The notes under the pieces are model-generated. The model searched no databases. It was given only the letters and a program-made list of their open reading frames with translations, and was not told the origin of the DNA. The translations under genes were made by a program, and so were the position numbers. Below, piece by piece: positions 1 through 64,000 of a stretch of 64,000 nt of DNA; position 1 is the first letter of the stretch, and each line of letters opens with the position of its first letter. The stretch is from an uncultured Planctomycetota bacterium (lineage in GTDB: Bacteria; Planctomycetota; Planctomycetia; Isosphaerales; Isosphaeraceae). Location: positions 163,960 to 227,959 of the forward strand of contig CAWJTV010000003.1 in NCBI GenBank assembly GCA_963845755.1. The letters run 5' to 3'.

Positions 1-492
1 CACACGCTTCACCTGGGCCTGCCTCGCGAGACGCTCGCAGGCGGCGACCGGCCCGGGGCCGGGGTCCTCGAGAGCCGCCCCGTCCTCGATCAAGCCCGTG
101 GAGAGGCGTCGGTGGCGCCGGAGCATGTTCAACGCCCGGTACCGAGCCACGGTGATCAGCCAGGTCGAGAGGCGGCCGCGCCTCGGATCGTAGGGGAGAT
201 CCGCAAGGTGGGCGACGACCTCGCTCCAGACCTCCTGGAGGCAATCCTCGCGGTCGGCCTCCGGCAGACCCTATCGGCTGAGAAACCCCCGGATCCGAGG
301 TGTGTAGAAGTCGTAGAAGTGATCCCATGCCTCGGCGAGCGTGGGAGGAGGATCGACGTTCCGGGAACGACACCCCAGATAGGCCTGGAGCTTGTTGCAC
401 AAAGCGACGTCCCCATCCGGAGGAGATGCCGGATGCGCCCCCAAACGACCCGGTTCACAGGTCGTGTCAGCGGATCCTTCACGCTGTGTCAT
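1..492 (-). pseudogene. ECF sigma factor with an in-frame TAG; runs off the window edge
   Basis: Manual translation from ATG 492: ...AWDHFYDFYTPRIRGFLSR*GLPEADREDCLQEVWSEVV...RGRLSTWLITVARYRALNMLRR, which is sigma region 2. The stop is at 271-273 and the frame stays open beyond it. Confidence 0.8.
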
Positions 493-628
493 TGGGGTCT
501 GCCTCCGTTGCAGGAGCTTGTGGGGATGCGTCCCAGAGGATGACCGTGCCGTCGTGACTGGACGAGACGAGGCGTCGTCCGCCCAGCGCGGCAAAGAAGA
601 TCGCTTCGACCTGCGGCGGGCTGATCAT
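479..628 (-). pseudogene. Collapsed kinase-WD40 gene remnant (49 aa)
   Basis: MISPPQVEAIFFAALG matches the N-terminus of the kinase at 33300 (MSTPSQVESIFFAALG) and is joined in frame to a terminal WD40 blade, GRRLVSSSHDGTVILWDA. Confidence 0.75.
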
Positions 629-650
629 GGCATCGCTCCCCTTCCCACTG

Positions 651-700
651 GCTCTGTGAACAATGCGACGAATCCACGGCGAACCCCGCAATCGCTCCGT
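651..700 (-). promoter_or_regulatory. Putative ECF promoter, copy 1 (TGCGGG-N17-CGCATT)
   Basis: About 45-bp motif repeated at 5938-5987 and 33331-33370; here it lies just upstream of the kinase-type start at 628. Confidence 0.55.
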
Positions 701-801
701 TACCTGACGAGCGCGGGCCGTCCACCGCATCGAATGTGGTCGGCGAAGTCCTCCGCCAGTTGATCGAGCCGGTCGTCTTGTCCCGAATCCGAGATCGACA
801 T
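700..801 (-). pseudogene. 33-aa stub of a Ser/Thr kinase
   Basis: MSISDSGQDDRLDQLAEDFADHIRCGGRPALVR* matches the start of the kinase at 11317 ([34 protein letters not shown]), with the same TGA-ACG-ATG junction to the sigma stop. Confidence 0.8.
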
Positions 802-804
802 CGT

Positions 805-1455
805 TCACGGTCCTTCCAGGCCACCCGGCATCGCGGCCAGGATCGCCTTGAGCTTCTGGAGTGCCCGGATATAACGCTTGGCTCCGGCCTCCTCGGTGAT
901 GCCCAGCACGACTGCGGTCTCGGCTCGGGTGAGCTGCTCGAAGTGCCGCAGCGCCACGATCTCCCGATCGAGCGGTTCGAGCGAGTTGACCGCCTCCTGA
1001 ATCTGGAGGATCTGCTCGGCCCGGATGACCGCATTGGAGGGAGTTGTCAGACGTCCCAGCAGCATCGCGGCCAGGGCCGCCGAGCTAACCTGGGGCAAAG
1101 GGTCGCGATAAAGCGAGACCTCCTGAGAGACGTCCCGCATCCGCGTCCCGAGGTGATGGCGGTGGATCGTCGCCAGCCGATCGCTGACGACCACGCGTAG
1201 CCAGAGAAACACCGGCAAGCTGGGATCGCTCAGATAGCTGTCCACCCGCTTCGCCAGGTCGAGGAAGCCGTCCTGAAGCACGTCGGAGGCATCAATCCGA
1301 CCATGCAGTCGCGCGTCGATACGGAGCTCGACCATCCTGCGTAGGCGGTCGCGGTGCTGCTGGAACAGGTCGGCGAGCGCGCCGCGATCCCCGGCCCGAA
1401 GCCGATCGAGCAGGTGGACGGTTTCACTGGGTGGGTCGTTCCTGATCTTGCCCAT
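805..1455 (-). CDS. ECF sigma-70 factor, planctomycete kinase-associated type
   Basis: 216-aa ORF with region 2 (RIDASDVLQD, VFLWLR) and region 4 (DREIVALRHFEQLT...AKRYIRAL); near-identical paralogue at 34277-34927. Confidence 0.93.
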   Translation of the reverse strand: MGKIRNDPPSETVHLLDRLRAGDRGALADLFQQHRDRLRRMVELRIDARLHGRIDASDVLQDGFLDLAKRVDSYLSDPSLPVFLWLRVVVSDRLATIHRHHLGTRMRDVSQEVSLYRDPLPQVSSAALAAMLLGRLTTPSNAVIRAEQILQIQEAVNSLEPLDREIVALRHFEQLTRAETAVVLGITEEAGAKRYIRALQKLKAILAAMPGGLEGP

Positions 1456-2078
1456 ACCTTAGGTCTGTGCGCCGCCGCAGGTTCGGGACAAGAAATATGG
1501 GATTCTCCCAGAATTATGATTTCAAAGTCGGGGGAAAACGAACCCGAATCGTCCTTCGACGAACCGAACGAGGCGACCAACCGTCCGTCCGAAATCCCGA
1601 TCATGGATCGGGTTACGCTTGACCGTCGCATACGAGCGAGTCGCGGTCGGCTTGACGGTCGAGGACATGGAGAGGCTTCGGCCGCGGACATCGCCGCGAC
1701 TCACCACGAATCAAGGTTGACGCGCCGGCTCGCAGACCGCGCTTGCCGCGAGCCAGATGGCACGAGGTCAGAAGGCCATCGCCTTGGCTGGAGGGAGCTG
1801 ACTGCGAGACGCCTCGGGTTGAAGACCCATGCGGCCGGTGGGACCCGAACCATGATTCATGATCCGGATTCGGGCTCCACGCGGCCTCGGCGCTGGCGAT
1901 GCGCCGAGAGACCACTCGGGAAGAACCCAAGCGAGCCCACGGCGAGGAGTGACTGGGTAAGGAGAGCCACGATTTCTTCGCGAGACACGATCTTGATCCT
2001 GTGTCCAAGAACCGCATGATCCGGTAAAAAACTGTCCGAGAACGGGGTCCGGCCTTTGTAGGGTGGGTGAAAGATCCA

Positions 2079-3733
2079 CTACCCCTTCCAACATGCTGAG
2101 TTAATTATTATAACCTCTTTGGCTGGGATGGTTTTCGTTCCCGATCACGGAGGGCTACCTATGTCTCCCAGGCTGATTGATCTCGATGGGCCGACGAAGC
2201 GCTGCGGACGGACCTCCCAGCCGGTGGTGCCACCCCCGCGCCCCGCCGCCCGGCTGGATCTCCTCGACCCTGCCCCTCCACTCATCGCGGACCTCCCGGC
2301 CATCCTCAATCCCTGCATTCAGGAGTCCCCGGCCACCGTGATGACCCGTATCACCCTGGATTGGCTCCTCCAGGGCACCCCCTTCGACCTCCTCTTCGAG
2401 CAGTCCGCCGAGGGCGAATACTGCCGCGAGTTTACCCTCGAGCACCTCGTGTTGGTCATGCTCGACGTCGTCTGTGGGTTCAACCCCTCCACCCGCTCGG
2501 CGTTCCTGGGGCGCCAGCTCCCACTGATCGCCTCGCTCTCGGCCTTCTACGGCAAGCTCAATCGCCTGAGCCCGGCCATCACCGCCGCGGTCGTCCGCCA
2601 CACGGCGATCCGCTGCCGCGCCCTGATCGAAGGCGGCGGGGGCCTGCTGCCGGAGCCGATCCCCGGCTACTGCGCCCGCATCCTCGACGGCAACGTCCTG
2701 GCCGGGACCGACCATCGCCTGACCCCGACGCGGACCACCTGGTCGGCCTGTCTGCCCGGCAAGTCGCTGGCGATCTACGAGCCGGCCAGCGGCTTGATCA
2801 CCGATCTGATCCTGGAGGAGAACGCCCACACCCAGGAGCGCAACCTGCTCAAGGAAGTCCCCGTCTCGGCCGGCGAGCTGTGGATCCTCGACCGCAACTT
2901 GTGCGTCCGCACCTTCTTGTTCCGCATCGCGCGAGCCGGCGGGTCCTTCCTGGCACGGCGGCACCAAACGACGTTGCCCTACGAACCAGCCGGGCCGCGG
3001 CAGTCGCGGGGGCGCTGCCCGACCGGCAAGGTCCACGAGCAGCCGATCCTCGTGGACGATCCCGAGACGCCCGGGGCGGCGCATCGCCTGCGGCTGATCA
3101 TCCTGGAATTGGACGAGCCGACGCGGGAGGGGGAGACGGAGATCATCCTGGTGACCAACCTGCCCGAGGATGTCTCGGCGATCGACTGCTGCGCCGCGTA
3201 CCGGGGCCGCTGGGGGATCGAGGGCCATTTCCAGGTGCTGACCGACCTGCTGAATTGCGAGATCCCCACGCTGGGCTACCCGCGCGCGGCACTGTTCGGC
3301 TTCGGGATGTCGGCCGTGGCCGGCAACGCCCTGGCGGTGCTCAAGGGCGGCCTGCGGGCGGAGCACGGCCGGGAGATGGCCGCAGAAGTGTCGAATCATG
3401 CCGTGGTCACCGAGGTGGCGCGGATCTACCCGGGGATGATGACGGCGGTCCCGCCGCGACTGTGGCCGGAGCTGAGCGATCGCCCGGTGCAGGAGGTGGC
3501 GGATTTGCTCAACGAGTTGGCGGCTCGGATGTCGGTGGAGTGGATGCTCCGGGTACGACGCGGGCCGAAGAAGAAGAAACCGCATCGGAGCAAGGGGGAC
3601 CGAAACCATCATTTGGCCACCAAGAAGCTACTGGACGAGGCCAAGGGGATGTGCCCGCCCAGAGCGGGGTGAGGCGCAACCCACATGGCATCAAGAGTTT
3701 GATTATAACGAGTTTGCATGTTGGAAGGGGTAG
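2079..3733 (+). mobile_element. IS4-family insertion sequence
   Basis: Perfect 18-bp TIRs CTACCCCTTCCAACATGC (2079-2096 / 3716-3733); GTGGGTGAAA repeated on both flanks (2063-2072, 3734-3743). Confidence 0.88.
2119..3672 (+). CDS. IS4-family DDE transposase (start uncertain)
   Basis: ILDGN, ILDRN and YRGRWGIEGHF (YxxRWxIE signature) motifs. Confidence 0.9.
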   Translation: MAGMVFVPDHGGLPMSPRLIDLDGPTKRCGRTSQPVVPPPRPAARLDLLDPAPPLIADLPAILNPCIQESPATVMTRITLDWLLQGTPFDLLFEQSAEGEYCREFTLEHLVLVMLDVVCGFNPSTRSAFLGRQLPLIASLSAFYGKLNRLSPAITAAVVRHTAIRCRALIEGGGGLLPEPIPGYCARILDGNVLAGTDHRLTPTRTTWSACLPGKSLAIYEPASGLITDLILEENAHTQERNLLKEVPVSAGELWILDRNLCVRTFLFRIARAGGSFLARRHQTTLPYEPAGPRQSRGRCPTGKVHEQPILVDDPETPGAAHRLRLIILELDEPTREGETEIILVTNLPEDVSAIDCCAAYRGRWGIEGHFQVLTDLLNCEIPTLGYPRAALFGFGMSAVAGNALAVLKGGLRAEHGREMAAEVSNHAVVTEVARIYPGMMTAVPPRLWPELSDRPVQEVADLLNELAARMSVEWMLRVRRGPKKKKPHRSKGDRNHHLATKKLLDEAKGMCPPRAG

Positions 3734-3788
3734 GTGGGTGAAACCCACCAAAAAGATGCTCGATCCTGGTGGGTTTCACCCACCCTAC
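3734..3788. repeat. GTAG-type REP palindrome interrupted by the IS4
   Basis: Arm GGTGGGTTTCACCCACCCTAC (3768-3788) is the exact reverse complement of the arm reconstituted from 2058-2072 plus 3744-3749. Confidence 0.8.
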
Positions 3789-3914
3789 TCAGTTCTCGGA
3801 TAGTCGTTAAGGGGATCTCGGGATTTCCGGCATCGCGGGGACATTCGGAGCCAGCTCGGGGACAATCGCCCTTCGACGCCGGATCGGTCGCGCGAGCACC
3901 GAGCGAAAACCTCG

Positions 3915-4661
3915 TTACCCCAACGTGATCTTGTGGAACAAGTCGTCGGGAAGGTTCTTGCAGAGGATCTCGTCGATCTTCGAGGCGCGCGGCATGTAGA
4001 TGAACGGCCGATACGGGAAAATCCGATCGTTGATCCACGGCGTCTTCCAGTCCGTGCAGGTCTTGACGAACTTCTCGGCGAAGCCGGCGTCCCTGGCCAG
4101 CGGATACATCGCCTCGACCTCCAGGCAGCCGTCCATGCAAAGGTCCACATACGACTGTACGATGGGATGCTCGGCGTTGACCATCTTCTTCGATTTGCTG
4201 GCGTAGAAGTAGTACTCCCCCGGCGGTGGTGCCGGGCTACCATCCAGCATCGTGATGGCGGAACGGGGAAAAAGGGTTCGCGTGTAGTCGGACTCGCGCG
4301 CGTCGGTGGCGAGGAGCTCCTCGTCCGAGACGGGATAGATCACGCCATTAGTCGTGGCGTTCTCGTTGACCACCGCACCGAGGTAGGTCGGGTTCAAGCT
4401 GAAGCTGGCGGCCTGGTAATACCAGCCGCGCGAGATGCCCTTGACGATCGCGGGCGACGCGGCGAAGGCCTTCGGCACGGTCCGCATGCGGCTCTCGATC
4501 TGGATGAGTGAGCCGTAGCCGAAGATGTACTTCTGGGTCGGGGGCGACTTGGGCGGTTCCTGCGCGGCCGCAGGAGCAACCACGGCGGTTACGGCGACGC
4601 TGGTCGTGCCCATGAGGGCCAATGCCGATCGACGGGTCAGCTTGCCGGGTGCGTCAGACAC
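3915..4661 (-). CDS. Gamma-glutamylcyclotransferase-fold (ChaC/AIG2-like) protein with a Tat signal
   Basis: YIFGYGSLI motif, DARE acidic motif, LTRRSALALMG...AAAAQ twin-arginine leader; GTG start at 4661 inferred. Confidence 0.8.
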   Translation of the reverse strand: MSDAPGKLTRRSALALMGTTSVAVTAVVAPAAAQEPPKSPPTQKYIFGYGSLIQIESRMRTVPKAFAASPAIVKGISRGWYYQAASFSLNPTYLGAVVNENATTNGVIYPVSDEELLATDARESDYTRTLFPRSAITMLDGSPAPPPGEYYFYASKSKKMVNAEHPIVQSYVDLCMDGCLEVEAMYPLARDAGFAEKFVKTCTDWKTPWINDRIFPYRPFIYMPRASKIDEILCKNLPDDLFHKITLG

Positions 4662-4715
4662 GATCAATGCTCCTTGCGGTCTCGGGTTGGGGAATGAGGA
4701 TAGCACGACAGCGGG

Positions 4716-5287
4716 TTACGACTTTTCGTTGCGCCATCGCTGGATCGACTCGGCGTCGAGGCGCGCATCATGATCGTATTGTTCGTTCATGATCTTCTGT
4801 TTGTCCGGCGGGGCAAGATCGAAGAAACGGCGGATTGTCAAAGGTGGATCGGTTCGTTCCAGTTGACCATCGACGACGGCAGCCAGGTAGACGGTGCGAT
4901 CGCCGGAGTCCATGCGCGATTCGACTCGGCAGTCGAACCAGGCCAGCGCCTCGGGCAGCAGCGGGCTTCCGGTCGCCCCGGTACGACACACCAGACCGGC
5001 AAACTTGTTGAACGTCGCGGCCGGACTGGAGTCCAAACCGCCACACCAGATCGAGCTGTGTCTCGCCGATCAGGTGCATGGCAAAGGCACCGCTGTCTTC
5101 GATCAACGCGTGGGTGTTGTGCCGTTTGTCGATCGTGATGAGCTGTCGGGGCATTTCACTCACGATCGATGCCTGAGCCACCGTCGTGGCGATCAGTCCG
5201 CCACGCCGGTCGCCGGCTGCCGCGGTCACCAGCCACAACGGCGGGTTCAGTTGAGCATAGACTTTCCCAATTCTGCGCGATGTCCAT
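4716..5287 (-). CDS. Flavin reductase family protein (two frameshifts, near 5270 and 5010)
   Basis: WLVTAAAGDRRGGLIAT, FGLQSGRDV|NKFAG and LAWFDCRVESRMDSGDRTVYLAAVV are spread over consecutive frames. Confidence 0.8.
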
Positions 5288-5724
5288 TATCGGCTCCAAT
5301 CTCGCACGACTTTCAACGCTTCCGCCGCCAGGATGCCGCCCGTTAGCTCGACGTTGATGAATGCGGTTCGAATGAGGGCTTCCGAGGACGTGTGGATTTG
5401 CGGCTGGCCGACGTCGGTTAATTGTTGAATCGAGGCGCCGAAGACCACTCGAGAAACTCCGGCCCAGATGATCGCACCCGTGCACATCGGACAGGACTCG
5501 CTGGATGTGTAGAGCGTATACCCTTTCAATGACAAATCGGGAATCGCCTTGATCGCCGCTCGGATCACGTTGACTTCGGCATGCGCCGTCGGATCCCGAT
5601 CGCGAGTTGTGGTATTGAATCCCCTGACGACGATCGCGCCATCCTTGACGATGACCGCGCCGTAAGGCCAGTCACCCTTCTTCGATTCCTCGATGGCGAT
5701 CTGCATAAACTCCGAGTCATTCAT
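5287..5724 (-). CDS. Zn-dependent nucleoside/guanine deaminase family protein
   Basis: DPTAHAEVNVIR and ESCPMC motifs; 145 aa. Confidence 0.9.
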   Translation of the reverse strand: MNDSEFMQIAIEESKKGDWPYGAVIVKDGAIVVRGFNTTTRDRDPTAHAEVNVIRAAIKAIPDLSLKGYTLYTSSESCPMCTGAIIWAGVSRVVFGASIQQLTDVGQPQIHTSSEALIRTAFINVELTGGILAAEALKVVRDWSR

Positions 5725-5937
5725 GCGATTCCTCGGTTCCCAGGTTGTCGGGCATTCGGTTCATCCAGGAGGGCGAACAGGGGCCATCACTCATCGTTGG
5801 GTCACGACCGTCGCTCTCCTCCATGGCTCAAGGTCTCGGTGCGAGATCATGTGGATCATTCTTTCGCCGTCAAGCATGGGGATGACATCCTGGGTCAAAC
5901 CTCCCATCTTCTGGAAGTCGGGGTTATATTCCGAATC

Positions 5938-5987
5938 GCTCTGTGAACAATGCGACGAATCCACTACGAACCACTCAATCGCTCCGT
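5938..5987 (-). promoter_or_regulatory. Putative ECF promoter, copy 2 (TGAGTG-N17-CGCATT)
   Basis: Near-identical to 651-700; upstream of the deaminase-reductase-GGCT genes. Confidence 0.5.
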
Positions 5988-6101
5988 CTCTTGACGACCC
6001 CGGGCCGTTCGCCGCACCGAATGCGGTCGGCGGAACGTCTTGAGTGCGCGAATGTAACACATTACTTCGGGACAGCAAACGAGGCCAGGCCTTGAGGCGG
6101 T

Positions 6102-9100
6102 TCATCTCAGCCTCGGATCCTGAAACGGATCGCTGGGAAACTCGGCATCGAAGAGCACTGCCTCGGCCTCGCTGCGGAGGAGGGCCAGCTCCTGGAGGTC
6201 CCAGAAGGTTATCGACGAAGCGGGACGTAAAGTGCGGAGGCGTTCGAGCCACCGGCGGGCTTCGGCCAAGTTTCCCTTGCGGCGTGGGCCAGGGCCAGGT
6301 AGGCCCAATCGGTGGGGTAATCCTGGAACTTCGCCTCCGTCGCGGCGGCCGTTCCCTCGTTCAGTCGGGTGATCGCCTCATCGATCCGGCCGGCCCGGAT
6401 GAGCAGCGCCGCCAATGCGTTCGGAAAGTAGTAAGGGCGATAGATGGGGGGTGGCACGGGAACGTCGGCCCGCCGTTTCTCGAACCAGGCGATCGGGACG
6501 CGGTAATCGTCCAGGCCCTGGACGCCCAGGGCCAGGAGCGACCCTGCAAGCGTCGCGTCCCAGGCAACAATCGGGTCCGGCCACTGGCGGCTCCAGGACC
6601 GCCGCGCAGGCCTCGCGGTAGCCGGCGCGGTCGCCCGCCCTCAGGCAGGCGATGCCCCAGGCCTGGGCCAGCTCCCGGCTGAGTGGACCGACCCGGCCGC
6701 AGCGTGCCAGCAGGTCCGCGGCCTCGGCCCAGCGGCCGGCGCGGCCCATCTCCTCGGCCCGGGGAATGACGATTCCCTGATCGGCTCCCAGCTCGAAGGC
6801 GCGGGTGAGCTCGGCCTGTCGGTCGGCCTCGCGGCCGAGCTTGCCGTAGACCGCCGCACGTTCTTCATGCAGCGTCCAGTCATCGGGCCGGGCGGCGATC
6901 AGGCGGTCGAGGTACCAGAGGGCCTCGACCCACCGCTCGGCTGTGGTGCATTCGCTGGCGCAGTGAGCCTGGAAGTCCAGGACCTGCTCCCGCGAGCCCA
7001 GCCGCTCGGCCTGCTGGTAATCGGCGGCGGACTTGTCGAACTTGTCGGACAGGGACCACGCGCGGGCCCGGCGCGCGACCAGGAGCCAGTCGTCCGGCCC
7101 GGCGGCGATCAGGCGGTCGAGGTGCCAGATCGCCGCGAAGGCGTTGCCGTTCTGTTCGGCTTCGCGGATCATCGGCTCGTGCCAGGCGGGACCGTCATCG
7201 AGCTGCACGGCGGCGGGATCGAGGCGGCCGAGCTGCTCCAGCCGCTTGCGCCAGGCCGGGGCGTCGAGCCGCGAGATCGCCAGTCCCGACTCCATCCACA
7301 GGCCGGTCCGAGATTCGATTCGCAGGCCGATCCGGGCTTCGATTCGCAGGGTCAAGTCGTCGAGGTTCGAGTCCTGGAGCGGCTCGGGAATGGGCCAGGT
7401 GCGGGATTCCCCGAACTCGTCGATCGCGGCGACAGTCCGGCCATCGGCCGTGAATACGACCTGATGAACAGCATGTCTCATGAATCGCGGCGGGCCGACC
7501 GGCTGCGCCGTGGCCAGGTCGCAGAGCCGGACCGCGCCGTCGTCGAATCCCGCGGCGACGAGACCGCCATCGCGGCGAAACGCCGCACAGATGGCCGGCG
7601 ACGAAGCGGTCAGGAGCCTGGCGAGAACTTCTCCGGTCGCGGCATCGCGGAGCTTGACCGTGCCGTCCTTACCCAGTGTGAGGAAGGCACGACCGTCGGG
7701 ATGGAATCCTCCGGTGACCTCGTCAACCATCGGCTCTCCGAGCACCTGCCCTTTGGTCGTGTCCCACAGGCGCGTCAAGCGATTGCTGCCACTCGCAAGC
7801 AGGGCTCGACCATCCGGCCGGAATTCGAGTCGGGTGACATACTCCGTGCTGGGCAGTAGTTCTCCGAGGGGTTGACGCGTCCTGTTGTCCCAGAGCCGGG
7901 TACCAGTCTTGCCCTTCTCACTGGCGAGACCCACCGCGAGCATCGTGCCGTCCGGACTGTAAGCCAGGCACAGGACCATTTCTCCTTGAGGAAGCGGCCG
8001 GCCGATTTCCTTGCCGGTTGAGGTATCCCAGAACCGGACGAGTCCATCGTAGTCGCCCACGGCCACGACCTTGCCGTCGGGCTGGAAAGCCAGTGCCGCG
8101 ACCCAGTTGGTGTGCGGTATCGGCGGGAGCAAGAGCCGCCCCGTGCTCGCGTCCCAGAGTCGGAGCTCGCCTCCGTAGCGAGTCTCCGGATTACTCCCGG
8201 TCGCGAAACATCGGCCGTCGGGGCTGAAGGCGACCGCACGCACGATCCAGCCGGGGTAGTGCGGCGCGGGCCTTCCGGAGGGGCGATCGGTTGCGGGATC
8301 CGATAGTCGGATCACTTCCTGTCCCCCCGCACCATCGGCCAGCGAGACGGCGATCTGGCCATCGGCCCGCAGTAAACCTGACCGGAAAGCATTGAACCCA
8401 CGCCATCGGCGGTTGGCTACGCTCCCTGTCGGCGTTGCCTTCTTGTTGGTTCCTCCGTCGGCAAGCGGCTCCGCATCAACCGACACTTGCCACAACAGGG
8501 CGCTCTTGTCAAAGGTACTGCTAAGCACGGTACGACCGTCCGGATGCGAGGCGGTGAAAGCTCCAGCAAGAACCCTTGAGCCTCTCTCGCTCCCGGTGTC
8601 GGCATCACGAACGCAAGGCTTGAAGTCAATCTCTGACAGAAGACGATCACCCGCGGGTGTGTAAATGGCGCCATCGGGGACTGCCCCTGCCATGAGCGGA
8701 CTGGTCGGTCTTCCGGTGGCAGGGTCCCAGAACTGTCCGAAGCCGGTACTCTTGGAGCCATCGCCGACGACTTCTGAGATTGACCCGAACAGTGACCTCC
8801 CATCGGGCCTAAAGACCAGGGTCCCCGGTGCTTGCAGGCCGGTTCGCCAGGATGCCTGCCGCCGTCCCGAGGGCAGGTCGTACACATCGACGTACGCCTC
8901 GCCATTCTCGAGACGGCCGGTGGCGAACTTCCCGCCGTCGGGAGCAACCGCCATCCATCCCTGGCCTCGCATCGGCTCTTCGCGCTGCCGGTCGGCCCCG
9001 AAGTCCAGTCGAATTAACCCATAGCTGTTTGACCCGTAATCGCGGTCCGCAAAGAGCGTGGACCCGTCAGGACTGAAGTGAATCGCCCTCCCCGGCTCTG

Positions 9101-11317
9101 CGGGTAAGTCCGCAGTCCTCCAGAGCACCCGCCGCGTAGGCAGGTCGACGGCCACCATGCGCCTCCAATTGTCCGCAATGCCGACGAGGACTTTGCCATC
9201 CGGTCGGAAGGCGAACGGAGCGAAGGCACCGGGCAACGAGGAGAGCTTTCGTCCCGAGGCGGTGTCCCAGAGGTCGATTGGTGTCGCGTTCGCACGATTA
9301 TGAGGAACGTCACTCGTCGCAAATGATCTTCCGTCGGGGCTGAAGGCGAGGTGATTGCATGGACCGGTCTCGAAAATCCTGAGCGGCTTATGGACCTGCC
9401 CGAGCCACGCACCCAGGTTCCAGCGGACCGTCCGCCGGAATTCCTCCGCGCCGTCCGGAGCGGTCTTGAGGGCCTCGAGCATCCAGAGCAAGCCCCGGTC
9501 GGCGTGGCCCTCCTGAGCCAGGGCGAATCCCTTGTCGAGCGTCAGGTCGGCGGACTGCTGCCGTGAATGGTCGCGCTCGAGGGTGGCCTGTCGCTCAGCC
9601 TTGACGGCGACATCTGAGCCTACGGCGATCTGAGCCTCCTGCGATGCTGCTTGGGCGAGACATCCGGCAAGGTTCCGGAAGTACGTCGCGGCCAGCATCG
9701 AGCCCACGGTCGTCGCGATCAAGACCGCCGTGAGCACCCCGCCCAGGACCGCGATCACCGGATTACGCCGGGCCCACCGCCAGTATCGCTCGGCCGAACT
9801 GACCTGGCGGGCCCGGATCGGCTCATCGGCGAGGAACCGACGCGAGGTCTTCGCCCATCGCCTCGGCCGACTGGTACCGCGCCTTGGGGTCCTTCTCGAT
9901 CGCCTTCAAGACGATCGTCTCCAGGTCCCGCGGAATCCGGGCATCGACGGCCCGGGGCCGCGGCGGCTCCTCGGTCTTGATCTGCTCGATCAGCTTGAGC
10001 CGGTCCGACGAGTCGAATCCCGAGCGGAGCGTGAGCAGCTCGTAGAGCGTCAACCCCAGCGCGTAGACGTCGGCCCGAGCATCCCCTTCGCCCCGGAACC
10101 GTTCGGGGGCCATGTAGCGGAGGGTGCCCAGGATGTCGCCGCTCTGGGTCAGGCCCTCGTCTTCCCCCTTGGCCAGGCCGAAATCGGCGATCCAGACCAC
10201 GCCTTCGGTGTCCAGGAGCAAGTTCGACGGCTTGATGTCGCGGTGGACGATCCCGCGCGCGTGGGCGTAGGCGAGGCCCCCGGCGACCTGCCGGCCGATC
10301 TGAGCCAGGCTGCGGAAGAACGCGCGCCGGCCCGACTCGACGGACGAGAGCTGGGTGCCGCCGGGCAGGATCGCCGAGCTGGACGACGGCGAGGCCGACG
10401 GTGACAAGGCGGGTGCGGGCGGATGCGCCGGTTTTGGGCCGGTTGCCTCGCCCGCGGTCGGCACTCCCGGTCTCGGTGCTCGTCAGTGCGAGGTCGAATT
10501 CGAGTGCGCGACTCCTTCCGGTCCCGGTCGGTGTCGCGACTCCGCCGGCGAGGGCCTTGGCCCGCATCGATGATGAGGCTCCCGCCAGCTCCGGGCCCCG
10601 GCCGCCAGGGTCGAACCGACCGGTCAGAATGGACTGCAACACCGCGCTGACCTCGACCCCATCCGCGATTGTCGGGGCCTCGATGCCCTGGCCGGAGTGC
10701 CCACCGCGTTGCCGGGGCGACTGGCCCGGAGAGGCCGCCCTGATCTTGGGCTCGGATCCGGCCCGGTGGTCGCGGAGCCGCCGCAGCTCGGTCGATGACC
10801 AGGTCCAAGCCCTGGCCCTGGATGAACTGCATGGCGTAAAGCGGACATCCCCATCCTGGCCCACCTCGTAGACCGGCACGATGTTGGTGTGGTGCAGTCG
10901 GGCCGCGGCGCGGGCCTCGCGGCGGAACCGCTCCAGGACCATCCGGTCGCCGGCCCTCTGCCGCGGCAGGACCTTCAGCGCCACGCGGCGGCCCAGCGAG
11001 ATCTGCTCAGCCTCGTACACCACACCCATGCCGCCCCGGCCGATCGTGCGGAGGATCCGGTAGTCGCCGACCTGGCTCAAGGGTGGATTCGTGGCCCAGG
11101 ATTCCCGGGTCTCCTTCTCCTCCTCGCCCTGCCGCAAATCGTCGGCCTGCTCCACCTTGACCATCGCCGGGAACAGCTCGCGGATCTCGTCGGCCAGCTC
11201 CGGGTAGCGATCGGTGTATTCCTTGAGTGCGGGGTGCTCACCGTGCCGGAAGCGGTCGGCGAATTCCTCGGCCAGTCGATCGAGCAGGTCATACTGTTCC
11301 GATTCCGAGATCGACAT
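6102..11317 (-). CDS. Membrane Ser/Thr protein kinase with WD40 and TPR domains (multiple frameshifts)
   Basis: [36 protein letters not shown]; a TM helix, then WD40 blades (AFSPDG..LWD) and TPRs, across ORFs 9755-11317, 9823-10464, 6378-9758, 6209-6457 and 6102-6308. Confidence 0.88.
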
Positions 11318-11320
11318 CGT

Positions 11321-11449
11321 TCACGAACCTTTCAGGCCACCCGGCCCCCGCCCGCTGAACACCGTGGGCGGCACGCCGCGTTGACGACGGCGAGGAAGCC
11401 GGTGCGGCGCGAGGACGGCATCTTTCGTCGGGCGGAGATGAGTCATCAT
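11321..11449 (-). pseudogene. 42-aa in-frame chimera of an FG-GAP-protein N-terminus and an ECF sigma C-terminus
   Basis: MMTHLRPTKDAVLAPHRLPRRRQR resembles MITLLRPTKSGILAPRRR; it ends PGGLKGS*, like the sigma end PGGLEGP*. Upstream DNA 11450-11516 matches 19641-19706. Confidence 0.75.
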
Positions 11450-11656
11450 CGTGGATCGTCCGGCACGGACTTCCTTGAGGCTCAGTGATTCAAGCGACTC
11501 TCACGCGGAGTCTCAGAGTCGGTTCCGAAAGGTGTCTGCTCGCCGTGACCACGGGCGTGAGCCCGTGGTTCGGACGGGGAACCTCCAACCTCGCACTGAC
11601 GTGCCTGGTCACGACCGGTCGTGCCACTCCTTCCAGAACCATTGGATAACTCCTTG

Positions 11657-11718
11657 CAAGCTGTTTCAAAACGGGGACTGGCTCCGAGTCTTCGAGGTGC
11701 CTGTCCCCCTTTTGAAAC
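11657..11718. repeat. About 62-bp palindromic REP-like repeat, copy 1
   Basis: CAAGCTGTTTC..ACGGGGACTGGCTCCGAGTCTTCGAGGTGCCTGTCCCCCT.TTGAAAC, also at 40083-40144; both copies follow a gene 3' end. Confidence 0.85.
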
Positions 11719-11740
11719 CACCTCTTAATGGAACAGACTC

Positions 11741-14700
11741 TCATTGGAGACGTATCGAGACCGAACGTCGTCGACGGATCTCTCTTCGGCCCAGCGTCCA
11801 TCTCGTGCCCACTACCGCGGCTGACGCAACCATCGCAACCAGTGCTCGGGTCCGGTCCGGATCCTGGGCGTTGGCCAGATCGTCCCAGAATCCCCAACCT
11901 GGCCCATCGGCTTCCCGAACCGCACCCAGGTCCTCCAGCACGGCATCGACGGCTCGGTCGGTGCCATCGGGCCTCTGGATGGATGATACACCCACCGACA
12001 AGAGCGGAGCGACCATCGCGGCCTCGGACGGCGTGGTGGGTTTGACCTGGGCCCCGGTCCGGTCCTTGGTTGTGGGTCGGGCCGGCGGCGGGTTGTCGGC
12101 CAGCCGCGGGTGGAACCGTCGCCTTTCGGCTCTCCGCAGCCGGCGATCGGCCGTCGACCTCCAGGATCACGGCGCGCGCCCGTTCCCAGGACCGCTCCAG
12201 GCCGATCACCAGCCGCTCCCACGCCGTCGCCCGCTCGACGGTCGCCGGTGATTCCTGCTCGGCCTCATCACTCGGCTCGTCTCCCGAACCGCTGGAGCTG
12301 TCGTTGGCCTGGGTCGATCCCCGGCCCTGGCCGGGTCCGGTCGAACCGCCCGTAGCCGACGCGCCGCCGCCGGACTCGAACTCGACCACCGAGACGGTCA
12401 GCAACGTGGCCGCCAGGTCCAGCGTCGTGCCCGTGAGGCTCAGGAGCTGCGACACCTGCTGCACCGAACCGCTCGTCGCCTGCGACAAGACGCCGGCCGA
12501 GGACCCCTCCGTGGGGGTGACAACCGCCGAGGGTACGCCGCCGACTTCCTCGAGGCCGCCGGGTTCTGCGCTCAGGTTGAAGGCCAGATTCGTGGCCGCC
12601 TCGTGACCGGCCGTGCTCACATAGAAACTGAGCAGACCGTCGGAGACCCCGCCGAAGCTCAGGGCGGTGGGGTTGGGCACCTCGGCGCTCGAGAGGGTCT
12701 GAGACAGGCTCAGCCCGCCCGGGCCGCCCGTCAGCAGCGCCAGGTGACCGTCGCTGTTGTTGCCCACCACCAGGTCGGTGAAACCATTACCGGTGAAGTC
12801 CCCTGCAAAGCCGGCTGTCGGCGAGTCGCCGCCGGTCGGGAAGCTCTGGGTCACTGGGTTGATCGAGCCGATATCGGAGATCAGCGTGCCATTGTTCGAG
12901 CCCGAGTTGAGCGTGGCCAATCCCTGGCCGAGCCCGTTGAAATTGCCCAGGAACAGCGAGGACGGCGCCTGGCCGACGGCATACGTCTTGATCGCCGTCG
13001 TCTGGTCATTGAAGAACCCGCTGCCGACACCGGGGAAGACCTGGACGTTATTGGCCCCGCTGTTGGCCACGGCCAGGTCGGTCTGCGTGCCGCCCAGCAG
13101 GTGGCCCACGACCAGGGCGACCGGTCCGGCGTCGGTCTGGACCCGTGCACCCGGAATCATCGTCCAGCTCGACCCGCTGCCCTGACCCAGGAGCACCGAG
13201 ATATCGTTGGAGCCGGTGTCGGCGACCAGCAGGTCGGGCTGGCCGTTGAGGTCGGCAACCGTCAATCCGGTGGGGTCGGTGCCGACCGGGAAACCCTTGG
13301 TGCCGTTGACCGGCGGTCCGAACTGGCCGTTGCCCAGCTCGGGATAGACCAGCACGTTGTTGCCACCGCTGTTGGCGACGATCAGGTCGGGGATGAGGTA
13401 CTTGCCGTCCTGATTCGGAATGAGGTCCGCCAGCAGAACGGCGCCCGGCGCGAGCACGCCGGTGGCCTGGTTGCCGAGGACCTGGGGACTGGTGGATCTC
13501 TGACTCGTCGAGCCGTAGACGACCGTGACCTGGTTGAGCGACTGGTCGGCGAAGACGAAGTCCTTCACGCCGTTGCCGGTGAGGTCGGCGACGGCCAGGG
13601 CGATGGCCTGCTTCACCGGCTCGAAGGGCCGGAAGGTGCCGTCGCCGTTGCCGACGAGGATCAGCACGTCGCCATAGGCGTTGCCGACCAGGAGGTCGAG
13701 TTGGCCGTTGCCCAGGAGGTCGGCGACGGTCAGGCCGGTGGGATCGACGCCGGCATTGTCGGTCACCGGGGACGAGAAGCCGCCCTTGCCATTGCCCAGG
13801 TAAATGCTCACTCCATCGGCGGTGAGGACGGCCAGGTCATCGATGCCGTCGTCGTTGAAGTCGGCCACCCGGACCACCTGCGCGGGATTGCCCGTATAAA
13901 AGGTGACGGGATTGGCGAACCGTCCGTTCCCCAGTCCCGCGAGCACGCCGATGGTCTGCGTCCCCGAGTTGATCGTCACCAGGCCGGTCGAGCCGCCGGT
14001 GAGGAACGTTCCGGCCGCCACGGCCGAAGTCGCTTCGAGGCTCGTGACGACGGGTGAGCCGCCGGAGGTATCCACCGCGTAGAGGCCCGTCCCGGCGGGG
14101 TAGGGCTCGGGGGCCGCGAAGGACCCACCGCCCCGGTTGCGGAGGATGCTCACCTGTCCGGTCAGCGTGTTGGTGACGACCAGGTCGAGCACGCCGCTCC
14201 CCGTGGTGTTCGACCGCCTGGACGTCGGAGACGCCCAGGCCGACGGGTAGGATGAAGGCCGCCGTGAAAATCGGGGCGGCGAGCGTGCCCCTGGGGCCGA
14301 CAAACCCGCTGTCGAACCAGCTACCGAGGTACACCGAAAGCGTACCGTCGCCGGCATTGCGGACGACCAGGTCGTCCAGGCCGTTGCCGTTGAGCTGGGC
14401 CGCGACGATCTGCGCCGGGAGCTGGCCGGTCGCGAGCGATCCGTCCAGCCGGACGAAACGGCCGTCGCGATAGGCGTAGAACGAGATGGCGTCGTCCTGG
14501 GCGTCGACGCTGGCGAGGACCGGTCCGACATTGGTGTCAGGCAGCCAGGCGATGTCGCGCGAGGGGTGATTCGGATTGACCGTGACCGGCGGCAGGAAGG
14601 AGCCGGGCTGGCCGGGGATGCCCTGGCGAGAGAGGATCTCCCCGGCGCCGTCGACGACCAGGACATCGTCGGTGCCATCGCCGGTGACGTCGGCCACCAG

Positions 14701-17700
14701 GGGCGTGGCATACGGAGTGGTGGCGAGCTGTCCGGGGCCCACGAAGGTGCCGTCGCCGGTGCCCAGCAACACCGACACGCTGTTCGAGAGAGAGCTAGAG
14801 ACGGCCAGGTCGAGCGGGCCGTCGCCGGTGAAGTCGCCCGCCACGAGATCCGTCGTGAGATCCCCGACCGCGTACGTGACTTGAGGCTGGAAGGTACCGT
14901 CGCCGTTGCCTAGCAACACCGAGACCGTGATGTTCGCGAGGCCGTTGTCGCCCTCGTTGAGGACGGCCAGGTCGAGGTGGCCGTCGCCGCTGAAGTCACC
15001 CGCCACTATGGAGTCAGGGAACGTCCCGACTGCGTAAGTGACCTGGGGCTGGAACGTCCCGTCGCCGTTGCCCAGCAGCACTGACACCGTGTTGTCGCTG
15101 AAGTTGAGGACGGCCAGGTCGAGCCTGCCGTCGCCGGTGAAGTCCCCGACCGCCATATTCTGTGGTTGGCCTTCATTCACAAAGCCGAAGTTTCCGTTGG
15201 CGACCGTTTGCGCAGGCTGGAAGGTGCCGTCACCATTGCCGAGGAGCATCTGGATGCCCAGAGCGTCGGCCACGACGAGGTCGAGCTTGCCGTCGCCGGT
15301 GAAGTCACCCGTCGCGATGGCATTTAGGTGCGACCCCACCGCGTAGGTGACCTGGGGCTGGAACGTGCCGTCGCCGTTGCCCAGCAGCACCGAGACGGTA
15401 CCGGCAAAGTCGGGGGATGTGCCGGCGTTGGCGACGGCCAGGTCGAGGATCCCATTCCCGGTGAAGTCACCCGCCACGATCGAGAACGGGCTCGTCCCGA
15501 CCGCGTAGGTGACCTGGGGCTGGAACGTGCCGTCGCCGTTGCCCAGCAACACCGACACGGTGCTGCTGCCAGGGATCAGATTGAAGTTGCTATCGAAGGC
15601 GCCGTTGTTCACGACGGCCAGGTCGAGGTGGCCGTCGCCGTTGAAGTCACCCGCCACGATGGCGTCAGGGTCCGACCCGACCGCGTAGGTGACCTGGGGC
15701 TGGAACGTGCCGTCGCCGTTGCTTAGCAGCACCGACACCGTATCGGAGACCTCGTTGACGACGGCCAGGTCGGTCCGCCCGTTGCCGGTGAAGTCACCCG
15801 CCGCGATCGCGCCCGGGCCCGTCCCGACCGCGTTCCCCGTTCCGGGCTCTGGTTGGAACGTGCCGTCGCCGTTGCCCGACAGGACGGTCACGTCGGATGG
15901 GGTACCTCCTAGACCTTCTTCCAGGACGGCCAGGTCGAGGTGGCCATCACCGCTGAAGTCACCCGCCGCAATGGCGCAGGCGTCCTCGTCCGACACGACC
16001 GCGTAGTTGACCTGGGGCTGGAACGTGCCGTCGCCGTTGCCCAGCAGGATGTGGACACCAGATGTCCCGCCCGTGACGGCGAGGTCGAGCCGGCCGTCAC
16101 CCCGGAAGTCACCCGCCACGATGGCACTTGGGCTCGCCCCCACCGCATAGGTGACCTGGGGCTGGAACGTCCCATCGCCGTTGCCCAGCAGCACCGACAC
16201 CGTGCCGCCTCCAGTTCCATCGAGGTTTTCGTTGGCGACGGCCAGGTCGAGGTGGCCGTCGCCGGTGAAGTCACCCGCCACGATGGCGTCTGGGCCCGAC
16301 CCGACCGCGTAAGTGACCTGGGGCTGGAACGTGCCGTCGCCGTTGCCCAGCAGCACAGAGACGTTATTACTGTTCTGATTGGCGACGGCCAGGTCGAGGA
16401 TCCCGTTGCCGGTGAAGTCTCCCGCCACGATGCCGTCAGGGAACGTCCCGACTGCGTAAGTGACCGGGGGCTGGAACGTCCCGTCGCCGTTGCCCAGTAG
16501 CACCGATATCGTGTTGTCCCCTACGTTAGCGACGGCCAGGTCGAGCGGGCCGTCGCCGGTGAAGTCGCCGGCCACCAGAGCACCGTTGTTTAGCGGCGCA
16601 ATGGTCTTCGCGGGCTGAAACGTCCCATCGCCGTTGCCCAGGAGGATCTGGGTGCCAGCCGCGGTCGAGACGACGAGGTCGGTCCGCCCGTCGCCGGTGA
16701 AGTCCCCCGCCACGATCGCGCCGGGAACGACCCGACCGCGTAAGTGACCTGGGGCTGGAACGTGCCGTCGCCGTTGCTTAGCAGCACCGACACTGTATCG
16801 GAGTCCTGGTTGGCGACGGCCAGGTCGATCCGGCCGTTGCCGGTGAAGTCTCCCGCTACGATGGCTACCGGTTGGTTCCCGACCGGCAAAGGCTGAAACG
16901 CGGCGGTGGTGGGCGCCACCGTCGTCGTCAAGGTGTAGGTGCCCGCGCCGCCGGTGCTGTCAACCTTCAGGAAGTAGGACCCACTCACGAGTTGCTGGGC
17001 GATCAGGTCCTCCGGATCGCTGGACGAGACGCCATCGCTCTGGACGAGGACCTGGCCTTGCGAGTCGAGCAGCGACAGTTGGGTCGTCAGGCCCTGGGGA
17101 TCGACCTGCGCGACCAGGACCAGATCGCTGGTCGCGACGAAGGCGAATTGATCGACCGCCAGGCCGCGAACGGTGACGTTGGAGCCCGCGAGCGTCAGGC
17201 CGGCGGGGCCACCCGCCGGCGCGGCGCTCACCGCGATCCGCGGCGTTCCGGCAAAACCCGGCTGACTCGTACCGTCGACCAGCACGGAGGCCGTGATCGC
17301 AGGCAGGGGGGTCAGGGGTGCGATGGTCTGGACCCCGGCGCCGGGGATGGCGAAATCGATCGTAACCGTCAGGCCAGACACACGATTGGCGTCCAGGATC
17401 GCCTGGCGCAGCGAGCCGGGGCCGCTGTCGGCCGTCGTGTTGACCACGAAGACGCCGTCCGTGATCAGGAATTGCTCCGTCGGGACTGGCTGCGCGCCGA
17501 AGGACTGGGCACCGACAGTGAGGGTGGTCAAGACGTGCGCTCCCGCCGGCGGGTGGAAGATCAGGCCCTGGAGCGCCGCGTTGAGCGCCGCCAGCGGACC
17601 GCTGTACGACAGCGATCCGGTCCCATCGCCCGAGCCGGTCAGGCCGGCGGTATTCGACAAGGTCAGCGTCCCGTCGGAGACCGAAAGTGTCAGGCCCCAA

Positions 17701-19640
17701 ACCGGGTTGGCCGGCTCGGCCTCGGGATCCTCGATCGCGATCCCGTCGCCCGACTGGGTCGCCAAAGCGACCGACTGGTTGACCACCGCGCGAACGCTCA
17801 GAGACGGTGCCTGCAAAGTGCCCGGACGAAGGGCCGTGAGTTCCGAGGTGTTGCCCTGGGGATCGGTGGCTGTGGCCGTGATGATGGGCAGCCCGGCCGG
17901 TGCGGTGAACGGGACGGCGAAACTCACTTGCCCACTCGCGTTGGTCGTCACGTCCAGCGAGCCCAGGTCGTCCTGCGCCTCGCCCGAGCCTCCCGGTCCG
18001 TAGCCGGCGCTGGCGAAGAAATCGACGCGAAAGGTCGTGTCGGGCGTGCTGCCCCCCAGCCAACCCTCGGTCTGGCCGTCGGCGGTCAGTACGAAGACCG
18101 GGAAGTTCTGGAGGTTGTTGGGTCCCTGGCGCGGTGAAGTGCCATTGTCCGTCACCCCGTCGTCGCCGAGATCGATCGCTTGTCCTGTGTTGCCGAAGAT
18201 GCGATTGCCCGTAATCGGGTCGCCGATGCAGAGGTCGCCTGCGTTGTTGCCGACCTCGACCCCCGGCCCACCGTTGTTGGTGATGAGGTTGCCCGCATCA
18301 GCAGCCACTCCACCGATCGTATTGCTGGACGAGTCAAATTCGATCTGGACGCCGCCCGACTGGTTGCCGAGGGCCAAGGTCCCCGTGAGGTCGGTGCCGA
18401 TCTGATTCCCAACGACGACGTTGCCATTCGACCCGGAGGGCGCGACAAAAAACCCGGCGAAGCCGGAGATAGCGACACCGAACCCGCCGTTGCCGGAGAT
18501 CACGTTCCCCTCGTCGGCAACAGCCGTTCCGCCAGTGGGGTTGACCCCGACCCAGTTGCCTGACGCGCCTCCCGCGATGGCAACACCGTCGCCCCCCCCA
18601 CCAGGGATGGCCAGGGCAATCGTCCCGGTCGCGTCGGTCCCGATGAAATTGCCCGCGACCACGTTGCCGTCCGTGCCGGTGCCGGAGATCAAGACATCAT
18701 CGATCATCCCACCATAGGGGGCATTGCCCCCCTCGATGACGTTCCGCTGACCGACGTCATCGACGCTGTTACCATCGGTCCCGATCCGGTTGCCGGAGGC
18801 GCCTCCATCGATCACGACTCCGCCCTCGACAGGCTGGGGGTAGTAGAAAAAAGGGGTCACGGTTCCGTTGTTGAGGGCGACATCCCCGGTGACACTCGTG
18901 CCGATGAAGTTGCCCGCGACGGCATTGCCATCCGTGCCCGCGCCGTCGATCCAGACGCCACCGTACCGGTTGCCTGAGATCAGGTTCCGCTCGGCCGCGT
19001 CGTTGATGCCGTCGCCATTGCTTCCGATGAGGTTGCCGCTGGCCCCCCCGTCGATTTCGACGCCGTAGTCGTTGGGCGCGGCCAGCGTGCCGGTCGGATC
19101 GGTCCCCAGGAAGTTGCCATCGATCCAATCGCCCGTGGCGCCGGTGCCCGAGAGGTGGACGCCGGCACCCTGGCTGAAATCATTGATGTCCAGGCCGCGG
19201 ACGGTGACGTTCGGCGCCGCGATCAGAAGCCCGTCGCCGCTGCCGGCCTGGCTGCCGTTGAGCTCGATCAAGGGCGTGCCCGAATAGCCGGGTTGGGATT
19301 CGCCATCGATCAGCACGGGATTGGTGATCGTGGGGAGGGGGCTGAGAGGCGCGATCGTCGGCACGCCGGAACCGGAGATGTTGAAGTCGATGGTGTTGGT
19401 TGATCCCGTCGCGGTGTTGGAATCGAGGATCGCCTGGCGGAGCGAGCCGGGGCCGCTGTCGCCGGTGTTGCTCACCACGAAGCTGGACAGGAGGGTACGG
19501 TCCTCCATGACCTCCAGGCGGGGGCGGAGCCGGAAGAGCGTCGCGCTGAATCCAGCGGGAGATGAGCTTCGTCGACGACCGCCATGGCGCGGGCGACGCG
19601 CGAGGATGCCGGATTTCGGAGGGCGGAGAAGCGTGATCAT
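11741..19640 (-). CDS. Giant surface protein A: LEPR-XLL, beta-helix, Ig-like and FG-GAP propellers, C-terminal TM (frameshifts near 16720, 14210, 12090)
   Basis: RPRLEVMEDRTLLS; DSGPGSLRQAILDSN; GNFIGTD repeats; 14 GDFxGDGxxDLAV repeats; hydrophobic tail followed by RRRR. Confidence 0.88.
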
Positions 19641-19703
19641 CGGAGATCGTCCTGCTCGGGCTTCCTCAAGGCTCAATGACTCAAGCGACTCACGTGGGGA
19701 ATC

Positions 19704-22700
19704 TCAGTGGAGATGGATCGCGACCGAACGTCGTCGACGGATCGCTTTTCGGCCCAGCGTCCATCCCGCACCCACCACCACGGCTGACGCGACCACCGCA
19801 ACCACTGGTCGGGTCCGGTCCGTATCCTGGGCCCTGGCCAGCTCGTCCCAGAATCCCCAACCCGGCCTATCGGCTTCCCGACCCGCACCCAGCTCCCCCA
19901 GCACGGTATCGATGACTCGGCCGGTGCCCTCGGGCCCCGGGATGGATGATGCGACCACCGGCAAGAGGGGAGCGACGATCGCGGCCTCGGACGACGCCGC
20001 GGGCCTGGCCTGCGCCCCGGTCCGGTCCCTGGTCGTGGGACGGGCGGGTGTCGGAACGGGCGGGGCGAGCGTTCGGCCAGTCGCGGGCGGCACCGTCGCC
20101 TTTCGGTTCTCCGCAGCCGGCGATCGGCCGTCGACCTCCAGGATCACGGCGCGCGCCCGTTCCCAGGACCGCTCCAGGCCGAGCACCAGCCGCTCCCACG
20201 CCGTCGCCCGCTCGACGATCGTTTGGGATACCCCGTCGTCTGGCTTGGCTTCATCGCTCGGCTCGTCTCCCGAATCGCTGGAGCTGTCGTTGGCCTGGCT
20301 CGATCCCTGGCCGGGTCCGGTCGAACCGCCCGCGCCCGACGTGCCGCCGCCGGACTCGATCTCGACCACCGAGACGCTCAGCAAGGTGGCCGCCAGGTCC
20401 AGCGTCGTGCCCGAGAGGCTCAGGAGCTGGGAGACCTGCTGCACCGAACCGCTGGTCGCCTGCGACAACACCCCGGCCGACGACCCCTCCGTGGGAGTGA
20501 CAACCACCGAGGGTACGCCGCCCCCCGACTCGCCGCTTTCGGGGCCGCCGCTGAGGTTAAAGGTCAGATTCGTGGCCGCCTCGTGACCGGCCGTGCTCAC
20601 ATAGAAACTGAGCAGACCGTCGGAGACCCCGCCGAAGCTCAAGGCGGTCGGGTTGGGCACCTCGGCGCTCGAGAGGGTCTGAAACAGGCTCAGGCCACCC
20701 AGGCCGCCCGTCAGCAGCGCCAGGTGACCGTCGCCGTTGTTGCCTACCACCAGGTCGGTGAAGCCATTACCGGTGAAGTCCCCTGCAAAGCCGGTCGTTG
20801 GCGAGTCGCCGCCGGTCGGGAAGCTCTGGGTCACCGGGTTCGCGGAGCCGATCCCGGAGATCAGCGTGCCATCGTTCGAGCCGGAGTTGAGCGTGGCCAA
20901 TCCCTGGCCGAGCCCGTTGAAATTGCCCAGGAACAGCGAGGACGGCGCCTGGCCGACCGCATACGTCTTTGTGGGCTGGTCGTTGAAGAACCCGCTGCCG
21001 ACGCCGGGGAAGACCTGGACGTTATTGGCCCCGCTATTGGCCACGGCCAGGTCGGGCTGCGTGTCGCCCAGCAGGTTGCCCACGGCCATCGCGACCGGTC
21101 CAGCGTCGGTCTGGACCCGTGGCCCCGGAAACATCGTCCAGCTCGACCCGCTCCCCTGACCTAGGAGCACCGAGACGTCATTGGAGCCGGTGTCGGCGAC
21201 CAGCAGGTCGGGCTGACCATTCAGGTTGGCGACCGTCAGTCCGGTCGGGTCGGTGCCGACGGGGAAGCCCTTGGTGCCGCCCACCGGCGGTCCGAACTGG
21301 CCGTTGCCCAGGCCGGGGTAGACCAGGACATTGTTGCCGCCGCTATTGGCGACGATCAGGTCGGGAATGCCGTCGCCGTTCAGGTCCTTCAGGAGAACGG
21401 CTCCTGGCGCCAGCACGCCGGTGGTCTGGTTGCCGATGACCGCCGGGCTATTGTCGTCCTGGCTGGTGGTGCCATAGACGACCGAGACCTGGTTGAGCGA
21501 CTGGTCGGCGAAGACGAAATCGGGGACGCCGTTGCCGGTGAGGTCGGCGACGGCCAGGGCGATGGCCTGTTTCACCGGCTCGAAGGTCCGGAAGGTGCCG
21601 TCGCCATTGCCGACCAGGATCAGGACGTCGCCATAGATGTTGCCGATCAGGAGGTCGAGCTTGCCGTTGCCCAGCAGGTCGGTGACGGTCAAGCCGGTGG
21701 GATCGGTGCCGGCATTGTAAGTGACTGGAGACGAGAAGCCGCCTTGGCCGTCGCCCAGGAAGATGCTCACGCCATCGGCGGTGAGGACGGCGAGGTCCGC
21801 GACGCCGCTGCCGGTGAAGTTGGCCATGCGGACCACCTCAGCGGGAGCCTGTGTCCGGATCGTAACGGGATTGGCGAAGCGACCTCGCCCCAGGCCCGCG
21901 AGCAAGTCGATCGTGTATGTGCCCGGGTTGATCGTCACCAGGCTGGGTGGAGCGCCGGGCGTGAGCGGCCCGGATGCCACGCCCGCCGTCGCATCCTCGC
22001 CGGCCGACTCGGGCATGCTCCCGGGTTCGATCACCGAGAACCCGGTCCCGGCGCGATAGGGCTCGAGGGGCGCGAAGGCCCCACCGCCCAGGTTGCGGAG
22101 GAGGCTCACCTGGCCGGTTAGCTTGTTGGTGACGACGAGGTCGAGTACGCCGCTGCCCGTGGTATCGACTGCCTGGACGTCGGAGACACCCAGTCCGTCG
22201 GGGAGGATGAAAGCCGCCGTGAAAATGGGTGCAGCGAGCGTGCCGCTGGGGCCTACGAACCCGCTACGGAACCAGCTACCGAGGTACACCGAAACCGTAC
22301 CGTCGCCGGCATTGCGGACGACCAGGTCGTCCAGGCCGTTGCCGTCGAGCTGGCCCGCGATGATCTGCGCCGGGAACTGGCCGGTCGGGAGCGACCCGCT
22401 CAGCCGGACGAATTGACCATCGCGGTAGGCGTAAAACGAGATGGCGTCGTCCTGGGCGTCGACGCTGGCGAGTACAGGGCCTACAGAGGTGTCGGGCAGC
22501 CAGGCGATGTCGCGCGAGGGGTTACCGGGGTTGACCGTCACGGGCGGCAGAAAGCTGCCGGGCTCGCCGGGGATGCCCTGGCGATAGAGGATGTTCCCGG
22601 CCGCGTCGACGACCAGGACATCGGCGGTGCCATCGCCATTGACGTCGGCCACCAGGGGCGTGGCATGAGGGGTGGCGGCAAGCTCGTCGGCGTCGGTGAA

Positions 22701-25700
22701 CGTCCCGTCGCCATTGCCCAGCAGCACCGACGCTGTGCGGGCTTGAAAGTAGACGACGGCCAGGTCGAGGTGGCCGTCGCCGTTGAAGTCGGCCGCCGTG
22801 ATCGCGAACAAATAGTCATTATTGTTGTTGCCGAAGGTAACCTCGGGCGCGAACGTGCCGTCGCCATGGCCCAGCAGCACCGATATGGGGTAGGCTTGCT
22901 CGATTCCGGGGGAAGAGGAGTAAACGAACTCGGTGAACAGGACCAGGTCGAGATGGCCATCGCCGTTGAAGTCCCCTGCCACCATTCTGATCGCATTTTC
23001 GCTCAGGTTGTCGGTGACCTGGGGCGCGAACGTGCCGTCGCCATGGCCCAGCAGCACGCTCACGCTGCCCGGGCTCGAGAAGAATAAACCTTCATTGGCG
23101 ACGGCCAGGTCGAGCCGCCCATCACCATTGAAGTCGCCCGCCACGATGGCGTCTGGGTCCGTCCCAACCGCATAGGTGACCTGGGGCGCGAAGGTGCCGT
23201 CGCTGTGGCTCAGCAGCACCGACACGCTGTTGTTGCCGTGGTTGGCGACGGCGAGGTCGGTCCGGCCGTCGCCGGTGAAGTCACCCGCCACGATCGCGTT
23301 TGGGCTCGTTCCCACCGCATAGGTGGCCTGGGGCGCGAAGATGCCGTCGCCGTCGTTCAGCAGCACCGACACCGTGTTGTCGCCGTTGTTGATGAGGGCG
23401 AGGTCGGTCCGGCCGTCGCCGTTGAAGTCACCCGCCACGATCCCGGCCGGAGACTTCCCCACCGCATAGGTGACCTGGGGCGCGAAGGTCCCATCGCCAT
23501 TGCCCAGCAGCACCGACACGGTGTTGTCGGCGTAGTTGGCGACGGCCAGATCGAGCCGCCCGTCGCCGTTGAAATCGCCCGCCACGATCCCGGCCGGAGA
23601 CTCGCCGACCGCATAGGTGACCTGGGGTGCGAAGGTCCCATCGCCATTGCCCAGCAGCACCGACACGGTGTTGTCGCCAAGGTTCACGACGGCCAGATCG
23701 AGCCGCCCGTCGCCGCTGAAATCGCCCGCCACGACCGTCCCCGGCGACGTCCCCACCGTATTCCCGGTCGGTCCGCCCAGCGGAAGGAAGGTGCCGTCGC
23801 CATAGCCGAGCAACAGGCTCACGCCGCTAATCCGCGGGCCGCCGAGCACGTAGCTAAGGGCGACGGCCAGATCGAGCCGCCCATCACCGTTGAAGTCGCC
23901 CGCCACGATTTCCGTCAGAGTGTGCCCCAGCGAGTATCTGACCTCCGGCTGGAAGGTGCCGTCGCCGTTGCCCAGCAACACCGACACGAAGCCGTTGTAA
24001 GCGACGGCCAGGTCGATCCGCCCGTCGCCGATGAAGTCGCCCGCCACGAGCGCACCACTGTCTCCGTTCGCGACCGTCCTCGCAGGCAGGAATGTCCCGT
24101 CGCCGTGGCCCTGCAGGATCTGCACCCCGACGGAGTCGCTGACAGCCAGGTCAACGTGGCCGTCGCCATTGAAATCCCCGGCCGCGATCGACACGGGTAG
24201 AATCCCGACCGCGTAGGTGACCTGGGGCGCGAAGGTGCCGTCGCCGTCGCCCAGCAGCACCGACACCGTGCTTGTCAGTGCTGCTGGGGAGGTCCAGTTG
24301 GCGACGGCCAGATCGAGCCGCCCGTCGCCGCTGAAATCGCCCGCCACGATGGCGTCCGGTCTCTGCCCGACCGCGTAGGTGACCTGGGGCGCGAAGGTGC
24401 CGTCGCCGTCGCCCAGCAGCACCGACACCGTGCCGGAGACATAATTGGCGACGGCCAGGTCGAGGTGGCCGTCGCCGGTGAGATCGCCCGCCACGATCGC
24501 CCGCGGATTGCTCCCGACCGCGTAGTTGACCTGGGCCTTGAACGTGCCGTCGCCATTGCCCATGAGCACCGACACCGTGTTGTCGCCGTCGTTGGCCACG
24601 GCCAGATCGAGCCGCCCATCACCGTTGAAGTCGCCTGCCACGAGGGCCCATGGCTGCGACCCGACCGCGTAGTTGACCGGTGGCGCGAAGGTGCCGTCGC
24701 CGTTGCTCAACAGCACGGAGACGACATTGGTGCCATCGAATTGGCTAGAGCTAGTGAAGGCCAGGTCGAGGTGGCCGTCGCCGGTGAAGTCTCCCGCGAC
24801 GATGGATTCAATATCTACGGGGGATTGCCCCATCGCAAGGGGCTGGAGAGGGCTGGTCGCCGCCAAGGCCGTGGCCGTTAAACTGAACGTGCCCGCGCCG
24901 CCGAAGTGTTGCACCTCAAGCGAATACGTCCCCGCGGGGACATAGGTGTTGATCAGGTCGTCGCCGCCTGCGGCGGACAGGCCGTCGCTCTGCATCAGAA
25001 CATTGCCGGTGGCATCCAGGAGTAACAGTTGCGTCGTCACACCCTGGGCCTGGACCACCACAGTCAGGTCCTCGCCGATGATGGTCTCGAACCGGTAGGA
25101 ATCGATCGAGCTGAGGGGGCCTGCTCCACTTCCGGAAAATGCCAGGGACGGGAGGGCCAGGACTTCCGGGATCGCCGAGGCACCGAAGCCGAAACCGCCG
25201 ATCGCCACGCCGCGGACCGTGACCGCGGAGGCGATCGTCAGCGGGTCGGAGCCGGCGAGCGACTGGCCGCTCAGGTCGATCAACGGCGTGCCCGCGAAAC
25301 CGGGCTGAGACGTGCCGTCGATGAGCACCGACGTGGTGGCGGCGGGAAGAGCCGAGGTCGGCGCGATCGTCTGGATGCCGGTGCCGGGGATGGCGAAGTC
25401 GATCGTGTTGGTCGCACCGAAGGCATTGTTGGAATCGATGATCGCCTGGCGGAGCGAGCCGGGGCCGCTATCCGCCGTGTTGGTCACCAGGAACGAACCG
25501 TTGCTCAGGAGGACTTGCGAATCGACCGACGCGGCGCCGTCCGACCGGGCGTCGAGGCTGAGCGTGACATAGCCGTAGGAGACCGCGGGCGGTGTAAAGG
25601 TCATGCCGGCGAGCGCCGCGTCCAGCGCCGAGAGGGGGCCGCTGTAGGATAACGTATTCGTGCCGTTGCCCGATCCCGTCAGGCCGGCGATGTTCGACAA

Positions 25701-28700
25701 GGTCAAAGTCCCGGTCGTGACCGATAACGTCAGATCCCACGTCAGGTCAAACGGTCCGACATCGGGGTCATTCAAGGCGATCGCATCGCCGGACGCGGCC
25801 GAGAAGACGAACGGCTGGCCGGCGGTGAATCGAACATAGTTCGCGGGGACCTGAAAGACGCCCGGGCGAAGGGCCGAGACTTCCGAGGTGTTGCCGCCGG
25901 GATCGGTCGCCGTGGCGGTGATGATCGGCAGCCCGTCGGGCGCCGTGAAGGGGACCGCGAAACTCACCCCGCCCGTTGCGTCGGTCGTCACTTCGATCGA
26001 GCCCAGGTCGTCCTGCGCGTCACCCGAGCCCCCCGGCCCGTAGGCGGCGCTGGCGAAGAAGTCGAGTCGAAAGAGAGTGTCGGGTGTGCTCCCGCCCAGC
26101 CAGCCTTCGAGCTGGCCGTTGGAGGTCATGAATAAGATCGGGAAGTTCTGGAGGTTGTTCGGGCCCTGGCTCGGAGCGGAGGCGTTGTCCGTCACCCCGT
26201 CGTCGCCGAGGTCGATGGCCTGTCCGATGTTGGCGAAGATGCGGTTGTCCGTGATCGGGTTGCCGATGGAGAGGTCGCTGGCCGAGGTACCGACCACGAC
26301 ACCCGGCCCGCCGTTGTTGGTGATCAGGTTGCCCGCGACGGCGGAGGTCCCACCGATCGTATTGCCGGTGGATCCCTCCGCGATCACGATTCCGCCGGAT
26401 TGGTTGGGCAGGGATACGGAACCGGTCACGTCGGTGCCGATGAAATTGCCCGCCACCACGTTATCGGACGAGCCGCCGATCGCGACGCCCGCGTTATCAT
26501 TGCCCGAGATGACGTTCCCCTGGCCGGCGGCATCGACGCTGACGCCGTCGGTCCCAATCACGTTGCCGGAGGCGCCTGCGACGATCATCACGCCGCCGGC
26601 AGTCCCCGGGCCAGAGTAGTTATAGTAAGGGTAAGATCCGTTGTAAGGGTAGGCTCCGTTGGCCAGAGCGACATCCCCGGTGACCGTCGTGCCGATGAGA
26701 TTGCCCGCGACGACATTGCCATCGGTGCCCTGGCCCTTGATCAGGACGCCGACTCCGGAGTTGCCCGAGATCAGGTCTCGCTCGGCCGCATCGTTGATGC
26801 CGTCGCCATCGGTCCCGATCAGGTTGTCGCTGGCCCCCTCGTCGATCTCGACACCGAACTGGTTCGGTTCGGCCTGGGTGCCGGCGGGATCGGTCCCCAG
26901 GAAGTCACCGTAGATCCAATCGCCCGTGGCGCCCGAGCCCGTGAGGTGAATGCCGGCGCCCTGGCCGAAGCTGTCGATGTTCAGGCCCGCGACGGTGACG
27001 CCCGGGGAGGTGATCATCAGGCCGTCGCCGCCGCCGGCCTGGCTGCCGTTGAGCTCGATCAAAGGCGAGCCGGCGTAACCGGGTTGCGACGTGCCGTCGA
27101 TCAGCACCGGGTTGGAGATCGCTGGCAAGGCCGAGAGTAAGAAGATCGTTTGCACGCCCGAGCCCGGGATATCGAAGTCGATCGTGTTGGTGGCGCCGGT
27201 GGCGCCGTTGGAATCGAGGATCGCCTGGCGGAGCGACCACGGGCCGCTGTCGGCCGTCGTGGTGACCACGAAGGGACCATAGGTGACGAACACCTGAGAT
27301 TGGACCGGCGCCGCGCCCACGGACGTCGCATCCAGAGTGAGCGCGACGTCGAGAGCGGTGCCGGGGGGCGGTGTGTAAATCAACCCCTCGAGCCCCGCGT
27401 CGATCGCCGCGATCGAGCCCTGATACGATAACGACTCGGTGCCATCGCCCGAGCCGGCCAGGCCGGCGGTGGTCCCGAGAGTCAGCGTCCCGGCGGGGAC
27501 CGACAGCGAGATGTTCCAGATCGCCACCAATGGCCCGGCACTCGGGTCTTGCAGGGCGATCTCCTGGCCCGATGCGGCCGAGAAGTCCACCGACTGACCG
27601 GGGGCCGGGCGGATGGAGCTTGCGGCGATCGCCCAGACGCCCTGGCGCGGCCGAGACCTCGGAGGTGTTGCCAGCCGGATCGGTCGCCGTGGCCGTGATG
27701 TCCGGCAACCCGGCGGGCGCCGTGAAGGGGACTGCGAAGGTCACCTGTCCGGTCGCGTCGGTGGTCACATCAAACGACCCCAGGTCGTCCTGGGCCTCTC
27801 CCGACCCGTCGGAATTGTAGCCGGTGTTGGCGTAGATATCGATGCGAAACGTCGTGTCGGGAGTGCTGCCCCCGAGCCAGCCCTGGAGCTGGCCATCGGC
27901 GGTGGCCACGATGATCGGGAAGTTCTGGAAATTGTTCGGGCCCTGGCTCGAAGAGGGGGCGTTGTACGTCACCCCGTCATCGCCGAGATCGATGGCCTGT
28001 CCGGTGTTGGCGAAGATGCTATTGGCTGTGATCGGGTTGCCGATGGAGAGGTCGCTCGAGGAGGTGCCGACCACGACTCCCGGCCCACCGTTGTTGGTGA
28101 TCAGGTTGCCCGCGACGGCGGTCGTCCCACCGATCGTATTGCCGGTGGTCCCCCCCTCGATCACGATCCCGGCGGATTGGTTAGGCAGGGATACGGAACC
28201 GGTCACGTCGGTGCCGATGTCGTTGCCCGCCACCACGTTATCGGACGAGCCGCCGATCGCGATTCCCGCGTTATCATTGCCCGAGATGACGTTCCCCTGG
28301 CCGGCGGCATCGACGCTGACGCCGTCGGTCCCAATCACGTTGCCCGAGGCGCCTCCGACGACCATCACTCCGCCGGCATTGAGCAAGCCGGAGCCGTATC
28401 CATAGTAGTAGCCATAAGATCCGTTGGCCAGGGCGACATCCCCGCTGACGGTCGTGCCGATGAAGTTGCCCGCGACCACATTGCCATCGGTGCCCTGGCC
28501 CTGGATCAAGACGCCAACGCTGTTGTTGCCCGAGATCAGGTTCCGCTCGGCCGCATCGTCGATCCCGTCGCCATTGGTCCCGATGAGGTTGTCGCTGGCC
28601 CCCCCATCGATTTCGATGCCATACGTTTGGCCACCGTAGGTTTCACCCTGGGTGCCGGTGGGATCGGTCCCCAGGAAGTTGCCATAGATCCAATCGTCCG

Positions 28701-29229
28701 TGGCGCCGGGACCCGTGAGTTCAATGCCGACGCCTGTGCTGAAATCACCGATGTTGTCGATGTCCAGGCCGCGGACGGTCACGCCCGAGCCGGTGATCGT
28801 CAAACCGTCGAGATTGCCGGAGCCCTGGTTGTAGAGCTGGGTGCCGTTGATCTCGATCAAAGGCGTGCTGGCGTAGCCCGGCTGGGAGAAGCCGTCGATC
28901 AGCACCGGGCTGGAGATCGCGGGCAGAACCGAGAGCGGATCGATCGTCTGCACGCCGGAGCCGCCGATATCGAAGTCAATCGTGCTGGTCGTCCCTACGG
29001 CATCGTTCGAATCAAGAATAGCCTGGCGGAGCGAGCCGGGGCCGCTGTCGCCGGTGTTGGTCACCAGGAAGGTGGACAGCAGCGTCCGGTCCTCCATGAC
29101 TTCCAGGCCGGGGCGGAGCCGGAAAAGCGTTGCGCTGAATCCAGCGGGAGATCGGCTTCGTCGACGACCGTGAAGGCGCCGGCGAGGGGCAAGGATGCCG
29201 GATTTCGTTGGGCGGAGAAGAGTGATCAT
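19704..29229 (-). CDS. Giant surface protein B, paralogue of A with a duplicated beta-helix module (frameshift near 27650)
   Basis: ORFs 26905-29298 and 19704-27590; same architecture and a highly similar C-terminal third. Confidence 0.9.
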
Positions 29230-29294
29230 CGTAGCTCGTCCGGTACGGGTTTCGTCGAGACTCAATGGTCGGTCGATACAGGATCGGGGCGGGC

Positions 29295-32200
29295 TCACGA
29301 AGTCGAATGCATGAGAGGATTACGGATCCCGACGCTCCCGAAGCGCATGCCCGGGCTCCGGCTCGATCCGCGGCGGATCGAGCGGAGGGCGGGATCATTC
29401 AGGATCGCGTCGCGGTCGTCCTGGTCGGGGGCGTACTTGAGGGCCTCATCGAGCAGGTTCATCGCGCGGCTACGATAGTTGCGGTAGAGGGCAATGGCCC
29501 GCTCGCCCTGGCGGCTGACGTCCTGGGCGGCGAACTCGACCGCCAGGGCGTAGACGCGGGCGGCGTTGAAGAGGGCCTGGGCTTTGGCTTTGCGCTCTTC
29601 GTCCGTGCGCGGGACCATGGCCGAGGCGAGTCGGGCCGCGGACTCGGCGTCGGTCACCGCAGGCCGCCAATCGCCCGTCCGGATACGGGCCAACCCTCGA
29701 CCGCCCAGGGCCTCGCTCTGTTTCGCATCCAGCCGCAGCGACTCCTCGAAGTCGAGCAGGGCCAGCTTGGGTGCGTCGGCGAAGTAGTAGGCCATGCCGC
29801 GCAGGTTCAACAGCCGGGTGCGCGGGGCCTTTGCGGATTCCGGCGTGAGCTCGAGCGCCTCGTTGAAGTCGGCGACCGCCGCGGTGAATTGCCTGCGCCC
29901 CTCGCGGGCCAGGCCGCGGAGCTCGAAGATCTCGGCCGAGCGCTGGCCGCGCGCGATGAAGGCGTTGGCCGAGGCCAGCACCTCGTCGTACCGCTTCAGC
30001 TCCATCAGGGCCGAGATCCGCACGCGATGGGCCGCGGCGTCATCGGGGAGGATCGCCAGGGCCGCGTCGCAGGCGGCCAGCGTCTCCTGCGCCTGTCCGC
30101 CGGCGAAGAAGAGCTTGGCCCGGTCGACGTGGTCCCGGGCCTTGAGCAACTTGTCCGGCTCATGGCGGATCGCCTCGTCGAGGTCGCGGATCGCCGCCTT
30201 GCGCTGGTCCGGTGTGATGTCGCTCCGGTAGGCATACAGCAGGGCCCGGCTGCGATACAGCCCGGCCGTCACGATCGGTTCCGGATGGCAGGCGATGGCC
30301 CGTTCGAACGACGCGGCGGCGGCGTCCAGCCGACCCTGGCGCTGGTAGACCTGGGCCAACGTGGCGTGAGCCGGGTACAGGCTCGGCTTGAGCCGGATGG
30401 CCGCTTCGAGGTCGACGACCGCGTCATCGAGGCGGTTCGACTGGATTCCCATCAGGCCACGGTTGGTGAGCAGGACGTATCGCAGATCGTCGCTGGGCTT
30501 CAGCGTGAGGACCTGGCGGTAATCGGCCTCCGCGGACGCGATCGCCTCCTTCGCGTCTTGCCGGAGACGGGCGGCTTCCGCTTCATCGGGGTGCGATTGG
30601 GCGATCTTTTCCAGGGCCTGGTTGCCCTCCTCCCCGGCGACAAGGGCACGCATCAGATACAGGGCCACCAGGTCGCGATGGCTCCGGATGCACGTGGTCA
30701 AGCTGGTCCTGGCCTGGCTCAACGCCTTCGGTTGCATGTTGAGGTAGCAGACCGCGAGCAGGAGGTGGGCCGACGTGTTCTCGGGATCGGCTTGCAGGGC
30801 CGAGTTGAGCGGACGAACGGCGTCGGCGAACCGGCGGCGGAGGACCAGCTCGCGACCGTTGAGAAAGGAGTCCAGCGCCGTCACGGGATCGATCCGGCTG
30901 GCTTCTCGATTCTCGCGGTCCCGGCCCGCGAGGTCGCCCGTGCGCTCGAGGCACTCGGCGCGGCGGCGGTGGTACGCGGCGGTCGTCTTCGGGCGAAGCC
31001 GGACCGCCCGGTCCAGAATCCGCAGGCCCTCGGCAGGCTTGCCCGCCTGCGATAGGATCAAGAGCAGGTTGTAGCAGTCGTCGGCCACCCTGGCCTTCTC
31101 GGCATCCTGCAACCCGGCCGGCAACGACTCGATCAGGGTCCAGGCCTCGTCGGACGCCCCCGGATCCCGGGCGTAGATGGTCAGCGCCTTATGGGCCGAG
31201 GCCTGGAGCTTCTCGAATCGGTCCTTCTCGTTCAGCACTCCGAAGCCCGTCGCGGACAACTGGGCGTCCTGGCTCAGGTCCAGGAACTTCTGATAGCGTT
31301 GCTCTGTCCGCGCGGATGCGTTGCTCGGCCTCTGCGCTCAATCTCTCCGCATCAAGCCGCTTGCCCACCCACTTCAGCTTGTCTTCGACGCGGCGTGCAA
31401 TCTGCTTGAGTCGCGGCTCGGCCTGGGCAACTTTCAAGTAAGTGGCCAGGTCGACCTGAGCCTCCTGATACTCCTTCTGGCTGTTGGCCCTGTCGGCCAC
31501 CTCCAGCACCTCCATTCCATGATTCTGCTCCTGGAGGACCCAGGCGTTCTGCTGGCTCTCATAGTTCAGCTTGTAGCGCTGGTAGCCGATGACGCCTCCG
31601 GTCAGGCCGATGAGCAGCAGGACGCCCGCGGCCACGGACAAGGCAGCGACCGGGTGCCTCTTCGACCACTTGTACCCGCGCTCCCACACCGTGATTGGCC
31701 TGGCCTTGATCGGTCGGCCTTCCCGGTAACGATCCAGGTCGTCGGCCAGGTCCTCGGCCGTCGCGTATCGTCGTTGCGGGTCCTTGTTCAGGCACTTCAG
31801 GCAGATGGTCTCGAGATCGCGAGCCAGCCGCGGCACCAACCGTGATGGCGGCACCGGGTCCTCATGGATGACCAGGCGGACCGTCTCCATCACCGTCGCG
31901 CCCTTGAGGGGGGTACGACCGGTCAGGACCTCGTAAAGGATCGCGCCCAGCGCATAGATATCGGCCGCCGGGCCGACGTCCTTGGTACGTCCCAGGGCCT
32001 GCTCGGGAGCCATGTAGCTGGGCGTGCCCATGATGTCGCCGCTTTGGGTCTGGTGATCCTCCGATTCCAGCCGCTTGGCCAGCCCGAAGTCGGTGATCTT
32101 GGGTGTTCCGTCGCCGGCCAGGAGCACGTTGGCCGGCTTGAGGTCGCGGTGGACGATCCGGGCTTGATGCGCGGCGTGAATGGCCCGGGCCAGGGTCGCC

Positions 32201-33300
32201 ATCAGCTCGGCGGCCGCAATGCCCGGCTGGGGTGTCCCCGCCAATCGAGTTGCGAGGTCTCCTCCGTCGAGAAACTCCAGCGAAACGAACGGCATGCCGT
32301 CCACTTCGCCGATGTCGTAGATCTGCACGATGTTCGGGTGCCGGAGCTGGGCGACCGCCTCGGCCTCGATCCGGAAGCGGGCCAGATGATTCGGCCCCGC
32401 CAGGCTCCCGCCAATGATCATCTTGAGCGCGACGAGGCGATTCAGCCCTGTCTGTCGGGCCTTGTAGACGACGCCCATCCCGCCACGGCCGAGCGTTCCC
32501 AGGATCTCGTAGCCGGGAACCTCGGGCGTGCCGGTCGTTGATTTCGCCGGGCTCACGACGGTTGAGGGACCTCGAGGCCGGATCACACTGGCCGTTCGGT
32601 TGGGGTCGGTGGCACTCAGGCTGGCCGTTCGGTTGGGGTCGATGTCGTGTTCATGGCCGGGAATCTCGTCCGTGTTCGCGACGGTCCGGTCAGGGATCAC
32701 CGACCCGGTGGACGTCTGGGGAGTCAAATCGCCGGTCACCCCGAAATCACGAGGCGATTCCGCATCGAAGTGGCCGGCGACTCCGGAATCGGCGATCGGT
32801 TGCGCCTCCGGGGCGACGGTCGCCAGGGGATCGACCGACGGACCGAACTGGACTTCGGTCGGAGCCGGAGAGCGGCCGTTGTCTCCTCGTTCGGTTGGCG
32901 TAACCTCTGTGATGATTGAGCATTCGGCGATTCGAGGGATGTAAGTCGTAACATCGGACGAAGTGGTCGGTGCCGGTCCGGGACGGCTGCCTTGCCCGGG
33001 GATGTCCTCCCGCCGGCCGGGCTGGGGCGTCGGACCATCGTCGGCGATAGTCCGGTCTGGGTCGGGTCGTGATCCAGGCGGGTGGGGCTCACGGTCGAGT
33101 GGGTCGCCCCCAGGACGCTCGACGGCAGGCCGGGCCAGGAAATCCGCCGCCTGAGGATGGGCCTCCAGGAGCCGTTCCACCCGACGGCGCAGCTCGGCAT
33201 CGTCACCGCAGGCCTGATCCAGATAACCGGCTCTCTCCGCGGTCGTTTTCTTGCCCAGCGCGGCAAAAAAGATCGATTCGACCTGCGACGGGGTGCTCAT
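29295..33300 (-). CDS. Membrane Ser/Thr protein kinase with TPR repeats (frameshift near 31295)
   Basis: [60 protein letters not shown] array in 29295-31259. Confidence 0.9.
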
Positions 33301-33330
33301 GGCATCACTCCCATTATGAATGACTCCAGG

Positions 33331-33370
33331 AACAATGCGACGAATTCACCCCGATCCCCTCAATCGCTCC
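33331..33370 (-). promoter_or_regulatory. Putative ECF promoter, copy 3 (TGAGGG-N17-CGCATT)
   Basis: Lies between the sigma gene and the kinase start; same motif as 651-700 and 5938-5987. Confidence 0.6.
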
Positions 33371-33376
33371 CTTTTT

Positions 33377-33955
33377 TCAACCGCCTGGTGAATCGTCCCG
33401 AGCTTTCAGCTCGGCGTAGAGCCAGGTGCGTGCATAAGTCCAGTTGCGTTCGGCGGTTGCCAGCGAGATCTTCATCACCTGGGCAATCTCCGGCATGGTC
33501 AGACCCGCGAAAAAACGCAGCTTGACCAACTCGGCCTTGGCCGGCTCTTCCGCCGCAAGCTTGCTGACGGCTTCGTCCAGGACAACGAGGTCTTCGGAGG
33601 ATTCCTCCACCAGCGGCGACGCCACGACTTCCCAGTTGACCCGATTGCGATCGCCACCGTGCTTGATCCGTTTCTTGCGGCGAGCGCTCTCGATCAGGAT
33701 CCGGCGCATCGCCTCGGCGGCCGCGGCGAAGAAGTGCCCGCGGCTGTCCCAGTGCGGCCGAGCACCCGTACCGACCAGCCGCAGATAAGCCTCGTGCACC
33801 AGAGCCGTGGCGTCGAGTGTCTGTCCGCTCGCCTCGCCCTTGAGCCGATCCGCCGCCAGCCGGCGCAACTCGTCATAGACCAGCGGCAGCAACTCATCGG
33901 CGGCGCACGGGTCGCCGTCGACAATAGCGTCCAGGATTTGGGTCACTTCTCGCAC
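33377..33955 (-). CDS. ECF sigma factor, TIGR02999/ECF43-like (kinase-associated)
   Basis: LLPLVYDELRRLAA, QTLDATALVHEAYLRL, GHFFAAAAEAMRRIL, LVKLRFFAGLT; GTG start at 33955 inferred. Confidence 0.93.
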   Translation of the reverse strand: MREVTQILDAIVDGDPCAADELLPLVYDELRRLAADRLKGEASGQTLDATALVHEAYLRLVGTGARPHWDSRGHFFAAAAEAMRRILIESARRKKRIKHGGDRNRVNWEVVASPLVEESSEDLVVLDEAVSKLAAEEPAKAELVKLRFFAGLTMPEIAQVMKISLATAERNWTYARTWLYAELKARDDSPGG

Positions 33956-34099
33956 GAGCCGTGCCTGAGGTATTCCCGAAAGTCCATGGGGGAGACGCCC
34001 TCGGACCCAGAAGTCACGCGAACGACGGGAGGCGTTTGACGTCGAGCCCCACATCAGGCTCGGATCGCAGCGAGAAGCGCCGGGAAGGCCCCAGATTGG

Positions 34100-34273
34100 T
34101 CATCTCATGCTATTACCAAGATGATAACCTCGACGCATGCTGATTTTGAAGCCCTCTCTGATCTTGGACTCGGGCCCGGCCCGGTCGAAGGCCCGCCGCG
34201 GCTCGGTGATGATCAGGTCCACGCCCTGACCGCGGATGAACAGCACGGCGTCGAAGCGGACATCGATCGACAT
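34100..34273 (-). pseudogene. Internally deleted kinase remnant (57 aa)
   Basis: MSI is joined in frame to DVRFDAVLFIRGQGVDLIITEPRR...GPESKIR, matching the 11317 kinase segment around 10740-10850. Confidence 0.75.
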
Positions 34274-34276
34274 CGT

Positions 34277-34927
34277 TCACGGTCCCTCCAGACCACCTGG
34301 TATCGTCGCCAGGATCGCCTTGAGCTTCTTGAGTGCCCGGATGTAACGCTTGGCTCCGGCCTCCTCGGTGATGCCCAGCACGACTGCGGTCTCGGCTCGC
34401 GTGAGCTGTTCGAAGTGCCGCAGCGCCACGATTTCCCGATCGTGCGGTTCGAGCGAGTTGACCGCCTCCTGGACCTGGAGGATCTGCTCGGCCCGGATCG
34501 CCGCATTCGAGGGCGAGGTCAGACGCCCCAGCAGCATCGCGGCCAGGGCCGCCGAGCTGGCCTGGGGCAAGGGATCGCGATAGAGCGAGACCTCCTGGGA
34601 GACGTCTCGCATCCGCGTCCCCAGGTGATGGCGGTGGACCATCGCCAGCCGATCGCCGACGACCAGTCGCAGCCAGAGGAACACCGGCAGGCGGGGATCG
34701 CTCAGATAGCTGTCCACCCGCTTCGCCAGGTCGAGGAAGCCGTCCTGAAGCACGTCGGAGGCGTCGATCCGACCCTGGAGCCGCGCATCCATGCGCAGCT
34801 CGACCATCCTGCGTAGGCGGTCGCGGTGCTGCTGGAACAGGTCGGCGAGCGCGCCGCGATCCCCGGCCCGGAGCCGCTCGAACAGGTGGACCGTTTCACT
34901 GGGTGGGTCGTTCTGGCTCTTCCCCAT
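34277..34927 (-). CDS. ECF sigma-70 factor, paralogue of 805-1455
   Basis: MGKSQNDPPSETVHLF...PGGLEGP, the same length as 805-1455 with few substitutions; start set by the paralogue. Confidence 0.93.
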   Translation of the reverse strand: MGKSQNDPPSETVHLFERLRAGDRGALADLFQQHRDRLRRMVELRMDARLQGRIDASDVLQDGFLDLAKRVDSYLSDPRLPVFLWLRLVVGDRLAMVHRHHLGTRMRDVSQEVSLYRDPLPQASSAALAAMLLGRLTSPSNAAIRAEQILQVQEAVNSLEPHDREIVALRHFEQLTRAETAVVLGITEEAGAKRYIRALKKLKAILATIPGGLEGP

Positions 34928-35100
34928 ACTTGATGACTGGCGCGCCGCCGCGAGTTCAGGACAAAAAAATTGGAGGTTTTCCCAAAAATGTCGTCTCAAA
35001 GACCGGGAAATCGACCCCGAATCGCCCTTCGACGAGCCGAACACGGCGACCGAGGATCTGCCCGAAACCCCGATCGGCGATCGGGTTGCGTAGACAACGG

Positions 35101-35901
35101 CTATCCCTTGCCTCGCGTCATGACGTTTTCCAGGACGGCCTGAAAGGCATCGGCCGAGATGCTGAACTCGCCGCGGAACGGATTGTCCATCGCCGCGGTC
35201 AGGAAGACGAGAAGGCCGATGAAGATCGCCAGCATCCCGACCAGGATGGCGTGGACCCGGAGGTTGTCCACCCAGAAGAGATAGGTCAGGAGGACATTGA
35301 GCAGGGCGCCGACCAGAACGACCGACCAGAGGGCCGCCGGCAGGCCGGTGGGGACCGCCTGGAGTCGCAGCCGGCGCTGTTCTTGAACCGTGTCGAGCGA
35401 TCGCAGCACTTCCGCCTGGACGATCTTCTCGCGCTCCTTGGTCGGTTCGAAGTTCATCACCTCGTCTTCGAGCTCGTCGAGCTTGGCATCGCCGTCCTCG
35501 AGGGCTTCGCCCTTCTTGTGGGCCGGCCATTCCTTCTCGATCACGAGCTGGGTGTAGTCGCGCATCATCGACTCCAACCGGCCACGCAGCGGTTGCGGGT
35601 ATCCATCCAGGTCCCGGTACAGACTGGCCAGCGCCGCCGCCTCGGTCGAGACCACTCCGTCGATATCCGTGTAGTTCTCCCACGTCGCCACCGCGATCAG
35701 GCCCAGGGCCAATCCATAGAACACACCGATCCCCGCGAAGAAGTAGCTGACGACATCGTTGCAGTTCCCCGCGGGGCCCAGGAGCCTCCGTACCAGCGGA
35801 CGGGTCGCGAACAGGCCGATCAGCGAGGCCACCACGAAAACCGAGAGGATCAGGGTGCAAAGCGCCCAGTTTTGCAGGTCGTAGATCCAGTACATCGTCA
35901 T
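35101..35901 (-). CDS. Membrane protein, DUF4239/bestrophin-like
   Basis: Four TM segments; GVFYGLALGLIAVATWE, EAAALASLYR and MDNPFRGEFSISADAF motifs. Confidence 0.75.
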   Translation of the reverse strand: MTMYWIYDLQNWALCTLILSVFVVASLIGLFATRPLVRRLLGPAGNCNDVVSYFFAGIGVFYGLALGLIAVATWENYTDIDGVVSTEAAALASLYRDLDGYPQPLRGRLESMMRDYTQLVIEKEWPAHKKGEALEDGDAKLDELEDEVMNFEPTKEREKIVQAEVLRSLDTVQEQRRLRLQAVPTGLPAALWSVVLVGALLNVLLTYLFWVDNLRVHAILVGMLAIFIGLLVFLTAAMDNPFRGEFSISADAFQAVLENVMTRGKG

Positions 35902-35994
35902 GGTCGGGACTTCCTTGATATTTGTTCCCAGAGCCCGGAGCGGGGATTTGCCGTTTCTCCTGGTCCTGACCCGAAGCGAAGATTCAAAGAATCG

Positions 35995-36054
35995 GATGTG
36001 ACCGACGAATCAAGTGGGCCGGCGGGCCGGGTCCGCTGGAGCTCGCGGTCAGGC
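35995..36054 (-). repeat. Truncated attC-like site
   Basis: GCCTGAC core overlaps the stop of 36049-36363; 22 bp (36020-36041) are identical to 36434-36455; the distal arm is missing. Confidence 0.6.
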
Positions 36055-36363
36055 GGTTTGAATCGCAGGTGTAAAGAGCATCACAAAGATCGGTAGGGCA
36101 ACAGCTGCCCAGAGCCAGGGCGACCCTCGGGCAACTGGAAAGCGGGCGATTATGCCAATGGCGAATAGGGCGTTAAGGATCGACAACAACATTGCGGAAT
36201 CACTGGCCGCCTCGACGACGAGTGCGAATTCGTCATCCGACATTCCGAAGGCCTGTCGCGGGCCGACCCAGGCGAAGGCCACGGCAGCAACGCAGAGACA
36301 CGAAGCGTAAATCGAACACCGTGTCGCGATAACATGCCATTTTTTCGCAAGGTGTTCGTCCAC
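36049..36363 (-). CDS. Hypothetical three-TM membrane protein, probable gene cassette
   Basis: 104-aa hydrophobic ORF of lower GC, bounded by attC-like sites. Confidence 0.6.
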   Translation of the reverse strand: MDEHLAKKWHVIATRCSIYASCLCVAAVAFAWVGPRQAFGMSDDEFALVVEAASDSAMLLSILNALFAIGIIARFPVARGSPWLWAAVALPIFVMLFTPAIQTA

Positions 36364-36369
36364 AGCACC

Positions 36370-36468
36370 GCCTAATGCATAGCTCAGCGGCCCGGTCCGC
36401 CGAGTGTGACCACCGAATGACCGGAATGCACTGCGGCGGGCCGGGTCCGCTGGAGAACTGGCTCAGGC
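36370..36468 (-). repeat. attC-like recombination site (degenerate cores)
   Basis: Minus strand GCCTGAG..CAGCGGACCCGGCCCGCCG..CGGCGGACCGGGCCGCTGAGCTATGC-ATTAGGC: a 99-bp imperfect palindrome with an extrahelical base and R''/R' cores close to RYYYAAC/GTTRRRY. Confidence 0.7.
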
Positions 36469-36693
36469 GGTCACGCGTGCCCGAGCAGCCTGTTCGGAAC
36501 CATCCTCGACCGCCAGCGCCCGATAATGCACGCCGACTTGGACCGACCAGAGGCGACCGACTTTCTTCAGGTGCAGCGAGGGATGCCATGAGTCCTGCCG
36601 AAGCAACTCTTAACCGGAGTCCGCCAACCTCTGGACCCCGACTGGCAATCGGCGGTAGCAGTGCCAGAACCTCGGGGTCGCTCGGTGGTTCAC
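36463..36693 (-). pseudogene. RelE/ParE-like toxin pseudogene
   Basis: GTG overlaps the antitoxin stop: MNHRATPRFWHCYRRLPVGVQRLADSG*ELLRQDSWHPSLHLKKVGRLWSVQVGVHYRALAVEDG; TAA at 36610-36612 and a degenerate C-terminus. Confidence 0.78.
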
Positions 36694-36893
36694 AGGTCCG
36701 TGCACCGCCCCTCGCGTAAGTCCCGCAGAGCCTCGTCGGCTAGAGACTCCAGCCGGCCCTCGATGACATCGTGCTCGAACTGGCGGTCCCAGGCCGCAGC
36801 ATCAAAATCGGCGAACCAGGCGCGGAGGGCGACCAGATCTTCGTCGGGCAGCTTGCGAATGGCATCCTCGATCTCGTTGACGGTGCTCATCAC
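36690..36893 (-). CDS. Putative type II antitoxin
   Basis: 67-aa acidic ORF (MSTVNEIEDAIRKL...WDRQFEHDV..GRLESLADEA) coupled to the toxin remnant. Confidence 0.75.
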   Translation of the reverse strand: MMSTVNEIEDAIRKLPDEDLVALRAWFADFDAAAWDRQFEHDVIEGRLESLADEALRDLREGRCTDL

Positions 36894-37163
36894 GGTAGCG
36901 TATCGATCCTTTCAGTTTCGATGCAATGGCACTCCGCGGTCTGACCCTTGATGAGTCCGATCTTACCGCGTTGTTTCTCGGGTCCAAAAGGCCGTATAAT
37001 CCCCAAACGGCCAGCGGGCCTGCGCATATCAATAACCGCCGGGTGCGGTCGGCCGCAAGTCAGGAGTAGGCGTTTGACGACCCCAATCGAGTCGGTTCCC
37101 TCGAGTCAACCGACGGCCAGCGAGGGCAGGATCACCCCCACGCGGAAGGCGAAGGAACGCCCG

Positions 37164-40025
37164 GTGGAGTCACACACCACACCGCAAAGCGCATCCCCTG
37201 CAATTTCACCCGTTGCCTCCTGGATCGCCGACGCCGGCTTGATCGTCCTGTTTCTGGCCCTCACTTTCCTCCTGGGGGTCTTTCCGCTCAAGGATACCGA
37301 CATCTACTGGCACCTGCGGACGGGCGACTGGATTCGTGAGACCGGCCAGGTCCCGCGCACCGATCTATTCACGTTCACGAGAGTGGGGGTCCCCTGGATC
37401 GACCTCCACTGGCTCTTCCAGGTCGGGGTCAGTTGGCTGCACGAACGGGGCGGTGTCGTTGCGCTCAACCTGGCCAAGTGCGTCGTGACCTGCATCGCGG
37501 TCCTGCTGCTGGTAACCGCCCGGCGGCGCGACTGGCCGGTCTGGGTCATGCTCGTCGCCTGGCTTCCCGCGCTCCTGGTCCTGGGAGGCCGGATCTACGT
37601 CCGGCCCGAGACGCTGACGCTGCTGTATCTCTCGATCTTCCTGGCCGTGGTGATGCGCTGGGACCGTCATCCCGCCCTGGCCGCCCTCTTGCCGATCGTC
37701 CAGGTCGCGTGGGTCAACTCGCAAGGGCTCTTCGTGCTCGGGCCGATCATCCTGGTCTGCGCGCTGATCGATGCCGCGTTTCGACGAGGAGCCCTCGCGC
37801 CCGATCGGCGTCGATGGTGGCGAATCATCGGGATCGCCAGCCTGGCGACGTTCGCGGCCTGTCTGATGAACCCGTATGGTATCCACGGCGCCCTCTTTCC
37901 CTTCCAGATCGCCGGGACCATGAGCAACCCGGTATTTTCCCATCACATCGCGGAGCTGATGCCGATCCCCGAGTTCATTCGGCAGGCGGGGTTGCAGAAT
38001 CTCCCGTTGCAGCTTCACCTCGGGACCATGGCCCTCGGAGCACTCAGCTTCCTGTTGCCGATGATCTGGCTGATCGGGATCAGCCTCTTCGGGGCTCGTC
38101 TGCCGATTCCCACCGCGCCGGTGGACGGGAAAGCCAGCGCGACCGGCCGGCGCAAAGGGAAGGGCGAGCGTCGTTCCAAGGGGGCCCGAAAGAAAGCCGC
38201 GGGGAGCCAGGGCTCGACGGTGGGACCGGCCGAGCCCGTCGCCGGCTGGCGGCTCAGCCCGTTTCGGCTCCTCCTGTTCACGGCATTCAGCCTGCTCAGC
38301 CTCCAGGCGACGTGCAATAGCCATCAGTTCGCCGCGGTGGTCGGTTCGATCACGGCGTGGAACTTCGGCGAGTGGGCCGCGGCGATCCGGCGCCGACGAG
38401 TGGCCCTGTCGACCCCGGAATCGGGATTCGCCCCACCCGCGAAGGCCATCAGCCTGACGCCGCGGATCGCGGCCGCGGCCGCCATCGCCTCGGTGCTGGT
38501 CTGGGTCGGCTCGGGATGGTTCTACCAGATGACCGGGGAGAAGCGCACGATCGGATTGGGCGAGGAGCCCCTCTGGTTCCCGCACGAAGCCGCAAAGTTC
38601 GCCGGACGGCCCGAGATGCCCGAACGATTCCTCAGCTTCCACAACGGCCACGCCTCGCTCTTCGAGTACTACCACGGGCCGGAGCGCAAGGTCTACACCG
38701 ACCCCCGGCTGGAAGTCAACGGGCCCGAGCTCTTCGAGCGCTATCGGAAACTCGAGGAAGACATCACCCAGAATGCTTCGGGCTGGCAGGCCAGGCTGGA
38801 TGACATCGGCCGGCCGGTTATCCTGGTTGACCACGAATACAACGGGCTCGTGGGCGCGGCCTTGCTTCGGGACGACCACTGGCGATGCGTCTGGTTCGAC
38901 CCGATCTCCGCGGTGTTCGTCCACGACACGGCGACGGAAGCGATCCGGCGGCACGCCGTGAATTTCGCCGCGCGACACTTCCGTCCGGAGCCTTCGGCAA
39001 AGTCGAAAGGCATCCCGGAGCGGATGTCCTCCGCCAAGGGGCTGCGCGATTATGCCGGCGCGATGTCCTCGCATCGGGTTGATTTGATCCGCCCGCTCGT
39101 CTGGCTGGGCCTGGACGATCTCCGCGGCATCGTCCGCGACGTTCCCGACTCCGCCGAGGCCTGGAGGTTGCTCGGCCAGATCGAGTTCGCCCGCGAGCCC
39201 ACGATCATCCCCAGCCCGCGGTTTCGGCTCCCCTACGACCCGGTCCTGGATCTGTCGATCGTCCGCTCGACCTACGCGCTCCGACACGCCCTCGACCTCG
39301 GTTCAGGCGCCTTCACCACCCTGATCAGTCTCAACAATTCGTATGGAAACCGGATGATGATCGAGGCCCAGTTGCCGATCTGGGACCGGATCCTGGAGAT
39401 TGTGCCGATCAATCCCTACCAGCGCGCCCTGCAGAACGAGATCGTCGCGAAGCGAAACGAATACGTCGAGAACCTCAGGACGACGGCGCCGACGAAATGG
39501 CGCAACCTGAGCGAGCTCGAGCGGGTGGTCGAGGCGATGCTGAATGACGGCCGGGCCGAGAGCGCGGCGGATCTCCTCGAGGAAGGCTACCCGCCGGCAC
39601 GAGCACCCTGGGAGGTACTCGACCGGCTCGCGACCTTGCGGCTGCACCTCGGCGAGCCGACGCGGGCGCGGGCGCTCTGGCAGCACGGGCTCTCGACCCC
39701 GAACGCGGCGGTCGCGAAGTCCCGCATCGGCGCGAGCTATCTCGCCGAGGCCGATTTCGAGTCGGCGCGCCGGGCCTATCGCGAGGCGCTCCAGGCCCAG
39801 CCCGACCTCTTCGAGGCGTGCTACAGCCTGGCCGTCCTCGAGGCGGACGCCGGCGACGCGACCACATCTTACGAGTACGCCCGGAAAGCCGTGGCGGCAG
39901 CCCCGAACGAGCGATCTCGGGAAGCCGCGGGTCGTCTCGTTGACGGAGTCCGGACCTTCGCGAGCCAGCCTCTCGTCGCAGTCCCCGCGGCCGATGCGCA
40001 ACCGAGGCTTGCGACCTCACCATGA
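37164..40025 (+). CDS. Polytopic membrane protein with C-terminal TPRs, possibly a GT-C glycosyltransferase
   Basis: About 10 TM helices, DTDIYWHLRTG loop after TM1, RPE motif, TPR tail; GTG start at 37164 inferred. Confidence 0.7.
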   Translation: MESHTTPQSASPAISPVASWIADAGLIVLFLALTFLLGVFPLKDTDIYWHLRTGDWIRETGQVPRTDLFTFTRVGVPWIDLHWLFQVGVSWLHERGGVVALNLAKCVVTCIAVLLLVTARRRDWPVWVMLVAWLPALLVLGGRIYVRPETLTLLYLSIFLAVVMRWDRHPALAALLPIVQVAWVNSQGLFVLGPIILVCALIDAAFRRGALAPDRRRWWRIIGIASLATFAACLMNPYGIHGALFPFQIAGTMSNPVFSHHIAELMPIPEFIRQAGLQNLPLQLHLGTMALGALSFLLPMIWLIGISLFGARLPIPTAPVDGKASATGRRKGKGERRSKGARKKAAGSQGSTVGPAEPVAGWRLSPFRLLLFTAFSLLSLQATCNSHQFAAVVGSITAWNFGEWAAAIRRRRVALSTPESGFAPPAKAISLTPRIAAAAAIASVLVWVGSGWFYQMTGEKRTIGLGEEPLWFPHEAAKFAGRPEMPERFLSFHNGHASLFEYYHGPERKVYTDPRLEVNGPELFERYRKLEEDITQNASGWQARLDDIGRPVILVDHEYNGLVGAALLRDDHWRCVWFDPISAVFVHDTATEAIRRHAVNFAARHFRPEPSAKSKGIPERMSSAKGLRDYAGAMSSHRVDLIRPLVWLGLDDLRGIVRDVPDSAEAWRLLGQIEFAREPTIIPSPRFRLPYDPVLDLSIVRSTYALRHALDLGSGAFTTLISLNNSYGNRMMIEAQLPIWDRILEIVPINPYQRALQNEIVAKRNEYVENLRTTAPTKWRNLSELERVVEAMLNDGRAESAADLLEEGYPPARAPWEVLDRLATLRLHLGEPTRARALWQHGLSTPNAAVAKSRIGASYLAEADFESARRAYREALQAQPDLFEACYSLAVLEADAGDATTSYEYARKAVAAAPNERSREAAGRLVDGVRTFASQPLVAVPAADAQPRLATSP

Positions 40026-40082
40026 GGATCGGGCCAGGGTCACTTCCCGGAACTGTCGCGATCTCGAGCGCCTCACGAACGA

Positions 40083-40144
40083 CAAGCTGTTTCTATACGG
40101 GGACTGGCTCCGAGTCTTCGAGGTGCCTGTCCCCCTATTGAAAC
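40083..40144. repeat. About 62-bp palindromic REP-like repeat, copy 2
   Basis: Three mismatches relative to 11657-11718. Confidence 0.85.
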
Positions 40145-40405
40145 ACACACGCCGGGTCGCCGGACAGCCGTGCGCCTGAGAACCGGTGAAGGAACCGCAT
40201 TCCGAGGCGCGCGGCGCGAAGATCGTCGGCGGGAGCTTCGCGCGTGGGTTCGGTGAAATCTGGAAGTGAGAGGGTGTCTGAAAAGCCCCGGACGAGTAGC
40301 ATCGTATCGCCGGTTCGTGAGCGCCAGCTCACCGGCTGAGACACTTTCGAAGCGACGAGTCCCCTTCGGTTAGGAAGAACTCACGCATCTCGCGAGGACC
40401 GATTC

Positions 40406-42442
40406 ATGAAATCGTCGTCCCTGATCGCCGCGGTCGCCGTTCTGGCTTCCCACCTGGCCCGCGGTGCGGAGCCGGTAGTTCCGCCGCCGGAAGCCGCCCA
40501 GGAGGCCCGCTATGCCATCCTCATGGCCGGTCGTCCCTGCGGGACCCAGACGGTCCGAAAGATCGCCCCAGATGAGTGGAGCATCGTCTTCGAATTCAAC
40601 GACCGGGGACGCGGCCCGCATCTCACGGAGTGCGCGGTGCTCGATGCCGCCGGCATCCCGACGCAGATCGAGACGAACGGCCACGATTATCTGAAGAATC
40701 CGGTCCAGGAACGATTCGCCATCGACCATCAAAAGGCGACCTGGAAGAACGCGGGCGAGCAGGGAACCCGGGCTCTGTCCGCCCCGGCGTTCTACATGAG
40801 CTTCCATGGTGCATCGATCGAGGACGGCTGGCTCGCCAGGGCGCTGCTCGCCGCGCCAAACCATTCGCTCGCCCTCCTGCCCGACGGCGCGGCCAGGATC
40901 GAGCGAGTCGGTACGCTCTCGCTCCCGTCGAAGGGCAAGCCGCCGCAAACCGTGACGCACTATGAGATCGTGGGCCTCGACTTTACACCCTCGCCAATCT
41001 GGCTGGACGAGGCCGGGGACTACTTTGCCCAGGGTTCGGACTGGGCGATGGTCATCCGCTCCGGTTGGGAGGACGCTACGAAGGCGATTGTCGCCGAACA
41101 GTCCCGGCGCAGCGCGGATCGCCAGCAGGCGTTGGCATCGCAGCTCGCGCGGAGACCGAAAGGGCCGCTGGTCATCACCCACGCCCGACTCTTCGATCCC
41201 GAGTCGCTCCGAACCCTTCCGAACACCACCGTTGTCATATCGGGCAACCGGATTACCCAGGTCGGGCCGGACGGAACCATCCCGCTGCCCCCGAATGCGG
41301 AGGTCGTGGACGCAGCCGGCAAGACCGTCTTGCCCGGGCTCTGGGACATGCACGTCCACATCGACTTCGAGACCGGCGGTCTGCTGAACATCGCCGCGGG
41401 CGTGACCTCGGTCCGAGACCTGGCTAACGACACCGACCACCTGATCGAGATCCGGCGGCGGTACGACGAGGTGTCCGCGATCGGACCGCGCGTGATTCTG
41501 GCCGGCATCCTCGATGGCCCCGGACAATATGCCGGGCCCACGAAGGTGCTGGTGGACACACCCGCGGAGGCGATCCAGGCGATCGACCACTACAAGACAA
41601 TGGGCTACGAGCAGATCAAGGTCTACAGCTCCATCAAGCCGGAACTGGTCCCGGCGATCATCGAACGAGCCCACGGCCAGGGGATGCGGGTCAGCGGCCA
41701 TGTGCCCGCGTTCATGACGGCGGAGCAGGTTGTCAAGCTGGGGTTCGACGAGATCCAGCACATGAATTTCTTGTTCTTGAACTTCCTGGCGGACCAGGTC
41801 AAGGAGACACGTAGCCCGGCCCGTTTCACCGCGATTCCCGAACACCTCTCCGAGGTCGATCTGCGATCGGATCGAGTCCGGCGGTTCATCGCGTTCTTGA
41901 AGGAACATCAAACGGTCATCGACCCCACCCTCAACGTTTTTGAGAGGTTCTATACCGATCGCTTCGGCCAGATGGCCCAGGGTATGGCGGCCGTCGCCGA
42001 TCGGTTACCGCCGATGGTGAGGCGGCGGTATCTGTCCGGTGGCCTGGCGGTCCCCCCAGGGATGGACCAGCGCTATCACCAGACGTTCGAGGCCATGCGT
42101 ACCATGCTGGCCGCGCTCCATGGAGCGGGGATCACGCTCGTCGCGGGGACCGATGCGACGGCCGGCTTTTCCTTGCATCGCGAGCTCGAGCTGTACGTCG
42201 GGGCCGGACTCCCAACACCCGATGTCCTGCGGATCGCGACGCTCGGCGCAGCGAAGGTGATGAAACGCGAGAAGGAACTCGGCTCGATCGCCCCGGGGAA
42301 GCTCGCCGACCTGATCGTGGTGGCCGGCGATCCCAGCGTCCAGATCGGCGACATCCGCCGGGTCGAGCTGACGATCAAGGACGGGGTCATCTTCAACTCG
42401 GCGGATCTGTACCGGGCGCTGGGCGTCCGCGCGCGGCCCTGA
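40406..42442 (+). CDS. Secreted amidohydrolase family protein
   Basis: Signal peptide; LPGLWDMHVH, IKVY, SGH, AGTD and GSIAPGKLADL motifs. Confidence 0.92.
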   Translation: MKSSSLIAAVAVLASHLARGAEPVVPPPEAAQEARYAILMAGRPCGTQTVRKIAPDEWSIVFEFNDRGRGPHLTECAVLDAAGIPTQIETNGHDYLKNPVQERFAIDHQKATWKNAGEQGTRALSAPAFYMSFHGASIEDGWLARALLAAPNHSLALLPDGAARIERVGTLSLPSKGKPPQTVTHYEIVGLDFTPSPIWLDEAGDYFAQGSDWAMVIRSGWEDATKAIVAEQSRRSADRQQALASQLARRPKGPLVITHARLFDPESLRTLPNTTVVISGNRITQVGPDGTIPLPPNAEVVDAAGKTVLPGLWDMHVHIDFETGGLLNIAAGVTSVRDLANDTDHLIEIRRRYDEVSAIGPRVILAGILDGPGQYAGPTKVLVDTPAEAIQAIDHYKTMGYEQIKVYSSIKPELVPAIIERAHGQGMRVSGHVPAFMTAEQVVKLGFDEIQHMNFLFLNFLADQVKETRSPARFTAIPEHLSEVDLRSDRVRRFIAFLKEHQTVIDPTLNVFERFYTDRFGQMAQGMAAVADRLPPMVRRRYLSGGLAVPPGMDQRYHQTFEAMRTMLAALHGAGITLVAGTDATAGFSLHRELELYVGAGLPTPDVLRIATLGAAKVMKREKELGSIAPGKLADLIVVAGDPSVQIGDIRRVELTIKDGVIFNSADLYRALGVRARP

Positions 42443-42635
42443 CATCCGATTCGCGATCGAGGCCAGCGATCTCAGCGTCCAACCGCGCGGCGCAGATGGC
42501 CTCGGCCAGCCCTTGCACGTCGTAGTTCGAATAGCTGTGGACGGACGCGATTGAGATCGCACATTGACATGATCGTCGAACACCGAACCGGCCGCGGCCT
42601 CTCCGTCGAGGACCGCGGCCGCATCGGTGTGCCTA

Positions 42636-43175
42636 TCAGGCCCGCCGGCTCCTCCGGGCACACACCGCCAGCCCGGCCAGCGCCGCGACGCTGCCCATCA
42701 TCAGAGAGGACGGCTCGGGGACGGCTCCGGCGGCGATAACCTCGCCCCCCGTGACGAGTCGCCTGGCGTTGACGGTGGTGCCCTGCTCGAAACTCACGTT
42801 ATCACCGAGCGTGATCGGCGAGCCAGTCGCGGTCAGGTTGGTGAATGTCAGTTCCATTAAATGATCGAGAGACGCCGTTTCCAGCACGAGGATGAACGGC
42901 AGGTCGGTCGGAGTGCTGATGACAGTCGCCGAGGTATAGTGGAAACCGATGTCGGTCCCCGGTGACGTCGTGATGTCGAAATCGAGGAGGTTTTTGAGGG
43001 TGTCGTCGGTGGTGAACGTCCCGCTGGCCGTCCCGCCGTCATCGAACGTCACGCCCGACAGCGTGAAGACGTGGTCCGCCCGCGCTTCGACCGCCCCCAG
43101 GGCGAGGGCCAGCGCGGCGGCCGCCAGGAGACGCGCCCCCGTCCCCGCCATCCGCGTCATGTGCAAACTTCTCAT
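42636..43175 (-). CDS. PEP-CTERM sorting-domain protein
   Basis: Signal peptide (AVEARA), Thr-rich body, VPEPSSL + TM + RRSRRA; GGAGG RBS upstream of ATG 43175. Confidence 0.9.
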   Translation of the reverse strand: MRSLHMTRMAGTGARLLAAAALALALGAVEARADHVFTLSGVTFDDGGTASGTFTTDDTLKNLLDFDITTSPGTDIGFHYTSATVISTPTDLPFILVLETASLDHLMELTFTNLTATGSPITLGDNVSFEQGTTVNARRLVTGGEVIAAGAVPEPSSLMMGSVAALAGLAVCARRSRRA

Positions 43176-44030
43176 GTGTAAGCCTCCTTGAAAAGTGTCT
43201 GTTCCGCGCACCGGTGGGGGACCACTCGGCCCCGTCGGCCGACGGCTGTGCGGGACATTCCAGCAGGCCACCCGCCGCGTTGCAACCGCCTGCCCGGAGG
43301 TTTGCGCCGGGCGTTGGATAAAGGCAACGTTACCCTCGCCGAGGCGGCATACTAGCCCGGATTCCGCTACTCGATTTTTGACCTGACGTCACGACATGAA
43401 AATGTGGATTTCCATAAACGGAAATCTTCTCACAATAAGACAACCTTCAGGCTACGCGTTCACACCTCGGTCGACAATTGACCGAGATGATCACTCGTTC
43501 CCACGCTCCCGCGTGGGAATGCCGTCTGCGACGCTCCGCGTCGTCTTCGTCTTGGATTTCCAGTGACCCGTCGGTTGTTGCCGAAACCCAGGACTCCCTC
43601 TCGGCAGGGTTGCGGGCGCCGGAGGATCTCCCAGGCGTCGGATCGAAGAGGAGCCTCGCTCCACCGGCTTCTCGGAGATGGCGCTCAACTTCTGGCTCAT
43701 CATCGCGTCGGTCCCAAGGACTCTCGGAGGCCTGAGTTCGAATAGGAAACGGAGCCGTAGCTACATTTGGAGGAGGATACGTGGACGAACCGCCGCGACG
43801 ATAGGCCGCGGGAAGGACCGTCGCCGAACCCACCCTGACTCCCATCAATTCATCCGCCCCGGCCGGGAGTGCGATCGGCGTTCGAGACGTGCCACGATCT
43901 TCGCTGCAATCTCCTTGACAGCCGCTCTCGCCGCACCAGACAATGCGGCTTGGCTGGCCGACGAAGGGGTCGCAGGCGAAGCCGCGGCGTCTCTCGACCC
44001 CCCCGAACACCGCGCCAGAGTGAGGCCGTG

Positions 44031-44876
44031 ATGCTCGGCATTTGCTTGACGGTCGGGCTGGTCATCGCCGGACAGGCCCAAACGCCAGAAAAGGACGTCA
44101 AGACTCGCCCCTGGGCCGTGATCGCCAAGCGGCACGCGATGGCGGCGAAAGTGTACGCCACGGCCGATCCCGATCATCCGTTCGCTCCGCTGAAGGAACC
44201 GGTGTTGCATCGGATGCAGGAAGTCACGGGGAGCTCGAAGGGCTCGGTCTTCATCTGGGTCGAGCCCTCGGGGCGACCGGCGGCGATTTGTGACGTCTTC
44301 TTGTTCGAGGATGGGCCGGGACGGTATCGCCTGAACAACGAGTGGCATTCGCTGTCCGCGTCTCCGCTGCGGGCCCAATCGCCCCTTGGGGTGTTGTTCA
44401 ACGCCACCGGCCCGGGGCTGGAATGGAAGCCGATCCCGAAGGCCCCGGCGCCCGCCGACAAGCCACCGGGGCGCGACCGGCAAGCCCGCCGGCTTGCCGA
44501 ACGATTCAACGCCGACCTGGTCAACCGCAAGAATGAGCGCTTCCACTTGCGGCTGCTGACGACGCCGTTGCATCGTTACGACACGAGCGACTCGCCCGAC
44601 TCACGCGGCGGCGCGCTGTTCGCGTTTTGCCAGCAGACCGACCCGGAACTCCTCCTGCTCATCGAGGCCCGCAAGTCGGGCGCGGGCTATCGCTGGGAGT
44701 ATGCCGTCGCCGGGTTCTCGGACATGGATCTCTACCTGCGCCTCGACGGGCGTGAGGTGTGGCGCGACGTCCCGGCCTTCTCGAGCGGCATCGGAGTTCA
44801 CAGCGGCGGTCGGGTTCGAATCGTCGATATCGCCGCGGAACTCGAAGCGGCGAAACGCGAGAAACGCGAAGAGTGA
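44031..44876 (+). CDS. Hypothetical exported protein
   Basis: Signal-like N-terminus MLGICLTVGLVIAGQAQ; 281 aa with genome-like codon usage. Confidence 0.75.
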   Translation: MLGICLTVGLVIAGQAQTPEKDVKTRPWAVIAKRHAMAAKVYATADPDHPFAPLKEPVLHRMQEVTGSSKGSVFIWVEPSGRPAAICDVFLFEDGPGRYRLNNEWHSLSASPLRAQSPLGVLFNATGPGLEWKPIPKAPAPADKPPGRDRQARRLAERFNADLVNRKNERFHLRLLTTPLHRYDTSDSPDSRGGALFAFCQQTDPELLLLIEARKSGAGYRWEYAVAGFSDMDLYLRLDGREVWRDVPAFSSGIGVHSGGRVRIVDIAAELEAAKREKREE

Positions 44877-45229
44877 GCGGGTGGAAATGGTGCCACCGCG
44901 GATTGCCGAGAAAGCATCGGCCCGCAGGCAGAGTTCAGGCAGAACCGGAACTGAGCGCTCGCGGCGAGCGAGTCTTCGACGGGCCAGTTGGTTGCGCAGC
45001 GTCGGCGTCGTCGGACCGACACGCGCAATATCATATCGCGTTCTCCATGGCGCCATGGACGTGATCGGCCTCGCCGGTGCGCAACGCCACGGGTTCTGCG
45101 AATCGGAACGCGCCTTCCGGTTGAACGCGCGCCACGTTGAGGTTCTAATATGGGGAGCCGCATCCGGCCTTTTTTCGCGCGCACGTCGAGGGGGTTGCCC
45201 CGGGATCCTTTCTCTCGAGGAGCGTCTCT

Positions 45230-45910
45230 ATGAGCGACCAACCATCTCTTCAAGGCCCTGGCCCTTCGAGGAAGTTCCTCCCGGAGGTGAAGCCGCTGGA
45301 GAGCCGCTTGTTGTTGTCCCGTCAGGTGAGCTTCCCTGATGGAACCTCGTTCATTTTCCCGACCTTCATTCGTCTCCCCCGGACAGGAGGCGTCTCCGAG
45401 CAGAGTGGATCGATCGTGGGCATCGGCGTCGGCCAGCCGACGACCAACACCGTGCAGGTGACCGATGACGGCCAGGGGGGTATCCAGGCCGCGTGGAACG
45501 GCGGTCCCGTTCACTCGTTCACCAGCATCAAATCGACCGTCATCCAGGCGCAGAGGGCCAGGAACAACCAGATCACGTTCAACCTGACCAGTCCCCGGAC
45601 GGGGCCAACGGCCGTCGCGGTCGGTTCGCACGTTCCGACGGACGCCGCTCTCCCGAGCGAGGGTGCACATCCACAGAAACTCCGAGTCGCTCGAACTAGC
45701 GGTGCCGCCGTTCAGTCCGGTTCCGTCCTGACCGTCACCGCGAACAAACGCACGACCAATACCGTGGCGATCAGCAACAGCGGCGGGGGCGCTGTCGCGG
45801 TGGAATGGAACGGTGGGGCCGTCCACTCCTTCACGGGGATCGCAACGGTCGTCGTGGACACCAAGAACGCCAGGAAAGACCTGGTCGCTCTCGATGAGGT
45901 TACCCATTGA
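45230..45910 (+). CDS. Small LEPR-XLL protein with two internal repeats
   Basis: PEVKPLESRLLLS; two copies of QSGS..TTNTV..WNGG.VHSFT. Confidence 0.8.
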   Translation: MSDQPSLQGPGPSRKFLPEVKPLESRLLLSRQVSFPDGTSFIFPTFIRLPRTGGVSEQSGSIVGIGVGQPTTNTVQVTDDGQGGIQAAWNGGPVHSFTSIKSTVIQAQRARNNQITFNLTSPRTGPTAVAVGSHVPTDAALPSEGAHPQKLRVARTSGAAVQSGSVLTVTANKRTTNTVAISNSGGGAVAVEWNGGAVHSFTGIATVVVDTKNARKDLVALDEVTH

Positions 45911-48289
45911 TCGGGTCTCGCGCGGCCAGCCAGTTCTCCCAGATGCCGACATAGGCCGCCTCCAGGTCGCGGGTCAACCGGCCTGCGTCCATCAGCGGCG
46001 AGCGATTCATTCGCTCCCGTAGTCCGGAGCGCAGATCGGCCAGGCGCGCGAGGTCGCCGGCCAGCTCGGTCGCGATCCGCAGGTAGTCTTCGAGCGTCTC
46101 CGCGAGCAGTTCGTCCAGGCCGACGGTCCGCAGGAACCGGACTCCCTGGCGCGAGACGTTCATACGGCCGGCCTGGCTGACCACGGGCACCCCCATCCAT
46201 AGGGCATCACACGTGGTGATCACGCCATTGTAGGGAAACGGATCCAGGGCGATGTCCACGCCGTGGTACAGCTCGAGGTAGGCGAACCGGGTCGCCGTCG
46301 GTCCGGCGAAGCCCAGCCGCTCCGGGGCGATGCCGCAATCCGTGAGGAGGTCACGGATCCGTTCCTCAGCCGAGCGACCGGCCCCGGTGCGGAGCAAGAG
46401 GCGGGAGCCGGGAACAGCCGCCAGCCCACGCGACCAGACGGCCAGGACCTCGTCCGAGACCTTGGCCGGGTTGTTCAAGCAAGCGAAGGTGACCTGGCCG
46501 GACTGCCGGGCCGGCGGCTCGGGGCGGACCTCCGGCGCGGGGCCGGGTGCGTAACAGAACCCGCACTCGGGCAAGCGGATGAGCGACTCCTGGTAGTGCG
46601 CCTCCGACAGGCCCGGGGGGTCGGCATGAGCGTCCGTGATGGTGTAGTCCATGGCCGACAGTCCGGTCGTCCCCAGGTAGCCCAGGTAGGACACCTGGAT
46701 GGGCGCCGGCTTGCGGGCGAACGCCCGTAGCCGGTTCCCGCCCGTATGACCGGCCAGGTCCACCAAGATCGCGATATCGTCCTGGCGGATCCGCTCGGCG
46801 GCCTGCGCGTCGGAGAGCCCGACCAGCGATCGCCAGCAGTCGGCGTAGCCCTGGAGGCGTCGCGTGATCGCATCGGGTCGCGGGACGTCGGCGTAGCAGA
46901 CGATCTCGAAGCGATGACGGTCATGGGCGGCGAGGATCGGCTCCAGGAAGGAAACGACGGGATGCTCCCGGAAGTCGGCTGAGACGTAGCCGATCCGCAG
47001 CCGTCGCCCGGCCGCAGACCGGGCCGGGTGAGGCTCGATCGCTCCGGCCAAGGGTTCCGCGTGCTGACGAGCGTAGCGCCTGGCCTCGGCGAGGATCTTC
47101 CCAGGGTCGGCGCCGGACTGGTATTGCATGGCCAGGAGCAGGTTGCTGTGGACGGGCGCGTCATCTGGCCTCGAGGCCAGGGCCTTACGGTAGTAGGTGA
47201 TGGCTTCGGCCGCGCGCCCCTGATCCATACAGGCATTCGCGAGATTGGAGAGCGCGCCGAAATGGTTGGGATCGGTCCGCACGGCGTGCTCGAAGGAAGC
47301 CAGGGCCTGATCGGGCTCACCCTGGGCGTTGCACGCCAGGCCCAGGTTGTTCTGGGCATCGACCAGGTCCGGCCGGAGTTGAATCGCCTGCTCGAAGCGC
47401 AGCCGCGCCTCCGCCACCCGGCCCTGATTCAAGAGCGCCAGGCCGAGGTTGTTGTGCGCCTCGGCCAGGTCTGGTTGGAGGTACAGCGCCAGTTCGAAAC
47501 TGAGCCGCGCTTCCTCCAATCGGCCCAGGGCCATCAGGGCCAGCCCCATGTTCGAGTACGCCCCGACGCACTCCGGCCAGAGCCGCAGGGCCTGCTCGTA
47601 GCGGGCGACCGCCGCGGCCAGCTCGCCGCGATGCATCAGCAAGGCGGCCAGCTCGGCGAGCGGACCGGGATCCTCGGGCCGCAACCGCGCGGCACGCTCG
47701 TAGCAGGGCACCGCCTCATCGGGCTGGCCGAGGCCCCGCAGCGCGTCGCCCAGGTTGAGCCAGGCCTGGTCCAGGTCGGGCCGGAGCTGCACGGCCAGGC
47801 GATAGCAATCGACGGCCTGGTCGGGCTGGCCCAGCCCCGCCAAGGCGTCCCCCAGGTGGCAGTACGCCACCGGGTCGTCGGGCTCGAGTGCCAGGACGCG
47901 GCGGAAGCAGAGCGCGGCCCCATCGGGATCGCCCTGTCTCATTTGGACGATTCCCTGGTTGTGGTGCGCTTCCGGGTAGTCGGTGCGGAGTCGCGTGGCC
48001 GCGCCAAGGCATCGAGAGCCTCATCGAGCCGGCCCTGCTCCATCAGTGCGACTCCGAGATCGTTGGAGAGCACCCAGTCCGCGGGGCGCAGCTCGAGGGC
48101 GCGACGCAAGCTGGTCGCGGCCTCGTCGGGCTGGCCGAGGGCATAGCAGACACGCCCGAGCCCCGCCCAGAGCTCGGCGTCACGCGGTTGGTCCTGGATG
48201 GCCTGGCGGTAGAGCTGCTCGGCCTGGGCCAGGGCGCCGAAGCGTTGGAAACGGGCGGCGAGAGCAGGAATGTCGGCAGGAGGGATCAT
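45900..48289 (-). CDS. TPR + O-GlcNAc transferase (SPINDLY/GT41-like); frameshift near 48005
   Basis: TPR array, then LRIGYVSADFREHPV, VDLAGHT, NNPAK and DPFPYNGVITTCDALWMGVPVV. Confidence 0.92.
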
Positions 48290-48783
48290 GACGGCGCCCG
48301 GCGCGGGCCTCCCGAGCAAAGCCCCGACCACGGGCCAGCCATCCGGTCCTCCGCCGGCTGGTCCGCCCGTGTGGTTGTCGTCTTCGCATGTTAGAGCGCT
48401 TCACAGCTTCATAGTGTACGACGCACGGGACCGGAACCATCCTGCGATTTCTTCGGGAGTCATGTCATGCAAAGCCGAAGCGAACGCCGCACAGACAGCC
48501 TATTGCCGGCGTCGGCCGTCTCTCCCGCCGCCCGCTATTCCATCCTCCCGAGCCGCGATCGCGAGTCAAGCGGTAAGCGGTGCGACCTCGTCTGCTTCCC
48601 TCTGTCAGACCGAAGTAAGGCCAGTTCCGACCGCTCCGAGCCACCCTTCAAACGGATGCGGGCCGCCTTGAGAAGTACGTCCCGACGACACACAAGCTGC
48701 TCCTCGACTTATCGAAGGATCGCATGTATGATCGGACGTAACAGCTCAGACCATCACGCTGATCGTCCGGGGAGGTCACCGAG

Positions 48784-51440
48784 ATGCAGGAGATCCTCGT
48801 CGATCGAGTCCAGGTGTACGAGGGCTGGTACCACAGCCACTGGGAGATCGGTGCGATGTGGGTCGTGACGGACTACCGGGGCGAGGAGGCTGTCACCGAG
48901 ACCTGGAGCACCGGCTTCCCTTCCGACTTCCAGTTCCCGACGACCGAGGGGTTTGATCGGGAAGCGCCAAGCTATTTCGATATGACGTTCCGGGCCATCG
49001 TGGGCGAACGGGCCGCGCCCTTCAGGGGATTCGGCCACATGGGAATGAACTGCCGCGAGGCGGTCATCACGGAGGTCCTTCGATGCGGCCCGGTCATCAA
49101 CTCATTCTACGGGCGGCATGACCCGCCTTATGTCGGGCCGGCCGTGGCGCTCTCGAATCGACTCTGGCAAGCGGAGTTATCCTCTCGATCAGACGACTTT
49201 CGGGCACTCGTCGGGGGGTAGACGAACTGATCCGGAGGGTCGAGGCCGAGGCCGCCCCTTATGCGATCTCCCGTCCCCTCAAGAGGCTCCTTGGCCGGCT
49301 CGGCGAGGGCTCGGTCGCGGGGCCGCCAGGCGTCCCGGAGTTCGATCGACTCCGGTCACAGGCCCTGGTCGTCCTGCGCTGGCTCGCTCGGTCGAGCACC
49401 GATCTGCCGGCTTTCGCCGCCGCGGTCGAGTCGTATTTTGCAGTGCCGGGTTACGGCGACGAGGCACTCGGATGGATCCGATCGGCCATCGACGGTGCGA
49501 CGCCGTCGCTCATCGAGGCGTTGCATCATCCGGACGCCCAGATGCGCCGGCGCTGTGCCGAGGCGCTGGGCTCGGGCCATCCGGGGAACGGCACGGCTGC
49601 CCGGGCGCTCGCCGCCGTGCTCGAGGATGGCGACCCCGCTGTCCGTGAGGCCGGCGCCGGATCCCTGGGTCGGATCGGTCCGGCAGCGGACCTGGCCACA
49701 CCCGCGCTGATCGAGGCGTGCGGGGATGTGGAGTCGGCGGTCCGCAGGGCGAGCCTGTGGGCCTTATGGCAAATCCTGCCGGCACCCGAGCGTGCGGTCA
49801 CGCCTCTGATCCGGGTGCTGGAACGCACCGCACGGAATCATCCGCAGGAGAAGTCGAAGCCGTCCGATCAGGACGACCTCCTGGACCGGTGCGCCAATCC
49901 GGAACGACTGGCGACCCTCATGGAAGAATGGGTGAGTAGCCGGACCGAGGACACCGAGCGGGAAGCCAAGAGGCAACTCGCCGAGAACGATTTACGTGAG
50001 GCCGCCGTGTCGCTGCTCGGCTGGTACGGACCGAAGGCGCGGGCAGCCGTCCCGTTGCTCCTCCATGCACTCCATGAGAACGCTTACGGCGTTCGCAAGG
50101 TCGCGGACTCCCTCGCGAGGATCGACCCTGATGCGCTGGTCGCCGCCCTTATCGAGGCCCTGAGAAGCAACGATGCGACCTGGCGAATGCATGTCGCCGG
50201 AGCCCTGGGGCAGCTCGGGTCGGCGGCCAAAGCGGCAATCCCGGCCCTCATCGACGCCCTCGAGCACGAGATGCCGGGGGCTCGGATGTCCGCGGCGCAG
50301 GCCCTCACGAAGATCGACCTCGACGCCAGCCTCTCGGCGCTCGTGGCGTTGCTGAGGTCCCCGGACGTGCCCACCCGGCGACGCGGCGCGCGGGCCCTCG
50401 CCGACATCGGACCGGAGGCCGAGGCGGTGAGGCCCGCCCTCGTTGAGGCGCTGGGTGACGAGGACGCGGAGGTCTTCATGTACGCCGCGTACGCCCTGGC
50501 GGCCATCGGCCCTGGGGTCGCCGCCGTCCCCGGACTGATCCGGGCCCTCGAAGGCCACCGAGGCTGGGCGCGAGACGCGGCCGCGCGTGCCCTGGGCCAG
50601 TTGGGTATCGAGGCGGTTGCCGCCGTGCCCGCGCTCGTCCGCGTGCTCGTAGCGGAGGACCCGGAGGACCGGGTGAGCGCCCTGCGGGCCCTCGGCAAGA
50701 TCGGCCCCGGGGCCGAGGCCGCCGTCCCTGCTGTCGTCGAGGCGCTCGGTGACGAGGACGCCGAGGTTCGCGAGGCCGCGGCGGATGCCCTGGCGGGGAT
50801 CGGGCCGGAGGCCGTCACGGCCGTCCCCGCGCTCATCCCCATGCTCGGAGACACAGGCCAGTTCGTCCGGAGCCGCATCGTGCAAGCCCTGGGGGCCATC
50901 GGCCCTGGAGCCGAGGCCGCCGTCCCCGCGTTGGTCGAGGCCCTCGGGGACAAAGGCTCGGCAGACCGGGGCTACATTGCCCGAGCCCTGGGCCAGATCG
51001 GACCCAGGGCGGCGTCCGCGGTCCCGGCCCTCATCGAGGCGCTCCAGGACGATGATTGGTACCTTCGCGTGCACAGCACCGAGGCCCTCGGCAAGATCGG
51101 CCCGGCGGCTGTGGCGGCCGTCCCGCGCATCGCCGAGGTGCTGAAGAGTCGTGGGGAGGACGAACGGAACACCAGTGTAAGGGCCCTGGCGGCGATTGGC
51201 CCGGCGGCCTCCGAGGCCGTCCCCGCCTTGATCGAGGCGCTCGGGAATTGGGACCCGCAGACCCGACGATTCGCGGCGTTGGCGATCGGCCAGGTCGCCG
51301 TGGGCGACCACTCCGCCATTCGAGCACTGATCGGCGCCTTGGGGGATCCGAACGAGGAGGTGAAATCGGCCGCCGAGGAGGCCCTCGCGAGCCTGCGGGG
51401 GCCGCGGAGTGATGGACCAGCCGAGGCTCGCGGGACGTGA
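48784..51440 (+). CDS. HEAT-repeat (PBS lyase-like) protein with an N-terminal domain; probable frameshift in G6 at 49213-49218
   Basis: About 15 repeats of ALGxIGPxAxxAVPALxEAL; the HEAT frame is open back to the G run where ORF 48784-49221 ends. Confidence 0.8.
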
Positions 51441-51468
51441 CGGAAGCGCCTCCGCGTCGGATCCCTCG

Positions 51469-52590
51469 CTAAGGGAGAGGTTGGCCGCCGAGCAAGCCTG
51501 GCGGGCATATCGCTAAACTAAGGCGGACCAACTCGTCGCCGTCGAAATAGCCGTCATGATCTCGGTCGAAAGTTCGAGCGAGGGGCAGGTCGACCTCCCG
51601 AAAGTAACAGCCGTAAGGTGCAAGTTCCCCCAGGTCGATCTTGCCGTCTCCATTGGCGTCGTAGCTCGCGATGAAGTCCTTTATACCTTTGGCGACGATC
51701 GCGCTGAGAGTCTTGTTTTCCCGCTGCTTCTGGAGCGATTCGTCAAAGCGATTCTGGTATTCCTGGAACTCGTGATTCGCGGGGAAGAGCGAACTGATCT
51801 CAAGAGCTCTGTCACCCTTCCCAGTCTCCTCTTGGAGGCGAAAACGCCGGACCTGTTTGAAATTATGGAAATGATAGATATAAATATCTTGATGTTTAAG
51901 ATCAAAGACAACGGAATACTGGGTTCCAGTCTCGCGGTCGCGGCGAGGACATCGCGGCTCGACTCGATGGTCGGCTTCTCGTCGGCAGCCAGCATTCGAA
52001 TCGCGGTGTTGTACCGCACGCAAGTAGCCGGGCCTGATCCATTCTCCGCGACCCGGAAATTTGTCAGCGCAAGAACGTCACGCTGTTTGGGAAGAACAAC
52101 GTCGTCCCCCTCGTAGACCGCTGCATCTCCCGTCTGGTCACATAGCAGTAAGCTCGCCACGCTTGTGAACATGCGATCGGGCCCGTTGCAATCTCTGAGC
52201 ATGCGGAGCGCTTCCCGGACGCTTCCGCATTCTTTCAGCACGCGATCCAGGAGATTGAGGCTGACCAGATCCAGAGTGCTCTTGCCCGGGCCTGCCGATG
52301 GGCGTCGGGCGAGGGTATTCTGGGCCGTGGCATCGATGAAGAGTCCTGCGTCGTTCATGCCTCCCTGGACACCGCCGAAGCGGAACCCGAAGACCACTCG
52401 ACCATGTGCCGCCTGGGGCCGCGGGGACGAATCGAAGCCGGGAGTGGCTGTCAATCCAGTCCTCGTTGTTGCCCACGAGAACTTGCCCTCCACGGCATGT
52501 CATGAAGATCGTGCAGGCCCTTCCGGAACCCGTGCACGAAAAGAATAAGCTGAAGAAGATCATCAAGGTTCCAAGGGTACCGTACGGCAT
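51469..52590 (-). CDS. Secreted Ntn-hydrolase (C45/choloylglycine hydrolase-like) with C-terminal EF-hands (frameshifts near 52410 and 51935)
   Basis: Signal peptide then CTIF..GNNEDW, GGMNDAGL, LTNF, TQYSVVFDL; DANGDGKIDLGE and DRDHDGYFDGDE. Confidence 0.78.
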
Positions 52591-52772
52591 ATTCCATCCC
52601 TTCGAATGTTTGACTTGATTACCAAAGCATCCTCTTGAGGATTCGTTCGGGACGGTGACTTATTCCCGGGAAAGGGGAAATGGGACGTCACCGATGCGGG
52701 GAGTCGGGGGCAGCCCTGGTTCTTTGTGTTATCTGAGCGACGACGGGGTCATCGCAAAATCTGTCCAAAATC

Positions 52773-52827
52773 GAAGGGGCGGAGAGGGTTAGAAGGGGCG
52801 GAGAGGGTCAGGGGGCGGAGAGGGTCA
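52773..52827. repeat. Short tandem repeat (3 x 17-19 bp)
   Basis: GAAGGGGCGGAGAGGGTYA twice plus GGGGGCGGAGAGGGTCA, abutting the IS target. Confidence 0.85.
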
Positions 52828-52831
52828 GACC

Positions 52832-54436
52832 CGAATGGCACGTCCTGAAGCCCTAACCTGCATTGAGCAAAGCAGTTTTGGCTTGCTTCCGGGGCACGGT
52901 CAACAACGGGTACGGCTTGGGCCGGCGTTTGCGGGCTCGCGGTTCCACTCGATCGGGGCGATAGCCCTCCTCGTCGTCGGCGATCGAATTCAGGACGACG
53001 CGCCAGAGCCACGGCCGAGCCGGCGCCGACGCTTCCCGCAGGGCTGGTCCGAACTCCTGCACCGTCTGCAACGCCCCCTTGAAACTCAGCCGGCGCGGCT
53101 CGCGCCGGTGGGCCAATGACGCTCTCGCCATCAACGCCCGGATCACATTGTATCCCAACAGCGCCATCCAAATCTCCTTGCGCACCATCTCCGGCGTCTT
53201 GCTCCCCAGCATGTCGATCCCCAGCACCACCTTCAGCGACCGCAGATCCAACTCCACGTGCCACCGCTTGCGATACAATATCCCAACATCTTTTTTGGTG
53301 TAGATCTCCGCATTCAAGAGCGTCGTGACCACCTCCAGCACCCGCGTGCGGAAGCCACGCTGCTCGACGTGAATCCGGATGATCCGCACCTCCACCGTCG
53401 CGGCGACGCTCTCATAGGTCGCTTCGTCCATCCACTCCGGACGCGCCGGCCGGTCCCATCTGACGATCTGATCGCCCTGGCCCAACCGCCGACCCCGGCG
53501 AAAGTCGCTCTTCCGCCGTTGATGGAGCCGGAACACGCTATCCACTCCACGCTGCTGCAACAGTACGATATCAAAATACGATCCATAATAACGGTCACCC
53601 AGGACCACATCTCCCGGCTCCAACTCGTCCCGGAGGCCGCGAAACAAGGCATTTTCCCCGGTCTGCTTCCCCTGGTACTTGCCGATGGCCGCCTCCAGCA
53701 CCGACCCGGTGGCCAGGCAGAAGATCACCACGAACCGGGCGATCGGAAAGCCCAACCCGGGCTTCTGGGACGAGAGCTGGGGATACGCCTTCTGGTTGGC
53801 CAGGGTATCGGCCATGATCGCCGTGCTGCCGTCGACCATCTTGACCCGGCGGCGGCACCACAGCCAGACCTCGGCCGCCCCTTGAGAGGTCTGGGCACCA
53901 AGTTGTCGCATCAAGCGATGAAGGGCCGATTCCGGCAGCCGGGCCCGAGCCTTGCAGTAGGGACCGGTGTCGGCGGCGTCGAGCTTCTGACCGTGCGCGG
54001 CCATCCAGGCGGACAGCCGCTTCAGCGCCGCCCGGCACGAGCGATCGGCGCTGAGCCGCTGCCAGAAGAAGGCCCAGAAGGTCACATAGGGGGTGTAAAG
54101 CTTCGCCCTCCAGCGCCCCCCTTCCTCCTTGAGCACCTGCTCGACGGTGGCCTTGGGGAGGATCTCCTCGACGCCCAGTTCCGGTGGGACGGTCCCGGGG
54201 TTGCGGAGGCGATGGAATGGGGCGCGGAACCGCGGTGTGGTAGACTGGGCCATGAGAGACCTCCTTGCGAGTGATGGTGTGGATGACACCCCCATCATCC
54301 GACAAGTGAGGTCTCGTTTCACCGCCAGAGAGACGGCCGGCGAGGCCGCCGGGGCCGGCGATCTCTAAGGAATTCATGGATGCGCTCCGGAATCGCCGTG
54401 TTGCAAGGAGGTTACGCCTTCAGGACGTGCCATTCG
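52832..54436 (-). mobile_element. IS4-family insertion sequence
   Basis: Perfect 19-bp TIRs CGAATGGCACGTCCTGAAG; 9-bp TSD GGTCAGACC (52823-52831 / 54437-54445). Confidence 0.92.
52853..54253 (-). CDS. IS4-family transposase
   Basis: MVDGST, LGDRYY and YRKRWHVELDLRSLK motifs; GGAGG RBS upstream of ATG 54253. Confidence 0.93.
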   Translation of the reverse strand: MAQSTTPRFRAPFHRLRNPGTVPPELGVEEILPKATVEQVLKEEGGRWRAKLYTPYVTFWAFFWQRLSADRSCRAALKRLSAWMAAHGQKLDAADTGPYCKARARLPESALHRLMRQLGAQTSQGAAEVWLWCRRRVKMVDGSTAIMADTLANQKAYPQLSSQKPGLGFPIARFVVIFCLATGSVLEAAIGKYQGKQTGENALFRGLRDELEPGDVVLGDRYYGSYFDIVLLQQRGVDSVFRLHQRRKSDFRRGRRLGQGDQIVRWDRPARPEWMDEATYESVAATVEVRIIRIHVEQRGFRTRVLEVVTTLLNAEIYTKKDVGILYRKRWHVELDLRSLKVVLGIDMLGSKTPEMVRKEIWMALLGYNVIRALMARASLAHRREPRRLSFKGALQTVQEFGPALREASAPARPWLWRVVLNSIADDEEGYRPDRVEPRARKRRPKPYPLLTVPRKQAKTALLNAG

Positions 54437-54532
54437 GGTCAGACCCCTTTCCTTGCAGCCAGACCCCTTTCCTTCAGCACGCTAAGCGATCGTGCTTCAC
54501 CGGAATGTCCAACAATTGGTGAACGCCCCCGC

Positions 54533-57212
54533 TCAGGTCGTAATCTCCGTCTGAACGGTCACGTCCTGCGAGATGGGTGTATAGATGTCCGTTTCGGGCG
54601 TCTCGATCGTCACGATGAGGCTGTATCGAGCCTTCCGGTCATGGCGCCCCAGGTGACGCCGCTCCTTCCACCAGCCGGTGACCGGATAGACCGCGATCAG
54701 GTTACAGCGTGCGAGGTCGATGGCCTGGCCCTCCCACCAATCCGAATGGAGGGAACCGTGCGTCCTGCCGTTGCTACCGATCACCCATTCGCGGGTCTCT
54801 TCGACGCTCTGCGGCCGGGCGTTGGGGTCATCCCACTCGGTTTTGGATATCCGCCCCGGGAACTCACTCACCGGTTCAAGCGGGCGGATGACGTCGAATC
54901 GGAGGCCGTGCGAGGCGTAGCGGTGGTTCTCTCCCCAGCCCACGTTGTTCGGGCTCGGCTCGATGAAATACGAGAGCGTCACGCGCATGCTCACCGAGGT
55001 CTCGCCGAGCTCTTCGAGAACTTCCTTCGGCCAGGGTAGCTCGTGCAGATGCATCTCGTACGTCTTGCACCCGGACGTCGTCCGGCAGAACGGCTGGATA
55101 TCGCCCTCATAGATCAACGTGGCTGCGTTCTCGGCGCTGCTCAAGGCTTTGTCGAGGTTCGGGACGCCATACCCGTAGCATCGCAGGCAGTCCTGTGCCA
55201 CGCTCTTCTGTTCGCCCGAATACCGCCTCCGCATCGCTGGCGTCCAGCTCGCCGAGTGGACCATGAGCCCGCGGACGGTCTCCGGGCGGAGCCGGGGGTA
55301 ACGGCTCCAGACCGTCGCCGCGAAGCGGGCCGCCAGCGCGGTGGCGGGGCTTGTATCCCGCGTCACCTCGAGGAGCCGACCCGAGGGGTGGAGGATGGTG
55401 GTCATCAGCGACAGGTCGTCGAGGTTCGATCGTTCGCCGCCCCGCTCTGCGTAGTTGCCGCCCTCCATCACGATGTCGGGCTTGATCGGCCAGCCCTTGC
55501 GGTTCTTATCGGGCCACGGGAGGGAGGTGCGGCTGGTCGGAGCGAGATCGCCGCTCTGGGCGATCGGCTGCCAGCCGTGAAAGCTCCGATCTTCGATGAA
55601 GACCTTCTCTGTGTAGGCCCCGACGGTGAGCGCGTTCCACGCCTGACCGGGATCCTCGACTCCGGCCCGCGTCGTATTCCAGATGTGGTACGTGTATTCG
55701 GCGGAGTAGAAATGCTCGGGCAGTACGTTGCCGGTGGAAACGAACATGAGTTTAGGAATTTCGTCGAGTACGCCTGCGCACATGTCGTCAACTGCGGCCG
55801 ACCAGGTGGTCGGCATCCCCATCTCCCGATCGTCGGTGGTCACCGCCATGCAGATGACGCGGTTCCGGCGGGGCGACTGGATCTGCGCGAGTGACACGGC
55901 GTCCTGCATCACCCGGCCGTAGACCGGGGGTTCGTTATGCCGCGGCGGCGGCGGGAGGATTTTCACCGATTCGAGGCGATGGCGCAGGACCACCGGCCCC
56001 GTGGCGGTCATCAGGCCCGTGAGGCAGCCGTAGAGGGCGATCCCGGCCATCCCCGTTCCGTGCTGCTCGCTGTCGTGGTCCGAGGTCCCCCAATCCGCCT
56101 CGACGGCCTGGACATCCTCGACGGCAAGGGCAGGCGTGAGCAGCGGGTGCGGCTGATTGACCCCGGCGTCGAGAATGCAAACGCTCGGCGCGTTCCTCCC
56201 CGGCGGGACGATGAGCCGGGCCGCGTCGTCAACGAAATCCCGCTGGTCACGAGCGGACATCGTCATGTAGGGGGTCGCGAGCTCCTTCGCCTTCCTGAGT
56301 TCGGCGATCATCGAGAGGAGATGGATCGACGATGAGAGCTGGCGGGCCGAAGCATAGGCATGAAGAACCAGCCGCTCGGGAAAGGAGACGTACCGGTCGC
56401 TCACGCGATTGATGCCGATTGCGCCCGCAAGGTCGGTGAAACGGTGAAAAACCTCGTTCGCATCCTGCCTGCTGCCGCGCAGCCAGACCTCCCACCAGAG
56501 CTCTTCGTCCAAGCGGGGGATAGGGCAGCGTGTCCTGCCAGAAGTCTTCGGTGATGGCGAGGCGGATCGTCGTGACGCTATCGATCAGCCTCTGATTCCT
56601 GCGGCTCGACAACACCAGCGTTCCCAGATTGCCGACGAGGCCGTTGAATCTCGGCACCGATGCCTCGGGAACCACGAATCTGAGCTTGCGCTTTCCGTCC
56701 TTCGTCTTGTAGACGGGCCCCCAGAACCGGAAGTTCTCGGTCTCGTCGTGCAGCGCCTTGAGCTTGTCCTCATTCGCGGGCTCGGCGATATAGGTCAGCA
56801 CAATGCTCGACGCGTAGGCGTTGACGATGCGGAGGAAGGTGGCCAGCTTCTTTTCCGGCACGAAAACCCGGGCCGATTGCGTTCCGCCTCGTTCCGTCAT
56901 GCCGAGGAGGTGGATTCCGCCGTGCCGTTCCAGGCCTTCGAGGCTGAGCGGATCGTTCGGCTCGCTCTCGAACGTGAGAACGAGACCTTCCGGCTTCCAC
57001 TCGACCAGTTCCGGGTGCGCTGCCTCGTCCTCACCCAACCGCCGCTTGGCCTCGGCCCCGGCCGATTCGAGCGCGGCCCTGACATCCCTTGCGTGGACCG
57101 GCTGATTTCTGGCGGGCAGGTCGAACGTGACACCCTGAGGGGCTGGGCCGGCATAGGTATAGGGGGACGATTTCGGCTCGCCCTCCAGCCGGAGGTGAGG
57201 CAGATCGCTCAT
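54533..57212 (-). CDS. ietS: S8 subtilase of an AAA-ATPase/protease (ietAS-like) system; frameshift near 56518
   Basis: ILDAG (D), QHGTGMAG (H), KPDIVMEGGN, DTSPATALAA (S), VTLSYFIEP and RYSLIVTI; WWEVWL in the N-terminal part. Confidence 0.85.
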
Positions 57213-57217
57213 TTCCG

Positions 57218-58213
57218 CTATTTCTTTCTTGGCCTGGCCGTCCTCATGCCGTCGCGATTGCTCAGGACCGTAGCGAGATCCTTCGTATGGATCGCCTTCA
57301 CGCCGGAGAGGACCGCGGTTCGGGCGGCATCATCGCAAGCCCTTGCCACCTCGGCATGGCTCAATCCACGAGCAGCGACGATGACATCCCTCCATTCTAT
57401 CCCGCCCAGGTCGAACGCGGTGAGGCGATTCTCGATAAGTTCGCGGATCTGCTCGCCGTCGGGCAGCTCGTAGGCGATCACGTCGTCGAAGCGCCGGAAC
57501 AGGGCATCGTCTAACATGTCCATGAAATTTGTGGCCGCGACGACGATGCTTTCTGAGTCGTCCCTCTCGAGGAATTGGAGGAAGGAGTTCAGGACGCGGC
57601 GGATCTCCCCGACGTCGTTGCCGGCCGATCGCATCGCCCCGATCGCGTCGAACTCATCGAAGAGATAGACGCCCCTGGTCTCGCCCATGGCGTCGAAAAC
57701 GTGGTGGAGCTTCGCCGCCGTCTCGCCCATGTACTTCGAGATCAGGCTATGCAACTGGACGAAGAGGAGCGGCAGGCGGCACTCGGCGGCGAGGACCGAA
57801 ACCGTCATCGTCTTGCCGCAACCGGGTGGCCCGACGAGCAGGAGCTTGCGCTTCGGCGCCAGCCCGTGCGCGCGCAGAACGTCACGTTGCCGCTGCTGCA
57901 GGATGATCTCCTCGATCCGCACTCGGACCGAATCCGACAGGACCATGTCGGCCAGTCGGGTCGAAGGATAGGATGCTAGCACGAGACCGGAAAGCTCGCC
58001 CGAAGGGCGGGCGATGGGCACCGCACGAGGGCTTCTTGCCGGCTGCTGGACTCGCCTGGCTTTGTCAACGAGATCGCGGATTTCTTTGGCCAGGCGTTCA
58101 TGGCCTTTGCTCGCCTGGTGCGCGGCGATCTGTAGGGCGACGGAACGGAAGAGATCGTCATCCCCTTCTGAATGGCTCTTGAGTAGCGCCTTGATTTGCT
58201 CTGCGGTAGCCAT
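57218..58213 (-). CDS. ietA: AAA+ ATPase of an ietAS-like system
   Basis: MATAEQIKALLKSH; Walker A GPPGCGKT; Walker B YLFDEFD; AATN; DDALFRRFDD; 5 bp upstream of the protease. Confidence 0.88.
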   Translation of the reverse strand: MATAEQIKALLKSHSEGDDDLFRSVALQIAAHQASKGHERLAKEIRDLVDKARRVQQPARSPRAVPIARPSGELSGLVLASYPSTRLADMVLSDSVRVRIEEIILQQRQRDVLRAHGLAPKRKLLLVGPPGCGKTMTVSVLAAECRLPLLFVQLHSLISKYMGETAAKLHHVFDAMGETRGVYLFDEFDAIGAMRSAGNDVGEIRRVLNSFLQFLERDDSESIVVAATNFMDMLDDALFRRFDDVIAYELPDGEQIRELIENRLTAFDLGGIEWRDVIVAARGLSHAEVARACDDAARTAVLSGVKAIHTKDLATVLSNRDGMRTARPRKK

Positions 58214-58598
58214 CACCCACCTCGCCCGTCTTTTCTAGCAGGATTCCTCTATACATTTTACCCATTTTTCCTGATCGCCATTGAGAATCCGGGTAAAAGC
58301 TTTCTAGATATTTGTTCAGTATATCCCTACAGCGACCGCTTCCCAAGCAAGAAATCCATTCTCCGCTGGCGAAGATGCTTACGAAAGGGGGCAACGACGT
58401 GCAGACACAGGCGGCCATCCTGGCGGCTGAACCGGGAGTCGCCTTATCGTCAAGATCGTCGAAATCGGAAATCCCTACCCGCGTCGGTCGTGATTGCCTG
58501 AGGACGCGGACGGTTCGCTATCTCAATCTCGCATCTCCCACCCGGAGATGCCTTGGTTTCCGCCCGGTCTGAACATCCCGGTAAGACGGCAGCGCGCT

Positions 58599-59010
58599 TG
58601 GTGGCTGGACAGGGTACGGCGTGATTGGCGCGTACGCCCACACCGCTCGGCACGCTGTAAAATGCGCGGAGTGGTGCCGGACCCAAGATGTGGCATGGCG
58701 AAGTTCGCCGCGGACGGGCCGGGCAGGCTTTCGACTTCGGTGAGCCGGGCGTGCTGGACGGGGCCACCGCCAAGTCGCTCGCCGCGGGCCGCCACGGGCC
58801 ACGACAGGTTGGCCAAATCGTCAAGACGAAGCCCCTCAGGCGGAGCTGCTGGCGGATTCTGGATCAGAGCCTGGAGCCCCGCGAGCCCGCTCTTCAAGCA
58901 ATCGGCCACTTGAGCAGCCCGGTACGATCACTGGGCTTTCTCAAGGGTGGGCTAGACAATCCACTTCCCCAGGTGGGAGGTCTTTCACAGGGAGGCCGTG
59001 CGACGGGCGT
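58599..59010 (+). ncRNA. Candidate structured non-coding element, copy A
   Basis: Collinear conserved blocks shared with 61123-61520; positionally conserved hairpins; no shared ORF. Confidence 0.5.
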
Positions 59011-59149
59011 TCCTCGGCATAACGGAGACTCTTGTCGCGAGATTCCCGAAATCGGACGGGGAATCAAGATCGAACAGCGCTGAAACCACCATGCATGGGT
59101 CCGGAGGTTCCGTTGAGAGGCGGGTGCATGATTGGAATCAGGTCGGTGC

Positions 59150-60067
59150 TTATTCGGTCAGGACGCCGAACCGGGTCCACGTCACGGCTGGCCAGTACCT
59201 GTACTGCACGTCGCCGAGCACGTCGCCAAGGGCCACGAAGCCCATCGTGCGGCTGTCGCGCGAATTGTTCCGGTTGTCGCCCAGCACGAAACACATCCCG
59301 TCCGGCACCTTCGCCTTGGGGTAGTCCGGTAACGGCTTCGTGTCGGTGGCGAAGAGAATCCGATAGCGGCGGCCGGCGTTGGTTTCCTCGAATAGTTCCC
59401 CCTTGACCACTTGCGCCGCGGCCCCGAGGCTCGCCCGCGGCGCCGGCTCGCGCGGCAACTGCTGCCCGTTGACGAACACCTCGTTGTCCTTCACCTCGAC
59501 GGTATCGCCGGGCAGCGCGATGACACGCTTGGCCCAGTTCAGCCCCGGCTCCGACGACACGCGAAACACCACCTCGTCGCCGCGGCGCACGAATCGCCTC
59601 TGGTACGTCGTTTTGTTCACCAGAAACCGATCACCGGGGAGCAACGTCGGCACCTCGCTGGCCGTCGGAATCGCAAAGGCCTCGAAGACGCTGCTGCGGA
59701 TGAAGTACAGCGCGCCGGCCGAGTACGTCAGTCCTACTAGGATGAATAGAGCGTAGACTAGCGGATGGTTGTAGTCCATTGACTGGAAGAGATCACGGCC
59801 GCGGCGGGCAAGGCGGAAGGCGTCCACGACCGCAAAGACATAGACCCCCAGCACTGTCAGCAACGCGAGGATCAGGCCGACCAGAACAACGGTCGCGGGT
59901 GGCAACAGGGCGGCCACCACGGTCGCCGGCGCGAACAGCAGCGAGCTGAGGAACATCACCAGGCCGCGGACGATACGGCCGCAGTAAATCTGGCCTAGTC
60001 CGGTGGCGGCAAGCGATAGAATCACGGCGATCAGCGGACTGCGGGCGGGAGCGTTTGGGGTGCTCAA
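59150..60067 (-). CDS. lepB: Signal peptidase I with extra N-terminal TM helices
   Basis: IPTASEVPTLLPGD (Ser), AKRVIALPGD (Lys), GDNRNNSRDSR. Confidence 0.9.
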   Translation of the reverse strand: MSTPNAPARSPLIAVILSLAATGLGQIYCGRIVRGLVMFLSSLLFAPATVVAALLPPATVVLVGLILALLTVLGVYVFAVVDAFRLARRGRDLFQSMDYNHPLVYALFILVGLTYSAGALYFIRSSVFEAFAIPTASEVPTLLPGDRFLVNKTTYQRRFVRRGDEVVFRVSSEPGLNWAKRVIALPGDTVEVKDNEVFVNGQQLPREPAPRASLGAAAQVVKGELFEETNAGRRYRILFATDTKPLPDYPKAKVPDGMCFVLGDNRNNSRDSRTMGFVALGDVLGDVQYRYWPAVTWTRFGVLTE

Positions 60068-60092
60068 GAGAAAACCTCATTATTCACGGAGT

Positions 60093-60323
60093 TCACTGGA
60101 CGAAAAAGACCGCAACAACGGCCACCATGCGGTACAGGCAGGCGAGGCACGCCAGGATGCAGGCGGCGACGCGCACGGCGGGTGAGGACTGCAGCAGGAC
60201 CAGGACGCCCTTCGAGGACGGCAGCGGTTCTCGGCGGACGGCGTCCATGACGCGGTCAGCGAAGTCAGCGGGCGCCTCGGCATCAGCCCGTTGTATCCAC
60301 AGGTTGTAAAGTTCGTCGTTCAT
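60093..60323 (-). CDS. Putative small single-TM anti-sigma factor
   Basis: 76 aa; ATGA overlap with the sigma stop; APADFADRVM motif followed by a hydrophobic C-terminus. Confidence 0.65.
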   Translation of the reverse strand: MNDELYNLWIQRADAEAPADFADRVMDAVRREPLPSSKGVLVLLQSSPAVRVAACILACLACLYRMVAVVAVFFVQ

Positions 60324-60862
60324 GAGTGCGGCTCGGCGGCGTGACGGAGGAGACAGCGAAGTTTCTCACGGGCCCTGGCGATTCGCGACTTCACAGTGCC
60401 CACGCCGACGCCCTCGATCCGACCGACCTCCTCGTAGGAAAGACCTTGCAGATGCGCGAGCACGAAGGCGGAACGCTGCTCGAACGGCAGGGCGTCGAGG
60501 GCCGCGTCGAGCTGGCGGAATAGTTCCGCTTCCGAGGCCGCCCGCTCGGGCGACCGCAGATCGACGACGTCCGGCAGTTCGGCGCCCACGACCGGCCGCC
60601 GGCGGGCGAGTTCGTTGCGGCAGCGGTTGCGGGCGATGGTGAACAGCCAGGTCGAGAATGCCGACCGCCTTGGGTCGAACGATGCCAGGCAGCGGAACGC
60701 GGCCAGGAACACCTCCTGGGCGACTCCCTCGTGGTCGGTGTCGGGCGGCGTCAGCTTGCGGACCAGTGTCAACAGCGGCCGCTGGTAGCGCTCCACGATG
60801 CGGCGGAACGACTCGACGTCTGCCGCCAGCACCCGCCGGATCGCATCGAGGTCATCGTTCAT
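60320..60862 (-). CDS. ECF sigma-70 factor
   Basis: AQEVFLAAF, FSTWLFTIARNRC, GTVKSRIARAREKL; ATG at 60862. Confidence 0.93.
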   Translation of the reverse strand: MNDDLDAIRRVLAADVESFRRIVERYQRPLLTLVRKLTPPDTDHEGVAQEVFLAAFRCLASFDPRRSAFSTWLFTIARNRCRNELARRRPVVGAELPDVVDLRSPERAASEAELFRQLDAALDALPFEQRSAFVLAHLQGLSYEEVGRIEGVGVGTVKSRIARAREKLRCLLRHAAEPHS

Positions 60863-60900
60863 GGCGCCCTGCCCTGCGGCACTGAAATCACGCTGAGAGG

Positions 60901-60928
60901 TTATACAGCCGGGCCCGGAAAAAGTTCC
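60901..60928 (-). promoter_or_regulatory. Autoregulatory ECF promoter GGAACT-N16-GTATAA
   Basis: Classic ECF -35 AAC / -10 GT arrangement about 40 bp upstream of the sigma start. Confidence 0.65.
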
Positions 60929-61122
60929 CCCGGCCTCGAGGGGCCCCGAAGCATCCACAAATGACTTAACCACTCGGTCGTAGGAGGTTACGTTGCACGC
61001 GCTGGTTCGACACGCCACGGGCGTGGGAACAGACCAAGGACTCTGCCGGCGGCCCGGGATCATCGAAAGTGCGGCAGAACCGGATTCGGAGCCAGTTTCG
61101 ATCGTGAAGCCGGAGCCACCTG

Positions 61123-61885
61123 TGGCGGCTGGACAAGGTTCAGGAAGCCAGGCGCGTACAACCACACCGCTCGGCACGCAGTGGAGTGGCGGAGTGACGT
61201 GGGGCGCGGGATGTGGCGTGGCGGCATGTCACCGATCGGTTCCGGGGCACGGACGAGGCCGGTGAAGGGTGTCGTCGTGGGCTGGGCCACCGCCGAGTCG
61301 CCCGCCGCAGGCTGCGGTGCTGGCCGCGACAGGATGACCCGCGTGCTCAGTCGAAGCTCGTAGGTAAGCCGCTGGCGGCGCTGGATCAGGGCCTGGGGCC
61401 GTGATGAGCCTGTTACGGACGATCCGGCCGCTTGAGCAGGCGACTATCCGCTCAAGGGTGGGCCGGACATCCCAGCCGTTCACGACGGCTGCTTTCACTG
61501 TGCTCGTTCGCGCGGGTGCCGGCTCGAGACCGGATCGACGACGCCACGTGCTGGGCGAGTCGGACGGCTCGCTTCACATCGCTGGCTCCTTTGAGAAGAC
61601 GCGCTGCCCGTGGTTCCTCAGTCCATCGAACAAGGCCCTGGCCACAGCGCCGTTCCCTTCGGGATGGTCGGCCGTTTTCCTGAAGCCCCAGATTTCGTGC
61701 TCAAGCCGAAAGGTCGGGCTTTCCGACGGCTAAGGACCATGTTCAACGACGTCTGGGCCGCGCTTGTTGATGAGCCGATGTCCCAGCTCCACGGGTGCGC
61801 AACACGGCTCTTGAAGTTGCTCGGTCCAGAATAACACCCGGGCACATGGGCATAAGGCGTTGCCAGAGCAAAATGGCGCTTAGCG
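61123..61885 (+). ncRNA. Candidate structured non-coding element, copy B (homology to about 61520; hairpin-rich extension to about 61885)
   Basis: See copy A; further hairpins at 61650-61667, 61704-61731, 61772-61810 and 61818-61844. Confidence 0.5.
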
Positions 61886-61889
61886 GAGC

Positions 61890-61982
61890 GTGATGATCGA
61901 AGACTGCGGTCACTACCTCGCCGAGGAGCGGCCGGACCGGCTTCTCGACGAGTTGTTGCGGTTCTTTAAGGAAGCGACCTGA
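61890..61982 (+). pseudogene. C-terminal remnant of an alpha/beta hydrolase
   Basis: VMIEDCGHYLAEERPDRLLDELLRFF*, a catalytic-His motif with no upstream body. Confidence 0.65.
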
Positions 61983-62146
61983 CCGACAAGAGCTGAGGCG
62001 TGCCGGCAAGAACCGCAGTCGGAATACAATGACGAAGAGATAGGACATGAAGACATCCTGCCATCCTTTCGCGCATGATTGGCAGATTGTCGCCATGCAA
62101 CAGGCTGTTTTTCATTCCCGTCCCGTCTTTCTCCAAAGAAATGTCC

Positions 62147-63575
62147 CTAGACCGACAATCCTCAATTGAGACACCAACAGGTCTGATGACCCGGCTAGAA
62201 TTACCCGGATTCGCTAGCTTCGCAACCACCAGGGAGGCTCTCGCCATGCCGGGCAAGACGGCCAAGGTCACCATCACCGAACGTCAACACGATCTCCTGG
62301 AGACGATCCACAAGGCCCCCACCGCCTCGTCTCAACTCCGCCAGCGTGCGGCCATCATCCTCTGGGCCTTCCAGAAGCGGGACAACGCGGAGATCGCCGC
62401 CGCAGATCGGGCTGTCGCGGCGGCAGGTCAGCACCTGGCGACGACGTTGGGCCGATGCCTGGGAGCGGCTCATCCGCATCGAGCGCACCGAGACCTACGC
62501 CGCGTTGCCGCCGGGCCGTCGAGCAGGTCCTCCGCGACGAGCCCCGCGCCGGCTCCTCCGGCAAGTTCACTCCCGAGCAGGTCGTGGCGATCCTGGCACT
62601 GGGCCTGCGAGCCCCCGGAGAAGTCCGGCCGGCCGATCACTCACTGGACGGCCAAGGAGTTGGCCGACGAGGCCATCAAGCGCGGCATCGTGCCCTCGAT
62701 CTCGGTCACTCAAGTGGGTCGCTATCTCCGCGAGGCCGCCTTGCAGCCGCACAAGAAGCGGTATTGGCTCAACACCCGCGAGAAAGATCCGGTGGTCTTT
62801 GCGGGGCGGGTCCAGGCGGTCTGTGACACCTACCAGGAGGTGCCGGCCCTGGCGAGGGACCAGGGGACGCACACCGTCAGCACCGATGAGATGACCGGGT
62901 TGCAAGCGCTGGAGCGGAGTGCCCCCGATCAGCCGATGACCTACGGGAGGCCCGAGCGGATCGAGGCCGAATATACGCGGCATGGGACGCTGACTCTGAT
63001 CGGCAACTTCGACGTGACGACCGGCGAGTTGATCACCCCCACGATCGGCCCGACGCGGACGGAGTTGGATTTCGTCGAACACATCGCGCACACGGTGGCG
63101 ACCGACCCGGAGGCGGGGTGGATCTTCGTGGTGGATAATTTGAACATCCATGGCTCGGAGATGCTGGTGCGGTTGGTGGCCAAGGCGTGCGGGATCGCGG
63201 AGCCGTTGGGGAGGAAGAACGTGTCGCGGGATCCTCGAAGTCGGTGGCCAGCCGGCAAGCGTTCCTGTCGGAGAAGGGCCACCGGATCCGGTTCGTGTAC
63301 ACGCCGAAGCACAGTTCGTGGCTGAACCAGATCGAGACGGTCTTCGGAGTAATCATGAGGAAGGTGATTCGGCGCGGCTCGTTCAGTTCGGTGGACGACC
63401 TGCAGAGCAAGCTGTGGAACTTCATCGCGTATTTCAATCGGGTGTTTGCCAAGCCGTTCCACTGGACCTACACCGGTCGCCCGCTGCGGGTGAAGGTGGC
63501 GTGAAAAGAGGCAAAGGACCAAGGATGGAGAAGCCACCTTGCTCATGCTCACTCAATTGAGGATTGTCGGTCTAG
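62147..63575 (+). mobile_element. IS630-family insertion sequence
   Basis: Perfect 24-bp inverted ends CTAGACCGACAATCCTCAATTGAG (62147-62170 / 63552-63575), including the CTAG target. Confidence 0.92.
62246..63504 (+). CDS. IS630-family transposase (several frameshifts)
   Basis: STDEMTG, EYTRHGT, VVDNLNIH and YTPKHSSWLNQIE motifs. Confidence 0.88.
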
Positions 63576-64000
63576 CCTGGATTCCCATGGAGGCAGATTG
63601 GGCTAACATTTGTTGCCGCATGATTGGAAAAAAGCCCGCGATACTCAGCTTTTCGCCTCGGAACTGGTTATGCTCCTCCAAGAGTTAAAGGTGGGTCTCC
63701 CACTAAGTTAACTTGATCACCATGGATGATATGTTCGTCGATCGAATCTCACTTCCTCCTGGAAAACAAGGGGTTCTTGCGACAAATCTATCGAATTCAC
63801 CACAGTGGATGCATTGAGTTGACACCGTGGATGCTCTTTTTTTCAGTTTACGGATCACCTAACATCGAGAGAGGCGTTTCGATGAGCCGTTTCAAGCCAG
63901 AACCACTTGAAATCCAGGGGAAAACCCACTTCGACGAATTTTGCTTCGTTTATGGATTGCGTCTTAGCCTACCCCGTTTTTGCCTCCATGGGAATCCAGG
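63576..64000. mobile_element. Putative MITE / non-autonomous element
   Basis: Perfect 20-bp inverted repeat CCTGGATTCCCATGGAGGCA (63576-63595 / 63981-64000) around an AT-rich interior with no transposase. Confidence 0.7.

Follow-up and report, generated by a model that had tools for sequence, protein, structure and literature searches.

Two diverged direct repeats in a 64,000-nt stretch of DNA from an uncultured Planctomycetota bacterium (the whole stretch is referred to as the window) raise the question of whether they are two copies of an independent gene for a structured non-coding RNA of about 400 nt that is read from the + strand, as was proposed in an initial annotation that was made from the sequence alone, or whether both their origin and their strand have to be assigned differently.

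Origin of the repeat pair

The two repeats, A and B (Table 1), are about 70% identical. Using A as the BLAST query against the genome, B was recovered at 69% identity (query 10-289, E 5e-16), while a repeat search found blocks at 58599-58658/61123-61182 (60 nt, 78%), 58750-58792/61273-61315 (43 nt, 81%), 58859-58878/61381-61400 (90%) and 58940-58963/61451-61474 (83%) with offsets of 2511-2524, which agrees with the collinear blocks of the initial annotation. The extents that were given there, 58599-59010 and 61123-61520, captured a real homology, but one that reaches further, from 58584 in A and from about 61070 in B, the latter being the terminus of an insertion sequence. A check against Rfam 15, which includes group II introns, HEARO, ROOL, GOLLD and transposon-linked motifs, yielded nothing at the gathering score anywhere in the window, and Rfam does not contain the family; when matches up to E 10 were admitted for positions 58200-61900, only four at chance level were obtained (E 3-10).

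Table 1. Features of the repeat pair, with positions in the window and the basis of each assignment
Feature	Position	Strand	Basis
Copy A, IS21-family right-end fragment	58584..59010	-	nhmmer 2.6e-143; alignments with full-length elements; C3/C4 comparison
Small hairpin CACaCCGC/GCGGaGTG, copy A (towards the outer end)	58639..58673	+	wobble pattern; alifold z
Structured core, copy A	58760..58955	-	covariance model R1, 192.1 bits, E 1.8e-40
Copy B, IS21-family right end, terminal repeat intact	61070..61547	-	nhmmer 1e-121; alignment to termini of target-duplicated elements
Small hairpin CACaCCGC/GCGGaGTG, copy B	61163..61197	+	wobble pattern in the family
Structured core, copy B	61283..61466	-	covariance model R1, 130.4 bits, E 7.9e-27
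Tail that recurs in truncated copies of one class from other genomes	61548..61868	-	blastn

In full-length relatives, the counterpart of A and B makes up the right end of an IS21-family insertion sequence of 4.1 kb; it is non-coding and fills the space between the istB stop codon and the right terminus. Among the eight copies of the right-end element in the genome, four lie directly after istB. The IstB proteins of the relatives matched NF038214 at 246.4 and 234.1 bits (cut-off 200) and Pfam IstB_IS21 at E 4e-71. The IstA that is encoded upstream of istB at L063:7240-8388 matched NF033546 at 163.6 bits (cut-off 160), the IstA of the L062 copy scored 109.6 bits, which is below that cut-off, and Pfam rve and Mu-transpos_C_2 matches were found in the IstA of the relatives. 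Moreover, each element type was represented by two insertions with different flanks, which were 99.4% identical over 4078 nt and 99.95% identical over 4145 nt, respectively. The relatives carry imperfect terminal inverted repeats of ~50 nt at both ends and are flanked by target duplications of 5-6 bp, CTCTTG and ACACC, with no common motif between these insertion sites; an S1/P1 nuclease gene is split by one of the IS21 copies. Their gene content consists of istA, istB and one ORF of unknown kind. On the istB sense strand, which is the minus strand of the window, the intact order is the left terminal repeat, about 600 nt, the extra ORF, istA and istB, followed by about 80-100 nt, a core of 197 nt and a fast-evolving stretch of about 215 nt, in which the ~50-nt right terminal repeat lies.

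Both repeats in the window are decayed right ends of IS21-family insertion sequences, i.e., of the non-coding part of these elements, and the independent ncRNA gene of the initial annotation is replaced by this origin. Neither copy is complete, A having no terminus and no istB and B having the terminus only; they are fragments of IS21 members that are unable to move alone. Copy A has lost the outermost ~33 nt of the terminal repeat, which is kept in a 97% identical copy on contig C4, and its inner edge stops about 50 nt short of the position of the istB stop. The terminus of copy B is TG at 61070 and is accompanied by repeated GAGCCA(G/C) motifs; no istB was recognisable next to this copy using Pfam/NCBIfam and BLASTP. 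The adjoining tail is 72-94% identical at the nucleotide level to truncated copies elsewhere, with reading frames that are not kept, has no match in Pfam or NCBIfam and is collinear with IstB at the C-terminus in a weak match (BLASTP E 0.11). It may be a decayed remnant of the 3' part of istB. This ~850-nt truncated class, searched at its inner edge, showed no inverted left end. The two repeats are transposon scars and not a gene pair, and the annotation was corrected; as presumable relics, A and B need not be active.

Structure and conservation of the core

The core lies inward of the terminus and ends 215 nt inside the IS boundary. Across 46 diverged full-length pairs, its identity was 0.77, compared with 0.90 at istB codon positions 1+2, 0.67 at codon position 3 and 0.52 in the remaining 330 nt of the end, and the core is thus a conserved island within an otherwise fast-evolving right end. 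Of 121 host-family genomes, 26 were found to contain it, and within IS21 it is limited to a single sub-lineage. In the same genome, five of the nine IstB genes that scored over the cut-off belong to IS21 elements without the core; therefore, IS21 transposition does not generally require it.

On the minus strand, the core is predicted to fold into a long interrupted hairpin with a side hairpin. In copy A, this comprises a closing stem (CCACC/GGUGG), the side hairpin CUUGAG...CUCAAG, which encloses a GC hairpin, and the long interrupted stem; 49 of the 54 pairs of the model are formed. In copy B, 43 of the 54 are formed, seven are gapped and four are mismatched, and the side arm has a shorter inner hairpin. 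The MFE folds of both copies gave the same architecture. The most conserved bases are those of the internal loops, while the apical parts vary with their pairing kept. The CTTGAG/CTCAAG stem that had been noticed in the initial annotation is conserved in the family and covaries (UA 28, CG 9 and UG 2 of 39).

The fold was evaluated using 39 representatives that are less than 93% identical. With an alignment by sequence only, 94.3% of the cells were paired, 18 of the 54 pairs had double changes, and the double-change cells numbered 57 against 17.6 +/- 4.2 in shuffled data (0/500). In the model-aligned set of 79 distinct copies, 91.0% of the cells were paired, double changes affected 38 of the 54 pairs, and their cells numbered 194 against 77.2 +/- 8.0 (0/500); pair types at individual positions were, for example, GC 39/AU 24/GU 9, CG 47/UA 16 and AU 24/CG 19/GU 16/GC 7. 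A caveat to these counts is that the structure came from the very alignments in which its pairs were tallied, and that the A5 alignment had been fitted to the model. Additionally, the counts do not separate the strands, as the RNAalifold structure of the + strand was 94.4% paired, with 20 double-change pairs, 51 cells and 0/500. Because the pair counts could not tell the strands apart, we used the RNAalifold column-shuffle z instead (without ribosum scoring, 100 nulls). For the sense strand of the core, z was -5.56 (E -38.4 against a null of -19.0 +/- 3.5, with the best null at -27.0), whereas the antisense strand of the same 39 representatives gave -1.30; the minus strand is favoured, and the + strand call of the initial annotation did not hold for the core. 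In 18 windows of istB coding controls, taken per istB class, z ranged from -2.19 to +1.47. In a sequence-only alignment of 59 more diverged copies, z was -3.59 for the sense and +0.19 for the antisense strand at a consensus energy that falls to -6.2, and z is unstable at energies near zero, as a coding control in a 52%-identity alignment reached -8.4 and -9.5 at E -8.3. The single-sequence folds were unremarkable on both strands (z -1.1 to -2.3). A strand-agnostic helix scan, in which both G.U and A.C were allowed, was dropped since it produced many spurious helices. With these caveats, a conserved fold and compensatory changes beyond the controls were found, as is generally expected of a structured RNA, and the comparisons support the core as a putative RNA-level element with a conserved secondary structure and compensatory changes, the role of which we infer below. 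Of the 400-nt structured element that had been proposed, conserved structure with compensatory changes is retained for only about 197 nt.

The G-U wobbles that had been checked for the initial annotation were placed on the + strand; in the family, they proved to be divided. In the main conserved domain the pattern is reversed, with 281 G.U against 34 A.C on the minus strand (524:147 in a second count), while the small hairpin CACaCCGC/GCGGaGTG near the terminus follows the earlier claim with 34 G.T against 7 A.C on the + strand. This hairpin is paired in 31-38 of the 39 sequences at six positions, its alifold z is -1.92 on + and +0.86 on -, and it leans weakly to the + strand. Both A and B have a strong 19-nt hairpin ahead of CTTTCAC (-9.1 and -11.6 kcal/mol, respectively); across the family, 13 of the 39 relatives form none there on the + strand, and only 15 reach -4 kcal/mol.

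Proposed role of the core and rival explanations

We consider it fairly probable that these IS21 right ends carry an RNA-level core that is transcribed as the 3' UTR of istAB and acts in cis. A scan of the intact right end (L061 5600-6700) found neither a sigma-70-type promoter nor an intrinsic terminator (0 and 0), and because no separate promoter was found, the core is placed in the 3' untranslated end of the istAB message, with which it would be transcribed. Acting in cis for the element, it might protect or terminate the transcript before read-out through the right terminus; alternatively, it might be a scaffold to which IstA, IstB or a protein of the host binds. Twenty sequencing runs had small word shares (0.05-0.22), and the contigs of four metatranscriptomes were compared with the window. 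These lay mainly over the sigma/signal-peptidase operon at 59029-60924; over the elements, they were few and short, e.g., 58644-58833 and 61189-61543, and are unstranded with possible DNA carry-over.

Other explanations have to be weighed against this one. The core could be conserved as DNA: IstA, IstB or a host factor would bind at a series of subterminal sites, which would give the transposition complex its shape, and the fold would be a by-product of palindromes. Its location inside a transposon end and the repeated GAGCCAC motifs of the termini would fit such sites, as would the recognition of IS21 ends by IstA, for which structural work makes use of a 55-bp right terminal repeat (PMC12486865); moreover, an RNA from the core is here a prediction from sequence. 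We nevertheless regard binding sites as unlikely, as the core stops far past the ~50-nt repeat, its conservation tracks pairing and not sequence (double changes in 38 of the 54 pairs), the fold signal is confined to one strand and G.U is far above A.C, patterns that a duplex DNA site would not give. It is also rather improbable that a structured RNA some 400 nt long is made from the + strand, or that an antisense RNA starts at the right terminus and, on running into istB, represses it. The small terminal hairpin, with its wobble pattern and z values, and the part nearest istB, with z of -2.88 and -3.57 on the + strand, would agree with such an RNA, and the + strand alifold structure is as rich in compensatory pairs as that of the minus strand. 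However, the core itself reaches only -1.30 or -1.04 on this strand, the signal near istB arises because the closing and side stems of the minus strand are mirrored there, and the hairpin before CTTTCAC is not shared by a third of the relatives (13/39).

A neutral sequence without function, in which the conservation is only apparent and comes from the recent divergence of the copies, would be consistent with a recent spread of the IS and with many copies being more than 85% identical. It is very unlikely considering that, in the same pairs, the core is more conserved than both the third positions of istB and the adjoining non-coding sequence. Least credible, with hardly any likelihood, is a coding gene, be it a very small one (a micro-ORF) or a third IS gene that has decayed into a pseudogene. 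A weak local 3-periodicity of the column entropy over about 50 nt (A2 columns 275-326: 0.75/0.38/0.31) and a -1/+1 indel pair 28 nt apart in one clade speak for it. Against it, the GC-frame contrast is weak, mismatches showed no overall 3-periodicity and tblastx scored alike in six frames, which upholds the earlier statement that no ORF is shared; 1-nt indels are frequent and occur inside conserved stretches, the six ORFs that overlap A and B have no Pfam match, and the frames of the tail differ between copies.

Comparison with known systems

The elements share with the IS21 family the pair and order of istA, for the DDE transposase, and istB, for an AAA+ helper, the matches to curated models, terminal inverted repeats with inner motifs, short target duplications and a multi-copy spread. 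Classical IS21 members are about 2-2.7 kb long with short ends; the element described here differs in its length of 4.1 kb, its non-coding right end of about 470 nt, its left end of about 600 nt and its extra ORF. IS21 is among the best-studied families of DDE transposons. A search of the openly accessible literature found no work in which a non-coding RNA is connected with IS21, with istB or with the host group.

RNAs from IS ends, such as the omega RNA and the bridge RNA, were recently found to be central to the movement of their elements and are now genome-editing tools. The omega RNA of TnpB/IscB (IS200/IS605, IS607) and related guide RNAs resemble the core: they are structured RNAs of the right end, encoded on the sense strand 3' of the final IS gene. 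In contrast, the element here has no TnpB or IscB nuclease, and the core stops 215 nt before the IS boundary and does not read across it. As regards the bridge RNA/seekRNA of IS110/IS1111 and the Ssr9 sRNA module of ISPpu9, a dedicated ncRNA is reported to lie in the non-coding end of an IS (PMC11208158, PMC12288879), which is a feature in common with the core. Unlike in IS110/IS1111, the recombinase here is the DDE enzyme IstA and not DEDD/IS110, and unlike in the bridge RNA, no loops complementary to the donor ends were found, the sites CTCTTG and ACACC having no motif in common. In a limited test, the core was compared with 120 nt of either end on both strands, and the longest match was 8-9 nt and differed between the two element types; a search for repeats inside the intact element likewise gave no match longer than 8-9 nt.

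That a lineage of IS21-family transposons carries its own structured RNA with a part in transposition appears doubtful; such an RNA might be a cofactor bound by IstA, IstB or the product of the extra ORF, or might steer the site or timing of movement. If this were so, IS21-like elements would join IS200/IS605/IS607 and IS110 as IS groups that have an RNA partner, and the core would be an RNA family new to description. Since the core is conserved, covaries and is confined to one sub-lineage, it offers a concrete and cheap target for testing the use of RNA by some IS21 elements.

If the core were only a 3'-UTR stabiliser, it would be an ordinary regulatory add-on. Compared with cis-acting stabilisers or terminators of the REP-like kind, it is much larger (197 nt and 54 pairs with conserved internal loops), and most copies have no U tract, so that the combination of a GC hairpin and a U tract that defines an intrinsic terminator is not a feature of the core. 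What it has in common with them are its sense-strand location immediately 3' of the last gene and its GC-rich inner hairpin, which in two of the 39 representatives is followed by a run of at least six U.

Two decayed copies of an IS21-family right end

The two elements of about 400 nt that the initial annotation described as collinear repeats are genuine direct repeats. A repeat search recovered the blocks, matching 60 nt (78% identity), 43 nt (81%), 20 nt (90%) and 24 nt (83%) between sites that lie 2511-2524 nt apart. In BLAST, copy A as a query against the whole genome returned copy B (280 nt aligned, 69% identical; E 5e-16). The family matches no Rfam entry; with Rfam 15, there were no matches at the gathering score in the whole window and only four chance-level ones (E 3-10) within 58200-61900. 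The proposed absence of a shared ORF was borne out by the coding tests. Mismatches between the copies showed no 3-periodicity, the six frames scored alike in tblastx without any preference, the conserved stretches of the family contain 1-nt indels and none of six ORFs overlapping the repeats matched Pfam. The GC frame contrast was 0.03-0.33 in the repeats versus 0.4-0.55 in the neighbouring genes, and the column entropy of a 39-sequence alignment had no phase except over about 50 nt.

An nhmmer search of the assembly (14.27 Mb, 49 contigs) that holds the window at C3:163960-227959 revealed 13 related places: copies A and B, the near-identical A' and B' on another contig (C4), two copies each of the full-length types C and D, and five partial ones. 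Types C and D both have the repeat element directly after an IstB_IS21 gene (E 4e-71), which itself comes after a gene encoding rve and Mu-transposase C-terminal domains. IstB scored 246.4 and 234.1 bits against NCBIfam NF038214 (cut-off 200), while IstA scored 163.6 bits against NF033546 (cut-off 160) in type D and 109.6 bits, which is below the cut-off, in the type C copy. Because each type is present twice with unrelated flanks (type C, 99.4% identical over 4078 nt; type D, 99.95% over 4145 nt), the element boundaries could be fixed. The elements end in imperfect inverted repeats about 50 nt long, which start with TGGGACCGATC/TGATACCGATC and contain repeated GAGCCAC motifs, and the flanks hold target duplications (CTCTTG, ACACC). 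Based on the upstream istA and istB and on these boundaries, inverted repeats and duplications, the repeat element is the non-coding right end of an IS21-family insertion sequence (IS) of 4.1 kb. This right end extends from the istB stop codon out to the right terminus. The + strand of the initial annotation is antisense to istB. These elements share every feature of the IS21 family that is testable here, but are unusually long.

At two of the compared loci, L062 and L063, the full-length IS has an extra ORF upstream of istA; its products are 47% identical, with the C-terminal 90 aa or so best conserved, belong to no Pfam or NCBIfam family and may serve the IS as an accessory protein that binds DNA or RNA. 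At L062, a type-C insertion split an S1/P1 nuclease gene near a TIR-domain gene.

Copy A is a solo fragment. Its terminal repeat has lost the outermost ~33 nt, which the C4 copy still carries, and its inner break is about 50 nt short of the istB stop position. Copy B retains its terminal repeat, and its tail is common to truncated copies of about 850 nt in other genomes (72-94% identity); this tail aligns collinearly, though weakly (E 0.11 only), with the IstB C-terminus, is recognised by no HMM and has reading frames that differ between copies. Directly upstream of 80 family copies, IstB was full-length (200 aa or more) in 11, partial (78-187 aa) in six, one of them limited by a contig end, and only 29-37 aa long in three, and it was absent at E 1e-3 or better in 60. 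According to these counts, most copies are relics or parts of nested elements. In one genome (L073, 1500-2810; L149; G026 contigs C103, C5, C6 and C3), a type-D right end that retains no more than the final ~86 aa of istB was followed, about 830 nt later and in the same orientation, by a type-B right end at four loci. This tandem resembles a nested or composite IS mobilised as one unit.

Features of the window and of the compared sequences
Feature	Sequence	Coordinates	Strand	Remark
Subtilase S8	window	54533-56512	minus	separated from the AAA ATPase by an ORF without assignment
AAA ATPase	window	57218-58216	minus	adjoins copy A
Copy A	window	58584-59010	minus	core 58760-58955
Signal peptidase S26	window	59150-60067	minus	between A and B
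Small ORF	window	60093-60323	minus	between A and B
ECF sigma factor	window	60320-60862	minus	between A and B
Copy B	window	61070-61547	minus	core 61283-61466
Copy B tail	window	61548 to about 61868		
DDE_3 transposase ORF	window	62075-63325		Pfam E 3e-10
DDE_3 insertion sequence	window	62147-63575		perfect 24-bp terminal inverted repeats
425-bp unit	window	63576-64000		perfect 20-nt inverted repeats
425-bp unit, copies	C4	48752-49179; 60934-61361		
Extra ORF	L062	3069-3782	+	238 aa
Extra ORF	L063	8747-9358	-	204 aa
S1/P1 nuclease gene	L062	1932-2468 and ~6569-6838		split
TIR-domain gene	L062	50-754		

A constrained core and its sense-strand fold

Comparison of 11 full-length copies, which gave 46 diverged pairs (IstB identity <90%), showed a mean identity of 0.90 at istB codon positions 1+2, 0.77 in a 197-nt core, 0.67 at codon position 3 and 0.52 in the other 330 nt out to the terminus. 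Judged from these identities, the core is a constrained island within a fast-evolving end.

From 54 nhmmer matches in the collected loci, 45 of which were long, 39 representatives with <93% identity were aligned on both strands (A2, A3). The RNAalifold structures differed by strand at similar energies (minus -39.0, plus -34.2 kcal/mol), and the pair counts of both beat 500/500 shuffles (minus, 96.0% paired cells and 15 double-changed pairs; plus, 94.4% and 20), but such counts cannot tell the strands apart, since the alignments used for counting had also served to pick the structures. Where pair counts failed, the strands were separated by a column-shuffle null. For the core, the sense (minus) strand gave E -38.4 versus -19.0 ± 3.5 (z -5.56; best of 100 nulls -27.0) and the antisense strand z -1.30; a coarser scan gave -4.40 and -1.04, respectively, and eighteen 200-column istB coding windows from the same loci, used as controls, ranged from -2.19 to +1.47. 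The conserved structure, which had been assigned to the + strand, is therefore placed on the opposite one. The case is weakened by a sequence-only alignment with 59 more diverged copies, in which the consensus energy shrank to -6.2, with z -3.59 sense and +0.19 antisense, z being unreliable at such small energies, as in a flawed first control (-8.4 and -9.5 at E -8.3).

In the minus-strand fold, a closing stem (CCACC/GGUGG) is accompanied by a side hairpin (CUUGAG...CUCAAG), whose GC-rich inner hairpin varies, and by a long interrupted stem that ends in a variable apical hairpin. The covariance model of the core (R1) has 197 positions and 54 pairs. Among 79 distinct copies, 91.0% of cells pair, both-side changes occur in 38/54 pairs and there are 194 double-change cells versus 77.2 ± 8.0 after shuffling (0/500), in an alignment (A5) that was fitted to R1 itself; in the sequence-only core alignment, 94.3% are paired, 18/54 pairs are double-changed and there are 57 such cells versus 17.6 ± 4.2. 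Copy A forms 49 of the 54 model pairs and copy B 43, with seven gapped and four mismatched. Folded singly, both have the same architecture as the model, but their z is ordinary and weakens the case (A, -1.19 minus and -1.20 plus; B, -2.26 minus and -1.13 plus). Taken together, these sequence comparisons demonstrate a predicted sense-strand fold with compensatory changes in the core.

The CTTGAG/CTCAAG stem of the initial annotation proved to be genuine and corresponds to the core's side hairpin (UA 28, CG 9 and UG 2 of 39). The hairpin that precedes CTTTCAC does not characterise the family; 13 of the 39 relatives form none and 15 reach -4 kcal/mol. The G-U wobbles checked in the initial annotation had been placed on the + strand, which holds for the CACaCCGC/GCGGaGTG helix (34 G.T versus 7 A.C) but not for the core, in which 281 G.U versus 34 A.C cells (sequence-only alignment) fall on the minus strand; with so many G.U pairs, the core fold cannot form on the + strand. 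This helix is found close to the terminus and is not part of the core; at six positions, 31-38 of 39 sequences retain it. Nearly all of its variation is confined to one side, z is weak (-1.92 plus, +0.86 minus) and an inward-reading antisense RNA is possible there.

Distribution and putative role of the core

R1 found eight copies in this genome and matches in 26 of the 121 genomes of the host family, and none in a sample of 150 genomes from elsewhere in the phylum; by BLAST, the right end was present in 30/121 family genomes, often in multiple copies. A scan for exact patterns across 185,579 species, each represented by one genome, yielded 57 stretches, 48 of them, as counted from titles, in Planctomycetota lineages, mostly Isosphaeraceae. 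The remaining nine, in other-phylum records and mostly on short contigs or near contig ends, may reflect either mis-binning or horizontal transfer. R1 confirmed 17 of 18 tested loci (28-225 bits, GC 0.64-0.70) and did not match one Myxococcales-titled locus. Since the elements of 5/9 over-cut-off IstB genes in this genome are without the core, it is a lineage-specific addition and not a general requirement for IS21 transposition.

A scan of an intact right end gave neither a sigma-70-type promoter nor a terminator, and a U run of six or more follows the inner hairpin in only 2/39 copies. In 20 sequencing runs, the sampled-word share was at most 0.22 in each; contigs from four metatranscriptomes lay mainly over the operon between the repeats, with a few short unstranded pieces over the elements. 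The core would be transcribed together with istAB, as the 3' end, and would act in cis for its IS. Internal loops and junctions are the largest of its conserved features and the apical parts are variable, a pattern more suggestive of a binding platform than of a simple terminator. Complementarity of at least 10 nt between the core and either IS end was not found, and hence nothing points to a guide-like role.

The core resembles omega RNAs in lying on the sense strand of the right end, downstream of the last gene, and bridge RNAs in being borne by an IS end; it is without their protein partners and without detectable complementarity to the ends. A search of titles and abstracts revealed no RNA element reported for IS21-family transposons. 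What appears to be new is an IS-end-encoded structured RNA, which is a known kind, in a transposon family with none on record.

Neighbourhood of the repeats

The initial annotation placed the repeats in a defence/mobile neighbourhood, the defence part of which is the AAA ATPase/subtilase pair beside copy A; no link between this pair and the repeats was found. The right-end copies flank the sigma factor/signal peptidase operon in direct orientation, and the whole segment is duplicated on C4 with a boundary at the terminal repeat of copy A. An IS21-derived composite may have captured this operon as a passenger. The metatranscriptomes that mainly covered it were from soil, moss and rhizosphere. 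C4 keeps an empty site for the DDE_3 insertion sequence, since its 97%-identical copy of the segment is without it. The adjoining 425-bp unit looks like a miniature non-autonomous element.
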